A DNA stretch of 64,000 bases from NCBI GenBank assembly GCA_965601925.1, contig OZ271854.1, positions 3,968,001 through 4,032,000 on the forward strand, read 5' to 3'. The position numbers and the translations under genes were made by a program. A model generated the notes under the pieces. That model saw nothing but the letters and a program-made list of their open reading frames with translations, searched no databases and was not told the origin of the DNA. Positions 1 through 64,000 of the stretch are shown here, one piece after another. Each line of letters starts with the position of its first letter. The first letter of the stretch is position 1. This DNA comes from Alkalispirochaeta sp. (GTDB lineage Bacteria > Spirochaetota > Spirochaetia > DSM-27196 > Alkalispirochaetaceae).

Positions 1-781
1 CGATCGGCGAGACCCGGGATCGCACCGCGACATGGGGTTCGATACCTTCGAGTCGAGTATTAGAGCCGTTCATCCGTTTCTGGTCCGCGTCGCCGAGCGC
101 GCCCACCGCGCTGCGGACGAGCCCGAAACCTTAGCCGCGACGCGTCGTATCGGCCTGGGAGCCGAGCGCGCGATGTTTGCGGCGACCGGCGGTGTCAACA
201 CCCACAAGGGGCAGATTTTCGTCATGGTGACGCTCACGACCGCCGTATTGTGCGGCACCGTCTCCGCTCTTCACGCGTCGTCGATTACCGAGCGATGGCG
301 TGCCGCGACGCGTCGTCTTACCTCCGGCATCGTGGAGCGCGAGCTCGTCGGACTGAACACGAGCGATGCACCGCTGTCGCACGGGGAGCGGCTATACCGT
401 ACCCACGGCGTAACCGGTATTCGGGGCGAGGCCCAAACGGGATTTCCGGCGATTTTCGAGGTCGGTCTGCCGGCGTATCGCTCCGCTATGAGGGACGGTT
501 GCTCATCGAACGATGCCGCAGTTCATGCGTTGCTCGCAATCATGACCGTCGCGGAAGACACGACCGTCGTCCACCGCGGTGGACCGGCGGCGCTGGGGTA
601 CGTGCGAACGGCGGCGCACGAGGCGCTCGCCCTCGGCGGCGGTCGCACCTCCGAGGGACTGGCGTATGTTGAGGCGATGAACGCCGCCTTTATCGAGCGC
701 GGCATCAGTCCCGGGGGGTGCGCCGACCTTTTGGCCGGTACGATCTTCGTACATACAACGGTAAAAGCGAATGCCACCTAA
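1..781 (+). CDS. citG: Triphosphoribosyl-dephospho-CoA synthase (5'-partial)
   Basis: Motifs GSHRDM, GGVNTHKG, GIRGEA, DTT..HRGG, SPGGCADLL. The frame is open back to the window start (DRRDPGSHRDM), so the gene begins upstream. Confidence 0.9.
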   Translation, partial: DRRDPGSHRDMGFDTFESSIRAVHPFLVRVAERAHRAADEPETLAATRRIGLGAERAMFAATGGVNTHKGQIFVMVTLTTAVLCGTVSALHASSITERWRAATRRLTSGIVERELVGLNTSDAPLSHGERLYRTHGVTGIRGEAQTGFPAIFEVGLPAYRSAMRDGCSSNDAAVHALLAIMTVAEDTTVVHRGGPAALGYVRTAAHEALALGGGRTSEGLAYVEAMNAAFIERGISPGGCADLLAGTIFVHTTVKANAT

Positions 782-1334
782 GGCGTCCGATATACCGTTC
801 GCGATTCTCGGGGCACGCGAGGAGCGTGGTCGGCACACCCGCCGCTTTATAATGCGCCTTCGCCGCCCGACAATCGTGTTGTCGGTCAATGTCCCCGGGC
901 CGGACAAAAACGAACCGTGGGTAGCCGGTGTGCTGAGGCGGGGACGGCGTGCCGTCGGTGCCGAACTTGAAGCGTGTGGATGGATTGTACAGGAGGCGGA
1001 GGCGTACGACTCCGCGGCGGGGCCGGAATGGCGTGCGGCGATCGCCGGCACGGAGGATATCGAGCGGGGCGCGAACCGTTGTGCTGAGGTCCGCTCGATA
1101 CCATCCGGGATCGAGCTCAAACGCATGGCGGTCCGTATCGAGGAGACGCATCCGATCGGGCGTCTTCTCGATATCGACGTATTCGACCGCGATCGTACGC
1201 CGATAGGACGATCTGCGTTAGGACTGCCGCCGCGACGGTGCTTGGTCTGCGGAAACGCCGCTCACGAGTGTGCACGTAGTAGACGACACGCTCCGTCCGA
1301 GTTACGGGCGAGGATCGCGGCGTTGTTGGGATAA
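771..1334 (+). CDS. citX: Apo-citrate lyase phosphoribosyl-dephospho-CoA transferase
   Basis: ILGAREER, NVPGPDK, EETHPIGRLLDIDV, RRCLVC...CARSRRH; overlaps citG. Confidence 0.9.
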   Translation: MPPKASDIPFAILGAREERGRHTRRFIMRLRRPTIVLSVNVPGPDKNEPWVAGVLRRGRRAVGAELEACGWIVQEAEAYDSAAGPEWRAAIAGTEDIERGANRCAEVRSIPSGIELKRMAVRIEETHPIGRLLDIDVFDRDRTPIGRSALGLPPRRCLVCGNAAHECARSRRHAPSELRARIAALLG

Positions 1335-1384
1335 CGCCGTTCGTTTGCGGTCCGTCTCGCAACGGGCCGCGACCGGCGAACGTC

Positions 1385-4300
1385 TTACGGCAACGCCCGG
1401 GCCACCGTTTCACCGCGACGCAAATGGCGAATCGCCTCCACCGCCGCCCGCGCCACCGAGGTGGTCGTCGTATAGGGAATGCGGTGCCGTAGCGCCTCGA
1501 CGCGTAGGTATCCGTCGTCGCTCTGCGTATACCGTCCCAAGGGAGTGTTGATCATCATATCGATGCGTCCCGAGCGAATATGGTCGATGACGTGGGGGTG
1601 CCCCTCGTGAACCTTCAAGATAACCTCGGCCATGATGCCGCGTTCAAAGAGAAAGGCCGCGGTACCGCGTGTGGCGGCGATCGAGAAGCCCATCGCCATC
1701 AAGTCTTTCACGACCGGCAGAATCGTCTCCTTGTCGTAGTCGTTTACCGCGACGAATACGCGTCCCTCGTGGGGTAGTCGGGTGCCGGTCGCGATCGACG
1801 CCTTGGCGAAGGCTTCGCCGAAGTCCTCGCCGATACCGATCGCCTCGCCGGTGGAACGCATCTCGGGTCCCAAAAGCGGATCGTGACCGGCAAAGCGATC
1901 GAAACTGAACATCGCCTCCTTCACGGCCCACCCGACGGCGCACTTCCCGATGCCGACGCCCGTTCCGTCCGACGGTACCAGCCCTTGCGTCACGAGGTCG
2001 GTACCGGCCCACACGCCGACCGCCGCCGCCACCAGGTCTACGCCCGACGTTTTTGAGAGAAACGGCACGGTTCGCGACGCGCGGGGATTGACCTCTAAGA
2101 CGTACAACGCTCCCTCTTTGACGGCGTATTGAATGTTCACAAATCCTCGTACGCCGATTTCACGCGCGATCGCCGCCGTCGCGCGCACCATCTCGGCCTC
2201 CAACGCGCCGTCTTCCTTGAACGGCGGAAACACACACGCCGAGTCGCCGGAGTGCACGCCGGCGGCCTCAATGTGCTGCATGATGCCACCGATGTATACG
2301 TTTATCCCGTCGGCGACGGCGTCTACGTCGTACTCGAACGCGTCTTCGAGAAACTGATCGACCAGCACCGGCCGTTCGGCACTCAAAATCGGCGAACGGG
2401 AGAGGAACTCGTCCAACTCATCACGATTGTAGGCGATCGTCATACTACGCCCGCCCAACACGAACGAAGGACGCAGGAGTACCGGGTATCCGATGTCACG
2501 CGCCGCCTCGCGCACCGCCTCGACGGTGCCCGCCATACGATTGTGGGGTTGACGGAGTCCGAGACGCGCGATGAGGTGGGTGAACTTCTCCCGATCCTCC
2601 GCATCCTGAATGCTTTGTACGCCCGTGCCGACGATCCGAGCGCCGGCCGCCTCGAGCTCGGCCGCCATGTTCAACGGTGTCTGGCCGCCGAGTTGTACCA
2701 CCACGTCACGAAGCCCCTCTTTGCGTATCACTTCACAGACGTCTTCGGCCGTAAGCGGCTCGATGTAGAGACGGTCCGAGACGTTGAAGTCGGTGGAGAC
2801 CGTCTCGGGATTGGAGTTGACCATGACCGTTTGGCGCCCCAAGCGGCGAAATGCGAGCGACGATAAGGTGCAACACGTATCGAACTCGAGCCCCTGTCCG
2901 ATGCGGTTGGGTCCCGATCCGACGATCAGCACGCCCGACTCACCGATCGGCCTCCCCTCGTCGGTCTCGCCCCAGGAGGAGTAAAAGTAGGGAGTCTCGG
3001 CTTCAAACTCTCCGGCGCACGTATCGACGAAGTGGTACACCGCGTTGATGCCGGCCTCTCTTCGTGCATCCCGGATCGTTACGCTTTTTATCGCGGGTCG
3101 ATGCGGTCGGTCGTGTACGGCCCCCTCGTTCAGAAGGCGTGCGATTCGACCGTCGGTAAGGCCGCGTCGCTTCGCTTCCAGGAGGAGCTCCGGCGAAATG
3201 TCTCGACCGTCGTTCTCTGTAGCTACGCTTCGGGAGCGACCCACCTCGCCGATCGTCTCCTCGAGCCGCGCCTGCTCGACAAACTCGTGAAGGAACCAAC
3301 GGTCGTACCCGCTTGCCGCGGCGATCGACTCGACCGCGACATCGACCGCGCCGGTTTGTCCCGACCGCTCGTCGGCGATTGCTCGTCGTATCGTGGTATA
3401 GGCTGCAAACATCCGGCGCGGGTGGAGCGTCTCGACCATCCGCCGTAGTTCCGCCGCATCGACGGAGATCTCCTCCAGACCGTCGAATCCGTACTCGGCG
3501 GCGCGGATCGCCTTGTTTAACGACTCCCCGAAGGTACGCCCAAGAGCGAGGCTCTCGCCGACCGACTTCATCTGCGTGCCCAAACTCGTGTAGCCCTCGG
3601 GAAACTTCTCAAGCTCGAACCGCGGTACCTTTACCGCCACGTAATCGAGGGCCGGCTCAAAGCTCGAGACCGTTTTGCCGGTGATATCGTTAATAACCTC
3701 GTCCAAGGTGTAGCCCACCGCGAGACGCGCCGAGGCGCGGGCGATGGGGAAGCCGGTCGCCTTGCTTGCAAGGGCCGAGCTTCGCGAGACGCGAGGGTTC
3801 ATCTCGATAACGACCATACGACCGTCTTTGGGGTTGAAGGCGAACTGTACATTGGAGCCGCCGCAGTCCACGCCGACGCCGCGGAGGATTTCGATTGAGG
3901 CGCTGCGCATCCGCTGGTACTCGCGATCGCTCAAGGTCTGGATCGGTGCTACGGTGATGCTGTCGCCGGTATGTACGCCCATCGGATCGATATTCTCGAT
4001 CGAACAGACGACCACCGCATTATCCGCACCGTCGCGCATCACCTCGAGTTCAAACTCCTTCCACCCGATCAGACTCTCCTCGATAAGCGCGGTGTGAACG
4101 GGACTCTCCGCCAGCGCGCGTTCGATGGACGAGCGCGCCTCCTCTTCGGTGTAGGCGATGCTGCCGCCCTTGCCGCCCAAGGTATAACTGGGTCGAATGA
4201 TGAGGGGCAATCCGAAGCGACCCTTGACCTCCATCGCCTCGGTGAGGCTTCCCACCAGGGCAGAGCGCGGACTCTCCATGCCGAGTCGGCGGACCAGTTC

Positions 4301-4699
4301 CTTGAACTCGCCGCGATCCTCCGCGAGTCGAATTGATCGGATCGCCGCGCCGATCACCTCGACATCGTAGCGTTCAAAAACACCTGCGGCGTCGAGATCC
4401 ATCGCCAGATTGAGCGCCGTTTGCCCTCCCATCGTCGCGAGAATCGCATCGGGGCGCTCCTTTTGGATGATGTCTTCGATGTAATCGACTTCCAGAGGAT
4501 CCATGTATATCGCGTCCGCGCTACCGGGAGTCGTCATCACCGTCGCCGGATTGGGGTTCACCAGGATAACGCGATACCCCTCCTCTTTGAGGGAGCGCAC
4601 GGCTTGGTTTCCCGAATAGTCGAACTCGCACGCCTGTCCAATCACGATAGGACCGCTGCCGACGAGCAAAATCGAGGAAATATCCGTTCTTCGCGGCAT
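1385..4699 (-). CDS. carB: Carbamoyl-phosphate synthase large subunit
   Basis: Starts [30 protein letters not shown]; duplicated ATP-grasp domains; C-terminal MGS domain. Confidence 0.97.
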
Positions 4700-4700
4700 G

Positions 4701-5969
4701 CTAACGCTCCCTTTCCCGGTTCGAAGATGGTGAGTCCGTCGTCTCCGCCTGCTGCCGCGGCGCATACCCCGGTATCGCATCGAGAAAGGCCTCGAAGATC
4801 CAGCGACTATCGACGGGGCCCGGCGCGCTCTCAGGATGAAACTGCGTTGAGCGAATGCGACGCGTATCGTCCCGTAACCCCTCGATGCTGCCGTCGTTGG
4901 CGTTGCGGAACCATACCGACACTCCGTCCGGAAGGCTCTCCTCATCGACTGAAAAACCGTGGTTCTGACTGGTCACAAAGACGCGCCCGGTGATCTCGTC
5001 GCGTACCGGATGATTCACGCCGTGATGTCCGAACTTCATCTTAAAAGTTTCGCCACCGATCGCCTCGGCGATAATCTGGTGGCCGAGGCAGATACCCAGC
5101 ACCGGGAGGCGACCGATGAGGAGGCGCGTCTGCTCAACCTGGTGTCCGAGAACCGCCGGATCACCGGGTCCGTTGGAAAGCATCACCGCGTCGGGATCGG
5201 TCGCAAGGATCTCATCGGCGGTTGCGGTCGACGGGAGCACGGTGAGGCGACAGTCGAGGGCGCGTAACTCTCTGATGATGTTGGCCTTCGCGCCGCAGTC
5301 GTAGATTGCCACGTGCGGCCCGTCGCCTCCGATGCCTGCGGAGGCGGACCGCGGAACATCGATGGACACGGTCCGACGCGTGCCGACCTCAGAGACCAGG
5401 CCCCTCCCTTCCATGCTGGGAAAGGTGTGCACCGCTTCTACCGCGCGGCGTCGCTCCGCTTCCGTCTCCGTGCGGCATATAACGCCGTTCTGCGTACCGT
5501 TATCTCTCAGGTGGAGCGTCAAAGCGCGCGTATCGACGCCGGTGATGCCCGAGATGCCGGCGGAGGCAAGATAGTCGGAGAGGCGCACTCTTCCCTCGGG
5601 CACCGGACCGCGATACAGACTCCGGACGACGAACCCGGCGACCTTAATCGGACGTCCGATCGTAGAACGGTCCTCCGGAGGAGAACCCCCTTCGGGGCCC
5701 GACTCGGACCAGATCTCTTCAACTCCGTAGTTTCCGATGTGGGGATAGGTCATCGCAACGATCTGGCCGGTATAGGAGGGATCGGTGAGAACCTCCGCAT
5801 ACCCGCTCATCGCGGTGTTGAATACGACTTCACCGACGTGGGCCAATATCGGGCGGCTCGTCGCATTGCGCACGGCCGCCTCAATCGCATCTACGGTACT
5901 GGGTGTCGCACCGAAGGACACTCCGTCAAAACATGTTCCGTCCGAAAGGATCAATACGCAGTTCGACAC
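4701..5969 (-). CDS. carA: Carbamoyl-phosphate synthase small subunit
   Basis: [38 protein letters not shown] start after GAGGAG. Confidence 0.96.
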
Positions 5970-5998
5970 TAATACTCCTCTCGGGACTGCATTGTGCC
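5965..5998 (-). promoter_or_regulatory. Hairpin sequestering the carA SD and start codon, with a PyrR-like loop
   Basis: GGCAC AATGC AGTCCCGAGAGGA GTATT A GTGTC; matches ARUCCNGNGAGG of the PyrR consensus. Confidence 0.4.
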
Positions 5999-6150
5999 CG
6001 GTCGTGGAACGGAAGCACAAGACCTTCTGACCCCTTCACACGGTAACCGACCAAAGTCACCGCCCTCTCTCGACACCGTTGTTGCGTCCATGTAAGAGGA
6101 GCGACGGCAACGAGGCCCGCGAGTGGCGTGTCCGAGTTCGCGCTGCGGCG

Positions 6151-6771
6151 TTAGATGAACGTGAGTTTGATACGAGTCAACAGACGAACGTGATCGAGTT
6201 TCTGAGGCCCGTCCACCTCAACCGTTACGGCTTTGGTCTTGCCCGTCGCCTCGATCTCTTTCCACTGACTCTCGTACTGATCATCGAGACCACTCCGCTC
6301 CAAGAGCGGAATCGCGTTCGCATTGAAGTAAAACGTCGTCTTGAACATATGGTGACAGACGGTTACCCAAACGGCTGTCTTGTTTTTGACGGTGCTTTTG
6401 CCGAGCCAGGTGTTGCCGTCGGTGTAATAGCGCCATTCCAAGGAGATTGGTGGGGTGCATTTGCGGAACTCATCGACCATTCGATCAAGGAGCACTTTGG
6501 CCTCTCCCAGGTGATGCGCCAACACACCGTCGTCGGGGTACGTGTCTGGGTCACCGAGAACCGTCTTTCCCACCGTCCACGGTTGGAAGGTCAGTCCTCG
6601 CTCGGCTAATGCGTCCTTGATGAGCGATACGGCTTTCGGACCTACCCCGCGAAGGCTCCGGACCTGAGCCTCGGAGACGCTCGTAAAGTCTTCCAACTTC
6701 ATGAAGTTGAGCGTCTCTATTCCGCGTTGCGCCGGAGCGGGAAGCTTCGAGAGAAGCGTTGTCAGATCCAT
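6151..6771 (-). CDS. Helix-hairpin-helix (alphaCTD-like) domain fused to a DUF3788-like domain
   Basis: N-terminal LPAPAQR...LRGVGPKA; C-terminal LEWRYY.DG..WL.K; SD GGAGG before ATG. Confidence 0.65.
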   Translation of the reverse strand: MDLTTLLSKLPAPAQRGIETLNFMKLEDFTSVSEAQVRSLRGVGPKAVSLIKDALAERGLTFQPWTVGKTVLGDPDTYPDDGVLAHHLGEAKVLLDRMVDEFRKCTPPISLEWRYYTDGNTWLGKSTVKNKTAVWVTVCHHMFKTTFYFNANAIPLLERSGLDDQYESQWKEIEATGKTKAVTVEVDGPQKLDHVRLLTRIKLTFI

Positions 6772-7005
6772 AAGTTCCTCCCGAACGGGCACCACCAGAG
6801 GTGTGCTGAGTCAACGAGTCGTGTGTGCCTGGGTAACTCTCACCCCGTAAACGAATCTCGTCAAGGTAACGAACCGGCGACGTTTTTCCCGAAACGGTTC
6901 CTTGCAAAGTGAAACGTTCGCGTATCCGAAATAGATACATAGATTTCTCGCGTCATTCAGGCCCGCAACGATACCGACTCCGATCAGCAATCTTTTTGCG
7001 GACAC

Positions 7006-7036
7006 AAAAAAACCGACGGAGTGATATCCGTCGGTT
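7006..7036 (-). terminator. Intrinsic terminator after the tRNA pair
   Basis: AACCGACGGA-6nt-TCCGTCGGTT followed by a T run on the minus strand. Confidence 0.85.
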
Positions 7037-7040
7037 ACCG

Positions 7041-7112
7041 TAGCCCGTAGGGGAATCGAACCCCTGTTTTGGGAATGAGAATCCCACGTCCTAGCCGCTA
7101 GACGAACGGGCC
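7041..7112 (-). tRNA. tRNA-Glu(CTC)
   Basis: GGCCCGT acceptor stem, anticodon arm TGGGA-TTCTCAT-TCCCA, GGTTCGATTCC T-arm; CCA not encoded. Confidence 0.96.
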
Positions 7113-7129
7113 GATATCATTTGTCATTG

Positions 7130-7201
7130 CTTCCCGGGGAGGACTTGAACCCCCACTGTCAGAGCCAGAATCTGATGTGCTACCAATTACACCACCGGGA
7201 A
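7130..7201 (-). tRNA. tRNA-Gln(CTG)
   Basis: TTCCCGG/CCGGGAA acceptor stem, anticodon arm TCAGA-TTCTGGC-TCTGA, GGTTCAAGTCC. Confidence 0.96.
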
Positions 7202-7291
7202 TCACATGCAAATGTGCTCGAATCTTAGCGTTCTCGTTCCCGATGTGTCAAGAGTCGACCTGCGGATACGGTGCCGCACAGCGGGCTCCCT

Positions 7292-7825
7292 TTACTCGCT
7301 CGCGTACTCTTGTAGGTAGCGCACATCGCGCCCCCTGAGGCGGGCGGCAAACCCGAGAAACGGAAGGGCGACCACGGCAAATACGCCGGCAACGTGGGCC
7401 CCCGCCTCCTCTATGAGCTCACACGCCGCCTCGACGGTGCCTCCGGTGGCGATAAGGTCATCGATGACGAGAATGTCAGCCCCGGGCGTTACGTCCTCGC
7501 GGTGGACCTCGATGCGATCGGTTCCGTATTCCAACGCGAACTCCCGCCCGATCGTCCGGCCCGGGAGCTTCCCCGCCTTCCGCAAGAGGATAAGCGGTAC
7601 GTTCTGACGGTAGGCGAAGGGTGCGGCAAGCAGAAAGCCGCGCGCCTCGATCGCCGCCACGGCCTGAATGCTACGGTCGGCATAGATATCGACCATGCGA
7701 TCGACGGTGTACGAAAAGGCGTCGGGTTTGGCCAAAAGACTCGTAAGGTCATAAAACAGGATGCCCGGCTTAGGAAAATCGGGAATCTTTCTGATTGCGG
7801 CATCGATCGCATCGTCGGTGACCAT
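7292..7825 (-). CDS. apt: Adenine phosphoribosyltransferase
   Basis: IPDFPKPGILFYD, EARGF, RKAGKLP, LEYG, IDDLIATGGT. Confidence 0.95.
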   Translation of the reverse strand: MVTDDAIDAAIRKIPDFPKPGILFYDLTSLLAKPDAFSYTVDRMVDIYADRSIQAVAAIEARGFLLAAPFAYRQNVPLILLRKAGKLPGRTIGREFALEYGTDRIEVHREDVTPGADILVIDDLIATGGTVEAACELIEEAGAHVAGVFAVVALPFLGFAARLRGRDVRYLQEYASE

Positions 7826-7938
7826 GGGCGCAGTATCGGTCGGATGACGCCGCCTCGTCAACGGAGTCGGTGTATCAATGCCGCCCAATGTCACATATTT
7901 GAACAAACTGCGTTCTCGTCCTATAGTAAGACTGGAAC

Positions 7939-8910
7939 ATGCAGTATTTGATTCCCATTGCGAGTGGAAAAGGCGGTGTAGGCAAGTCGATTCTCGCCGC
8001 CAATCTCGGTATCGCCCTTGCCCAACAGCAAAAGACCGTCGTGCTCGTGGACTTGGATCTCGGGGGAAGCAATCTGCACACGATTCTCGGTATTCGAAAC
8101 CGGCACGCCGGGATCGGCCACTTCATCTATCGCCAAGCCGCCGGTCTCGAGGAGTTAGTCGTGGAGACGCCCCAGGAGCGCCTCTTTTTGATCCCCGGCG
8201 ACGGGTTGTTCGCCGGCACGGCCAACCTCCCCTATTGGCGGAAGCTGGCGCTCATGAAGGAGCTCGAACGGCTGACTGCCGACTTCGTGATTCTCGATCT
8301 CGGTTCCGGGAGCGCCTTCAACACATTGGATTTGTTTCTCGTATCGCCGGCGGGGCTCATCGTCACGACGCCCGACACGACGGCGATTCTCAACGCGTAC
8401 TCATTTCTCAAATCGAGCATGTTGCGCCTTCTGCAACGGAGTTTTCCCGGCAAAAGCGAGGAACGTCGGGCGGTGCTCACTTTTATGGAGACGCGCGTCG
8501 AGGGAAGCGATATGTCGATCCGCAACGTACTCGAGGCGATCGCCGCACTGAGCCCGGAGAGCGGCCACCGAGCCGAAGAGGCGCTGGAGGGCTTCCGCCC
8601 CCGTATCGTCATGAATATGGGGCGATCCGCGGAGGATATTAAGCTCGGAACTCGTTTGCGAATGGTAGCGCGGGATAACCTCAAACACGATCTCGAGTTC
8701 GTCGCCTATTTGCCCCAGGACGAGCTTACCTCCCGCAGTCCTCTGGAACGTCGTCCCACTGTGCTCGCCTATCCTCAGAGTCAGTATTCACGAGCCGTCG
8801 CGCAATGCGCCACGAGAATCATCCACGAGCCCATACCGGAACTGTTGAAGCTATTTCCCGACGACGAAGATATCCAGGAGCTTGCCGAGGGGTTTGCCGG
8901 TAGACCGTAG
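7939..8910 (+). CDS. MinD/FlhG-family P-loop ATPase
   Basis: SGKGGVGKS deviant Walker A, DLDLGGSNL, ILDLGSG. Confidence 0.85.
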   Translation: MQYLIPIASGKGGVGKSILAANLGIALAQQQKTVVLVDLDLGGSNLHTILGIRNRHAGIGHFIYRQAAGLEELVVETPQERLFLIPGDGLFAGTANLPYWRKLALMKELERLTADFVILDLGSGSAFNTLDLFLVSPAGLIVTTPDTTAILNAYSFLKSSMLRLLQRSFPGKSEERRAVLTFMETRVEGSDMSIRNVLEAIAALSPESGHRAEEALEGFRPRIVMNMGRSAEDIKLGTRLRMVARDNLKHDLEFVAYLPQDELTSRSPLERRPTVLAYPQSQYSRAVAQCATRIIHEPIPELLKLFPDDEDIQELAEGFAGRP

Positions 8911-8955
8911 GAACCGTAGAGACGCTTCTCGCTCGACCGCTCGTTGCGGTTTGCC

Positions 8956-10002
8956 CTATGCTTTGCCGCGAAATTCCGGGACGCGGGCCGCCACACCGAC
9001 ATCCCAAGTCGTCCGTGCTCCTCGTCGCAGCAAATGGTATCCGAGACCCGCGACCATCGCACCGTTGTCGATGCACAGTTCCATGGGCGGCACGACCACC
9101 TCAACGGGCTCGGGCAGCTCGGTTAAGGCCCGAAGGCGGCGTCTGAGCTCGCTATTCGCCGCAACACCGCCGCCGGCAACGACGCGCCGTATGCCGGTAT
9201 CTTCGACGGCGTTGCATAGTCTGTCGACGAGCATCTCTATCGCCGCATCTTGAAATGCCGCCGCGAGATTCTCCTTGGTCCGCGGATACGCATCGTTCCA
9301 AAAGCGGTCGAGTTGATGGACGACCGCAGTCTTCAGTCCCGAGAAGGAGACGTCGTACCGTTCTCGTGCGTGGTTTAGCCGCGGCCTGGGAAGGCGGCAG
9401 GAGCGCGGGTCGCCGGCTTGCGCGAGGCGATCGATTGCGGGGCCTCCCGGGTATCCGGTGCCGATAAACGCGCTCACTTTGTCGTATGCCTCGCCGCACG
9501 CATCGTCAATCGTGGTGCCGAGGACCTCAAGCACATCCTCCGAGCGACTAATCGCTACCATGCTATGGCCGCCGGAGACGAGCAGCACGAGGTAGGGATA
9601 CTCGATTGCGGCCTCCGGCACCAGCCGTGCGGCGTAGGCGTGGGCGTGCATGTGATTGACGGCTGCAAAGGGTACGTCGGCGGCGTACGCGTAACTCTTG
9701 GCGAAGGTAAGGCCCACCGCCAAGGAACCGGAGAGTCCCGGCCGATTGGTCGCCGCAACGCCGTCGATACGCAGGCTCGAAGGAACGACGCGCAACGATT
9801 GCGCCGCGTCGGTGAGGGCTCGTTCGGCTACAGGTAAGATTTGCTCGACGTGGGCCCGCGAAGCGACCTCGGGTATCACCCCGTGATATCTCGCGTGGAT
9901 TTCGGTCTGCGAGGCGGTCACGAGGGAATGAATGCGACGCCCGTCCTCGACAACGCTCGCCGAGGTCTCGTCGCACGAGCTTTCAATCCCCAGTATCAGC
10001 AT
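8956..10002 (-). CDS. tsaD: tRNA threonylcarbamoyltransferase
   Basis: LGIESSCDETS, GVIPEVASRAH, NHMHAH, VSGGHS, DDACGEAYDK, DNGAM. Confidence 0.96.
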   Translation of the reverse strand: MLILGIESSCDETSASVVEDGRRIHSLVTASQTEIHARYHGVIPEVASRAHVEQILPVAERALTDAAQSLRVVPSSLRIDGVAATNRPGLSGSLAVGLTFAKSYAYAADVPFAAVNHMHAHAYAARLVPEAAIEYPYLVLLVSGGHSMVAISRSEDVLEVLGTTIDDACGEAYDKVSAFIGTGYPGGPAIDRLAQAGDPRSCRLPRPRLNHARERYDVSFSGLKTAVVHQLDRFWNDAYPRTKENLAAAFQDAAIEMLVDRLCNAVEDTGIRRVVAGGGVAANSELRRRLRALTELPEPVEVVVPPMELCIDNGAMVAGLGYHLLRRGARTTWDVGVAARVPEFRGKA

Positions 10003-10873
10003 GCGCGTTCTCTCTCCTCTTCATCAGATCGCTCAACGGGAAGAAACGGAATCCGGCGTCCACGATCTCTCCGTAACGACTCAGTAGGACGCGGGCGAGC
10101 TCCGGTGAGGTTAGATGGCCTATCATGACCGCGTATCCGCGTTCGGCGGCAATGGCGAGCGCCTTGTCGAGTTGGTCGGAGATTGCCGCGTCGTCGCGCT
10201 CATTATCGAGAAACACGTCGCGCACGGCCGTCTCCAACCCGGCCTGCGCCGCGATATCAAAGGCGACGCTTTCGTGGGTCGTGCGACTGTCGAGAAAGAA
10301 GAGCTCATGGTCTCGCAAGGTCTCGGCGACGGCGAGCATAACGCGCGTATCGGTCGTTGCTTTGCTCCCCATGTGGTTGTTGACGCCGGTGATTCCGGGG
10401 AGCGAATCGATGTTATCCGCCAATATGCGGCCGATTTTATCCTCGGAATCGTCGACATAGATTGCACCGGGGCCGAGGGCGTTCCCGCCCAGCGCCTCCA
10501 TGGGTTGATGAAGAATGACCTCGTGGCCCGCCGCCAGCGAACGCCGCGCTACCTCTCGGCTGTATTCGAGTCCGGGAAGAACGGCGACCGTGTATACCCC
10601 TCGAAAGGGTTCAAAGTCGCGCATCTGCTCGACAGTGTGGCCGGCGTCGTCCAAAACGAGATAGAGCCGGGGGCCGGAAAACGGCTCGACGGTACCGGTC
10701 GTATCGGGTATGCCGGTTCCACCGGGGGGCTCGATACGACCCGGCCCGACATGCGCGGCGGGCTCTCCTTCTCCGGGGCCGCCGAACACGTCGGGCCGTA
10801 CAATCCATATAATCGCACCTACCGTGATGACCAACAGACAGACGAGGACGACTATCGTAGTTGTGCGCTGCAT
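9983..10873 (-). CDS. Divergent polysaccharide deacetylase family protein
   Basis: N-terminal TM; LDDAG, LHQPME, NNHMGS, FLDSRT, RDVFLD, IGH. Confidence 0.92.
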   Translation of the reverse strand: MQRTTTIVVLVCLLVITVGAIIWIVRPDVFGGPGEGEPAAHVGPGRIEPPGGTGIPDTTGTVEPFSGPRLYLVLDDAGHTVEQMRDFEPFRGVYTVAVLPGLEYSREVARRSLAAGHEVILHQPMEALGGNALGPGAIYVDDSEDKIGRILADNIDSLPGITGVNNHMGSKATTDTRVMLAVAETLRDHELFFLDSRTTHESVAFDIAAQAGLETAVRDVFLDNERDDAAISDQLDKALAIAAERGYAVMIGHLTSPELARVLLSRYGEIVDAGFRFFPLSDLMKRRENAHADTGD

Positions 10874-10889
10874 GTTCCTCCGCCGACGA

Positions 10890-11735
10890 TCAGTTTACCA
10901 TCATCTCCTTAAGATAGTCGGCGTTGAGTCGTAGCTTCTTGATCGCGCGCATCTCGATTTGGCGAACCGTCTCCGGCGAGATACCCATCTCATCGGATAT
11001 CTTTTTGAGCGTGTAGCGCTCTCCACCGTCCAGGGCGTAGCGGAAACGCAACACTTGCTGCTCACGAGTCTTGAGTTGCTCCAGACTCTTCAGGGCGGCG
11101 TCGCGAAGGGCCTGCTCCATCACCATTCCGTCAGGTGTGTACGAGTAGTCTTCGAAGATATCCAAAATTGTGCCGTTGTCTTCGTTTATCGTGCTATCGA
11201 GGGACACCGGCGAAACGGCCGCATTCATGATCTCAACGATATCGTCACGATCCAACTGCACCTCCTCCGCAATCTCGTCGACGGTAGGAGTTCGCATCAG
11301 TCGCTGGCTGAGAAAGTTGTAGGCACGCTGGATTCGCTTGAGCGCATCCTCCTTGCGATGGGGAAGACGTATCGGACGACGCCGATTGGCGAGGGAACGC
11401 GTAATCGCCTGTTTGATCCACCACGCGGCGTACGTACTGAAACGGACACCCTTTTTGTGATCGAAGCGACCGGCGGCCTTCAATAATCCCAAGTTCCCAT
11501 CTTGAATGAGATCAAGCAGCGAGACATCGGGACTCATGTACACTTTTGCTATTTTTACGACTAAACGTAGGTTGCTTTCTATCAACTTTTTCCGTGCGTC
11601 GTTGTCTCCCCGCTGAATACAACGGGAGAGCTCCTGCTCTTCTTCCGCAGACAGAAGCGCCGTCTGCCGAATTTGCGCGTAGTACGCTTGAAGAGCATCA
11701 GACTGGGCTGGGCCGGCAATTCGTTTCTTGGCCAT
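10890..11735 (-). CDS. rpoS: Alternative sigma70 factor (RpoS-like, no region 1.1)
   Basis: LLSAEEE, NLRLVVKIAK, DLIQDGNLGL, FSTYAAWWIKQAI, ETVRQIE; about 281 aa; SD AGGAGG; symbol inferred from synteny and promoter. Confidence 0.75.
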   Translation of the reverse strand: MAKKRIAGPAQSDALQAYYAQIRQTALLSAEEEQELSRCIQRGDNDARKKLIESNLRLVVKIAKVYMSPDVSLLDLIQDGNLGLLKAAGRFDHKKGVRFSTYAAWWIKQAITRSLANRRRPIRLPHRKEDALKRIQRAYNFLSQRLMRTPTVDEIAEEVQLDRDDIVEIMNAAVSPVSLDSTINEDNGTILDIFEDYSYTPDGMVMEQALRDAALKSLEQLKTREQQVLRFRYALDGGERYTLKKISDEMGISPETVRQIEMRAIKKLRLNADYLKEMMVN

Positions 11736-11757
11736 ACCTTCCTCCTGCCCATTATGA

Positions 11758-11773
11758 AGCAAGGAGCGTGCCA
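11758..11773 (-). promoter_or_regulatory. Sigma54 (-24/-12) promoter of the sigma factor gene
   Basis: TGGCACG-CTCC-TTGCT, matching TGGCACG-N4-TTGCW, 22 bp upstream of the ATG. Confidence 0.85.
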
Positions 11774-11816
11774 ACATGACATTTTTTCTCGTGATAAAGG
11801 CTATATCATTGACAGA

Positions 11817-11858
11817 CAAAGAAATACCATAAAGTCGCCCCAAAGGGCAGCTTTATGG
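11817..11858 (-). terminator. Probable terminator between flgJ and rpoS
   Basis: CCATAAAG..GCCC-TTTG-GGGC..CTTTATGG followed by TATTTCTTTG. Confidence 0.55.
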
Positions 11859-11931
11859 TTGTATTATTTTTTGTACAATTGCCGGTGCGGCGATTACGTT
11901 TTTTAATACACGTTGCGGTGGCTATAATCTA

Positions 11932-12252
11932 TCACGACCGATACTGGTTCACAATAATTTCGGCCAAACCGAGTCCGCCGGTACGCGACATGATCTGCGC
12001 ATACTCGTCGTATAACATGTCCTCGTAGATATCTCCGGCTAAGCCGGTATCGACGAGGCGATTCTCCGGGTTAAGGGTGCTTCGCATGCTTTCCAACATC
12101 TGTTTAATGAAAATCGCCTCGAAGTCCTCGGCGACCGCCTGGAGTTGCTCGTCGTGACTTCCCTCAGGCACCGTATAGCGCAACGTTTGCATCTGAAGTC
12201 GCGCTACGTCGGCCGATGAATTGCGTAGTGTTCCACCGCTGTTCTCAATCAT
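11932..12252 (-). CDS. flgJ: Single-domain FlgJ (rod-binding) protein
   Basis: AEDFEAIFIKQMLESMR, YEDML.DEYA, GLGLAE; no muramidase domain. Confidence 0.85.
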   Translation of the reverse strand: MIENSGGTLRNSSADVARLQMQTLRYTVPEGSHDEQLQAVAEDFEAIFIKQMLESMRSTLNPENRLVDTGLAGDIYEDMLYDEYAQIMSRTGGLGLAEIIVNQYRS

Positions 12253-12260
12253 AGATCACC

Positions 12261-13055
12261 CTACCGTTTTAGCCCGTTGGCGATACCCAACATCGTGTCG
12301 CTGGTCTGAATGGCGCGACTGTTCATCTCATAGGCGCGCTGTGCCACGATCATGTTCACCATTTCGTTCACCACCGAGACGTTCGACATTTCCAAGAACT
12401 TGTGTAACGTCTGCCCCATCCCTTCGAGTCCGGGCGTGCCGCCGATCGCCTCACCGCTCGCGGCGGATACCTTAAAGAGATTTTGGCCCACCGCGTTGAG
12501 ACCACTCGGATTAACGAAGCGATAGAGTTGCATTTGACCCACATTGAGCGGATCGTCCTGTCCGGGAACCTGCACCAGTATTCGTCCGTCCTGCGTCACC
12601 GTAACGGTCTCGCGTATGAAATTGGGCGGCATGATGACTTCCGGGACGACGCGCAATCCGTTATTGGTAACGAGTTGACCGTTCGAGTCGATCTGGAACG
12701 CCCCGTCACGGGTATAGGAGAAGGTTCCGTCGAAGTCGAGGACGCGAAAGAATCCCTCGCCCTGGATCGCGATATCGCTGACGTTTCCCGTGTTCTGTAG
12801 ACTGCCCTGTTGAAACTGCTTCGACGATCCCGACACACGCACACCGTGGCCGACCTGGACCGGCGTAGGAACGAGCGTTTGTTCGGTCGCGGGGGTTCCG
12901 GCGGTTCGCGTCGTTTGATAGAGCAGGTCCTCAAAGTCGGCACGGTTTCGCTTGAAGCCCGTTGTGTTAACATTCGACAAGTTATTGGAAATCGTATCGA
13001 TGTTGAACTGCTGGCCGATCATGCCCGAGGCCGCAGTCCATAGGGATCTCATCAT
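12261..13055 (-). CDS. flgG: Flagellar basal-body rod protein FlgG
   Basis: MRSLWTAASGM, SNNLSNVNTTGFK, FEDLLYQ, YTRDGAF, LEMSNV, AQRAYE. Confidence 0.95.
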   Translation of the reverse strand: MMRSLWTAASGMIGQQFNIDTISNNLSNVNTTGFKRNRADFEDLLYQTTRTAGTPATEQTLVPTPVQVGHGVRVSGSSKQFQQGSLQNTGNVSDIAIQGEGFFRVLDFDGTFSYTRDGAFQIDSNGQLVTNNGLRVVPEVIMPPNFIRETVTVTQDGRILVQVPGQDDPLNVGQMQLYRFVNPSGLNAVGQNLFKVSAASGEAIGGTPGLEGMGQTLHKFLEMSNVSVVNEMVNMIVAQRAYEMNSRAIQTSDTMLGIANGLKR

Positions 13056-13102
13056 CGTGTGCTCCTCTCACCGGTTGCGCGTTTCATCACTCCGCCTCCG
13101 AG

Positions 13103-13972
13103 CTACTGTGCGCGCATAATCTCACTGATCAGGCGTGCGGTACTCTGGTCGTGGCTCTGAATGACGCGTTGATTGGCCTCGTACGCGCGATTGACCTCAA
13201 TCATCTGAGTCATCTCTACGACGGGATTGATATTCGCCTTCTCCAGGAATCCTTGAAGGACCACCGGCCTCTGATCTCCCACGATATCGATCGCGTCTCC
13301 GCTCTCTCGCGTCACGTTCCACAGGTTTGCGCCCTCCTTGCGGAGGTAGCGCGTCTCTTCCATACCGACGACCCGTAAGGTCGCGATCTGTACCGTCTGG
13401 TCCCACTCGTTTTCCCGCATCTGTACCAACCGATCCGGATCGTCGAGAAAGCGTTGGTTGGCAAAGACCCGTCCCGCCTCGTCGACGACGAAGTTATTGA
13501 GTTTGACTTCAATAGAGTTCCCGTCGTCACCGAGTACCGGATAGCCCTGCTGGGTCACCAGAAGACTTTCGGGGCCGATGGTGAAGCTACCGTTGCGCGT
13601 GTAACGCGCTCCGTACGGCGTGTCTACGACAAAAAAGCCTTCGCCTTCCAGTGCCAGATCGAAGGGACTCTCGGTCTGCTGGACCGCGCCCTGCTCAAAG
13701 ATCGTAAAGACCTCATTCTGCTCGACTCCGGTTCCGAGGCGTCCCACGACCGGAGCGCTATCGATGCTCCCCACCGGCTCGCGACGATACGGAAAGGGAA
13801 TAACACCCGCGTCGCCCGTTCGGCGAAGGAGGAGCTCGGGAAACGCCTTGTGGACCGACACGTCCCGTTTGTATCCCGTCGTGTCCGCATTGGCGAGGTT
13901 GTTCGTGATTGCGTTGAGTCGATGCTGCTGCGCGGCCATACCGCTCGCGGCGGTAAATATACCCCGTACCAT
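13103..13972 (-). CDS. flgF: Flagellar hook-basal body rod protein (FlgF/FlhO type)
   Basis: NNLANADTTGYK, YTRNGSF, GFLEKAN, RAYEANQ. Confidence 0.8.
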   Translation of the reverse strand: MVRGIFTAASGMAAQQHRLNAITNNLANADTTGYKRDVSVHKAFPELLLRRTGDAGVIPFPYRREPVGSIDSAPVVGRLGTGVEQNEVFTIFEQGAVQQTESPFDLALEGEGFFVVDTPYGARYTRNGSFTIGPESLLVTQQGYPVLGDDGNSIEVKLNNFVVDEAGRVFANQRFLDDPDRLVQMRENEWDQTVQIATLRVVGMEETRYLRKEGANLWNVTRESGDAIDIVGDQRPVVLQGFLEKANINPVVEMTQMIEVNRAYEANQRVIQSHDQSTARLISEIMRAQ

Positions 13973-13979
13973 ACCGTTA

Positions 13980-14007
13980 GTATCGGCACGGCAACCGTCC
14001 GGGTTGA
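13980..14007 (-). promoter_or_regulatory. Putative sigma28 promoter of the rod operon
   Basis: TCAA-N16-GCCGATAC, 7 nt before the ATG. Confidence 0.55.
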
Positions 14008-14084
14008 ACGCATGACGCCGCAACACAACCGTGTCGGGGCTTCCCCTTCGTCTTCTTTTTATCTATAGTACTGCCCACAACAAC

Positions 14085-14156
14085 GCCAAGCTAGCTCAGT
14101 GGTAGAGCAGCTCACTCGTAATGAGCAGGTCGTCGGTTCGAGTCCGACGCTTGGCT
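14085..14156 (+). tRNA. tRNA-Thr(CGT)
   Basis: GCCAAGC/GCTTGGC acceptor stem, GCTCA-CTCGTAA-TGAGC, GGTTCGAGTCC. Confidence 0.96.
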
Positions 14157-14308
14157 GTTGTACTTCCTACCGAACGACTCGCTTCTTTTTTTTGTATCGG
14201 TTACCACCTTCACACCGTTGGCCCAGCGACTGAGGAATCGCTTTCACTGCAGAAACAAGATGCGTAAAGATGACAAAAACGTTTATAAATGTTTCTTTGG
14301 AAAAAATA

Positions 14309-14337
14309 TTGATTGAATTGAGAAGAAAGTATATAAA
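14309..14337 (+). promoter_or_regulatory. Putative sigma70 promoter
   Basis: TTGATT-N17-TATAAA in an AT-rich stretch. Confidence 0.55.
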
Positions 14338-14411
14338 CTAGTCTCTGATACTAGTGTCATCCGTGCAAAAAAAAGTACTACCACACAATACGATCGCTGG
14401 AGGTTTGCCAG

Positions 14412-15059
14412 ATGAACAAGATGTTTCGCTTGTCGATGGTGATGTGCATCATCGCAGTGTTGGGCGCCGTTTTGGTCGGTTGCGACACCGGCGGTGGGAG
14501 CGACGGAACCGATATAACGACGGTTCTTTGGAGAGAAGACGGAAACGGATTCTATCAGTTCTCTACCAACGATCCCGCTGACTATGAGTTCTCTTTTTGG
14601 AACGCGCTGAATGTCGACCAAACGCTGGTGGACACGTTCGATTTGGTAGTAAAAAAAGAATCCGGTGCGAGCACTATGGGATACGGAGTTGTCTTCGACT
14701 ACGTGGATGGCGACAACTTCAGCCGGGTGCTGATAACGCTAAATGGAAGCTATAGTATTCGCCGCATAGAAAACGACGTTCAATCGGTGATCACTACAGA
14801 AAGTTTTCAGTCTTCGAATGGTGCCGTGAATGCAACCACGGGAGGTGAGAATCGTATTAGAATCGACCTCGACAGGACGAGCGACACACTCACGCTCACG
14901 ATAAACGGTACCGTGCTCGAAAACGGGTTGGCCTATGTAGACCTCGGTGGGAGCGGGCTCGGCGGCTACGCCGCAGTCGGCGACGCAACGCTCGAAAACT
15001 TTCCCGCCGTGCCGGTCGATGTTCGATATCGCACCGTCTCACCGATTGCTCAACCGTAG
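14412..15059 (+). CDS. Lipoprotein of unknown function, beta-rich
   Basis: Signal peptide with LVG-C lipobox; SD GGAGG; lower GC than flanks. Confidence 0.8.
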   Translation: MNKMFRLSMVMCIIAVLGAVLVGCDTGGGSDGTDITTVLWREDGNGFYQFSTNDPADYEFSFWNALNVDQTLVDTFDLVVKKESGASTMGYGVVFDYVDGDNFSRVLITLNGSYSIRRIENDVQSVITTESFQSSNGAVNATTGGENRIRIDLDRTSDTLTLTINGTVLENGLAYVDLGGSGLGGYAAVGDATLENFPAVPVDVRYRTVSPIAQP

Positions 15060-15098
15060 TAGCGGCCGCCTTGTCACAAAAAGACACGCACACCGACA

Positions 15099-15138
15099 GT
15101 GAACTACCGGTGTTCCTCAAAGGACTCCGGTAGTTCAC
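15099..15138. terminator. Stem-loop between convergent genes
   Basis: Perfect 12-bp inverted repeat GTGAACTACCGG/CCGGTAGTTCAC. Confidence 0.55.
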
Positions 15139-15221
15139 CGTCACGTCTCATAGAGACGGATAGCGATATCAAATGCACCGCTTCCCGCAGTCTCGCAGTC
15201 TGCCGTCCTGCGGCACAGAGA

Positions 15222-15986
15222 TCACAACTCCGGCGCACTGTGATAGGCGTATAGGTCCGACCGAATCTTGCGACAGAGTTCTTGAAACTCGGTGTCGTCC
15301 GCATGGCGCGGTCGCGGTGCCGTGGGGCGATACTCTTCCACGGCGGTCGCCGGAGAACCGGCGAGGAGAATGATGCGGTCCGCGAGCAATACAGCCTCCT
15401 CCACGTCGTGGGTTACAAAAAGGATCGTGGTGCGCGTCTCCTCCCAGATACGGCGTATTTCATCTTGAAGGGACCGGCGGGTCATCGCATCCAACGCGCT
15501 GAAGGGTTCGTCCATAAGCAGGAGGTCCGGTTCCACCGCCAAAGCGCGCGCAATACCGACCCGTTGTTGTTGTCCACCCGACAGCTGTGAAGGCCGTTTG
15601 TGGGCGTGAGCGCCCAGGCCGACCAACCGCAACATTGCGTCGCCTCTCCTCCGCCGTTCCTCGCGCGTCAATGGAAGGCCCTCAAGGCCGAATATCACGT
15701 TGCGACGTACGCTTCGCCACGAGAACAGACGCGCATCCTGAAAGACCATTCCAACGGGGCGGCGGTCGCGCTCGGAGGTCGTACGGAACGTCACGATGCC
15801 GCGAGTCGGCTCCATAAGCCCGCCCACGACGCGCAGGATGGACGACTTTCCCACTCCCGAGATACCGAAAAACACGACAAACTCTCCGGGTGTGATCGAG
15901 ACGTCGATGTTGTCGAGAATCGTATGGCGGTCGGGACCTTCCCCGACGTCGATCGTGACGTTATTGAGGTGAACGATCGGGGTCAC
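15222..15986 (-). CDS. NitT/TauT/SsuB-type ABC ATP-binding protein
   Basis: [30 protein letters not shown] start overlapping the permease stop. Confidence 0.92.
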
Positions 15987-16747
15987 ACGCGACTCCACGC
16001 CGTTACGGTCCGTTTCACAAGGAGAAACAACACTTCGGTCAGACCGTACAACAGCGCAATCGTGAACATGTAGATGGCGACGACATCGATGGCGAGTAGC
16101 CCCGATGCAACCATCATCCGTTGACCGATTCCTTCGATGCCGAAAAGTTCCGCCGCAACCACCGTCATCCACCCCTGCCCGAGGCCGGTTCGCACGCCGG
16201 TAACGATGCCCGGTGAGGCGGCGGGCAATACGACGCGAAACACACGCGAAAAGAAGCGCCCGTGCCCGAAGACGCGCGCGACGTCTACCAGGCCCTCGTC
16301 GACCGCTCCGATCGCTCCTACGGCGGCGAAGTAGTTGATCCAAAAGACGCCGATCGAGATGATGAACGCCGCACTGCGGCGATTGATGCCGAACCAGATA
16401 ATCGCAAAGGGGATCCACGCCAGTGGAGGAATGGGACGCAATACGCGTACGACAATCGACTGCCACTCCTGCACGCTGGGAACGAGAGCCACCGCCGTAC
16501 CTACGACAAGTCCAAGTCCGGTTCCCAACGCCCATCCCAGACCGTAGTGCGATAGGCTCGATGCGACCATGCGCAGCCAGATGCCGCTTTGGATCTCCTG
16601 TACGAATCGGAGCGGAAGGGCCGAGGGGCGGGGGATGATACGCGGCGAGAGGACGCCGGTGCGTACGCTGATCTCCCACGCGACAAGGAGCAAGATCAAA
16701 CCTCCCACCCCCCGTAGGATTCGTCGCACCCGTACGGCGTCGATCAC
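15983..16747 (-). CDS. NitT/TauT/SsuC-type ABC permease
   Basis: [19 protein letters not shown]; multiple TM segments. Confidence 0.92.
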
Positions 16748-17826
16748 TCCGCTACCGCCTCGTAAAACCGAAGATCGAAGAGCGCCTGGAGGTCGACGGG
16801 GCGTGCAAGGGTACCTTGGGATAGTTGAAAGTCGTGCATGCGTCCGGTCGCCTCGATGATACGCGACGGATCCGCCACATAATTCGTCGACGGCGACGAC
16901 AGCGCCGCCTCCATCGTCTCCGACGACACCAGGCCGGTTCCGATGTACGCAAGCGCATGTCGGGCCGCGGTCGGGATATCGTTGATGAGAAACTCCGTCG
17001 CGCGGACGTGCATCGCGACTAAGCGCTCCACCGCCTCGGGCGTCTCGTCGATTAACGATTGTCGGACCGCCAATACCGCACCGGGTTGGTCGGGGAACAT
17101 CGTGCTCGCCCGTGCCAGCACGCGAAGGGTTGGGTCGCGTTCTTGTACGATGGTAAGCGTCGGCTCCAAGATCGAGGCGCCGTCGACGCTTCCGGTGAGC
17201 AGCGCCTGTTGAACTTGGTCGGCACCCATCGGAATGATCTCCAGTGCGTCGGCGGCGAGCCCCAGTTGCCGGCGCACCCAGTACTGCAGCACCGTATGAG
17301 GTACCGAGCCCTCCGGGAACGTCGCGATGCGCGCCCTTCGCCCGTTCGCCTCCTCAAACGCTGCAAAGAGAGTACCCGGGCGCGCGGAGTTATAGTGTGA
17401 CGCGAGTACGTCTCCTGCGACGAACGCAATCTGCTCCACGATACTCGATGCGACGACTCGAATATCCTGGCCTCTGCCGCGCGCGACCATGGCGGGGCCT
17501 ATTCCGACGAACATCACGTCGAGTTCACCGCTTGCGACGGCCTGTACCATCGCCGGTCCGTTCTGAAAGCGCACCAAGTTGAACTCGATACCGGCCTCCT
17601 CAGTCCACCCCTCCTCAACCATGATGAACACCTGCGCCACGGGAAGAATCGGCATATATCCGACATCGAGCACGACCGGACGCGTATCGGGCGCGTTATA
17701 CTCATTCGGCGGTTCCCCCTGCCCTCCGGCACTCACCGTGAAAGAAAGAGCCGTCGTAAGCGCGACGATAATCGTCGCACGGCGCCGGCGGCGTGCGATG
17801 GTCGATTGGTGAAAACATGTGCTCAT
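16744..17826 (-). CDS. NitT/TauT/SsuA-type substrate-binding protein
   Basis: Signal peptide, VGYMPI, FQNGP....SGELD, EP motif. Confidence 0.88.
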
Positions 17827-17917
17827 CGGTGCACCTCCGGCGCTAAACTAAGTTTCTAACGTTATTTAGTCAAGATAGCGACTGAGAATACGACCCCCTT
17901 AGGCACATCCTTCGGTA

Positions 17918-18820
17918 TTAGGCGGGAAACACACCGGTTGAGACGTAACGGTCGCCCCGGTCGCAAATGACTACCACAATGATTGCGTCCGTCTTTCCGC
18001 GGGCCTCGACTTCGCGCGCTACATCAAGGGCGACGGAGACGTTTCCGCCCGAAGAAACCCCGGCAAAGATACCCTCCTGCGCGGCGAGCGAGCGCATCGT
18101 ATCGAGTGCCGTATCGCGAGATACGATGCGACGGTCATCTATGCGGCTTTCCTCGTAGATTGCGGGCATATACTCCGGCGGCCACGCCCGAATGCCGGGG
18201 ATGCCGCCGTGTTCATCGGGACGTGCGGCTACGATTGTTACCGCCGAATTCTGCTCCTTGAGATAGCGAGAGGTTCCCATCAACGTACCGGTCGTCCCGG
18301 TAGACGCCACGAAATGTGTGATTTTTCCGTCGGTGTCGCGCCATATCTCGGGACCCGTCGTACGGTAATGAGAGTCCGGATTGTCGGGATTACCGAATTG
18401 ATCCAGTACGATACCCTCGCCGGCCGCCTCCATTTCGCGAGCCAAGTCGATCGCACCCTCCATGCTGCGCTCCTTGGGGGTCAAGACGACCTCGGCGCCG
18501 TAGGCGCGCATCAACGATCGCCGCTCGGAACTCATATGCTCGGGCATTATCAGAATCATACGGTACCCTTTGACCGCTGCTGCCATGGCGAGGGCGATAC
18601 CGGTGTTGCCGCTGGTGGCCTCAATAAGGGTGTCGCCGGGCTTGATCCGTCCGCGCTCCTCGGCGGCACTTATCATGCGGAATGCGGGGCGGTCCTTCAC
18701 CGATCCTGCGGGGTTGTCGCCTTCGAGTTTGCACAGGATGAGACTTGGGCCGCGGTGAAGACGGCGTAGTTTCACCAGCGGCGTATTACCGATGCACTCT
18801 TCGATTGAAAAAAATCTCAT
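17918..18820 (-). CDS. cysM: Cysteine synthase B
   Basis: IGNTPLV, KLEGDNPAGSVKDR, ATSGNTG, IPGIRAWP.EY (CysM-type), CDRGDRY. Confidence 0.92.
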   Translation of the reverse strand: MRFFSIEECIGNTPLVKLRRLHRGPSLILCKLEGDNPAGSVKDRPAFRMISAAEERGRIKPGDTLIEATSGNTGIALAMAAAVKGYRMILIMPEHMSSERRSLMRAYGAEVVLTPKERSMEGAIDLAREMEAAGEGIVLDQFGNPDNPDSHYRTTGPEIWRDTDGKITHFVASTGTTGTLMGTSRYLKEQNSAVTIVAARPDEHGGIPGIRAWPPEYMPAIYEESRIDDRRIVSRDTALDTMRSLAAQEGIFAGVSSGGNVSVALDVAREVEARGKTDAIIVVVICDRGDRYVSTGVFPA

Positions 18821-18899
18821 GGGCCAAATATAAGTTGATTATCTTGATTGGTGAACTATGTATTGACGTTGCCGTCCATCCATGGGGATACTCACATCC

Positions 18900-19334
18900 A
18901 TGACAATGAGCATTGCGCTCCGGCGAGTGAACGCGGCGGCACATTTCGAGGCTACCAACGGGGACGGTAATACCGTTTCGATCGACGGCGCGGCGGCCGT
19001 CGGCGGCGAGAACCTCGGGTTCAGGCCGATGCAGTTGGCTCTTACCGCTCTTGCGTCGTGCGCAGGCATGGACGTTGCGCCGATTCTCGCTAAGCAACGC
19101 CAGCGGCTCAGGGATATGCGCGTGACGGCAACGGGAGAGCGAGGAGACGGCACGCCTTCACCCTTTACGGCGATACACCTCCATTTCGACCTGTACGGCG
19201 CATTGCGAGAGGCACCGGTCCGCAAGGCGCTCGATCTCGCGGTCCATAAATACTGTTCCGTCGGAGCGATGCTTGAAGGAGCCGTAGATATCACGTGGAC
19301 GGTGGATATCCACGGCGAGGAGGATGCTTCGTGA
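18900..19334 (+). CDS. OsmC/YhfA-family protein
   Basis: GFRPMQL..ALASC, KYCSV. Confidence 0.88.
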   Translation: MTMSIALRRVNAAAHFEATNGDGNTVSIDGAAAVGGENLGFRPMQLALTALASCAGMDVAPILAKQRQRLRDMRVTATGERGDGTPSPFTAIHLHFDLYGALREAPVRKALDLAVHKYCSVGAMLEGAVDITWTVDIHGEEDAS

Positions 19335-20557
19335 CTACACCGCACCGCGACGGCGATCACACCGCCGAAGGGCGATCGTTCGATATCGATACTGCCGGTT
19401 TCGACACCCGGGCGATTCGCACCCAGGCGCGTCGAAGCGCGCACCGGGAACACAGCGTACCGGTCTATCTCACTTCGAGTTTCGTCTTCGATTCGGCCGA
19501 ACAGGGTCGCGATCTTTTCGCCGGTCAGGAAGAGGGGCTGGTCTACTCGCGATACGGAAACCCCAGCGTGGACGAGTTCATCACCAAGCTGTGCCGCATG
19601 GAAGGCACCGAGGACGGTATCGCTACTGCAACCGGCATGGCGGCGATGTTCGCGTCTATCGCCGGGCTTGTGTCGGCCGGCGATCATGTGGTGTGCTCGA
19701 GGGCCGTATTCGGCTCGACGTCGCAGATTCTCACCAAATTACTTCCGCGATGGAACATTGAGACGACGTTCGTTCCGCCGGGAGAGACCGCGGCGTGGCG
19801 AGAGGCGATCCGGGACAACACGCGCCTTTTGTTCGCCGAGACGCCGTCCAACCCCGGTTTGGAGCTCATCGACATCGAGGCGGTGGCGAAGATTGCCCGT
19901 GACGCCGGAGCGCTGTTCGTCGTCGACAACTGTTTTGCGACACCGTGGCTGCAACAACCGGCGCGTTTGGGCGCCGATATCGTTACCCACTCGGCGACGA
20001 AGTTCATGGACGGCCAAGGTCGCGTTCTCGGCGGCGCGATTCTCGGCCCCGCCGGCATTATTGATGAGCTTCGTTTCTTCACGCGCCAAACGGGCCCCGC
20101 CCTCTCGCCGTTCAACGCTTGGGTCTTGTCCAAGAGTCTGGAGACGCTCTCGCTACGCGTCGATCGCCACTGCGAAAACGCCGAGACGATCGCCCGCCGG
20201 TTGGCGACCCACGAGGCGGTGGCGCGGGTTCGATATCCTTTTCTCGCGAGCCATCCGCAACACGAGCTGGCGCGCCGCCAGATGCGTCGCGGCGGAGGGC
20301 TCGTTACCATCGACGTTGTCGGCGACGAGGAGGCGGCGATGCGCTTCATCAATCGATTGCGCATGGTAAGTCGGTCGTCCAACCTCGGCGACTCGCGTAG
20401 CATCGCGACGCATCCGCGTACGACGACCCACGCCAAGTTGAGCGAGGACGAGCGGGTAGCGCTCGGCATCCTCCCGACGACGGTGCGCCTGGCGATCGGC
20501 CTCGAGGATGTTGCGGATATCCTCGCGGATGTCGAGAACGCCCTTTCGGCGGGGTAA
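19331..20557 (+). CDS. metZ: O-succinyl/acetyl-homoserine sulfhydrylase (Cys/Met PLP family)
   Basis: YSRYGNP, ATGMAA, ETPSNP, DNCFATP, HSATK.MDGQGR, NLGD. Confidence 0.85.
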   Translation: MTTPHRDGDHTAEGRSFDIDTAGFDTRAIRTQARRSAHREHSVPVYLTSSFVFDSAEQGRDLFAGQEEGLVYSRYGNPSVDEFITKLCRMEGTEDGIATATGMAAMFASIAGLVSAGDHVVCSRAVFGSTSQILTKLLPRWNIETTFVPPGETAAWREAIRDNTRLLFAETPSNPGLELIDIEAVAKIARDAGALFVVDNCFATPWLQQPARLGADIVTHSATKFMDGQGRVLGGAILGPAGIIDELRFFTRQTGPALSPFNAWVLSKSLETLSLRVDRHCENAETIARRLATHEAVARVRYPFLASHPQHELARRQMRRGGGLVTIDVVGDEEAAMRFINRLRMVSRSSNLGDSRSIATHPRTTTHAKLSEDERVALGILPTTVRLAIGLEDVADILADVENALSAG

Positions 20558-20565
20558 ACAGAGCG

Positions 20566-20979
20566 GTGTTTTCCCTATCGGCAAAGGGTGTATACGGGGC
20601 CGCGGCGCTGGTAGAGCTCGCCGAACACTATCGGTCGGGTCCCATCCAAATCCGGGATATCGCATCGCGTAACGATATACCGCAGCACTATCTGGAGCAA
20701 ATTCTTTCGGGACTCAAACGCACCGGGCTCGTACGCAGCTATCGCGGAGCGCAGGGTGGATACGAGCTCACGCGGCACCCCGATACGATCCGCCTCTCCG
20801 AGCTTCTCTCGGAACTCGAAGGTCCGCTATCGGTAACACCGTCGGGCCAGTCGGCCGACAATCTCGCTTTTTTGTGGGGAGACTTGGAGCAACATATCGC
20901 CGCCTTTCTCAATCGGTCGTTGGGCGATGTCATGCGGGAGAAGGCGCGGAGAAATCAGGCCGTCGATTTCGTCATTTGA
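20566..20979 (+). CDS. Rrf2-family regulator, CymR-like
   Basis: YLEQI...LK..GLVRSYRGAQGGY.L; no Cys; ends DFVI. Confidence 0.88.
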   Translation: MFSLSAKGVYGAAALVELAEHYRSGPIQIRDIASRNDIPQHYLEQILSGLKRTGLVRSYRGAQGGYELTRHPDTIRLSELLSELEGPLSVTPSGQSADNLAFLWGDLEQHIAAFLNRSLGDVMREKARRNQAVDFVI

Positions 20980-21076
20980 CCGCTCGAGGCCGGTTCGGTA
21001 CGCTTGCAATAGCGTACCAACTATGGATTGTGATCTTCTTCGCGTCCTTCGGGATGCGTTGAACAAGGAGGTTTCC

Positions 21077-22213
21077 ATGCGATGCAAAATGTATCTTTTG
21101 ACGATCGTTCTCACGGTCTCCGTCGTCGCCGTTGCGTTCGGCGCGGGCGAACGGGAGAGCGTGGACGACGGTATGATCCACGTAGCGCTCTCCGCGCCGA
21201 TTACCGGCGATTGGTCGGAGTACGGGGTCAACTTTCAACGGTCCGTCGAGATGGCTATCGAGAGGATTAATGCCGACGGCGGCGTCCTCGACGGACGAAC
21301 CTTTCGACTGTCGGTCGGCGATACGCGCGGTAACCCTCAGGAGGCGGCGACCCTCGCCCAGCGGTGGACCTCCGACGAGACGATTGTCGCGCAGATCGGC
21401 GCCTTCTCCTCCTCCAGTTCCATGGCGGCCCAGCCGATCTACGACGAGGCGGGTATGGTGCAGCTCTCTCCGACCGCCAGCCACGCCGATTATGCCGGAG
21501 GTTCTCCGTGGAGTTTCGGTATCGTCGGAACCCAGGCGGGCGAAGGACCCTTTAACGCCGCCTTTGCGTACAACGATCTCGGCCTTCGACGCGTCGCGGT
21601 GCTGCACCTCAATAACGACTGGGGTATCGACACTGCGAAGCACTTTTCGGATGCATTTGCCGCCTTCGGTGGTGAGGTCGTCGATACGGAGTTCTACTTT
21701 GACGGTGAGAGCGACTTTACCGCAGTACTGACGAAACTGCGTGATTCCGACGCCGACGGCGTCTTCATCGCATCGTTTTATAACGACGGCGCGGCGATCA
21801 ACATCCAGCGCGATCGTCTGGGGTGGGATGTCCCGGTTCTGGGGCCGACTTCGTTGTACTCGCCGCAGCTTATCGAGTTGGGTGGGCCCGCCGTGGAGGG
21901 ACTGTACACGGCAACCGGATTCTTTGCCGAGGATCCCCAGCCGGCGGTGAGCGAGTACGTCAATGGGTTCGCCGACCGGTACGGAGACGCGCCCAACTTC
22001 CACGCCGCCCTCGCCTACGATGCAATGATGCTCCTCGCCGATGCGATCGAGCGTGCCGGCTCTACCGATCGGCAGGCGATTCGCGACGCTCTTGCGACGA
22101 CCGCCGACTACCCGGGACTCGCAGGCTCCATCACCTTCACCGATCGGGGGGACGCGAACAAGGGATACAGTAAGCTTACCATTCAAGACGGCCGATTTGT
22201 GCCGTACGAATAA
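21077..22213 (+). CDS. LivJ/K-type ABC substrate-binding protein
   Basis: Signal peptide, APITG, INADGG, YDA, G..G.ITF; SD AAGGAGG. Confidence 0.92.
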   Translation: MRCKMYLLTIVLTVSVVAVAFGAGERESVDDGMIHVALSAPITGDWSEYGVNFQRSVEMAIERINADGGVLDGRTFRLSVGDTRGNPQEAATLAQRWTSDETIVAQIGAFSSSSSMAAQPIYDEAGMVQLSPTASHADYAGGSPWSFGIVGTQAGEGPFNAAFAYNDLGLRRVAVLHLNNDWGIDTAKHFSDAFAAFGGEVVDTEFYFDGESDFTAVLTKLRDSDADGVFIASFYNDGAAINIQRDRLGWDVPVLGPTSLYSPQLIELGGPAVEGLYTATGFFAEDPQPAVSEYVNGFADRYGDAPNFHAALAYDAMMLLADAIERAGSTDRQAIRDALATTADYPGLAGSITFTDRGDANKGYSKLTIQDGRFVPYE

Positions 22214-22232
22214 CGCGTCCGACTCGCTATTC

Positions 22233-22261
22233 GGTTCGGCCCACCGCTTGTGGGCCGAACC
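22233..22261 (+). promoter_or_regulatory. Intra-operon stem-loop after the SBP gene
   Basis: Perfect 12-bp stem GGTTCGGCCCAC-CGCTT-GTGGGCCGAACC, no U tract. Confidence 0.65.
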
Positions 22262-22287
22262 AACGCTCGACCTCGCCGGAGGATCCC

Positions 22288-23151
22288 ATGGTTTTGCAAC
22301 AGCTGGTCAACGGGTTGACACAGGGGAGTCTGTTTGCCCTGCTTGCCATATCGTTCTCAATCGTCTACGGAACGCTGCGCCTGGTAAACTTTGCTACCGG
22401 TTCCATTTATATGATCGGCGCCTTCGCCGGTTGGCTCGTTGTCCGTTACGTGACGGCGAACTTGTTCCTTGCGCTCCTCGCGGGAGCGGCGGCGGGGTTC
22501 GTTACCGGATTCGTCCTCGAGCGCTTTGCATTTCGCGCCCTGCGCGGCGTGGCGCGTATCGCATCGTTGATCTGTACGATCGGGTTTTCGTGGTTTCTCA
22601 ACGAGTTGATGTCGGTACTCTTCGGGGCGGAGCGGAAATCGATGCCGCCGTTCTATTCGGAGACGGCGTTCGCCGTCGCGGGCGTGAACATATCGTGGCT
22701 GCAAATCATTCTTATCGTCGTCGTCGCCGTGATTCTCATCGCACTCCAGATATTCATCTTCAAGACCAAGATCGGTCTCGCCATTCGAGCCGTCTCGCTC
22801 GATTTTAAGACGGCGGGTCTCATGGGAATACCGATCGATCGAGTGATATCGCTCACTTTTTCGCTGGCCGGCGCCATGGCCGGAATTGCGGGCGTGCTCG
22901 CAAGCGCGTATTACAACGCCGTGTTCCCTTTTATGGGGAACATTGCGGGACTCAAGTCGTTTTCGGCGGCGGTATTCGGAGGTCTTACCTCAATACCGGG
23001 CGCGATTCTTGGAGGGTATCTCTTAGGCCTGGTAGAAAACTTCGGCGTCCAGATCATTTCGGCGGGGTATCGCGACATCATCGGATTCGCCATTATGGTG
23101 CTCTTCCTCCTCGCGCGCCCGCGCGGGCTTTTGGGTCGAAAAAACGCGTGA
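22288..23151 (+). CDS. livH: Branched-chain amino acid ABC permease (LivH type)
   Basis: QQLVNGL..GS, VNFA, G.AIRAVS, GGL.SIPGA. Confidence 0.88.
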   Translation: MVLQQLVNGLTQGSLFALLAISFSIVYGTLRLVNFATGSIYMIGAFAGWLVVRYVTANLFLALLAGAAAGFVTGFVLERFAFRALRGVARIASLICTIGFSWFLNELMSVLFGAERKSMPPFYSETAFAVAGVNISWLQIILIVVVAVILIALQIFIFKTKIGLAIRAVSLDFKTAGLMGIPIDRVISLTFSLAGAMAGIAGVLASAYYNAVFPFMGNIAGLKSFSAAVFGGLTSIPGAILGGYLLGLVENFGVQIISAGYRDIIGFAIMVLFLLARPRGLLGRKNA

Positions 23152-24167
23152 GGAACGGTATGGGTTATAGCGTCCGTCTGCGGGAGCTCGTCACGCGTCA
23201 CAAACGGTCGGCGGCCGGACTCCTCTTCATCGCGTTGATCGCCCTCCCGTTCGTTCTCGGCAACGCATACTACGTGCGGGTCGCGACGATCGTCGGCATC
23301 TACGTCATACTCGCCTCGAGTCTCAACATCGTCATCGGTTTCACGGGAATGTTCTCTCTGGGACACGCGGCGTTCTACGGCATCGGCGCCTATACCTCCG
23401 CCATGCTCACCACTATGGCGGGTTGGCCCTTCTGGGCGGCACTACCGGCGTCGGGTCTCGTCGCGGGCCTTTTCGGAACCCTCATCGGCCTTGCGACTCT
23501 CAGGCTGCGCGCCGTGTTTCTCGCCTTTACCACGTTGGGATTCGGAGAGATTACGCGCATTGTAATTCTCAACTGGCGTTCCTTCACGCGAGGCCCTCTC
23601 GGCATCGCGGGCGTGCCGATCCCGTCGATTTTCGGGTGGACCCTCGACCGGAACGGGTACTACTACCTCGTGGTCGTGCTGGCGAGCCTCACCGTTCTGG
23701 TCGTACGGCGAATGTACCACTCGCGGGTCGGTCGAGCGCTGGTAGCCGTTCGAGAAGACGAGACGGCGGCCAAGAGCATGGGGGTGTCGGTCTTTGGATA
23801 CAAGGTGTTGGCATTTACCGTCGCGTGCGCCTTCGCCGGTATCGCGGGATCGTTTTTTGCCCACTTTCAACGGTTTGTCAGCGCCGACTCGTTTGCCAAC
23901 CTCGAGTCGTTTGCGATCATCACGATGGTGGCCCTCGGCGGCACCGGATCGATCGTCGGCCCTATCCTCGGCGCCCTCATCCTCGTGGTCATTCCCGAGA
24001 TGTTTCGCTTTCTTTACCAATATCGCGGTGTGATCTACGGATTGGTGCTTATCCTGGTAATCGTACTCAAACCGGGAGGCCTCGCCGGCGTCAAAGGAGT
24101 CTTCGAGAAGCCCACGATGCCCAAGCGCCCCCGCGCGGTACGTTTCGAGCGTGGGGGGCGACGATAA
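23148..24167 (+). CDS. livM: Branched-chain amino acid ABC permease (LivM type)
   Basis: SLGHAAFYGIGAY, TLGFGE, GRAL.AVRE.E.AA. Confidence 0.88.
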   Translation: MRNGMGYSVRLRELVTRHKRSAAGLLFIALIALPFVLGNAYYVRVATIVGIYVILASSLNIVIGFTGMFSLGHAAFYGIGAYTSAMLTTMAGWPFWAALPASGLVAGLFGTLIGLATLRLRAVFLAFTTLGFGEITRIVILNWRSFTRGPLGIAGVPIPSIFGWTLDRNGYYYLVVVLASLTVLVVRRMYHSRVGRALVAVREDETAAKSMGVSVFGYKVLAFTVACAFAGIAGSFFAHFQRFVSADSFANLESFAIITMVALGGTGSIVGPILGALILVVIPEMFRFLYQYRGVIYGLVLILVIVLKPGGLAGVKGVFEKPTMPKRPRAVRFERGGRR

Positions 24168-24934
24168 TGCTGCGAGTTGCGGGTCTCCGTAAGGCGTTCG
24201 GCGGACTGGTCGCCGTGAACGATATCGACCTATCGGTCGAGCGCGGTGCGATCCACGCCGTTATCGGACCCAACGGCGCGGGAAAGACGACCTTCTTTGA
24301 TGCATTGACCGCTCTCATCCCTCCCGACGCCGGAGAGATCACCTTCGACGGCCGGCGCATCGACGGGCTCAAGACGCACCACATCGCATTACGGGGAATC
24401 GGAAGAACGTTCCAGAACATTCGTCTCTTTCCGTATCTCTCGGTGTTGGAAAATGTCAAAGTCGGTGCGCATATCCTCGCCCGTCATACCCTCTTCGATG
24501 CGGTCATCCGGAGCCGACGATTTCTCCGTGAAGAGCGCGAGATCGACGAGTTTGCCATGGCGCTCCTTGATCGCGTCGGGCTTGCCGACAAGCGCGACGC
24601 GTATGCACGCAATCTCCCGTACGGAGAGCAGCGCAAACTGGAAATCTCACGCGCTCTGGCCGGCCGGCCGAAGCTCCTGCTCCTTGACGAGCCCGCGGCG
24701 GGAATGAACAACGCCGAGACGGCCGCCCTGGACGAGTTTATCCGCTCACTCAAAGCCGAGGGGTATACTATTCTCTTGATCGAACACGATATGAAACTCG
24801 TCATGAGTATCGCCGATCGTATTACCGTCATCGACCACGGCGAGAAGATCAGCGAAGGCGCCGCCCGGGAAGTTCAGACCGACGAACGGGTGATTGAGGC
24901 GTATCTGGGACGACATACGGGAGCATCGATATGA
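24167..24934 (+). CDS. livG: ABC ATP-binding protein (LivG type)
   Basis: FGGLVAV, GPNGAGKT, RTFQNIRLF, LPYGEQR, LDEPAAG. Confidence 0.9.
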   Translation: MLRVAGLRKAFGGLVAVNDIDLSVERGAIHAVIGPNGAGKTTFFDALTALIPPDAGEITFDGRRIDGLKTHHIALRGIGRTFQNIRLFPYLSVLENVKVGAHILARHTLFDAVIRSRRFLREEREIDEFAMALLDRVGLADKRDAYARNLPYGEQRKLEISRALAGRPKLLLLDEPAAGMNNAETAALDEFIRSLKAEGYTILLIEHDMKLVMSIADRITVIDHGEKISEGAAREVQTDERVIEAYLGRHTGASI

Positions 24935-25644
24935 GTCTCCTCGAGGTACACGAACTGAGTGTCTTCTACGGTCGGATTCACGCGTTGCGCGGCGTGTCGT
25001 TCACCCTTGAGGAGGGAGAACTCGTTGCGCTGATCGGTGCGAACGGTGCCGGAAAGACGACGCTGTTGAACACCATCTCCGGGGTCGTACCCGGGACCGA
25101 CGGAAGTGTCCTCATCGGCGGCCGGGAGATCCTCAACGAGCACTCCCACATCATTACACGCCTCGGCGTAGCCCACGCTCCCGAGGGGCGACACATCTTT
25201 TCCGAGCTCACCGTAGAGGAGAATCTCACTATCGGTGCCTACATTCTTCGGGATCGACGGCGCATTCCCGAGCTCATCGCGCGTAATTATGAACTCTTTC
25301 CCCGCCTCGCGGAGCGCCGGCGCCAGGAGGGCGGGTCGCTTTCCGGCGGGGAACAACAGATGCTCGCGATCGCCCGCGGACTGATGAGCGATCCGACGGT
25401 GCTGTTGCTCGACGAGCCGAGCTTGGGACTCGCGCCGATCCTCGTGGAGCGTATCTTCGAGATGATCACCGAAATCAATGCGGCCGGAGTCTCGGTACTC
25501 TTGGTGGAGCAGAACGCCAACGTGGCGCTGCAAGTCGCCACGCGCGGCTACGTTCTGGAGACGGGAGCCGTCACGATGCAGGACGACGCGCCGGCGCTTT
25601 TGCGCAATCCCGAGGTGCGCAAAGCGTACTTGGGTATCGCATAA
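24931..25644 (+). CDS. livF: ABC ATP-binding protein (LivF type)
   Basis: GANGAGKT, PEGR, LSGGEQQM, LDEPSLGL, VEQN. Confidence 0.9.
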   Translation: MSLLEVHELSVFYGRIHALRGVSFTLEEGELVALIGANGAGKTTLLNTISGVVPGTDGSVLIGGREILNEHSHIITRLGVAHAPEGRHIFSELTVEENLTIGAYILRDRRRIPELIARNYELFPRLAERRRQEGGSLSGGEQQMLAIARGLMSDPTVLLLDEPSLGLAPILVERIFEMITEINAAGVSVLLVEQNANVALQVATRGYVLETGAVTMQDDAPALLRNPEVRKAYLGIA

Positions 25645-25680
25645 GGAACGCTGCGGGCATACCGTAACAAGGAGGGATCG

Positions 25681-26616
25681 ATGAACAAGATTGAACGGGT
25701 TGAAGCGAGTCTTGCAGGGCGGGAGTTCGACCGTCCGCCGGTATCGTTTTGGTACCACTTCGGAACGCAGCACGAGGGCGGCGAACGTATCGCGGAGCTG
25801 GAACTCGAGTTTTTTCGCTACTACGATTTGGACTACCTCAAGTTGATGAACGATTACTACTATCCGATGCCCGAGGGGACGATCGGTCTGAAGACGAAGG
25901 ACGATCTGCGTCTCATAAAACCCTTCGACGTATGGAAGAGTCCGTGGAAGGAGCAGTTGAAGGCGATAGAAATCGTGGCGCGCGAGCTCGAGGGCGAGGC
26001 GTACTTCATCGACACGGTCTTTGATCCGTGGCAGGTATTGGTACGCAATCTGGTCGGCGAACACTTGATGCCGTTGATCGAGGCGGTACCCGAGGCGGTG
26101 TTGGAGGCGCTCGACGTGGTAACGGAGAACGTGATCGCCTACTGTAAAGCGGCCATTACCGCCGGGTCCGCCGGCGTCTTTCTCTCAACCTTCAGCGCCG
26201 GCACCCAATTAGCAAAAGATACGTACATGACCTTCGCGTACCCGTTTGTCGAACGAATCTTCAAAGCGATAGCGCCTATGGGCATCATGAATACGGCGCA
26301 TCTTCACGATTATGGGATTTTCGTCGACGAGATGGTGCAACTACCGGCCGACATCATCTCCTACGAGGACACCGATGCGTGTAACCCGTCGATTACCGAG
26401 ATGCGCGCCGTGTGGGACGGGAGCATCATGGCCGGTATGGATAAAAATCTCATCACCCGCGTTACACCCGAACGAGCGCGGCAGAATGCCCTCGACGGTA
26501 TCAAAAACGGCGGGTCGACGAAGTTCTTCCTCGCTCCGGGATGCAGCTTTCCGACGTGGTTTTCGCCGCAGGCCGGGAGACTCATCGTCGATGCGGTGAA
26601 GGCGTCGGCTCGGTAA
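25681..26616 (+). CDS. Uroporphyrinogen decarboxylase (URO-D)-family protein
   Basis: MNKIERV...DRPPVSFW.HF, LAPGCS; lacks the HemE RQAGR motif. Confidence 0.8.
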   Translation: MNKIERVEASLAGREFDRPPVSFWYHFGTQHEGGERIAELELEFFRYYDLDYLKLMNDYYYPMPEGTIGLKTKDDLRLIKPFDVWKSPWKEQLKAIEIVARELEGEAYFIDTVFDPWQVLVRNLVGEHLMPLIEAVPEAVLEALDVVTENVIAYCKAAITAGSAGVFLSTFSAGTQLAKDTYMTFAYPFVERIFKAIAPMGIMNTAHLHDYGIFVDEMVQLPADIISYEDTDACNPSITEMRAVWDGSIMAGMDKNLITRVTPERARQNALDGIKNGGSTKFFLAPGCSFPTWFSPQAGRLIVDAVKASAR

Positions 26617-26680
26617 GGTGTATCGGCCCCGGAACGAAAGCGTATTGTAGCGGACGCGGGCAGCGGTCCCGGAGGCATCG

Positions 26681-27220
26681 ATGAACTTGTACCTATGCGG
26701 AATGATCGGGTCCGGCAAGACGACGCTCGGTCGGGAGCTGAGCGGACGATTCGACAGCCCCTTTCTGGACCTCGATGGAGAGATGGATCGCCGCCTCGGA
26801 TACTCGTTTCACCGTTTGGTGCGCGAACGGGGCTGGCTTCCCTTCCGCGAGTTGGAGTACTCAATCTGTAAGGCCTTTTCAGAGGTGCGCGGCGCCGTCG
26901 TCTGTCTCGGAGGCGGTACCGTGCGTTACGAATGGAATCGCGATGTCCTCTCCGGGACGGGCGTTATGGTATTGCTGGAGGCCGGCGAGGATACGCTTAT
27001 CGAGCGCGTACGCGCCGCCGATCGACCGCGGGTTAATCCGGGGACCGATATAGCCGGCGATATTCGCCGCATGTGGGCGGAACATCGCGAAACGTACCGC
27101 GCCGCCGCGGATGTAATCTACCGCACCGACGAGAAGAGTATTCGCGAAGAGGTGCGTGAGTTGGAGATGCTTATTCGTGACGATCGGCGTTTTGCATCCT
27201 TGTGGGGACACCTCGTATGA
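26681..27220 (+). CDS. Shikimate kinase-like protein
   Basis: GMIGSGKTT, DLD, FRELE, LGGG, RP. Confidence 0.85.
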   Translation: MNLYLCGMIGSGKTTLGRELSGRFDSPFLDLDGEMDRRLGYSFHRLVRERGWLPFRELEYSICKAFSEVRGAVVCLGGGTVRYEWNRDVLSGTGVMVLLEAGEDTLIERVRAADRPRVNPGTDIAGDIRRMWAEHRETYRAAADVIYRTDEKSIREEVRELEMLIRDDRRFASLWGHLV

Positions 27221-27256
27221 GTAATGGAGTAAGACGCACCTCGGTGCACCGCACCA

Positions 27257-27333
27257 AGGAACCAAAAGGGTTCTCAGCGTCTGATAAGAACGAAATCGGT
27301 TCCCGTTAATACATAGGAACAAAAATGGTTCCT
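27257..27333. repeat. Three palindromic RGAAC-N7-GTTCY units at a 29-bp period
   Basis: GAAC starts at 27259, 27288 and 27317. Confidence 0.85.
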
Positions 27334-27334
27334 G

Positions 27335-27363
27335 TTGAGCGATGACGTATCGCGTGATACGGT
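27335..27363 (+). promoter_or_regulatory. Putative sigma70 promoter giving a leaderless satD transcript
   Basis: TTGAGC-N17-TACGGT with an extended TG; GTG start 7 nt downstream; no SD. Confidence 0.45.
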
Positions 27364-27369
27364 ATAGTA

Positions 27370-28020
27370 GTGAATGTAGTGGCGGTTATCGCAGACATCG
27401 TAAGTTCTCGCGATATCGTAGACAGAAGAGAATTCCAAAAGACGCTCAAATCGCACCTTCACGCGGTCAGCGAACGCGCCGGTGCATCGCTTCTCTCTCC
27501 GTACACCCTTACACTGGGAGACGAGTTCCAAGCAGTATACGGAGACTTCGATACGATATTCATCGATATCGTCACGATCATCGCAGCCCTATTCCCCGTA
27601 CGGTTGCGATTCGCCCTCGCTATCGGACCGCTCTCCACCGAGATCAACCGCGACGCGGCGCTCGAGATGGACGGACCGGCGTTTCATGATGCGCGCGCGT
27701 TGATGGAGGCCCTCAAACCGCAGGACCAGACGGTCATACGCATCGCGGCGGCCGATGTCACGCCCATCGATCTCATCAACGGATGTCTTAGGCTCCTATC
27801 GAATGCACTGGGAGCGTGGCGCGAGAACACCATTCGGCTGTTTCACGGGCTATTGACGGACGAATCGGTCGATACGTTGACACGGCGTGTGGGAATTTCC
27901 CGCCGCGGAGTCAACAAACACATCGCTTCGCACCACCTCCACGATTATGTAGACATAGTGCGGACGATACGGACCGAGTTGGAGCGGTACAACGTAGTGG
28001 GCATCGGGCGGACGGGATGA
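27370..28020 (+). CDS. SatD-family protein (nucleotide-cyclase-like domain plus C-terminal HTH)
   Basis: IADIVSSR, TLGDEFQ, DGPAFH.AR; C-terminal RRVGISRRGVNKH. Confidence 0.85.
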   Translation: MNVVAVIADIVSSRDIVDRREFQKTLKSHLHAVSERAGASLLSPYTLTLGDEFQAVYGDFDTIFIDIVTIIAALFPVRLRFALAIGPLSTEINRDAALEMDGPAFHDARALMEALKPQDQTVIRIAAADVTPIDLINGCLRLLSNALGAWRENTIRLFHGLLTDESVDTLTRRVGISRRGVNKHIASHHLHDYVDIVRTIRTELERYNVVGIGRTG

Positions 28021-28766
28021 CGACCACCCACGTTTTCTACGCCCTCATACCGGCGATATTCCTATCGCAATACGTTCGTAGCCTCGACGGACGACGAATG
28101 GTCCGTCGCACGGTAGGCGCCGCGCTGTGTTACATGGCCGCGATCGCGGCGCCGCTGGCAACTCCCGCCAACTGGGTGGCCGTAACCGTAATGGCAGCCG
28201 CGATTATCGGCATCGATATAACGATGTTGCGCAGATCGACCAATCGCCACCTTTCCCGAACCGTGGTGCTGCTTTTCAATATCGCCGCAACGGTCGGCAT
28301 TGTCGGCAACGGCAGATGGATATCGGGATTCAACGCGAGCACGCAGCGTATTGCCGACGCGTTGGCACGATGGAACGTCATACTCCACCGTCTCGACGGC
28401 GCGGCCGTCCACTACCTGATCGTCGCGGTGGCGGGCCTTCTTATCGCCACGACCGAGATCAACCATCCCATCGCGCTCATTCTCAAACGATCGAGCCTTA
28501 TTCCGCGTACGCTTCCCGGCGCACAAACCGGCGTCGACGACACTCCGGCTCGGGGGCGCATGATCGGCGTGTCGGAACGGGGAATCGTTTTCGTATTTAC
28601 CCTCACCGGCAACCTATCGGCCATCGGCCTCGTTCTCGCCGCCAAAGCGTTTGCTCGCTTTCGACAACTGGACGATCGCGAATTTGCCGAATACATGTTG
28701 ATCGGGACGCTACTGTCCATCTCCGGCGCGATGGCGGTCGGGCTGATCATGCAATTCTTCGTGTAG
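28017..28766 (+). CDS. DUF3307-like multi-pass membrane protein
   Basis: ATGA overlap with satD; C-terminal GRMIG..ER...AIG.VLAAK..ARF...EY.LIGTLLS. Confidence 0.75.
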   Translation: MTTTHVFYALIPAIFLSQYVRSLDGRRMVRRTVGAALCYMAAIAAPLATPANWVAVTVMAAAIIGIDITMLRRSTNRHLSRTVVLLFNIAATVGIVGNGRWISGFNASTQRIADALARWNVILHRLDGAAVHYLIVAVAGLLIATTEINHPIALILKRSSLIPRTLPGAQTGVDDTPARGRMIGVSERGIVFVFTLTGNLSAIGLVLAAKAFARFRQLDDREFAEYMLIGTLLSISGAMAVGLIMQFFV

Positions 28767-28838
28767 CACCGCGCACATACAGTCTTATCGCCCGCGCAAG
28801 TGGGTGAAGAAACGACCGGATATTTTCATCGTAAAGGT

Positions 28839-28894
28839 TTGACACATTCGGTATGATGCGGTATATTATTTTTCAGTTGCACATGTATGCAACT
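28839..28894 (+). promoter_or_regulatory. Sigma70 promoter with downstream palindromic operator
   Basis: TTGACA-N17-TATATT, then AGTTGCA-N6-TGCAACT at 28875-28894. Confidence 0.75.
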
Positions 28895-28925
28895 ACACAA
28901 CAAAGCATCCTGGGAGGAGGCGAGT

Positions 28926-29210
28926 ATGTTTGACTATGAGCACTTTCTGAAGATCGACTACACGGATATTCACACACGTACCAACCTAAGTTCGAGGAGG
29001 CCCACTATGCACGACTACGAACACCTGGCCATGCATCGCGAACGCGTACGGGATCGAGCACGTTCAATACGGCGCAGTTCGGTCATACGTCCGTCTCTCG
29101 GTGCGGCGCGCCGTCTCATAGCATACATGGCGAGCGTGGCGCGGCGGATCGCGGAACATCTGAAAGTTGGACACAGCGGTTGCGTAGATCACGCCGTTCC
29201 GTGTAAATAG
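28926..29210 (+). CDS. Small hypothetical protein with two in-frame SD/ATG starts
   Basis: GAGGAGG before ATG 28926 and before ATG 29007. Confidence 0.55.
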   Translation: MFDYEHFLKIDYTDIHTRTNLSSRRPTMHDYEHLAMHRERVRDRARSIRRSSVIRPSLGAARRLIAYMASVARRIAEHLKVGHSGCVDHAVPCK

Positions 29211-29219
29211 ATACACGGG

Positions 29220-30284
29220 ATGCCGCTCTACACTCCAGGACCGTCGGATCACCTTTATCGGCTCACACGATTCGAAGAATCTGCGGTCTTGGAGATGCTT
29301 GAGAGCCTACTATCTCTCTTGGATCCCGTACGGAATGCCGACTGGAAACAGACCGTACGCGGCGAGTTGGGACAAAGATTTCTCGACCGCCTTGCGGATT
29401 TGTATCCGCACTTTCACGGCGGCGCCGATTTCATCGAGTTTGCCGTTGCCGGCGACGAGCAGCAGGACATCCCCTCCTTTTTTGATGCCGTAGAGGCGCA
29501 GTCGCCGCGCCGTTTTCTTTTTCTGGTTCTCGGACGTATGTATCCCGAGGAATCCCTTCCGGAGACGATATCGCGGGAGACGGTCGAGCGTTTTTTGGAA
29601 GAGCGAAAGACTCGCAACCATCATCAACACATAGGAGCCGACTTTGCGTGGTGCGACGACCTTCCGGGGCTGCAAAAGCGCGTCGTGGCCCTCTGGAGAG
29701 AGTACTATGAGGGCGTCTTTCGAGATCACATCGACGACGGAGCCGCGGAACGCACGGAGGCGATCACCGAAAAAAAGACTCTTTTGGAGAACGAGGGCGG
29801 CGTCGCGGTGCTGAAGGAGATTACCGGTATGGCGGAACTGCCGTCGGAGATGCCCGCCGGTTTCCCGTATACCAGCCTCGTATTCGTCCCGGTCCTCAGA
29901 ATCAATCGCGGCCATAAGATGTACTTCGGGTACGGAAAGGTCGTCGTTCTCTTCGACGCCCACCGTACACGGCGCCAGATAACCGCCCAACGGGAGCGAC
30001 GCGACCGATTGACCAGAGTCATGCGCGCCCTCGCCGATCCCGGCCGCCTGCGGATGCTCCAAGTAATTGCCGGCGACGACTACAAGTTCAACGGTCAGCG
30101 AGTCGCCAATTGGACCAACCTCTCAACCTCGGTGGTGAGTCGCCATCTCAAACAGCTGCGCGAGGCCGGACTCATCGAAGAGCACTCGCCGGACAATCGC
30201 AACGTCCTCTATCGGGTCAATACCGAAGCGATCGAAGAACTCTCAAACGAGTTATTGCGCTACGTAAAAGACCTTCAATTATAG
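29220..30284 (+). CDS. ArsR-family regulator with a large N-terminal domain
   Basis: C-terminal ALADPGRLRML...VSRHLKQLREAGLI. Confidence 0.85.
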   Translation: MPLYTPGPSDHLYRLTRFEESAVLEMLESLLSLLDPVRNADWKQTVRGELGQRFLDRLADLYPHFHGGADFIEFAVAGDEQQDIPSFFDAVEAQSPRRFLFLVLGRMYPEESLPETISRETVERFLEERKTRNHHQHIGADFAWCDDLPGLQKRVVALWREYYEGVFRDHIDDGAAERTEAITEKKTLLENEGGVAVLKEITGMAELPSEMPAGFPYTSLVFVPVLRINRGHKMYFGYGKVVVLFDAHRTRRQITAQRERRDRLTRVMRALADPGRLRMLQVIAGDDYKFNGQRVANWTNLSTSVVSRHLKQLREAGLIEEHSPDNRNVLYRVNTEAIEELSNELLRYVKDLQL

Positions 30285-30325
30285 CGAACGCGATCCACGC
30301 GTTTTCGGCGGTCGTCCGCCCCACC

Positions 30326-31258
30326 CTATGAGTATCGGTCTCGTCCGACGATCTTCGCCGCGGTACCCAGGAGACGACCTTCGATTAATAGAAGACCGAT
30401 TGCAATACACGCCATACCGACCCAATGCCGGACGAGCAGCCGTTCCCGCAACACGAATACGCCCAACAGCGTCGCGCTTACCGGCACCAAGAGGGTCACC
30501 AACAGCACGTTTGTAGCGCCGGAGCGCGAGAGCACCCGAAAATACAACAGATACGCGACGGCGGTGCTCAAAAACGCCAGCGATAGGACCGCCGCGGTCG
30601 TACTCGGCGTTGTAGGAAACCTGATCAACGACGGGTCGACCGCGATCGTCACGGCGGCGACGATTACCGTGCTCGCCGTTAATTGTCCTCCGGCAACGGC
30701 GATAAGCGGGCATCCGGTCGCGCGAAATCGGCGGGCAAAGATACCTGCGATGCTATACGATATCGCGGCCCCTACTACCGCCAAGGAACCGAGAACGGCG
30801 GCTCGTCCTCCGGTAGCGCGTCCTACTCCGACGATGACGGCGACTCCCACCAAGCCGACGACACTCCCGAGTATTTTGCGCCCGTTCATCTTCTCGTCGG
30901 ATGTGAGGAAATGGGCCAGGAGAATCGTAAACATCGGCGTCGTCGCGTTGAGCACCGATGCGACGCTACTGTCTATGGAGCGTTGCGCCTGAAAAATCAG
31001 CGTGAACGGGATGACGTTGTTCACCGCGCCCATCACAAAGAAGGCGCCCCACATCCGCGGGTAGTGAAAGGGTGTACGCCGAAAGGGCAATGCCACCGCG
31101 TTGAGCGCGATTGCGGCGATACCGACGCGGAGCAACACGAGCGATACCGCCGGCATCTCCGCGATCGCTATCTTGCCGAAAAAGAAGGATCCGCCCCACA
31201 GAAACGAGAGCAGTCCGATCGATATCCAGCTTGATGTGTCCATGCGTAGATCGTTCAT
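30326..31258 (-). CDS. DMT/EamA transporter
   Basis: LWGGSF, LNATTP, about 10 TM; start uncertain. Confidence 0.88.
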   Translation of the reverse strand: MNDLRMDTSSWISIGLLSFLWGGSFFFGKIAIAEMPAVSLVLLRVGIAAIALNAVALPFRRTPFHYPRMWGAFFVMGAVNNVIPFTLIFQAQRSIDSSVASVLNATTPMFTILLAHFLTSDEKMNGRKILGSVVGLVGVAVIVGVGRATGGRAAVLGSLAVVGAAISYSIAGIFARRFRATGCPLIAVAGGQLTASTVIVAAVTIAVDPSLIRFPTTPSTTAAVLSLAFLSTAVAYLLYFRVLSRSGATNVLLVTLLVPVSATLLGVFVLRERLLVRHWVGMACIAIGLLLIEGRLLGTAAKIVGRDRYS

Positions 31259-31508
31259 CGTGGCTACCATACGATAATACCCATCCGCCGTCATTCCGCA
31301 TCGTGCTGCCGTAGGCGGCTGCTCCCGTGCATACTGAGGAGTAGTTGCACGATGGACACGATACCGCGCGAGGAGTCGGCAACGAGAACGTTCGTCCCGA
31401 TGAGAACGTTTGCCTCCTTTCCCGAGACCGCCGAACAAGGTGAACGGTGTACGCGAAAGGACGTTGCACCGCAAGACGCGGCGCAGCGATACGACCGAAG
31501 CGTACGCG

Positions 31509-32162
31509 CTACGCCGACGCCAACCGGTCTAACGCCTCGATAATCTCCGCAGGTTCGGCGCGGAATCGATAATCGGGATGGAGAAACTCGTACACGATGA
31601 CACCGTCACGACCTATCACATACGTCGCCGCCAAGGGCAACTCGTCGGTGTCGTTTGCGTTGTACTCAGAGAGACGAAATGAGCCGTTGTAGTGTTTCAT
31701 GACGTAGTTGGGGACGCGGAAAACCAACCCGTACGTTCGCGCAACGAGGTTGTCCGTATCGTTCAATACCTCGAACTCCAGCGCATGTTTCTCCGCCGTG
31801 GACATGGAGTGGTCCGGCGTCTCGGGTGTGAGGGCGACCAGCGTCGCTCCCCGCTCCTTAAACTCTTCGAGAGCGTCCTGGAGTGCACGGAGCGTAATAT
31901 TGCAGTAGGGACACCACCCGCCGCGGTACCACGTCAAGACGACCGGTCCAAGCTGCAGCAACTCGGACAGCCGCGTCTGTGTACCGACCGCGTTACGAAG
32001 CACAAAGTCCGGCGCAGCGTCGCCGGCGTGCTTGGCTCCCTCGACAACGTTTCGCTCTATGATCTCCCGCACGCCGCGGTCGTAGTCCTCGATCATGGAT
32101 GGAGACGCTTTCTTGAGAAACGCACTCTTTCGCGCGTCTAAATCACTCTGAAGGCTTTGCAT
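31509..32162 (-). CDS. Peroxiredoxin-like (AhpC/TSA) protein
   Basis: GDAAPDF, YRGGWCPYC, LPLAATYVI. Confidence 0.9.
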   Translation of the reverse strand: MQSLQSDLDARKSAFLKKASPSMIEDYDRGVREIIERNVVEGAKHAGDAAPDFVLRNAVGTQTRLSELLQLGPVVLTWYRGGWCPYCNITLRALQDALEEFKERGATLVALTPETPDHSMSTAEKHALEFEVLNDTDNLVARTYGLVFRVPNYVMKHYNGSFRLSEYNANDTDELPLAATYVIGRDGVIVYEFLHPDYRFRAEPAEIIEALDRLASA

Positions 32163-32371
32163 AGGTGAAGCGTACGCGTGAAACCGCAGCTTGGTCAATC
32201 AATTGTATCTACAATCGCGTATGCGAATGAGGACGTAGCGTTTGTCGGCCATTGTCCGCGCTTATCCTGGGCGAGGGCACGGTCAAGAGCGATCACACCA
32301 CCTTGATAGTCCTTGTCGTAGCCCCGAGCGATGCATAGCTTGTATCGGTCGGTATGAAGGGAGTCGGGGCT

Positions 32372-33196
32372 ATGCAGTTCGACATATCGCGTATGTGGAG
32401 GTGGCCCGGCCTGGGGGGTATGCGTCTTCTACGCGCGGTCTATAAGACCCACTCCTTCCGGCCTCACAGCCATGATTACTATGTCATAGGTATTGTGGAT
32501 AACGGGGTGCAGCGGTTTGACCACCATCGACGGCACTACACCACCGTTCCCGGAGAACTCATCGTAATCAATCCCGGGGAAGTACACACCGGAGAGTCCG
32601 CGGGCAGAACCGGTTTTTCGTATAGAGCTATCTATCCGGAAGTCGCGACGATGCAACGCGTTGCGCAGGACATCAGCGAACGTAACGTACCCGCCCCGGA
32701 GTTCCGACGCGCCCACGTGTCCGCTCCAGGGCTCTTCTCATGCATGCAGGCGACGCATCGCGGCCTCGAGGCGATTCAAACTCACGATGCGTTAACCGCC
32801 GAAACGGCCGCCTACCAACTACTCGTATATCTCATAGAGAGATTCGCCGACAATCCTCCGCGTCCTCGACCGTTTCGCGACGCACCGACCGCCGTGCGGA
32901 TCGCGAGAGACTATCTTGAAACACATTACGCCGACCCCGTGTCGCTACACGACCTATCGCGAGAGTGTGGTCTGAGCCGCTACCATTTGGCGCGTCTTTT
33001 TTCGCGTGCGTTCGAGATGCCGCCGCATCGCTATTTGGAAAACGTGCGCGTGCGACACGCGCAACGCCTTTTAGAGTCGGGTTCTCCGATCGCCGAGGTA
33101 GCCTACGCCACCGGCTTTTCGAGCCAACCGCATCTCAATCGCACGTTTAAGCGATTTATCGGCGTTACTCCCGGGCTATACCGCAAGATGGTATAA
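32372..33196 (+). CDS. AraC-family regulator
   Basis: Cupin HSHD...PGEVH; C-terminal GFSSQPHLNR.FK...GVTPG. Confidence 0.93.
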   Translation: MQFDISRMWRWPGLGGMRLLRAVYKTHSFRPHSHDYYVIGIVDNGVQRFDHHRRHYTTVPGELIVINPGEVHTGESAGRTGFSYRAIYPEVATMQRVAQDISERNVPAPEFRRAHVSAPGLFSCMQATHRGLEAIQTHDALTAETAAYQLLVYLIERFADNPPRPRPFRDAPTAVRIARDYLETHYADPVSLHDLSRECGLSRYHLARLFSRAFEMPPHRYLENVRVRHAQRLLESGSPIAEVAYATGFSSQPHLNRTFKRFIGVTPGLYRKMV

Positions 33197-33250
33197 GACA
33201 ATCCCTGACGCAGAGAGGCATAGTGATCAAAACGATCAGGGAGGTGCCCT

Positions 33251-33661
33251 TTGCAGTTCGATACAAAAATCGCGGTGGTGGTGAGGGACGATTTGGTTCA
33301 ATGGCAAAAACTCAATGTTACGGCGTTTACCGTGAGCGGCATCGCCGGTACGGTGAAGGAAGTTGTCGGCGAGGAGTACATCGACGCCACCGGAAACAGA
33401 TATCTCCCCATGTTGCGCCAACCGGTGATGATATTTGCAGCCGATCGCGAACAAATCGGGAAGGTACACAGCCGCGCGCTGCGACGCGGCGTCCGATGCT
33501 CCGTCTATACGGCGCAGCTATTCAACACCGGCCACGACGTCGAGAACCGCGCGGCCGTGCGTGCAGTAGCGCAGGAGTCGCTGGATCTCGTCGGTATCGC
33601 GTTGTACGGAGACAAGGGTGACGTCGACAAAACGGTGAGAGGTATATCGCTTCACCAGTAG
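33251..33661 (+). CDS. DUF2000-family protein
   Basis: FDTKIAVVVRDDL..WQKLNVTAF, LDLVGIAL. Confidence 0.85.
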   Translation: MQFDTKIAVVVRDDLVQWQKLNVTAFTVSGIAGTVKEVVGEEYIDATGNRYLPMLRQPVMIFAADREQIGKVHSRALRRGVRCSVYTAQLFNTGHDVENRAAVRAVAQESLDLVGIALYGDKGDVDKTVRGISLHQ

Positions 33662-33703
33662 TAGGTGTTCCCACACTGCGGAGCCGTTGTTCGGCGATCG
33701 CGC

Positions 33704-34615
33704 CTATTCGCTGCCGCGCCGTTCGGCGCGTTGTACGAGATACACTCCCACAAGCACGGCGGCGGCTCCGGCGATGTTTCCCACACCGACGTGCTCGCCC
33801 AGAACGATTGCGCCGATGACGGTGGCGATAATCGGTGAGACAAAGAGCCACGTCGAGGCAAAGAGCGGGCTGACATTGCCGATAAGCCACAAGTACATCG
33901 AGTGGGCGCCGATCGAGCCGAACACGACGAGATATATGAGAGAGCCGAGGGCTGCGCGAGAGACGGGCATGGACGTTTGTCCCGTCGCCACGGCGATACC
34001 CAGGAGGAACAGGCCGCCGAACAACATGTTATATCCGTTGGTTCGGACGCTATCGGGGGCGGTGCGAAACGCGCGGCGATACCACACCGTTCCCAAGCCG
34101 TAGGCCAATTCGGCGACAAATGCGGCAACGGCGCCGGCCAAGGCCATATCGCCGGCTCCACGCGCCGCACCGATAAGAAAGACCGAACCGCCGAGGCCCA
34201 CGGCCAAGCCGACCACGTGTACCACGTTCAGACGCTTCCCGAGAAGCGCGACGGAGAGTGCCGCGACGACGATCGGAGATGCCGCCTGGATCTGGGCGAC
34301 GTGGCCCGAAGCGATATGTTGCGCCGCCCAATAGGTCGCGGCAAAGGTAATGCCGATGATGAGTATTCCGAGGACCATCACGCGCCATACGTACTCAAAG
34401 TTCGGTCCGCCCCCGCGCCGAAATAGGCCGCCGCGCGCCGCCACGAGAATCAGCCCGGCGGTGGTGAAACGGAGTCCGCCGGCCAGAAACGGCGGTACGC
34501 CGGCGTCGGATCCGATCTTGATCGCCAGAAACGTCGTTCCGAAGATGAGGCACATCGTCACGTACACCATCCATGCGCGACGAGATATCGTTATCCTGGT
34601 ATCCTGCACATCCAT
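33704..34615 (-). CDS. EamA/DMT transporter
   Basis: IFGTTFLAIK, PPF...RF, YLVVFGS. Confidence 0.88.
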   Translation of the reverse strand: MDVQDTRITISRRAWMVYVTMCLIFGTTFLAIKIGSDAGVPPFLAGGLRFTTAGLILVAARGGLFRRGGGPNFEYVWRVMVLGILIIGITFAATYWAAQHIASGHVAQIQAASPIVVAALSVALLGKRLNVVHVVGLAVGLGGSVFLIGAARGAGDMALAGAVAAFVAELAYGLGTVWYRRAFRTAPDSVRTNGYNMLFGGLFLLGIAVATGQTSMPVSRAALGSLIYLVVFGSIGAHSMYLWLIGNVSPLFASTWLFVSPIIATVIGAIVLGEHVGVGNIAGAAAVLVGVYLVQRAERRGSE

Positions 34616-34709
34616 GGACGATACGGTACCTCGCCGGGGAGCGGCCGGGACAGACACAGTTCACGCGAAAAAGGACGGTACACCGCCACGCAACGGAGAT
34701 GCGTCGGCC

Positions 34710-35270
34710 ATGACGTGCCAATCGGAATCATCGCGCCGACTGCGCGGACCGACGCGTCGGGAGGTCAGAGCGTATACCGAGACACATGCGTCGCCGCCGC
34801 TCCTCGAGGTGAAACACCGGCCCGATGGAACGACGGATACGGCGTCGTGCATTGAGCTCCAACGCGGATCAGGTGAGATGCTGCTCTACCACGAGCTCGT
34901 ATCGGTATGGAAGGTGGGGTCGATCACGATCGCGCCGCCGATGTTTACCCTCGCGTGGTACCGCCGAGACACGCCGTACAACGCGTATACGTGGTTTGCA
35001 TCCGACGGCGAAGCGGTGGGGTCCTATTTCAATGTGGTTGCGCCGGAAGGCTATACTCTCGTCGACCGAGCGCTTCACTACTACGACCGCCACGTCGATG
35101 TCCTCGTCCTTCCCGACGGGACGGCAACGCTACTCGATCTGGATGAGCTTGCCACGCTCCCCGTGTCGCAGCGGATTTCCGCGCGTGCCGTTGCCGACGA
35201 GATCGTCGCTCGCGCCGACTCGTTTGTGATGCGTATATACGATCGTATCGGCAATCTCTTTTCGGCATGA
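34710..35270 (+). CDS. DUF402-family protein
   Basis: YFNV...Y.D..VDVLV.PDG...LD.DE; start uncertain. Confidence 0.7.
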   Translation: MTCQSESSRRLRGPTRREVRAYTETHASPPLLEVKHRPDGTTDTASCIELQRGSGEMLLYHELVSVWKVGSITIAPPMFTLAWYRRDTPYNAYTWFASDGEAVGSYFNVVAPEGYTLVDRALHYYDRHVDVLVLPDGTATLLDLDELATLPVSQRISARAVADEIVARADSFVMRIYDRIGNLFSA

Positions 35271-35415
35271 AATCGCACTCACCGTCCTCCGTCATCCGAC
35301 GCTCGTCCTCTTGCGCGTTACGGACGACGAAATCGTCATTCGCCCTGCGTGGTACCGTCGGCGTATTGAGGCGTCGTCGGTATGCTCGCCGTTGAATTAC
35401 TGATAGGCTGCCCCG

Positions 35416-36564
35416 GTGAGTACCGGAGAGACCGAATCGAGCGTGGCGAGTGTCGCGCTCTTTTCCGTAGCAATGTGTATGGTGGGACTCCTGATCGGCG
35501 AGACGGGGGCCGTACTCGAGCGCATTACCGCAGAGCTCGATATCTCGCCGACGCGCCAGGGGATACTGGTCTCGTCGCGTTTCGTGGGCGGCATTCTCGT
35601 CGGCTTTCTGCTATGGCTCGACTCGTCGGCGCTCCGCATTCGCCTCGTGCTCGCCATTTCGGCGGTTGCCGTCGCGTTATCGGGACTCACCCTTCTTCGT
35701 CCGACCTATGGAGGCGCCCTCGTTACCGCGTCGATTCGCGGGTTGGCCGCCGGAGCACTGATACCGCTGTCGGGTGTGTTTGCATCGTCTCAAAAGAGAT
35801 GGCCGACGGGATTCGTCGCTGCGATCGTAAACACGTCCGTGAGCGCCGGTCTGGTCGCCGTGTCACTCGTATCGCTTCATCTCTCAGGAGTTTCCGGTAT
35901 CTCGTGGCGCGCCTACTGGGTCGCGCCGAGTGTCCTGTCCCTCGCGATCGTCGTTGCGCTACCGTTCGTGCGCTTTCCCGGTGCCGGAGACGTCACTCGG
36001 ACGGGGCGACGCAAGACCAACTGGCCGCTCGCTCTGGCCGGCTTTTTGATTATCGGGAGCGAGGCCGTCCTGTTGGGATGGATGCCGGCGCAGTCGGCCG
36101 CCGTAACGGCACACGGGAGACCCGGCGAGTGGTTCGCCCTGTTGGTGATGCTCGGCGTATTTGCGGGGCGCTTGCTCTCGATTTCCGTGTTCAAACGGAT
36201 CCGCGCCTTCCACGTGTTGCTTTTTTCGGCGTGTGCGGTGATAGCCTCCGGCGTCGCATGGATCGTATGGCGAGAAACGGCGTGGCTGACCATCCTCCTC
36301 TCCGGCCTCGCGACCTCGGCGCTCTTTCCGGCGTTGATATCCACGACGACCGAAGTCGATCCCACCGGTGCACCGGCGACGATAACGGCGCTCGGATGGA
36401 CCGGGGCGATCGGAGGCACGGTCGTGCCGATCGCCGCCGGAGTGACGCTATCGGCAGGCGTCCCGATACGTTGGTCTTCGGCCGCCGTCTTTGTGCCGGT
36501 GTTGTGCGCCCTTCCGCTGATCGTGCGCTCCGCCCGGCGCCGTCCGAGAATCCGCGGGAGTTGA
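35416..36564 (+). CDS. MFS transporter
   Basis: About 12 hydrophobic segments; GR motif; FP motif. Confidence 0.8.
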   Translation: MSTGETESSVASVALFSVAMCMVGLLIGETGAVLERITAELDISPTRQGILVSSRFVGGILVGFLLWLDSSALRIRLVLAISAVAVALSGLTLLRPTYGGALVTASIRGLAAGALIPLSGVFASSQKRWPTGFVAAIVNTSVSAGLVAVSLVSLHLSGVSGISWRAYWVAPSVLSLAIVVALPFVRFPGAGDVTRTGRRKTNWPLALAGFLIIGSEAVLLGWMPAQSAAVTAHGRPGEWFALLVMLGVFAGRLLSISVFKRIRAFHVLLFSACAVIASGVAWIVWRETAWLTILLSGLATSALFPALISTTTEVDPTGAPATITALGWTGAIGGTVVPIAAGVTLSAGVPIRWSSAAVFVPVLCALPLIVRSARRRPRIRGS

Positions 36565-36714
36565 TCCTCAATTCCACACCGAGCAATCGTGGCAAATCGG
36601 TTTTCGCTGCATTAGAGTAAGTGCGAGTACTGCTCGTGCGATCGTTAGGCTGAATGAACTCATACCGTCCCGCAACCAGCGAGTCACTCGATATGTGTGA
36701 TCAGGAGGAACGAT

Positions 36715-38595
36715 ATGAGACTGAAGACAAGGATCTACGGAATCGTTGCCCTCATGTTGCTATTCATAGTCATCGTCGCCGGCGTCAGTATTGGATTCAT
36801 GGAAAGAATCGGGGCGGAGCTCGATGAAATATCTCAGGAAGACATACCACTCACAGAAATCGTTACGCAGATTACCATTCACCTATACGACGCAGCGCGT
36901 CTGTTGGAAAAAGGAGTGCGTTTAGCATATTTCGGTGACTTTCAGGGCATGGAAGAAGTATTTGCCGATGTGCGCCAACTCAACGAGCTGGTTCACGAGG
37001 AGCTGCTCGAGGGCGAGCGCATCGCCGATGAAGCGATAACACTCGCGATCAGCGATCACGCGCGGGAAGAGTTTCGACTCATCAAGACGTCTCTGGAGAC
37101 GATCGAGGCTCATCACACCGAACACTCGCTCCATGTAGACGATCTTGTTCTCGAGGCACAGGAGATCCTACGCTCCCGCTCCTCCGGGGAGACGGAGGCG
37201 GATACCTTAGAACGAATGCGCCTTCTCGAGGCCAACTTCGGTGCCGTCGAGGCCGAAATCGAGTCGCTCGATCTGGAGACGGTGGCACTTCTTTCGGAGA
37301 TCTCGAATTTTACCGCGACGTCCGCACTCCAGGCCGCACACCACGAGCATAGGGCGGAAGTCATCATGATCATCGTGGCATCCTTTGCCTTCCTCGTGGG
37401 CTCCGCGGTGAGCATCGTAACAGTTCGGGGCATTCTCAGGAACTTAGGGGGAGAACCGGCGGTGATAGAGAGCATTGCCAAGCGCGTTTCCGGAGGCAAC
37501 CTCTCCATGAACGCTCTCGATGAAGTCGACGCTTCCTCGGGTATTTTGGGTTCGGTGAAGGTGATGGTTGAGCGCTTGCGGGACATCGTCGTCGGCATTC
37601 GCGGCGCGATGGACGGTTTGAAACATTCCGACAAGGATCTCGGTTCTGCAATCGTGCAAATTGCCGCCGCCGTCGCCGAGATTGAGGCCAATATCGGCAG
37701 TACCTCACGACAGATGGAGACGCAGGCTACCAGCGTGTTGGAGACTACCTCTGCGGTCGAACAGATCGCCAAAAGCATCGATTCACTGAATGGCGCGGTA
37801 GCGATCCAGGCGACGAACATCACCGAATCGAACTCGGCGATCGAGCAACTGGTCGCCAACATCAAAGCGGTGCTGAAACTGTCCGAGGAGGCGAAGGGAC
37901 ACGTCGGTTCGCTGGTATCCAACTCCGCTACGGGGAGAGAGAGCGTCAATCAAATCATCGCGTCGATCCGCGCAATCGCAAGAAATTCGGAGAACCTGAT
38001 GATGGCAAACACGGCCATTGCCGACATATCCAGCCAAACCAACTTATTGGCGATGAACGCGGCCATCGAGGCCGCTCACGCCGGAGAGACCGGAAGGGGG
38101 TTTGCCGTCGTCGCCGCTGAGATCCGCAAACTGTCTCAGTCAGTAGCGGTCCAGTCCAAGACGATCGCCCGAACATTGGAGGGCGAAGTCTCCTCCGTCT
38201 CAGACGTCGTCGAAACCGGCGATTCCACGGAGACGGCATTTGCCGGCATTACCGACTCGGTGAGCTTTGTGGAAGATATGGTGTCCAACCTTGACCACGC
38301 GATTGCGGAGCAGAACGCGGGAAGTGAGGAGATCATCACCGCTCTTGCGGAGGTCAATGAAATCACCTCCGTCGTGAAAAGCAGCACGAATGAGATGAGT
38401 CTGGGAAACACCGAGATTCTCAAGGCGGTCACGAGCTTTCGTGACGTAAACGACCAAGTCGTAGGTGCCGTGAAAGAGATTGCCCAAGGAGCGACGGAGA
38501 TCAACGTCTCCATGAATCACGTCGCCGATATCAGCGTCGAAAACAATCGGCGCGTAGACGAAGTGGTGGACAAGCTGGAGTTCTTTTCGCTCTAA
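36715..38595 (+). CDS. Methyl-accepting chemotaxis protein
   Basis: 2 TM, helical periplasmic domain, [32 protein letters not shown]. Confidence 0.95.
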
Positions 38596-39659
38596 ATTCG
38601 GTCTCTGTAGTACTCGACGTTCTCCGCCATCACGACGTGAAGGGGTGTATTGACGATCGACATACGCGGCGGCTCCCCGGAGCGTATCCGGTCAACAAGC
38701 ATTTTGGTTGCAACGTAGCTCTGTCGCGCCATGTCCTGAAAGACGACGGCGGTGATTGCACCGTCGGTGAGATATCGCACCGTCTCGGGATATAGGTCGA
38801 AGCCGACGACGGTAACCGCTCCGGCCAACCCGCGCTGGATGAGAAAATCTCCGATGATGTGCATGTTGCCCGTTACATCATAGATGCCGGTCACGTCGCC
38901 GCGCGTTATCTCCAGATTCAAATAGTGCAGCAGCTCCTCACGCCCTTGAAACTTGTGAGGCGGCGAGAGGGAGAGGTGGTGATGGTCGGCGATCCGCGAG
39001 CGAAAGCCGACCATGCGGTCGGAGATATCGACGGCCATCGAATCCGGCTCGTGGCCGATGAGGGTGAGCAGGCGTCCGGCACCGGACATCTTTCCCAACA
39101 GCTCCGCCGCCAGTCGCCCGCTGCGAATGTAGTCGCATCCTACGTAACACAGGCGATGGCTGGTAGGAAGATCGCGGTTCACCGTTATGACCGGCAATCC
39201 GTCTTCGACCAGATCGTCGATCATCGGCTCCAGCTCGGGATCCCCGGCGGGCATGACGACGTAACCCGCTACCTCTCCCGTTGCCCGTAATTGCTCGATA
39301 GCCTCCGCCTGCGCCTCTTCTCTGTCTCCCTCGGGTGCGTGGAAGGCGACCTCGAGTCGGAGGCCGCCGGCACGGAGGTCGTCGGTAGCTTGTCGAACGC
39401 CCATGCGAATATGGTCGAGATAGTTGGTGGGGAAGCGTTCGATCGGCGGCGTTGAAAAAGCGACAAAGCCGATGTGGACCGTCTCCTCGTCAACCGTGGG
39501 CCGTGTGTCGGTACGATAGCCGTAACGCGCGAGGGCGCTTATGATTCTGTCGCGCGTGGCGACGCGAATACTTCCGCGGTCGTTAATCGCCTTGTAGATC
39601 GTCGAGCGTGACACGTTGAGTTCTCTCGCAATGTCGTGAATCGTCGGTCGCCGGAGCAT
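38592..39659 (-). CDS. LacI-family regulator
   Basis: [22 protein letters not shown] plus a periplasmic-binding-like domain. Confidence 0.92.
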
Positions 39660-39803
39660 GATTTGTATGCTTCCGTTACGACGTATCCTTGTCAAGCTCT
39701 CAGAGGGAAACAAAAAGTTTTTCTTGACAGATAAAAACACCCCTATGAGAATACAATAAGTGTCTCAAGAAAGGTTTTTCCCGATCTTTGGAGGGTAATC
39801 GGT

Positions 39804-41048
39804 ATGAAAAAAAAACATATTGTGTTATTTGTGTTCGCCTTGTGCGTCGCACCGTTCGTATGGTCGGGCGGCGGATCGGAGAGCGAAGCGGAATCCCCCG
39901 ACGGCGTGACGACGCTCGAGTTGTGGACGTACTTCACGACGGACTGGGACGTCGGTGCGGCGTTTTTCGACGTCGTTGATTCGTATAATGCGTCGCAAGA
40001 CGAAATCTTCGTCGACGTCCAATCGGTACCGTTCGATCAGTTCAAGAATCAACTCACCGTTGCCGCGGCAAGCGGCGCCCTCCCCGATATCGTCCAGTTG
40101 GACAGTACCGATCACGCATCCTTCGCCGCGTTGGGTATCCTCGCCGACGTTACCGAACGTGCCGAGCGCGACCTGCCGCTGGACCAAGTCTATCCCGGAG
40201 CACTGAACAGCGCTCGCTACGACGGGCGCCTGTGGGGCCTTCCGATCGACTCCAATACGATTACCCTCATCTACAATCGGACGATGCTCGCTGAAGCCGG
40301 CTTCACCCGCCCGCCGGACACGTGGGAGGAGCTCCGATCATACGCCGAGGCGATGTCCGGCGGTGGTGTCTACGGTTTCACCAACGCACTGATCCAAAAC
40401 GAGATAAGCACCTTTCAGTTTCTGCCCTTTATCTGGTCGGCCGGCGGCGATATCGATCGTTTGGACAGTCCGGAGACGATCAGCGCTCTCGAGTTTTTGC
40501 GCGGCATGCTCGAAAGTGGGGCCCAGAGTCCCGAGAGCCTCACCTGGGAGCAAGGCAGTACCTTCAACCAGTTCGCCTCGCAACGGGTCGCGATGTACGT
40601 CGAGGGGCCGTGGAGACTCCCGGACCTTAACGAAATCACCGATTTTGGGTGGGCGCTCGCCCCGATGCCGATGAGCAGAGAGCGCGCGTCGGTGTTGGGT
40701 GGTGAAAACATCGCCATAATCGACGGAGACCCCGCCGTTGTGGAGGCGGCGTGGGAGGTAGTACGCTTCTTCTACGAGCCGGAGGTGATGTTGCAGTTCA
40801 ATCGCCGCGCCGGCATGATTCCACCGCGGGCCGACGTCACCGAGGGGAGCGATTACTACATGAACGACGAACACATGCGCGTCTTCGTCGAGATGATGCC
40901 CAGCGCTCGCCCTCGCGGTCCCAGCGCCAACTGGCCTCAGGTGTCGGAGGTGATTCAGGAGCTCATTCAGGCGGTCGGCACCGGGGCAGCGTCGCCGGAA
41001 GACGCAGCCCGGGACGCCGCTGCGGCGATGACGGACGTGCTCCGTTAG
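39804..41048 (+). CDS. Sugar ABC substrate-binding protein
   Basis: Signal peptide, PDI, LIYN, GPW, LGGEN. Confidence 0.9.
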   Translation: MKKKHIVLFVFALCVAPFVWSGGGSESEAESPDGVTTLELWTYFTTDWDVGAAFFDVVDSYNASQDEIFVDVQSVPFDQFKNQLTVAAASGALPDIVQLDSTDHASFAALGILADVTERAERDLPLDQVYPGALNSARYDGRLWGLPIDSNTITLIYNRTMLAEAGFTRPPDTWEELRSYAEAMSGGGVYGFTNALIQNEISTFQFLPFIWSAGGDIDRLDSPETISALEFLRGMLESGAQSPESLTWEQGSTFNQFASQRVAMYVEGPWRLPDLNEITDFGWALAPMPMSRERASVLGGENIAIIDGDPAVVEAAWEVVRFFYEPEVMLQFNRRAGMIPPRADVTEGSDYYMNDEHMRVFVEMMPSARPRGPSANWPQVSEVIQELIQAVGTGAASPEDAARDAAAAMTDVLR

Positions 41049-41063
41049 ATTGGGGTAAGGCTT

Positions 41064-42815
41064 GTGATCAACGATATACGAAACGTGCGTAACGGTGTCT
41101 CGGCGCGATGGTGGCACGACGCGGTCTTTTACGAGATCTACGTGCAGAGCTTCTACGACTCGAACGGAGACGGGATCGGCGATCTCTCGGGAGTTACGGC
41201 AAAGCTCGACTATCTACGCGAGTTGGGAGTCGATTGCATCTGGTTGTCGCCGATCATGGCCTCGCCCTTTGCCGACTGCGGATACGACTCGTCGGACCAC
41301 TACGCGATTAACCCCGATTTCGGCACGTTCGACGACTTTTACACGCTCCTGCGCGAGGCGCATCGCCGTGACATGCGCGTCATTCTCGATCTCGTATTGG
41401 GCTATACCTCCGATCAGCATCCGTGGTTCCAATCGGCGCGGCACGATCGCTTTGCTCCGACGCGCGACTTCTACGTATGGGCCAAGGGAGTCGACGGCGG
41501 GCCGCCCAATAACTGGTTCAGTAGCGCCGCCTCGCGCCCCGCATGGCAGTACAACGAGGCGACCGACGATTATTTCTACTACGCCTTTCTGCCGGAGCAG
41601 CCGCATCTGAACTGGACCAATCCGCAGCTCGAAGAGGAGATGGTGCACGTCTTTACCTTCTGGCTCGAGACCGGAATCGACGGGTACCGGCTGGATGCGA
41701 TTAATTACTTGTACGCCGATCGCGAGCTTCGCAACAACCCCAAAGAGGGCTTTCACCAGATTCACGTCGCCGACCGTAACCATCGCAACGTTCATCGAGT
41801 ACTTCGTAGATTGCGCTCCATCGCCGACGGCTACGACGACGTGGTCCTTTTGGGCGAAGTCTTTCCGGGCGATACCACCGAGAGTAAGGAGTACCACGGG
41901 AACGGGGCCGACGAGTTGAACCTGACGTTCAATTTCTCGTTCAGTACGTTGCCGGAGAACACGCGTTGGTACGACGGCGAGAGTGTAAGCGGCAATATCG
42001 ACGTTCCGTCGGGCGCCGACGGCTTTTCGGCGTCCACCTTCCGCCGTTTGCTGACGAACTACGACTTGGTCTACTCCGCCCTCGAGTTGTGGCCCACGGT
42101 GGTCTTGGGGAATCACGACCAACCGAGGATATACAGCATCTACGCCGAGATGTACCCGAACCACCCGGACCGTATTGCCAAGGTGATGGCGACCTATAAC
42201 TTGACGGCCAAAGGTACGCCCTTTCTCTACGCGGGAGAGGAGATCGGTATGGAGAATATGGTATTCTCCGACGTCTCGCAATTCAAAGATCTTTTCGGGG
42301 TGAGCTACTATCACTACCTCATCGACACGGAGGGGCTTTCGGCGGCCGATGCACTCAAGAAATCACAGCGCGTCGCGCGCGATAAGTGCCGGACACCGAT
42401 GCAATGGTCGACGGAGGCGAACGCCGGTTTCAGCACCAACGCCGAGACGTGGCAGCTGGTCAATCCGAACTACCGGACCAAGAACGCTGCCGTCATGGAA
42501 CGTGGAGCGGACTCGATATTGCAGTACTATCGTTCGCTCATCGCAATGCGCCGACAGTTTCCCGTCCTCCGCTACGGCGCGTATCGTTGGATCGCGGCGG
42601 ACTCGATGGACGTCATAGCGTATGAGCGCACCGGTCCCGACGGCGGCGTGGCGGTTCTACTCAATCTTTCCATCCAACCGCAAACGGTCAACCTCGGTTC
42701 CTTCCGCGGCTCCGTCCTGCTATCGAATACGTCGAGGAAAGTCGACGATACGGTCGACGGTACGGTCGATCTGGAGCCGGTAGAGAGCCTCGTTGTCGGC
42801 TATTCGAATCCGTAG
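41064..42815 (+). CDS. GH13 alpha-glucosidase/oligo-1,6-glucosidase
   Basis: YEIY..SF.DSNGDGIGDL.G, GIDGYRLDA, GE, NHDQPR, RD..RTPMQW. Confidence 0.92.
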   Translation: MINDIRNVRNGVSARWWHDAVFYEIYVQSFYDSNGDGIGDLSGVTAKLDYLRELGVDCIWLSPIMASPFADCGYDSSDHYAINPDFGTFDDFYTLLREAHRRDMRVILDLVLGYTSDQHPWFQSARHDRFAPTRDFYVWAKGVDGGPPNNWFSSAASRPAWQYNEATDDYFYYAFLPEQPHLNWTNPQLEEEMVHVFTFWLETGIDGYRLDAINYLYADRELRNNPKEGFHQIHVADRNHRNVHRVLRRLRSIADGYDDVVLLGEVFPGDTTESKEYHGNGADELNLTFNFSFSTLPENTRWYDGESVSGNIDVPSGADGFSASTFRRLLTNYDLVYSALELWPTVVLGNHDQPRIYSIYAEMYPNHPDRIAKVMATYNLTAKGTPFLYAGEEIGMENMVFSDVSQFKDLFGVSYYHYLIDTEGLSAADALKKSQRVARDKCRTPMQWSTEANAGFSTNAETWQLVNPNYRTKNAAVMERGADSILQYYRSLIAMRRQFPVLRYGAYRWIAADSMDVIAYERTGPDGGVAVLLNLSIQPQTVNLGSFRGSVLLSNTSRKVDDTVDGTVDLEPVESLVVGYSNP

Positions 42816-42824
42816 GAGGCGGGC

Positions 42825-43727
42825 GTGAAACTCACCGGGAGCGGCACACGGTCGGAGCGGAGAGCGGGACTCATGTTTGTGTCGCCCGCGGTGCTCTTTA
42901 TCGTCGCCTTTATCGCCTATCCGACCGTCTACAATATCGCCTTAAGTTTTCGCGACATCTCGGTCACCAACTTGCTCGGCGAGCAGCCGTTTATCGGGCT
43001 GGCCAACTACGCCCGCGCCCTCGGCTCCGACGTCTTTCGCGTCTCGTTGGGCAATACGTTCGTCTACACCGCCGGCTCGATCTTTTTTCAGTTCATCATC
43101 GGCTTCGCCCTGGCACTCTACTTCGCCCGTCCGTTTCCCGGCGCCGCATACATTCGCGGCCTGTTGATGGTGAGTTGGTTGTTGCCGCTGGTGGTGACCG
43201 GTATTCTGTGGCGCTGGATTCTCGCCGGCGACTCGGGACTGATTAATGTCGTGCTGATGCGACTCGGAGTCGTGGCGGAACCGATCTTCTGGTTCAATCA
43301 GGCGACGACGGCGATGTGGTCGGTTATCGTCGCCAACATCTGGGTAGGCGTTCCGTTTAACATGGTGCTCCTCGCCACCGGTATGCTGACTCTACCGGCC
43401 GACGTCTACGAGGCGGCGATCATCGACGGGGCGACGGCGGTACAGCGCTTCTTCTTTATCACCGTACCGCTCCTACGACCGACGATCGTGGCCGTCGTCA
43501 CCCTGGGTTTCATCTACACCTTTAAGGCGTTCGACCTGATTCTCGTCATGACCGGCGGCGGACCGGTGAATGCAACCGAGCTTCTGTCTACCCTCGCCTA
43601 TCGCGAGACGTTCGATAACTTCAACTTCGGATACGGTTCGGCCATCGCGAATCTGCTCTTTCTGATACTGCTCGTCGTCGGACTGATGTACCTTCGCGCG
43701 GTCGCCGCCGAAGAGAGGGAGGCGTAG
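42825..43727 (+). CDS. Sugar ABC permease
   Basis: YEAAIIDGA (EAA loop), MTGGGP. Confidence 0.92.
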   Translation: MKLTGSGTRSERRAGLMFVSPAVLFIVAFIAYPTVYNIALSFRDISVTNLLGEQPFIGLANYARALGSDVFRVSLGNTFVYTAGSIFFQFIIGFALALYFARPFPGAAYIRGLLMVSWLLPLVVTGILWRWILAGDSGLINVVLMRLGVVAEPIFWFNQATTAMWSVIVANIWVGVPFNMVLLATGMLTLPADVYEAAIIDGATAVQRFFFITVPLLRPTIVAVVTLGFIYTFKAFDLILVMTGGGPVNATELLSTLAYRETFDNFNFGYGSAIANLLFLILLVVGLMYLRAVAAEEREA

Positions 43728-43730
43728 CCT

Positions 43731-44576
43731 GTGGCGGCGAACACGAGGGCGTGGAAACGCTGGATCCAATCGGCCGGCGCGGTGATCTTTGCGGCGCTCT
43801 TTCTCTTTCCCCTCTATTGGATGCTCATTACCTCGGTGAAGACGAGTGATGAGATCTTCGCCCTGCGCCCGACTCTATGGCCCCGAGAATGGACGTGGGA
43901 GGGGTATCGTAGTCAACTGACCGCGCGCGAGAGCGTCTCGATTCTCCGGTACTTCTACAACAGCACCGTGATTTCGGTCTGGACGACGGCGGTGAGTCTC
44001 TTTTTCGGCGTAACCTCGGGCTACGGGTTGGCGCGCTTTCGATTTCGTATCGGGCGCGCGGTTCTGTTCATCTTTCTCGTCGCCCAGATGCTGCCGGCGG
44101 TGATGTTCTTGGTACCTCTCTTTCAAACCTTCACCGCTCTCGGATTGATCGACACCTACACCGCCGTGGTGATCAATGTCGCCCTCTTTACCGTCCCGTT
44201 CAGCGTGCTCATTCTGCGCCCGTATTTCTTGTCCGTGCCGAAAGAGCTTGAAGATTCGGCGCGGATCGACGGGTGCGGCAGAATCGGAACCTTTGCGCGC
44301 ATCGTGGTGCCGGTCGCCTCCCCGGGCATCATCGTGGCCGGCGCGCTCTCGTTTCTACTCGCGTGGGGCAATCTCATAGGTCCCCTCACCTTCCTACGTA
44401 CCGAGACGATGTACCCGTTAACGGTTAATATGTACCGTGCATTGGGACGCTACGGCGCGCGCTGGGGTGAGCTCATGGCGTACGCCGCCATCGTGACACT
44501 ACCGGTGGTCGCCCTGTTCGTCGCACTGCAACGATACCTCGTGGCGGGGTTGACCGCCGGTTCGGTCAAAGGATGA
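43731..44576 (+). CDS. Sugar ABC permease
   Basis: ELEDSARIDG, GLTAGSVKG. Confidence 0.92.
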   Translation: MAANTRAWKRWIQSAGAVIFAALFLFPLYWMLITSVKTSDEIFALRPTLWPREWTWEGYRSQLTARESVSILRYFYNSTVISVWTTAVSLFFGVTSGYGLARFRFRIGRAVLFIFLVAQMLPAVMFLVPLFQTFTALGLIDTYTAVVINVALFTVPFSVLILRPYFLSVPKELEDSARIDGCGRIGTFARIVVPVASPGIIVAGALSFLLAWGNLIGPLTFLRTETMYPLTVNMYRALGRYGARWGELMAYAAIVTLPVVALFVALQRYLVAGLTAGSVKG

Positions 44577-45787
44577 CGAAAGAAAACATACAACTCTCCG
44601 CGGTTCAGTGGTTGTACTGGTCGAGCTTCGGCCTCCTGTTCATGTTTCTCGTGGCCTATCTGGAACGGCTCGGCTACGCGGCGGTCCAAATCGGAGTCGT
44701 CATGGGGGTCGTATCGGCCGCCGCAATGGCGGGTCAACCCTTTTGGGGAATCGTCGCCGACCGCACGGGTCGCATCGGTACCGTGATTTGGCGATTGCTA
44801 CTCGTCTCGGCGATTCTATCGCTCCTGTTTCTCCTCGTCGGGAGGAACATCGTGTTGATTGCCGCCCTCGCCGCAACGATCGCCTTCACCCTTCAGGCCC
44901 TCGCGCCCGTCATCGACAGCTGGACGATGCACTACTACGAGATCCTGCCGACGGTGAACTACGGATTGTCGCGTGCGATGGGATCGGTCGGCTTCTCGCT
45001 CTCGGTTGCCGTAGCCGGCCGTGTATACGATACGTTCGGTATCGAGCTGATGTTCCCGAGCTTTGCCGTCGTCTGTGCGGCGGCGGCCGGGTGCGTCGCC
45101 CTCACGAATCGCGGCTATCGCGTCGCGTGTCGGCGCACGGCGCCGATCGACGGCGGCGAGCAAAACCACGTCGCACCGCACCTCTTCGGTAGCCTCCGCG
45201 GGTTTCTGCGGGCCGACGTGATCGCTTTTTTGGCGGTCTGCATCGCCTCATTTACCGCCCTTCGCGCAGCGCAAATATTTCTCCCGCTGTTGATGAGTGA
45301 GATCGGCGGCGCCAATACGGAACTCGGCTATGCACTGTCGGTCATGGCGATCAGCGAGGTGCCGTTTATGGTGTTTTTCACCGTCGTCGCACGACGCATT
45401 CGCGATACCGACATCTTGTTGATCGCCCTCGTATTCTTCCTCGTGCGCGTCGGTAGCCACCTGTTCGCCGCGACGCCGTGGAGTGTCGTCGTGATCCAGG
45501 CGATCCAGGGACCCAGCTTCGGCCTCTTTTTACCGGCGAGCGTACACTACATGAACCGCGTCGCACCGACGGGCGCCAAGACCGTCGCACAGACGCTGGC
45601 GGCGTTATGCACCTTCGGTCTGGGGAGCGTCTTCGGTAGTGCCGGCGGAGGGTACGTGGTGGAGACCCTCGGAGTGCGGGCGATGTACGGGGTGGCGAGC
45701 GTTCTCATGTTGGGCACGATCGTTGCGTACATAGCGTTCTTCTATTGGCCCGGGTGGGCGGCGCGCCGGCGAGGGCGCGTGCTGTAA
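44573..45787 (+). CDS. MFS transporter (LacY/nucleoside-symporter-like)
   Basis: QPFWG.VADR, YG..R.MGS.GF, SEVPF. Confidence 0.85.
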   Translation: MTKENIQLSAVQWLYWSSFGLLFMFLVAYLERLGYAAVQIGVVMGVVSAAAMAGQPFWGIVADRTGRIGTVIWRLLLVSAILSLLFLLVGRNIVLIAALAATIAFTLQALAPVIDSWTMHYYEILPTVNYGLSRAMGSVGFSLSVAVAGRVYDTFGIELMFPSFAVVCAAAAGCVALTNRGYRVACRRTAPIDGGEQNHVAPHLFGSLRGFLRADVIAFLAVCIASFTALRAAQIFLPLLMSEIGGANTELGYALSVMAISEVPFMVFFTVVARRIRDTDILLIALVFFLVRVGSHLFAATPWSVVVIQAIQGPSFGLFLPASVHYMNRVAPTGAKTVAQTLAALCTFGLGSVFGSAGGGYVVETLGVRAMYGVASVLMLGTIVAYIAFFYWPGWAARRRGRVL

Positions 45788-45960
45788 CTGGGTCGCGACC
45801 GGATGACCGTGTCCTCCGGCTCAGTAGACGAGGCGTCTGAAGTCGCCCGATGCCACGGCCATCCGGGCGTGAGTGATGTAGATCGCGCCCGCCGGCACTT
45901 GGTGGATCGTGTAGGGAGAAGCGGAAGCGGGGCGGGATGTTTTCTAGGGCGCGTGCTGTA
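45772..45960. repeat. 15-bp direct repeat AGGGCGCGTGCTGTA
   Basis: Identical copies at 45772-45786 and 45946-45960. Confidence 0.75.
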
Positions 45961-46027
45961 GCAAGGAGTGCGGAAGGGCGACGTCGTCAACCGCGCATCC
46001 AGGCCGTGGGCGGAATGTGGTTGGGAG

Positions 46028-47860
46028 TTACGAAGGAGGTGTTCCCCAGCCGTCCTCTTCGTTGATCGCACGCGCCGCCTCCCACATGATCGGCCACGCC
46101 TCCAGAAGGTCGGCCCATTGGGCGTAGAAGTGTTGATGGATCGCCAAGGACTCTGCGATGCTCCGTTCCGGGGAGCGTAGCTCTAACGCTACGACAGAGT
46201 CGGGGTCGGCGATCTCGCGGTCCATGTAGGAGATGTATGCCCCGAGCTCATCGGCCCACCAGACCGGTTCGGCGTTGTAAAGGTCGAGCTCGGTTTTCAG
46301 AATGCGTTGTAACATTTCCAGCTGGGCAACTTGAACGAGACGGAGATACTCGCGAAAACTGGCCGAGCTCATTCGGCCCACATCGCGAAAGCGTCCGGCC
46401 AGCTCGCCGACGCGCCGGGGGCCGGGTTCTCTGAGGAGGTCGATTGACAACCCCTTCAGAATAGCTTGGTTATACGTACCCAGATCGATTGTGTGAGTGC
46501 CTAAAAGGCTTTCGGAGAAAGGAGCCTTCGGAGAGGGATCGTGAAAGGCGCTAAATGGCACGCTACCGAAGAGTCCGGCGGGATAGAGCATCTTTTGCAC
46601 CATACGAAAACAAATGTCTTCCCTTCGTCCCCACACAAAAAAAGGCAAGAGTTCTCGCGTGGCATCGAGAGAGCAGAGCGCCGTGGAAAACATGTCACCG
46701 ACATCGAGTGTCAGTGCCGTGGTCTGTCGTATACAGAGGGCTTGACGGCGCACGCTCTCAAAACCGTACTCGTGATGGATGGTTTCATTCAGGTGCTCCA
46801 TCCGGAACAAGAACGTACGAAGAGGAATAGCGAATTGTCGAGCCCCGTAGCATCCCGCCGATGCGGCAATGATGGTAGGTCGTCCCGTTTCCAATAGCCA
46901 CGCCGCTTTAGAGCTGATCGACGACATGTCGACACGATTGCCAAACACCGTTGTCGAGTGTCCCAGCGGCTCTATGAGCTTATCGATACTATCGTCTTCC
47001 GCCGGATAAAGCGCATTTTCGATATCCGCCATCGACGGAAAGAACCGGAGATCATGCATCGACGTCTCGAATACGACGCTTTTGTCATCACTCGATTTGA
47101 TATGGGCAAAGCGTCTCCGAATATCGTCGTCGCTCGCGACAATGCGCCGTCCCGCGCCCATCAATAATGTGATGTTACGAGTCGACCCGAATGTAGAAAC
47201 GCTCTCCGGAGCGCCGACTCCCGTGAGGCCGAACTCCACAATGGCCGACGGCACTCCTTTTTCCGCAATACGCTTAATCACCAATGAAACGCGTCTCTCG
47301 CGCTCCTGCGGCGATATGTAGTCGACGTGAAGGCCCGCCGACTCGGCCGATGCGGCGGTGCGACGGTTGGATTCAATCGAGTCCCGGTCTCGACTATCGT
47401 CTACGACTACGATACGCGAAAAAAGCGTCTCACCGGGTCGACAGAAATCGTCGAGCCAGCCGGCAAATGATGCCGGACGGTCGCGAGTGATGCAGGATAG
47501 CATCACTTCGTTCTCCGTCGCCGATGGAGATTGGTCTGGGTGTTCGGTCGCGTGCCCGGGATCGAGAGCCGCGGCGAGGAGGCGACGAGGACGGAGCAGC
47601 CCGTCCCGCACCCACCTCTCAACCAAACCGTACAACCGGTCGACATCGACGTTTGAGATGTCCGCCAGGTCGGAACTCGCCAGGGTTGTGAGGTGATCCC
47701 GTAGCGTTAAGCAACCGCTGAGGCTCGCCAGTAGATCGGCTTCCAGCGACGCCACCCGGTGCGTCTTGTTCTCGTTGCGGTTTTGCAAGAAGACCGAGTT
47801 GTCCCCGATAGGAATCCGATCGCAGTACGCGGGATAGTACTCAGTGTCGCGTACCGTCAC
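46028..47860 (-). CDS. Hypothetical GT-A/GT2-like protein with an N-terminal wHTH-like extension
   Basis: ITRDRP, IVVVDDS, G.TRN, ASDDD, GRRED. Confidence 0.6.
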   Translation of the reverse strand: MTVRDTEYYPAYCDRIPIGDNSVFLQNRNENKTHRVASLEADLLASLSGCLTLRDHLTTLASSDLADISNVDVDRLYGLVERWVRDGLLRPRRLLAAALDPGHATEHPDQSPSATENEVMLSCITRDRPASFAGWLDDFCRPGETLFSRIVVVDDSRDRDSIESNRRTAASAESAGLHVDYISPQERERRVSLVIKRIAEKGVPSAIVEFGLTGVGAPESVSTFGSTRNITLLMGAGRRIVASDDDIRRRFAHIKSSDDKSVVFETSMHDLRFFPSMADIENALYPAEDDSIDKLIEPLGHSTTVFGNRVDMSSISSKAAWLLETGRPTIIAASAGCYGARQFAIPLRTFLFRMEHLNETIHHEYGFESVRRQALCIRQTTALTLDVGDMFSTALCSLDATRELLPFFVWGRREDICFRMVQKMLYPAGLFGSVPFSAFHDPSPKAPFSESLLGTHTIDLGTYNQAILKGLSIDLLREPGPRRVGELAGRFRDVGRMSSASFREYLRLVQVAQLEMLQRILKTELDLYNAEPVWWADELGAYISYMDREIADPDSVVALELRSPERSIAESLAIHQHFYAQWADLLEAWPIMWEAARAINEEDGWGTPPS

Positions 47861-49299
47861 GGGATAAGACCCTCACCGGCGTGGTTTAGCTCCACCGCGG
47901 CGCTCCACACCTCCGGCCACACCGCAAGAAGCTCGCCGTATCGGCGGCACGCCGCCCGATGGCGACGGCCCGCCTCTATCGCGCCCACGTCCTGTCGCAG
48001 TTCGCGCGCCTGCGCGTTGTCGGCATCCAGCGCTTGATCCTGAAGGCGCGCCAAATAATCCTCCAAATCGGCGGCCCACCACTTCGGCTTTCCGGAATGA
48101 CGCTCCAACAGCCGGTTGCCGCGCCCGACGGTGGCGGCAACGTGGTTCAGCCACAGGGTGTGACAGAACCTCACCCACTCCCGGTCATTGAGCCGTGCAA
48201 GGTCGCGCAATTGGCCGCCCAGGTCAACCATGGCCCCCGCGTCGTCTTCGGCCACGGCGTGACGGTTGAGATAGTCGAGGATTAGGAGCGACAGTTGGTT
48301 GAAGTCGGCCGACGCGTCGGCCATGGCGGTGTCGGCGAAGGGCTCTCCTTGCGGAGCGTCGTAATGTATACAGAACGGAACGTGTGCGATCGCGTCGCGC
48401 GACCGGCAGCGGAGTGCAGCGGCGGCCCATGAGAAGCTCTCGTTGCGTCCTGCGGTTGGAAAGGGCGGCAGGAGGACGCGCGCGTCGACGGCGAAACACC
48501 GCGTGAGAAAGAAGGGACTGCGCGTCCTCATAGGGGCCGGAGACTGGAGCACCGCCGATGGAGAGCGCATCATGGCCCGGTATTGCCGCCGGCCGCGATA
48601 GGAACGCGAGTGGAGCTCGTCGGTGGCGTAGAGCGCCGCCTGGGGCCGATCGAACCACGGTCTTCCCGCTGTGCCGGCCATCGTCGCAAAGACGCGGCTG
48701 CCGCCCGCCGACTGAGGTGCATCGGCCTTCTCGCCCGTCTCGAACGGTGAGACGAGGGCGTGAACGGGATCGCCCGTCCACGGTTCGAGCGTTTTCCGTA
48801 GCGCCTTCTCGCCGTCGAAGAATCCAACGATTACACGCTCGGGAGAGTCCTTCCCTGACGGTGACGAGACGATAGTATCCGATCGTACGTGAGAAAAACG
48901 AAACGCCGTGTCGCCGTCGATGCTCACCGCGACGCGTCCCGCGCACGCGAGGAGCATCGCGTTACGGACGCCCCCGGCGCCCCGAACTGGCTCCAGACCC
49001 GCTCCCATGCCAAAGGCCGTATCGGCAAGCCGATCGGCCTCGTCGCTCCGACCGAGATAGGCCGCTATCTTTGAGACGAGCCGTCGTTGCTGCGCAGCAT
49101 CGGAGGCACTCTCGCCATCCGGCGTGTCGCTGGGAACGGTGCTACGCGTATCCCGGAAGACTACCGGTACACGGTCTAATATCTCTTGTGGAAAGGACGC
49201 TCCTGGCTCAGTCTCGCCGCGAGAGACGATACATACGACCCTATCTCGCGGGTTGATGCCGCCCTCCCCAATCGACGAGGAGGGCATAATCGGCAACAA
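47857..49299 (-). CDS. Divergent paralog of the downstream GT-A-like protein
   Basis: GGVRNAMLL..AGR..VSIDGD, LPPF...GRNE, P.WWA..L, LL..WP..W.AA shared; start uncertain. Confidence 0.6.
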   Translation of the reverse strand: MLPIMPSSSIGEGGINPRDRVVCIVSRGETEPGASFPQEILDRVPVVFRDTRSTVPSDTPDGESASDAAQQRRLVSKIAAYLGRSDEADRLADTAFGMGAGLEPVRGAGGVRNAMLLACAGRVAVSIDGDTAFRFSHVRSDTIVSSPSGKDSPERVIVGFFDGEKALRKTLEPWTGDPVHALVSPFETGEKADAPQSAGGSRVFATMAGTAGRPWFDRPQAALYATDELHSRSYRGRRQYRAMMRSPSAVLQSPAPMRTRSPFFLTRCFAVDARVLLPPFPTAGRNESFSWAAAALRCRSRDAIAHVPFCIHYDAPQGEPFADTAMADASADFNQLSLLILDYLNRHAVAEDDAGAMVDLGGQLRDLARLNDREWVRFCHTLWLNHVAATVGRGNRLLERHSGKPKWWAADLEDYLARLQDQALDADNAQARELRQDVGAIEAGRRHRAACRRYGELLAVWPEVWSAAVELNHAGEGLIP

Positions 49300-49334
49300 A
49301 GACCCGGTACACGCTACGTTATCGTCCCCTTAGT

Positions 49335-50657
49335 TTACCTTAGCTCTTGCGCACCACCGGGTTGAAACTCGTATATCTGTATCGCCGGCGTTGGGTCCGT
49401 CCCTACCGTAAAGGGCGCGGATATGCCAATGACCGGCACCTCGTACGGACTTTCTCCGGAGGGTAGCTCGGGCCCGAATCCTCGAGATGGTTCCGACGTG
49501 ATGACAATTCTGACTCGCTTACCCTCCAATACGCCCTCTATTCTTGTCACCGACAAATCGTTGGGATCGGCCGGTGAAGAGGAACGCTCGCCCGTCGCCG
49601 AACTGGAAACAGGAGTACCGTCGGCATTCAAGAGCGCCACATCCTGCAGAGAGGTTCGTATTCCTGGTATTGTCCCCTCTTGACCGAGAGGTTCATCCTC
49701 CCATGGAACATAATAGCCGGCTTCGACGTGACCAATTACAAATGAAAGTATATCTATATCGCCACCGCTCTCGTCGGCGTCAATGATATCGTAGTATAGC
49801 GTTGTTGGGACTACATAGGTTTCCGGGTTGGTATTCGGATTACCCGGTTCGCGTCGGGCTCCTATTGGATCACTGAAATTGATATCGGCCGCCTGAGGAT
49901 CCAAAACAATATCCAAGTCTACAAACACCGGCTCAGGCTCGGGTTCCGGCTCAGGCTCAGGCTCGGGTTCCGGCTCCGGTTCGGGTTCAGGCTCCGGTTC
50001 GGGCTCTTCCTCCGGTACAACCCCGTAGCGCTCCTCCATGAAGGAGTCCAGCGCGTCCCAGTTGTCCCCGAGTGCAAGATCGACTTGCTGCGTCTCTCCG
50101 CCGGTGATCGTCGCGGTGGAGAATCCCACTACCTCGTCGCCACTATTCGGACCGTATGCTTCCACGATTACCAGATATTCACTTCCCGCGCGCAGCCCGT
50201 TGAATGTCGTGGAGCCGGAGGCGCCGGCCTCGTAGGTAAAGAACGATCCCTGGAACTGAGCTCCCGGAAAGGCGAGATCAAATCGGTACGATGCGACGAA
50301 TGCCTCGAATGAGTCCACGTCGCCGCTGTCGAGGGCCGCTAATTGGGCGCTAAAGACCTCTTCGATCGACTGCTCCACGTCATTAAATAACGACTCGGCG
50401 ACATCCGGTCCGCCGCGAAGCAGGCTGTCCTCCGCTACGGTAATGAGAAAAAAGCCGAGTGAATCGAGCTCCACGGACGCCGAGACGTCCGAGCCCGACA
50501 CGCTGGACAGCGCGCCACCGGGGTCGCTTATCCGTATGGCGAGGCCCCCCTCGCCTTCCGACGGCGTCCAGTAGCACGCCGCCAATAACACGACGAGCGA
50601 TACGAGCGCCGCCGCTCGTATCGCCTTCGTTCCATGCGATAGTTTTCCGGTATTCAT
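49335..50657 (-). CDS. Acidic lipoprotein with an (EP)13 linker
   Basis: LAA-C lipobox; SD GAGG. Confidence 0.8.
   Translation of the reverse strand: MNTGKLSHGTKAIRAAALVSLVVLLAACYWTPSEGEGGLAIRISDPGGALSSVSGSDVSASVELDSLGFFLITVAEDSLLRGGPDVAESLFNDVEQSIEEVFSAQLAALDSGDVDSFEAFVASYRFDLAFPGAQFQGSFFTYEAGASGSTTFNGLRAGSEYLVIVEAYGPNSGDEVVGFSTATITGGETQQVDLALGDNWDALDSFMEERYGVVPEEEPEPEPEPEPEPEPEPEPEPEPEPEPVFVDLDIVLDPQAADINFSDPIGARREPGNPNTNPETYVVPTTLYYDIIDADESGGDIDILSFVIGHVEAGYYVPWEDEPLGQEGTIPGIRTSLQDVALLNADGTPVSSSATGERSSSPADPNDLSVTRIEGVLEGKRVRIVITSEPSRGFGPELPSGESPYEVPVIGISAPFTVGTDPTPAIQIYEFQPGGAQELR
49929..50006 (-). repeat. Coding 6-bp tandem repeat, 13 x Glu-Pro
   Basis: 13 NGGYTC hexamers on the + strand, with synonymous variation. 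Confidence 0.95.
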
Positions 50658-50692
50658 CGATACACCTCTCATGTGTCTCCCGAAGAAGACGA

Positions 50693-51367
50693 TCACGATC
50701 CGATCTCCCACTCGATCGTAAGACCCCCGCTATCCGGTGGGCCCTCAGGTCGCGGCTGTTCTCCCGGTCCGGTCCGAACTTCGACCGTCGTGTCGTCTTC
50801 CGCGACCCGCACGGGAGGCCTCGGCGGTGCGCCGCCGGTTGAGGTGCTGCGTTCGCCCCCGCCGACCGATACACCTTCGTTGAACCGATTTGCCAACCGC
50901 ACGACACCGGTCGATACGTCGAGGTTGGCCCCGTCGAAGACAAAGCTCGTTCCTCTCACCGACGCCGTCGCGATGGGGCTGCGTACCTGAAAATCGGCGT
51001 TGTTCCCCTCGGTGCCGCGTACGTCCGCGCTCAGGCGCCCGACGCGCAAAAACAGCTGACTGCGGTCGGTACCGTCTTGGGATACCAACTCGTCGATTCT
51101 CATGCGTGTGAGCGGGCTTACGTCGACGACGCTCGCGCCGATCTCGAGGCGCGCGGTCGCGTTAAAGCTCGTCGATATCGTCGCACCGGCGGGCACGATC
51201 GTTCCGGTTTCCACCGTCGTCCAGGCAGTAGCGCCCGGCTGTCGCACCTCGACTTTGCCGGTGGTCTCGACGACCGTCGCATCGATTCCCCATGTTGCGC
51301 CGCCGATGACGCTCAACAGCGCCAACACGGCGAGTACACGGTGTGGATGGTATAATCTCCCCTTCAT
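50693..51367 (-). CDS. Secreted FecR-domain protein
   Basis: Signal peptide, G.VEV, F.VRSP.ATASVRGT.F, V..G.V. Confidence 0.85.
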   Translation of the reverse strand: MKGRLYHPHRVLAVLALLSVIGGATWGIDATVVETTGKVEVRQPGATAWTTVETGTIVPAGATISTSFNATARLEIGASVVDVSPLTRMRIDELVSQDGTDRSQLFLRVGRLSADVRGTEGNNADFQVRSPIATASVRGTSFVFDGANLDVSTGVVRLANRFNEGVSVGGGERSTSTGGAPPRPPVRVAEDDTTVEVRTGPGEQPRPEGPPDSGGLTIEWEIGS

Positions 51368-51376
51368 GATCCCTCC

Positions 51377-52666
51377 CTAAAACGACGCGGACAGCTGGAA
51401 CTGCACCGAGTACTCGACCGTCCGCTCGTCGCTGAATACGCCGGAGCTTCCCGTGGCGGGGACGAACACGCCCCCGGTGAGGGAAAGCCCCAAGTCGCTC
51501 AGCACGCGCCATCCTACGTTCAACGCCGCCTCGTTTCCCACGAGGTGGCCGTCGCTCAACGCGTCGACACCGGTTGTGTCAAGCACCTCGTCGGTACTCA
51601 CTCGAAAGAACGTGCGCGACGAGACTCCCACTTGGAGATCCCGGAACACGCGCGTTCGGGCGGTCTGAAAGGGCACGACGCTATATGAAACTTCTCCAAA
51701 GGCGATGTTCCGCAACGGCACGTCCAGGATAATCCCCACGTCGTCGCGCGAAATCGTCACGAACTGATCCAGCGTATCACCGGCGCCGGACGCCATCACT
51801 CCCCGTAAACCGAACTGCGAGGAGCGCCAGTCACTTCGAAAATATCGCAGTCGGGTGGAAATTAACACTCCAAAGCCGTTTTCCGTCTCGTCGTTCACCT
51901 CGGACGCCCACGGAGAGCCGCTGGAGGCGACCTCATAGAACAATCCCGGGAGAATCGGGCCGTCGAAAACGAGGCCGAAATAGCCCGAATTGAGCGTCTC
52001 TTCGTCCGTGTCCGCGTCGCGAAGGTCCCACTGCCCGATCGCCGATACCGTGACGGTCTGGCGCGCGAAGACCTCGGGGAACGAGACCTCGGTTATACCG
52101 ATGAGTCTACGGGCGCCGAAAAACTCATCGTCGTCGCCCGAATCGGTCAGGTCGGCGTCGGTCATGATGATGCCCGAGACGGGATTGAGCAGGAGACCGG
52201 TGTACGCCGCCGATAGCCGCGCCCGCACCCCGGAAAGCGCCAGTTCCGTCTCCACGCCGTCGACGGTATCGCTTAGAATGAAGGCGGTGGCGTCGCTCAT
52301 AAAAAATCGGCCGGCCGACGCGCGCAAGACCGAGCTCTCGCCGAATAGCGCGGGATACTGGCCGGTGAATCGAAGGAAGTCGACATCAAAGAGGTACGCG
52401 CGGTCGTCCGACCACGTGTAGCTCACCTGGCCGGTCGCCTCGATCTCCGAGTCGGTGCCGACGGGCATGAAGCTCTGCGTCCACAGTGCCGCGGTGACCG
52501 AAATCTCCCCTTCCGGATCGTCCAGATAGTCGGCGATGTTCACCGAACCCGACGAGTCGATCGATCCGCCCCACGTCGCCTCCTGCGCCGCAAGCGTTCC
52601 GCCCGTCGACACCAGCAATACCGATGCTATAATCGCCAGTACATTTCTTCGGATGTCGATCGCCAT
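51377..52666 (-). CDS. Probable outer-membrane beta-barrel protein
   Basis: Signal peptide, amphipathic strands, C-terminal VQFQLSASF. Confidence 0.7.
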   Translation of the reverse strand: MAIDIRRNVLAIIASVLLVSTGGTLAAQEATWGGSIDSSGSVNIADYLDDPEGEISVTAALWTQSFMPVGTDSEIEATGQVSYTWSDDRAYLFDVDFLRFTGQYPALFGESSVLRASAGRFFMSDATAFILSDTVDGVETELALSGVRARLSAAYTGLLLNPVSGIIMTDADLTDSGDDDEFFGARRLIGITEVSFPEVFARQTVTVSAIGQWDLRDADTDEETLNSGYFGLVFDGPILPGLFYEVASSGSPWASEVNDETENGFGVLISTRLRYFRSDWRSSQFGLRGVMASGAGDTLDQFVTISRDDVGIILDVPLRNIAFGEVSYSVVPFQTARTRVFRDLQVGVSSRTFFRVSTDEVLDTTGVDALSDGHLVGNEAALNVGWRVLSDLGLSLTGGVFVPATGSSGVFSDERTVEYSVQFQLSASF

Positions 52667-53190
52667 CAGAGGGCTCCCTCTTCCTGGAGGGCCAAAATCC
52701 GCCCCAGGATGCGCATTCCTCGTTCGCCGGAGATGGTCATGCGCGGGAATGAACGTCCCTGGATCGCGCGACGAAACGTGAGCTCGCGCGCGGCATACCG
52801 CGGCGACGGGGCGAGACTGTACATAAATCCGCCCGATATCTCGAAGGTTTGCATAATGAGGAGGGCGTATTCGCCGAGGGTCAACGCGGCGATCGGGGGA
52901 TAGTTCAGGACATCGCCGACTTGACTGAACCGCGCCGTAGCGCCCTGGAAGACGACCGTACCGCCCTCGATCGCCAATCCGCTGTCGATTTGCCGAAATT
53001 GGGCTACCGCCGCAGCGCGATCGACCGTCTCGTCGAGCTCGCCGATCGCCAACAATAGGAGATACGCCGCGCTCCCGTAGGTCATCTCCTCTTCCGCCAG
53101 GATCGCGTCGATAATGTCGTTCGATTGGGCCGACACCATCGCCGTCGCAAGCAAGAGGCCGAGCGCCGCGGCTATGAATGGTTTTTGCAT
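52666..53190 (-). CDS. Secreted hypothetical protein
   Basis: Signal peptide; GGFMY..P.PRYA.REL; coupled to the next gene. Confidence 0.7.
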   Translation of the reverse strand: MQKPFIAAALGLLLATAMVSAQSNDIIDAILAEEEMTYGSAAYLLLLAIGELDETVDRAAAVAQFRQIDSGLAIEGGTVVFQGATARFSQVGDVLNYPPIAALTLGEYALLIMQTFEISGGFMYSLAPSPRYAARELTFRRAIQGRSFPRMTISGERGMRILGRILALQEEGAL

Positions 53191-53337
53191 ACTTCCCCCG
53201 GTCCGAGTAAAAGGTATATCAACTTTTTCAACACGACTACTAAATAGCGTCGAGTTATTCTACAATATATAATGGCTCTGAGGTTTATGGCTCATCGAAC
53301 GTGCACATAGTTGTATTGTATTCTATGCGATTTGTCG

Positions 53338-54225
53338 CTATCCGGTTTGCAGCACAAAGCGAATACCGTAGCCGAAGAGCGTGGCCGGCGACCGTTCGTC
53401 GGGAATCTGTTCGGTGTCCTCGGATGCGTAGAAATCGAGATACGCCTCGATGGCCGCCGTCCCGCGCCCGATGCGGAGTCCCGCCTGCGTCGCCATATCC
53501 ACGGCAAAGCCGCCGTCGCGGAGCAATATGATATCGGGCATTGCAACACCGAAGGCGACGATTCCGTCCACCGGGGTGGTGTATTGCGCCTCCACGGCGA
53601 TGTTCAGGGTGATAAGGCTCCGGGGATCCGGTATCGACGAACCCCAGAAATCGTAGAGTTCCGACCATCCGAGGCGTACCATTCCGTCTATCGCCAACCG
53701 CCCCAGCGCCGCCGGCGTCCAGTCATTCAATGCAAAGCCGCCGCGTATGATATCGGCGGCCGGCTCCTCCAGTCCGTCGCGCAGCGGGTGATAACTCCTG
53801 CGGGAGTATTCGCCCAACACTACCAGGTGCGACGTTCCGACGCGAATGTTGGTGTGCCCGGCAAAGACGAATCCGTATTCGAAGTGAACCGCGTTCATGA
53901 TCCACTGCGCCGCATCGGCCCCCGGGCGCGTACCCTCGACGACCGGGCCGTTGAGCATGTAGGTGCTGTAGAAGATGCCGGTACGGAATCGCCCCACATC
54001 GAATATGCCGTGGTGCGCATACCCCTCGACCTGGAAACGGTCGATATCGGTGTCGAGGAAGACGTTGGCGCGGTAGGCGCTGTGGGCGTACCCGCCCTCG
54101 GCTATTGCGAGTCCGTCCGGCGGAGGGGATAACACGACGGCATCGGGACGTTCCATAAAGTCGTATGCCGACACTATACAGAGCGGCATCACGGAGACGA
54201 CAACGGCGGCGATAGTACGTTTCAC
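53338..54225 (-). CDS. Secreted hypothetical protein, possible beta-barrel
   Basis: Signal peptide (VKRTIAAV...VSA), aromatic-rich strands, ends FGYGIRFVLQTG. Confidence 0.55.
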   Translation of the reverse strand: MKRTIAAVVVSVMPLCIVSAYDFMERPDAVVLSPPPDGLAIAEGGYAHSAYRANVFLDTDIDRFQVEGYAHHGIFDVGRFRTGIFYSTYMLNGPVVEGTRPGADAAQWIMNAVHFEYGFVFAGHTNIRVGTSHLVVLGEYSRRSYHPLRDGLEEPAADIIRGGFALNDWTPAALGRLAIDGMVRLGWSELYDFWGSSIPDPRSLITLNIAVEAQYTTPVDGIVAFGVAMPDIILLRDGGFAVDMATQAGLRIGRGTAAIEAYLDFYASEDTEQIPDERSPATLFGYGIRFVLQTG

Positions 54226-54286
54226 ATCGACTAATATGGCGAACTGCGTTTGACTTTTCCACCGAACCCTTGCGAGTTTGATATTG

Positions 54287-56170
54287 ATGGCCGATCCACA
54301 CTCCGACTCTACCCTACCGAGGCGGAATAACCTCGCCGATGCGTCCTCTCCGTACCTCAGACAACACCGGCGCAATCCTGTGTGGTGGCAGGAGTGGTCG
54401 GCCGATCTCATAGGGCGTAGCCGCGCGGCCGACAAGCCGCTTTTTGTGTCCGTGGGATATGCGACGTGTCATTGGTGCCATGTAATGGCGGCCGAGGCGT
54501 TCTCCGATCGCGGTGTGGCCGACGCCCTCAACCGCGATTTCGTCTCCATAAAGATCGACCGCGAGGAGCGTCCGGACATCGATCACTTCATGATGCAGTT
54601 TCTCCTCGCTACGAGGGGCCACGGGGGATGGCCCCTCAACGTCTTTCTCACCCCCGATCTCAAGCCGATGGTGGCTCTCACCTACGTACCGGTGACGCCC
54701 CGCGGCGGGATGCCCGGCTTTGAGGAGATTCTCGACAAAGTGGCGGCGTTCTACCGCGAGCGAGGCGGGGAGCTTCCCTCGTTCGATCTATGGCAAGGAA
54801 GAAACAGCGAAGCCGCGGACGAAGCGCCCGCGCCGGCGCACCCGACGCCGCAAGATTTCGTCCATGTGCTGGATAACCTCGTGCGTCGGGGCGACCACGA
54901 ATGGGGCGGCTTCGGGCCGGATGCCAAATTTCCGCCCCACTCGACGCTTCTGTACATGCTTTTCGGCGTCGAGACGTATCGTCACGACGCATCGGCGCGC
55001 CTCGTCCGTCGCACGCTCGACATGATGGCCGGCCGGGGGCTGCACGACCATCTGCAGGGCGGCTTTTTTCGATACTGCGTCGACCGCGAGTGGACGATCC
55101 CGCACTTCGAGAAAATGCTCTACGACCAGGCGATGCTGCTCTGGGTCTACGCCCGCGCCGCCAAGATTTTTCGGAGCGATCGGTACCGCCGGATCGCACT
55201 GGATATCGTACGGTGCCTGGAGGAGAGCTTTACCCTGCCCGACGGTACCTTTGCATCGGCCCACGACGCCGATACCGACCACCACGAAGGCGCGACGTAC
55301 GTGTGGGACATCGACGAGTTACGGGAGGTAGGAACCGACGCGGTGGAGCGTCTCTTTCACCTACCACCGGGAGGGAACTTCGAGGGTCGCTACCACTTAA
55401 TCCTGCGTGACGGTGCGGCGATAGACGACGAGACGCGAAAGACACTCGACACACTTCTGGCACGACGCCGCCGGCGCCGGCAACCGTTTCGAGACGACAA
55501 AGCGATCACCAGTTGGAACGCCCTTGCGGCGACGGCGCTTATCTTCGCGTCCCGCGATATCGGCGAGTCGTCGTTGGCGGAGCGCGGCCGCGCTCTGTAC
55601 GTCGCGCTATCGCGACGGAATAGACTCGCCGACGGACGTTGGATTCGTAGTTCATTGGAAGGACGAATCAACGAGACCGAGTTTCTCGAGGACTACGCCG
55701 CGATTCTTTTGGTGCAGACCCAACTGGTCGAAGAGGCTCGGGACGCCGAGGAACGCTCTGCGCATATTCGGGAGATCGAACGCACCGAGACGCATATCGA
55801 GCGCTTCCGGCGCGGTAACGATTGGGCGGCGTCCCTGAACGAGGACGCACCGTCGGTGCCGGCCGACGACTTTGATAGCCCGACTCCTTCTCCCCGTTCA
55901 TTGGTGGAGATGGCATTGCAGCGGAGTGCCGTCTTGCGCACCCAATTTCGCGCCACCCCACCCCTTCGCCACGAGCAGCACGGCGATTTCGGCAATCTCG
56001 CGACCGCGCTCGCCGCCGGTGAGGTGTATCTACTGGAACGGCCGGTACGGCCGGACTGGAATAGTGTTCCGACAAATGCTATCTTTTCGCCATCCACCGT
56101 AACGAGTTGGTGCTTTCGCGGCGTATGTACACCGGGAGAGGCGCCTTCGATATGGAATCCCGCACCGTAA
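54287..56170 (+). CDS. YyaL/SSP411 thioredoxin-domain protein
   Basis: SPYL.QH..NPV.W, CHWCHVM, DREERPD, GGWPL, PHFEKMLYDQA. Confidence 0.93.
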   Translation: MADPHSDSTLPRRNNLADASSPYLRQHRRNPVWWQEWSADLIGRSRAADKPLFVSVGYATCHWCHVMAAEAFSDRGVADALNRDFVSIKIDREERPDIDHFMMQFLLATRGHGGWPLNVFLTPDLKPMVALTYVPVTPRGGMPGFEEILDKVAAFYRERGGELPSFDLWQGRNSEAADEAPAPAHPTPQDFVHVLDNLVRRGDHEWGGFGPDAKFPPHSTLLYMLFGVETYRHDASARLVRRTLDMMAGRGLHDHLQGGFFRYCVDREWTIPHFEKMLYDQAMLLWVYARAAKIFRSDRYRRIALDIVRCLEESFTLPDGTFASAHDADTDHHEGATYVWDIDELREVGTDAVERLFHLPPGGNFEGRYHLILRDGAAIDDETRKTLDTLLARRRRRRQPFRDDKAITSWNALAATALIFASRDIGESSLAERGRALYVALSRRNRLADGRWIRSSLEGRINETEFLEDYAAILLVQTQLVEEARDAEERSAHIREIERTETHIERFRRGNDWAASLNEDAPSVPADDFDSPTPSPRSLVEMALQRSAVLRTQFRATPPLRHEQHGDFGNLATALAAGEVYLLERPVRPDWNSVPTNAIFSPSTVTSWCFRGVCTPGEAPSIWNPAP

Positions 56171-56223
56171 ACGGCAGTTTTCTTGTGGTTCGCCGTGGTG
56201 CGAGATATTGTTAGCATCATATT

Positions 56224-57060
56224 ATGCGGACAGTCGACCGACATTTTGAATTAAAAAACGATGGGCAGTTATGGCTCTATTTCCTCGGCTGCGGAAGCGC
56301 GTTTTCCAAGCGTAACTTTCAGACGAATTTTCTCATTGTAAAGGGTGATTCACACCTCTTGGTGGACTGCGGCGCTACGTGTAGTCGCGCCCTCGCCGTC
56401 GGGGGCCTTTCGATTCTCGATATCGAGCACGTCGCCATTACACACTCCCACGCGGACCATATCGGCGGACTCGAAGAGATGATCCTCATGAATCGGTACG
56501 TCGCCCGCAAGAAACCGTCGATCTACATTACGCCGGCGTACCAGCGTATTCTATGGAATCAAAGTCTGCGCGGCGGTGCCGAGATGAACGAGCGTCACGA
56601 CGGCAAAGGGCTCACATTCGAGGACTACTGGAACATACGGCGTCCGCGCCGTATATCGGGCGCGGTGAGGGAGGCGCATCGCTTCTCGGTGGGGGACATC
56701 AACGTGCGGACGTTTCGTACACGCCACTACCCGGAGCAGGCGCAATCGTGGAGGGACGCGATGTACAGCACCGGGATGGTAATCGACGAGCGAATCGTCC
56801 TGTCGGGCGACACACAGTTTGACGCCGACCTCATCGATGACGTTGAACCGGCGGGCGGCGCGGAACACATTTTTCACGATGTGCAGTTCTTTCCCGGAGG
56901 GATACACGCCTCGTTGGATCAACTGGCGGGTTTACCCGTCGCGGCGCGACGCAAGACGTCATTGGTCCACTACGGCGATAACTTCGAGAACTTCACCGAT
57001 CGCGTAGCCGAACTCGAGTTTGCCGGTTTTACGCGGCAGGGAGTCATTTACGAGTTCTGA
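56224..57060 (+). CDS. Metallo-beta-lactamase-fold hydrolase
   Basis: LGCGSAF, DCG, THSHADHIGG, SGDT, HYGD. Confidence 0.9.
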   Translation: MRTVDRHFELKNDGQLWLYFLGCGSAFSKRNFQTNFLIVKGDSHLLVDCGATCSRALAVGGLSILDIEHVAITHSHADHIGGLEEMILMNRYVARKKPSIYITPAYQRILWNQSLRGGAEMNERHDGKGLTFEDYWNIRRPRRISGAVREAHRFSVGDINVRTFRTRHYPEQAQSWRDAMYSTGMVIDERIVLSGDTQFDADLIDDVEPAGGAEHIFHDVQFFPGGIHASLDQLAGLPVAARRKTSLVHYGDNFENFTDRVAELEFAGFTRQGVIYEF

Positions 57061-57084
57061 GCGTCCCGACCGCGACCCGCGGCG

Positions 57085-58128
57085 TTACACCGATGCGACG
57101 GTAACCGGCTCCAGGACGTCCACCGCCCGGTCTATAACGGTCATACGCACCGGAAAGTCGTCTTTCTCAAGCCACCGCGACTCTCCGTCGCATTGCAACG
57201 GCACTCGACGGTCGTAGTGGAGCGTCAAGGTGCGGCAGCGATGCATCGATACGAACGGTTCGTGAACGTGCTCGCCGGCGAAAAAACGCTTTTTCATGCG
57301 CACCTTATCGACGAGCGACGTCTCTCCTACCGCGCATAGGTTTTCCTCTCCCGGCAACACCTTCATGTGATCGCCGTAGGTGCGATCTCCCGTTACACCG
57401 AGGGCCAGTAAGGTCCACACACGAGGCCCTATCGTCTCCACCGTTCCGTCCGCCGTCGTTACCTGTGCATCCATCGGCCGAATATCGAGCGCTCTGTCGT
57501 AACGCAATACGGCGAGATTGACCACCACTCGGTAGGTGTTGCCGGGAAGAAGCCGCTTCCATCGCTGGTGGAGCATCGTGACGTACGCGTCGATGCCGAC
57601 AGACGCGATATTGAAGGCGTATACCGTATCGCGAGCGGTCTCGATGCGAATCGCAGGTATCCGGCGAGGCGCAGATACCCGCGACGACGGCCCCACTACC
57701 TCTTCGAGGCGAACTGCGCCGGCGGCGTCGTTGCCGCTTCCCATCGGTAGTCGCAAAAACCATCCGGGATACGGGGCATCGATACCGGCATGAAGCGCGT
57801 GGTTGTGCGTACCGTCGCCCCCCATGCTTATGAAGATCGGCGTCGCGGAGGGCGGCTCGGCCAAACGTTCCGCAATTCGGCGATACGCGTCGTGTCCGCT
57901 CTCCGTCCACCACAGTTCGAATCGTCCCGTCGGGCGCGCGGGAGACGGTGCATCTCGTTCATGTCGACGTGCCGCCTCGACGAGGTGGTTGATAGAGCGT
58001 CGGCGGTTTCTCGTACCGGCACCACGATTGGCAATGCAGTAGATCGGTCTCTCGCCGTGAGTCGCCCACAATGAGCGTGCGACGGCCCGAGCGATGTACT
58101 CCATCGCCTCGCGATGTCGATCAGACAA
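57085..58128 (-). CDS. Diacylglycerol/lipid kinase family protein
   Basis: GGDGT, P.GSGND, S.G.DA, Q.DGE. Confidence 0.85.
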   Translation of the reverse strand: MSDRHREAMEYIARAVARSLWATHGERPIYCIANRGAGTRNRRRSINHLVEAARRHERDAPSPARPTGRFELWWTESGHDAYRRIAERLAEPPSATPIFISMGGDGTHNHALHAGIDAPYPGWFLRLPMGSGNDAAGAVRLEEVVGPSSRVSAPRRIPAIRIETARDTVYAFNIASVGIDAYVTMLHQRWKRLLPGNTYRVVVNLAVLRYDRALDIRPMDAQVTTADGTVETIGPRVWTLLALGVTGDRTYGDHMKVLPGEENLCAVGETSLVDKVRMKKRFFAGEHVHEPFVSMHRCRTLTLHYDRRVPLQCDGESRWLEKDDFPVRMTVIDRAVDVLEPVTVASV

Positions 58129-58145
58129 TCGGGGATTCCACCGGA

Positions 58146-58796
58146 TTAGGCCGCATCGGTAAGCAGCGCAGGGATCGCGAAGAGGTCCTCCCTCGATTCG
58201 ACGAGGATACCGCTCCCCCCGCGGTTGATGATCGGTTCCAGATCGACCTCATATCGATCGCCCACCATGATGACTTCGGCGACCGTACACTCGACGGCCC
58301 GTAACGCCGCCTCGAACGGCCCCCAATCGGGCTTACTTGCCATCGCCGTATCGAGGCCGATGACCGACGGAAACCAACGGTCGATCGCCAAGGCCTGAAG
58401 GCCGCGACGACCCGTGAGCGCGGGATTGTTCGTCAGTGCGGCCAACCGATACGACCCGGCGAACGTTCCCAGGAGTGCCGAGAGCTCCTCATCGGGGGCG
58501 AGGAACCGCTTGGGGTCGATTAACTCCTCGCGCCACGCGACGCTCTCTTGAATGGGAATACCCAGCCGAGCGAAGGTGTTGCCGAGGGAGAGGTGCTCGC
58601 CGGTCTCGCGCATGACCGCGTCCCGCGTGCGCTTGACCAGTGCATCGGCGTCGGCGAAGCTTATGGAGCGTACCTCGCCGAGGCGGCGTATCAGTACATC
58701 CGCCTGGTGTTGTACGTAGTCGTCGTCGCGATACAGCGTATTGTCGATATCAAACAGAATCGCCCGATGCGGACCGGGTTTCAAAAAGTGCTTCAT
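58146..58796 (-). CDS. HAD-family hydrolase
   Basis: FDIDNTLY, LTN, KP, MVGDR..D. Confidence 0.9.
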   Translation of the reverse strand: MKHFLKPGPHRAILFDIDNTLYRDDDYVQHQADVLIRRLGEVRSISFADADALVKRTRDAVMRETGEHLSLGNTFARLGIPIQESVAWREELIDPKRFLAPDEELSALLGTFAGSYRLAALTNNPALTGRRGLQALAIDRWFPSVIGLDTAMASKPDWGPFEAALRAVECTVAEVIMVGDRYEVDLEPIINRGGSGILVESREDLFAIPALLTDAA

Positions 58797-59319
58797 AGAT
58801 CATCTCGGTGTAGGTGCGCGTCTCAATTGCTGCGGGCGATACGTCCATTCGATCGAGGAGCGCGACAAGACGGCTCCGCGCCGCCGAGATATCGGAGTCC
58901 GTCGCGTCGTCGGTGAGCACCACCTCGAGCTCGACGAAGTATCCCAGTTCGTTCACGCGACTCAACTCGACCGTTACGCCGTCGACGAGCCACGACTCAC
59001 CCTCTTTTTGCTTGGTGACCAGGCACCTCAAGCCGAGGGAGTACAAAAACAGCCGAAACGCTTCGCCGTCGGAAACGGAAAACTCCGTCTCGCGGTTCTC
59101 CTCGATACCGTCGAGGATTTTTTTTTGCTTAAAGGTGCACAGCCACCGCTCATCGTCGCGACGAAGGCGGTAGCGCGCTTCTTCGGGATCGTCTCCGAAT
59201 CCGAAGTACCAATCCTCTTTATGGTAGCGTCGAATGAACGAGCCGAGCTCGGCGAGGCGCTCACGAAGCGCCTCCGTGTCAGCTATTCGTGCCTTGAGCT
59301 CAACTTCGACGCCCATCAC
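58750..59319 (-). CDS. CYTH-domain (class IV adenylate cyclase-like) protein
   Basis: EVELKA, D.YF, RLR, E.E, LG.FVELE. Confidence 0.88.
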   Translation of the reverse strand: MMGVEVELKARIADTEALRERLAELGSFIRRYHKEDWYFGFGDDPEEARYRLRRDDERWLCTFKQKKILDGIEENRETEFSVSDGEAFRLFLYSLGLRCLVTKQKEGESWLVDGVTVELSRVNELGYFVELEVVLTDDATDSDISAARSRLVALLDRMDVSPAAIETRTYTEMIYEALFETRSASGDSV

Positions 59320-59328
59320 ACCGCTCCG

Positions 59329-60075
59329 CTACTTCGCCTTTCCCTGATTAGCGACCGCGGCGGCCTTTGCGGCGATCGCCTCTTGGTTGCCCAAATAGTA
59401 GTGCTTGATCGGCTTCAACGCGTCGTCAAGCTCGTATACGAGGGGGATTCCCGTGGGAATGTTCAGACCGACGATCTCCTCGTCGCTGACGTTATCGAGA
59501 TATTTGACCAAGGCGCGGAGACTGTTGCCGTGAGCGGCAATAATAACGCGTTTACCCGAGGTAATCGTGGGGGCGATCGTCTCGTGCCAGAGGGGAAGAA
59601 AGCGTTCTACGGTATCCTTGAGACACTCGGTGCGGGGCAACTGTGCATCGGAGAGGGTCGCGTAGCGCGGATCGTGCCCTGGAAAGCGCTTGTCTGAGGT
59701 CTCCAGCGCCGGGGGCGGGACGTCATAGCTGCGTCGCCAGACCTTTACCTGATCATCGCCGTGTTCGGCCGCGGTTTCCGCCTTGTTGAGACCCTGAAGA
59801 GCGCCGTAGTGGCGTTCGTTGAGGCGCCAGTCTTTGACCACCGGCAGCCAGACTTGATCGAGAGTGTTTAAGGCGAGATGGAGCGTGTTGATCGCCCGCT
59901 TGAGAACCGACGTATAGGCGATATCAAAGACGAATCCCTCTTGTTTGAGTACGTCGCCGGCCGCCGCCGCCTCGCCTACGCCGGTCTCCGACAGATCGAC
60001 ATCGGTCCAACCGGTAAAGCGATTCTCTTTGTTCCATTCGCTTTCACCGTGGCGAAGCAGAACGAGTTTGTGCAT
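59329..60075 (-). CDS. gpmA: 2,3-BPG-dependent phosphoglycerate mutase
   Basis: [31 protein letters not shown]. Confidence 0.97.
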
Positions 60076-60147
60076 GATTACACTCCTTTGGCGATATGTG
60101 TTGCGAGCTTACAGAATGGCCTGGGGGGTGTCAACGTACGCCTACTC

Positions 60148-61383
60148 CTACGAAAGCATCGCGTGAACGCGCATCAGAGCCTCGACGAGTCGGTCGATCT
60201 CCTCGCGCGTATTGTAGAGATAGAACGATGCACGCACCGTTCCGCCGATACCGAAGTGATCCATAAGCGGCTGTGCACAGTGGAACCCGGTTCGCACGGC
60301 GATCCCCTGTTGATCGAGTAACGCGCCGACATCATTCGGATGGACGTCGCGCATGGAAAATGAATAAATACCGCCTCGCTCTTCCTCCGGCGCGTCGCCG
60401 TATTCGGTGATGTAGTCCAGGGAGCCCAGACGCTCCCGCGCATACCGATACAAATCGCGTTCGTGGGTCGCAATCGCCTCCATACCGACGTCGCTCAGAA
60501 AGCGTGCCGCCGCGCCGATACCGATGGCCCCGGCGATGTTGGGCGTGCCCGCTTCAAACTTCTCGGGCACGTGGGCCCACGTCGAATCGTCGAGACGCAC
60601 GCGTTGAATCATATCCCCGCCGTACATGAACGGGTCCATCTCCTCCAACAGGTGTCGCTTGGCGTACAGCACGCCGATTCCCGTCGGTCCGCACATCTTG
60701 TGGCCCGAGAACGCGAGAAAGTCGCAATCCAGTGCATTGACGTCCACCGGATGGTGCGACACGTACTGGGCTCCGTCCAGAAGAACCAGTGCGCCGTGCC
60801 GATGTGCTTCGGTAGTAATGAGATCGAGCGGCGGCATGTACCCCGTAACATTGGACATCGCGGTAACGGCGACCAGGCGGGTACGTTCGGTGATCGACGC
60901 ATGCACCGCCTCTGCGGTTATCGAACCGCCGCCGGTGAGGGGAATGTACCGTAACGTCGCACCGGTGCGCTTTGCGATCTGCTGCCACGGCACAAGGTTG
61001 GAATGGTGCTCCATCGCCGTCAGGAGGATCTCGTCTCCCGGCCCGAGGCGGTTGAGCCCCCACGCGTAGGCGACGAGATTGATCGACTCGGTCGTACCGC
61101 GCGTGAAGATCACCTCCCCCGCATCAGAGGTCGCGCCGACCATACGTCGGATCGCCTCCCGCGCCGTATCGTACTCGGTCGTCGCGCGAGCGCTCATCTC
61201 GTACACGCCGCGATGGATATTGGCGCTATACTCGAAGTAGTAGGCGGTAAGCGCGTCAACTACCTCTTTCGGTTTGAGAGAGGTCGCTCCGTTATCAAAA
61301 TAGACCAGATCGCGACCCCGCATCTTTTCGGAGAGAGCGGGAAAGTGTGATCGTAGGCCGATCAAGTCGAGTGTCTCAATCAT
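60148..61383 (-). CDS. sufS: SufS-type cysteine desulfurase
   Basis: YFDNGATS.KP, EHHSN, FSGHKM.GPTG, RTGFHCAQP. Confidence 0.92.
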   Translation of the reverse strand: MIETLDLIGLRSHFPALSEKMRGRDLVYFDNGATSLKPKEVVDALTAYYFEYSANIHRGVYEMSARATTEYDTAREAIRRMVGATSDAGEVIFTRGTTESINLVAYAWGLNRLGPGDEILLTAMEHHSNLVPWQQIAKRTGATLRYIPLTGGGSITAEAVHASITERTRLVAVTAMSNVTGYMPPLDLITTEAHRHGALVLLDGAQYVSHHPVDVNALDCDFLAFSGHKMCGPTGIGVLYAKRHLLEEMDPFMYGGDMIQRVRLDDSTWAHVPEKFEAGTPNIAGAIGIGAAARFLSDVGMEAIATHERDLYRYARERLGSLDYITEYGDAPEEERGGIYSFSMRDVHPNDVGALLDQQGIAVRTGFHCAQPLMDHFGIGGTVRASFYLYNTREEIDRLVEALMRVHAMLS

Positions 61384-61411
61384 GTGGTAAATCATACCAA
61401 ATAGGTCTACT

Positions 61412-61449
61412 AAAAGAAAGGAGCGGCGCCGAGATCTCGACGCCGCTCC
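61412..61449 (-). terminator. Intrinsic terminator after sodA
   Basis: GGAGCGGCG...CGCCGCTCC followed by TTTCTTTT. Confidence 0.85.
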
Positions 61450-61510
61450 CTGACTTCACTCATACGTGTAGTACGTCCGCGCCGGGCGCGGTGTGACGAT
61501 ACGAGTTGGG

Positions 61511-62116
61511 CTACAGCGCCGCCTCGTAGTTGGCCCCGACCTGACCCCAATTGATCACATTGAAGAACGCACCGACATATTCGGGGCGCCGATTCTGATA
61601 CTTGAGATAGTAGGCGTGTTCCCATACGTCGAGTCCGAGAATCGGAGTCTTGCCCTCCGAGAGCGGGTTGTCCTGATTGGGCGTACTGGTAACTTCCAAT
61701 GCGCCGCCGGAGACTACGAGCCACGCCCAGCCGCTTCCGAATCGCGTCGCCGCCGCCGTGGAGAACTTCTCCTTAAATGCGTCGAAACTGCCGAACGTCG
61801 CGTTGATCGCATCGGCAAGCTTACCGGTCGGCGCTCCCCCACCCGATGGTGAGAGGATCGTCCAGAATAGGGCGTGATTGACGTGTCCTCCGCCGTTGTT
61901 ACGCACCGCGGTGCGGATATTTGACGGAACGGAGTCGAGTTTTTTCACGATCTCGGCGGGATCCATCGATGCGAACTCGGTCCCCTCGACCGCGGCGTTG
62001 AGCTTTGTCGTGTAGCCGACGTGGTGCTTGTCGTGGTGGACGCGCATCGTAGCCTCGTCGATGTGGGGTTCCAGCGCGTTGTACGCGTACGGTAGATCCG
62101 GTGTTTGAAATGCCAT
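61511..62116 (-). CDS. sodA: Superoxide dismutase (Mn-type signature)
   Basis: [38 protein letters not shown]. Confidence 0.93.
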
Positions 62117-62180
62117 AGGTTTCCTCCTGCACGTGTAAGCTACTAACGACGCCGCAGGAGGGCAAACGAGACGCGCAAGG

Positions 62181-63161
62181 TCAACGCGCAAGATAGTAAA
62201 TCGACTCGTCCGGGACCGAACCGCCCACTGCACGGGGATCGAATGTCGCGAGAATACGAAAAAACGCGTCGAGTTCTTCTTGGGCGTCCGACGATGCGAG
62301 ATACCGCGCGTTGAACCGCCCAAGCGCGGCTTCGACGATCGCCGGCGAGATTCCCAAGGCGCTCCACGCCGGCGCCAATGTGTCGTCGAGCGGCGAGGTG
62401 AGAATGCGATCCCACCCCGACTCCACAACGTCGAGCGCCTCGGCGATCGCCTCGGGGTGGTCGTCGGCAAAATCGCGGCGGACCACGACGGCGGTTTGGG
62501 GATACGCCGCGCCGTAGAAGCGCCTCCATTCCGACTGGACGTCGAGAAGCACCGACAGATCGTCGCGTCGCGACAACACCTGCGTGACAAAGGGTTCGGG
62601 GAGCATCGCGAGCGACACCTCGCCGGCGGCGACCAGTTGGGCGAGTTCGACGTGACCGTACCCGTACTCGATGGTAAGCTCATCGTCGGGATCGATACCG
62701 TTGCGGTCAAGGAGGTGGCGCAGGATGATATCGGGATTGGCGCCGCGCGCAATGGAGTGAATCTCGCGCCCCCTGAGATCGGTCCACTCGTCGATCGCGG
62801 TATCGGTGCCGACGACGTACAGAACGCCCCAGAGCGTCACCGCGGCGATCTGGACCGGAACGCCCCGACCGTGGAGCTGGGCGACGACGTTCGACGGGAG
62901 CATTCCGACCTGCGCTTCGCCGCTTGCCAGGCGCGCCACCATGACGCCGGGCTCGGGAACCACTTCCACGGCGATGCGCGTCCGTTGCCCGAGAATCGGT
63001 TGTTCCGCCAGGGCGGGCGCCATTCCGACGCCGGTGGGGCCACGCAGCGTAGCGATGGTGACATCCACGAGGCCGTCCGATTCGGCGTGATCGTCGGCAC
63101 CGAGCAATAGAACCGAAAAAACAAGCAGAAAAATGCAGAGTGTGCTTTTGGTGTGTCTCAT
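62181..63161 (-). CDS. NitT/TauT-type ABC substrate-binding protein
   Basis: Signal peptide, LRGPTG.G, LPEPF. Confidence 0.8.
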
Positions 63162-63212
63162 ATCCTTACCCCCGTTTCGAGAGTGCCCGACGTTCTACCG
63201 CCGCAGCGTCTT

Positions 63213-64000
63213 CTATTCCAGGCCGACGGCGCTCATGAGGCGCGGACGCTCCCACCCTTCGATCGCGGCCTGCTGGAGCGTCTTTGCTCGATCCGCGTCG
63301 TTGAGCATCACCGCCCCATGAAGACGGCCTTCGGTGTTCCAATAGAATGCGTAGTATCGCGTGTCGATTTCAAACTCATCGATATAATAATCCCACGGCT
63401 CGCGAGGCTTGCGTATCGAAAAAAGATACTGGTCGAACGCCTCGCACTTGAGTCGGTAGGACGTGGCGGCACGTACCGCCGCGCCTCCGGCGGCGTTGAT
63501 GCCCGCGACGCGCCCTTGGTCCTCGGCATCGTGCCACAGATGGCTCACTCGGCCTCCCGCGTGCTCGGCGCACTCACCGGCGGCATAAATCACCTCATCG
63601 CTCGTCCGCATGGATTCGTCTACCTTGATTCCGCGCCCTATCTCGACTCCGGCTTCGGCGGCGATCCCGGAGCGCGGCACGACGCCGATACAGAAGACGA
63701 CCATGTCGTACTGCGCGGAGTGTTTCAGCATCTCGACGTTCCAACTGCGCTTCTTGTTCTCCTCGAAGGAGAGTATCTCCTCTTGAAAAAGAAGCTTGAC
63801 GCCGCTGCGGATGAGGACGTCTTCCAGAATTTCACCGCCCCGCGCGTTAAGCTGCCGCGGCATGAGCTGCGGCGTCGCACCGGCGAGGGTAACGTGTTTA
63901 CCCATCTGCCGAAGCTGACTTGCCAATTCGACGGCGAGCACTCCCATTCCGGCGATGAGTACGGAGGCGACTTTTGAAGCGCGGCGACGAATATGTTCAC
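63213..64000 (-). CDS. NAD(P)/FAD-dependent oxidoreductase (5'-partial)
   Basis: VLIAGMGVLAVE, IGVVP, VDE.MRTS...YAAGECA; frame runs off the window. Confidence 0.85.
   Translation of the reverse strand, partial: EHIRRRASKVASVLIAGMGVLAVELASQLRQMGKHVTLAGATPQLMPRQLNARGGEILEDVLIRSGVKLLFQEEILSFEENKKRSWNVEMLKHSAQYDMVVFCIGVVPRSGIAAEAGVEIGRGIKVDESMRTSDEVIYAAGECAEHAGGRVSHLWHDAEDQGRVAGINAAGGAAVRAATSYRLKCEAFDQYLFSIRKPREPWDYYIDEFEIDTRYYAFYWNTEGRLHGAVMLNDADRAKTLQQAAIEGWERPRLMSAVGLE

Follow-up and report, generated by a model that had tools for sequence, protein, structure and literature searches.

A two-gene unit in a 64,000-nt stretch of Alkalispirochaeta sp. DNA (contig OZ271854.1; hereafter the window) couples a SatD-family protein, predicted to join a cyclase-like domain to a C-terminal helix-turn-helix (HTH), with a membrane protein, and is preceded by three phased palindromes that are very likely SatD's own operators. 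Comparative sequence analysis and structure models indicate that SatD likely represses its own operon through this array and probably restrains its membrane partner. We propose, with confidence just short of even, a two-level restraint module, in which SatD represses the operon and in addition restrains the partner after translation, either via a nucleotide or by direct contact. The SatD/SatE family, labelled "acid tolerance" since 2001, is named but uncharacterised. A literature search that covered few subscription journals returned no paper that ascribes a cyclase fold or an antitoxin role to SatD. In the accessible portions of PMC10326533, PMC10210942, PMC12005413 and PMC5786311, acid tolerance or DNA binding is the only label that SatD carries.

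As an earlier note on this DNA had described, satD (27370–28020, forward strand; GTG start, 216 aa) and the satE-like gene 2 (28017–28766, forward strand; a membrane protein of 249 aa) form a two-gene unit sharing an ATGA overlap, and the two acidic motifs singled out there in gene 1 correspond to D9 (IADIVSS) and D51 (TLGDEFQ). The pair is flanked by genes for a URO-D-like protein, a shikimate kinase, an ArsR-type regulator, AhpC and AraC proteins. One public contig covers 25500–30500 without a single difference and may be the source of the DNA. Relatives belong to the Spirochaetales, and a foreign origin by composition was rejected, as the GC content of the region (0.54–0.61) shows no clear shift from that of the genome (0.60). 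Gene 1 matches SatD (PF16264) at 91.1 bits against a Pfam cut-off of 29, the sole Pfam match at E ≤ 0.1, and 657 SatD relatives were found among 1215 candidates. Fused SatD forms of 425–2000 aa were absent from 8000 candidates, which constitutes a weak test, and an NCBIfam search gave no useful match.

The structure model of SatD (pLDDT 94.9) comprises a palm domain at approximately residues 1–149, with D9, S13, G50-D51, Q54 and R80 as its notable residues, and places the C-terminal HTH reported in the earlier note at helices 167–187, including R179 and N182. The cyclase/GGDEF/Cas10-palm fold that had been suggested for gene 1 is supported by structural comparison of the model: the top score, level with GGDEF entries, is to guanylate cyclase 3et6 (Z 11.9, rmsd 2.4, 121 aligned), and Foldseek yields E 5e-5 to the adenylyl cyclase Rv1900c. 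Class III adenylyl/guanylyl cyclases, Cas10 palms and GGDEF domains all match residues 1–149 to much the same degree; the mCpol OptS (9mnr) is found at rank 48 (Z 9.6, rmsd 2.9, 107 aligned) and the Pycsar cyclase 7r65 at rank 26 of the Foldseek search (E 4.7e-4). At the sequence level, SatD gave no match in the PDB and none to the mCpol domain (PF18182) at E ≤ 0.1, a domain for which no protein of the genome exceeds the cut-off, and a search of the SatD model against viral structures retrieved just generic GGDEF/cyclase proteins.

SatD likely holds a metal-nucleotide site, because D9 and D51 fall on the two metal-binding Asp of cyclases, are invariant, and are kept in divergent SatDs. The underlying alignment, of the SatD profile to that of 12 cyclases from this genome, is weak (E 0.06); it places Leu47 where cyclases have the base-selecting Lys/Glu, at four positions N-terminal to the second Asp. 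The transition-state Asn/Arg pair of cyclases was not aligned by hhalign; H106 is variable (68/120), and R109 is invariant and, by eye, one place early. D9, S13, G50, D51, Q54 and R80 are invariant in 120/120 SatD rows of an alignment that was assembled by word search and makes residues look more invariant than they are, and in the divergent Opitutaceae SatDs (9 of 10 inspected) both Asp are retained and E52 and D101 vary. The likeness to class III cyclases (Rv1900c, Ma1120, PycC 7r65) and GGDEF proteins lies in the palm fold and the two metal Asp, and the conserved R80 falls, by eye, in the strand that holds RIG in class III enzymes. In contrast to class III cyclases, SatD lacks the purine-selecting Lys, carries GPAFHxAR instead of GDxVNxASR, and is fused to a DNA-binding domain.

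Upstream of the pair, the phased palindrome array described in the earlier note consists of (i) operator 1 (27257–27275), with the core AACC-N5-GGTT and predicted to be a SatD dimer site, (ii) operator 2 (27286–27304), 29 bp after operator 1, and (iii) operator 3 (27315–27333), 29 bp after operator 2, which is the most symmetric copy (14/19) and ends 1 bp upstream of the predicted −35. The GAAC-N7-GTTC copies within these palindromes start at 27259, 27288 and 27317. Among the 101 GAAC-N7-GTTC sites of the 5,053,413-bp genome, only these three lie <100 bp apart, so the array is more than chance, and the extended form RGAAC-N-AAA-NN-GGTTC occurs three times genome-wide, every time in this array. 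At least three AAC(C/T)-N5-(A/G)GTT sites phased by 27–30 bp precede 59/79 distinct homologues from six phyla (60/80 including the window), compared to a background of 10/1600 shuffles and 16/3861 other windows, where the motif was derived from the same loci and two mismatches per site were allowed. Array spacings are 28 or 29 bp in 136/140 cases, the window included. In a soil clade whose HTH differs, GAC-N7-GTC sites take their place.

We determined the co-variation between protein and operator for 70 loci with at least two sites, leaving out L015, L017 and L079. Of all 205 protein columns, none predicts operator base −1 as well as residue 179, with Arg accompanied by G in 34/34 loci and non-Arg by non-G in 35/36; residue 182 is the best column for operator base −2, where Asn or His occurs with a purine in 18/19 loci and Tyr in 0/51. 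On a tree calculated without the HTH, the R179/N182 type and its purine-G-AAC half-site appear in one spirochaete clade and in a separate Opitutales clade, each of the two residues changing only three times, too few for significance. Their recurrence before 59 of the 79 homologues, and outer bases that vary with the recognition helix of the HTH, lead us to consider the palindromes very likely to be SatD's operators. The autoregulation through the array that had been put forward previously gains strong comparative support from this recurrence and co-variation and is thus probable, and the match between HTH and operator offers a ready specificity code.

A promoter with weak consensus is predicted at 27335–27363 on the forward strand (TTGAGC, a 17-bp spacer and a TG-extended TACGGT); a sigma-70 scan did not call it and gave its sole match at 28839–28867. 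TTGA-like −35 elements are located between sites in 40/59 arrays. Within the window, the array may act in activation, since the third operator abuts the predicted −35. The predicted −10 of the window ends 6 nt before the GTG. In 29/75 loci, TAnnnT ends 5–7 nt before the start (in 21 of them the distance is 6 nt; no offset outside 5–7 has more than 6), and an SD-like sequence precedes the start in 2/75 loci. From this placement of the −10 and the rarity of SD-like sequences, the satD mRNA is predicted to be leaderless.

Gene 2 had been labelled a multi-TM, DUF3307-like protein. The membrane assignment holds, with five membrane helices in a hydropathy scan and about eight predicted in an all-helical, strand-free model (pLDDT 90.6). 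The DUF3307 assignment holds for homology to DUF3307-bearing proteins, which runs mainly via the last ~70 residues (37–65% identity over 24–49% of the query; 13 invariant columns), but not for the domain itself: the partner does not match DUF3307 (PF11750) at E ≤ 0.1, nor do any of 14 orthologues at E ≤ 1, and the N-terminal motifs HxxxD(F/Y) and DQxxH, found in 10 DUF3307 rows, are absent from 11 rows of the window clade. A profile of the partner collects 431 clusters at E ≤ 1e-30 and 4,838 at E ≤ 1e-10. Comparison of its fold with the PDB by two methods gave nothing above background (best Z 8.6 over 75 residues; best Foldseek E 0.35), in a search that barely covers the C-terminal half because the matches listed span mostly residues 1–105. 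ESM Atlas look-alikes are unnamed clusters, and a DUF3307 cluster, scoring 0.76, provides no more than a lead. The partner contains a charged core formed by E147, N149, E187-R188, K210 and E225-Y226. According to the positive-inside rule, the loops 21–31, 72–82, 148–181 and 213–224 would be cytoplasmic; loop 97–127 also holds four K/R. On this predicted cytoplasmic face lie the residues linked to SatD, namely R81, R214-F215, L218 and F223-A224.

The two partners are co-conserved, the claim on which the earlier proposal had been staked. A partner with the conserved C-terminal module follows satD in 73/78 evaluable loci (one duplicate), the same 5 of 401 Spirochaetota genomes hold both genes, adjacent to each other and with the partner broken in one (G048), and in 80 partner-anchored metagenome loci SatD is found upstream in 68 of the 69 with room, the exception carrying remnants of both genes. 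After deduplication, the partner is broken or absent beside 9/74 SatDs and SatD is broken or absent beside 0/47 intact partners (p 0.012), a count in which a broken SatD (L079) and a frameshifted partner (L021), both judged by eye, cancel each other, in which the 0/47 is biased by a metagenome scan that demanded the FAEY motif lost in the satD-less lineage, and which combines two collections with possible assembly errors.

Among 251 Opitutaceae genomes, 35 contain SatD and 66 the partner (both in 31, SatD only in 4, partner only in 35). A divergent satD lies upstream of the partner in ten of the 20 partner-only genomes that were checked. In one more (L239), the partner is His-bearing and its RF loop intact, and no satD was found within ~2 kb upstream. 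The other nine are satD-less, with an intact His-less partner lacking both satD and array; five of the nine were tested for SatD over the cut-off and contain none. A strict toxin that never stands alone was rejected on the strength of these nine genomes and L239, and the persistence of the intact His-less partner without satD and array argues that it is not a pure toxin. The nine partners constitute one lineage (78–95% identical), and the aminotransferase next to eight of them is the one that also borders the intact pair. All nine or eight of nine maintain 21 of 28 conserved partner positions, including the buried charged core. R81, E176, R214, L218, F223 and A224, by comparison, are changed in 9/9 and F215 in 7/9, and R214 and F223 are near-fixed in the presence of satD (72/73 each). 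The predicted cytoplasmic patch of the partner appears to matter only with SatD, where the satD-less lineage represents a single event and its residue changes could be drift. Together, the His-less clade and the satD-less lineage indicate functionally telling residues.

Streptococcal SatD/SatE (PF16264; partner usually PF11750) belongs to the same family, with an overlapping downstream membrane gene of similar size, and its SatE-type partners have the C-terminal GxxIGxxER / AKxxxR / EYxxxGTL module in common with the window partner. In contrast to the streptococcal sat operon, the window partner has neither the DUF3307 domain nor the His/Asp motifs that go with it, and the window pair stands alone rather than beside ffh. 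The streptococcal genes considered in the following are linked to the window solely by name, size and gene order, and the DUF3307 His/Asp motifs are presumably present in the streptococcal partners. For S. pyogenes, the available part of PMC11323703 lists satD as the one essential accessory gene, present in 178/249 genomes and essential in 9/9 data sets, with its sole operon mate non-essential in 9/9; PMC4440532, in the part accessible, names the pair satD (essential) and satE (non-essential) and is among the same data sets, hence not independent. For S. agalactiae, the accessible part of PMC4881062 reports logFC values of −12.1, −9.7 and −9.8 for satD and of +0.36, +0.57 and +0.28 for the overlapping downstream hypothetical gene. 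Because the latter is dispensable and the last gene of the operon, polarity cannot explain the essentiality of satD. In S. mutans, satD is non-essential with ratios of 0.41, 0.21 and 0.21, next to 1.46, 1.31 and 1.66 for satE (PMC5806208, in its available part); the main texts of the S. canis and S. mutans essential-gene papers do not mention satD. By analogy, the asymmetry between satD and its partner is an antitoxin-like pattern, weaker in S. mutans, consistent with the toxin-antitoxin-like relation that the earlier note had entertained. Derepression alone would explain the essentiality of satD equally well.

In the restraint module that we propose, SatD would dimerise through its palm, with one dimer per palindrome, and its HTH would bind the three phased palindromes and repress the shared promoter. 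The cyclase-fold domain would bind or convert a nucleoside triphosphate, and SatD or its product would act on the conserved patch at the predicted cytoplasmic face of the partner. Upon a change in nucleotide state or loss of SatD, the partner would be produced in excess and at the same time freed from restraint, and its buried charged residues would then pass ions or otherwise disturb the membrane, resulting in a growth stop. In AbiE-type autoregulated toxin-antitoxin operons, the product of the first gene binds inverted repeats at its own promoter and affords protection from the product of the second. The SatD pair differs from AbiE in that there is no sequence match, the putatively protective SatD has a nucleotide-enzyme fold and the restrained protein would be a membrane protein. 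The restraint reading accounts for a published puzzle, the sole essential accessory gene of S. pyogenes (PMC11323703, as far as its accessible part goes). If SatD is catalytic, a widespread nucleotide-restrained membrane system joins the few known.

Two readings assign a smaller role to SatD. We consider it highly improbable that, instead of being a SatD operator, the array serves a host regulator (as a LexA-type box would) or forms an RNA structure. Each palindrome copy can form a hairpin and folding of the region gives a z of −2.0, but the array is located upstream of the predicted transcription start, an Rfam scan gave no match, and GAAC-N7-GTTC is not enriched in the genome, its count of 101 being no higher than those of other spacings (57–181). 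Moreover, the array travels with satD across phyla, vanishes with satD and changes with the HTH, as in the second clade with its GAC-N7-GTC sites. It is possible, though we hold it to be on the unlikely side, that SatD acts by repression only, as a one-component nucleotide sensor that sets the dose of a useful membrane protein, e.g. an ion/proton carrier, with no post-translational link, and that satD seems essential since derepression overdoses the membrane. The array, the HTH-operator co-variation and the Tn-seq pattern fit repression only, as do the milder effect of satD in S. mutans, the stable housekeeping neighbourhoods in Opitutales and Saccharospirillum, and the nine genomes that have lost satD and array and retain the partner whole, charged core included. 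Repression only leaves unexplained why a partner patch on one predicted face that is nearly fixed with satD (e.g. R214, F223) is changed in 9/9 without it.

The remaining readings place the pair in phage defence. In the CBASS/Pycsar-type scheme that the earlier note had suggested, infection would turn SatD on and its product would activate the membrane effector. The layout of synthase plus membrane protein and the fold match to 7r65 agree with such a system, whose activating synthase should be lost without harm and hence be dispensable, whereas satD is the essential gene in S. pyogenes and S. agalactiae and its loss is lethal or costly; a PADLOC scan of both proteins at E ≤ 1e-12 found 0 families and 50,697 phage records hold no copies of the pair, so that we regard the scheme as very unlikely. 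Panoptes is defined by a constitutively active cyclase holding back a membrane effector that is toxic (PMC12657230, accessible part). A guard of this kind, in which a decoy cyclic nucleotide made by SatD shuts the effector until phage sponges or nucleases remove it and the cell dies, would follow the logic described for mCpol-2TM-beta in the same part of that paper. The combination of a palm-fold enzyme gene with a membrane gene, the palm fold common to OptS and, by analogy, the antitoxin-like essentiality of streptococcal satD fit such a guard, and so does the patchy spread of the pair over 5/401 Spirochaetota genomes and 3/17 genomes of the window genus, at differing sites. Restriction or toxin-antitoxin genes lie near 6/24 Spirochaetota loci versus 0/15 control regions (one-sided p 0.04, two-sided 0.065), in a count from which generic ATPase, glycosidase and similar matches were dropped by judgement and in which one control was partly scanned.

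Against a Panoptes-like guard, SatD resembles mCpol, of which it has no Pfam match, less than it does GGDEF domains and class III cyclases, and possesses an HTH and an operator array, and the partner is all-helical, neither 2TM-beta nor CARF-TM, with no PADLOC match. The neighbours in the window that were tested with Pfam and PADLOC include no defence genes. When neighbours were clustered into 356 groups and representatives scanned (261 with PADLOC, 150 with Pfam), no defence enrichment emerged in the raw PADLOC matches, those of 21/261 neighbours not exceeding those of 15/150 control proteins. The 64 pattern matches in viral contigs yielded none that was confirmed, plasmids gave 4 matches in 72,556, and >20 Opitutales loci share one housekeeping site. 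We therefore judge a guard of this kind unlikely. Similarly doubtful, if slightly less so, is a wider proposal, in which SatD would be a constitutive cyclase of new specificity as well as a repressor, with a product that tunes DNA binding and shuts a structurally new channel, forming a Panoptes-like guard in many phyla and in haloarchaea, one that uses another enzyme and another effector and has feedback on its own transcription built in. If true, a guard with a constitutive cyclase would explain satD as an essential accessory gene in human streptococci. One phage DUF3307 gene is listed in the accessible part of PMC8504454. In two relatives of the window genome, other genes follow the same shikimate kinase; because of this and of the presence in 3/17 genomes of the genus at differing sites, the pair moves and is lost often, and is thus, for all its mobility, no marker of defence islands.

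In one Opitutaceae lineage, represented by nine loci (L230-L238, from genomes G447, G620, G499, G582, G533, G655, G560, G638 and G672), satD and the palindrome array have been lost and the membrane gene is retained. The retained gene is preceded by a different upstream motif that is common to the lineage, GGCTGGAC ... TGTGATGA, and possibly constitutes a new promoter.

In a soil clade from metagenome contigs (L120, L125, L137, L143, L146 and part of L153-L175), the partner is shortened to ~180 aa and the operators read GAC-N7-GTC, the last of them overlapping the start codon. These loci are often directly preceded by a 214-aa gene, which by eye looks like a uracil phosphoribosyltransferase. 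In-frame shortened partners also occur at L029:6627-7148 (173 aa) and L051:6674-7003 (109 aa). In both, the first helix and the conserved C-terminal module are joined, and these proteins may represent minimal forms rather than ruins. The Saccharospirillum loci (L019, L030, L032, L036, L042 and L049) show a gap of ~200 bp between satD and partner, and in two of these genomes, L036 and L042, the partner was not found within 6 kb. A deaminase-like gene lies nearby on the opposite strand.

Repeated GCCGAAC/GTTCG half-sites lie upstream of a haloarchaeal SatD–DUF3307 pair encoded on a Halorientalis plasmid (L192:3971-5388). On one chromosome the cassette region is present as two identical copies ~217 kb apart (L004 and L005), which we read as a recent duplication or a mobile unit; the copies lie close to type II restriction genes. 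At L086 and L087, from two genomes of one genus, open frames of 1020 aa contain a segment that weakly resembles SatD (19.9 bits, below the cut-off).

The whole host genome holds 14 class III cyclase matches above the Pfam cut-off, and the fold is therefore already in wide use by the host. Upstream of the pair, in the region at window 24931-27220, the interval between the URO-D-like and shikimate kinase genes lacks ~1.5 kb present in the relatives G401, G402 and G414; in G414 this additional DNA contains a sugar-kinase-like ORF. Downstream, at window 28839-29210, a sigma-70 promoter scan places a near-consensus promoter (TTGACA-17-TATATT) ahead of a short ORF. This ORF, for which no Pfam match was obtained, sits ahead of an ArsR-type regulator gene and carries two in-frame SD-plus-ATG units with similar beginnings, MFDYEHF at 28926 and MHDYEHL at 29007.
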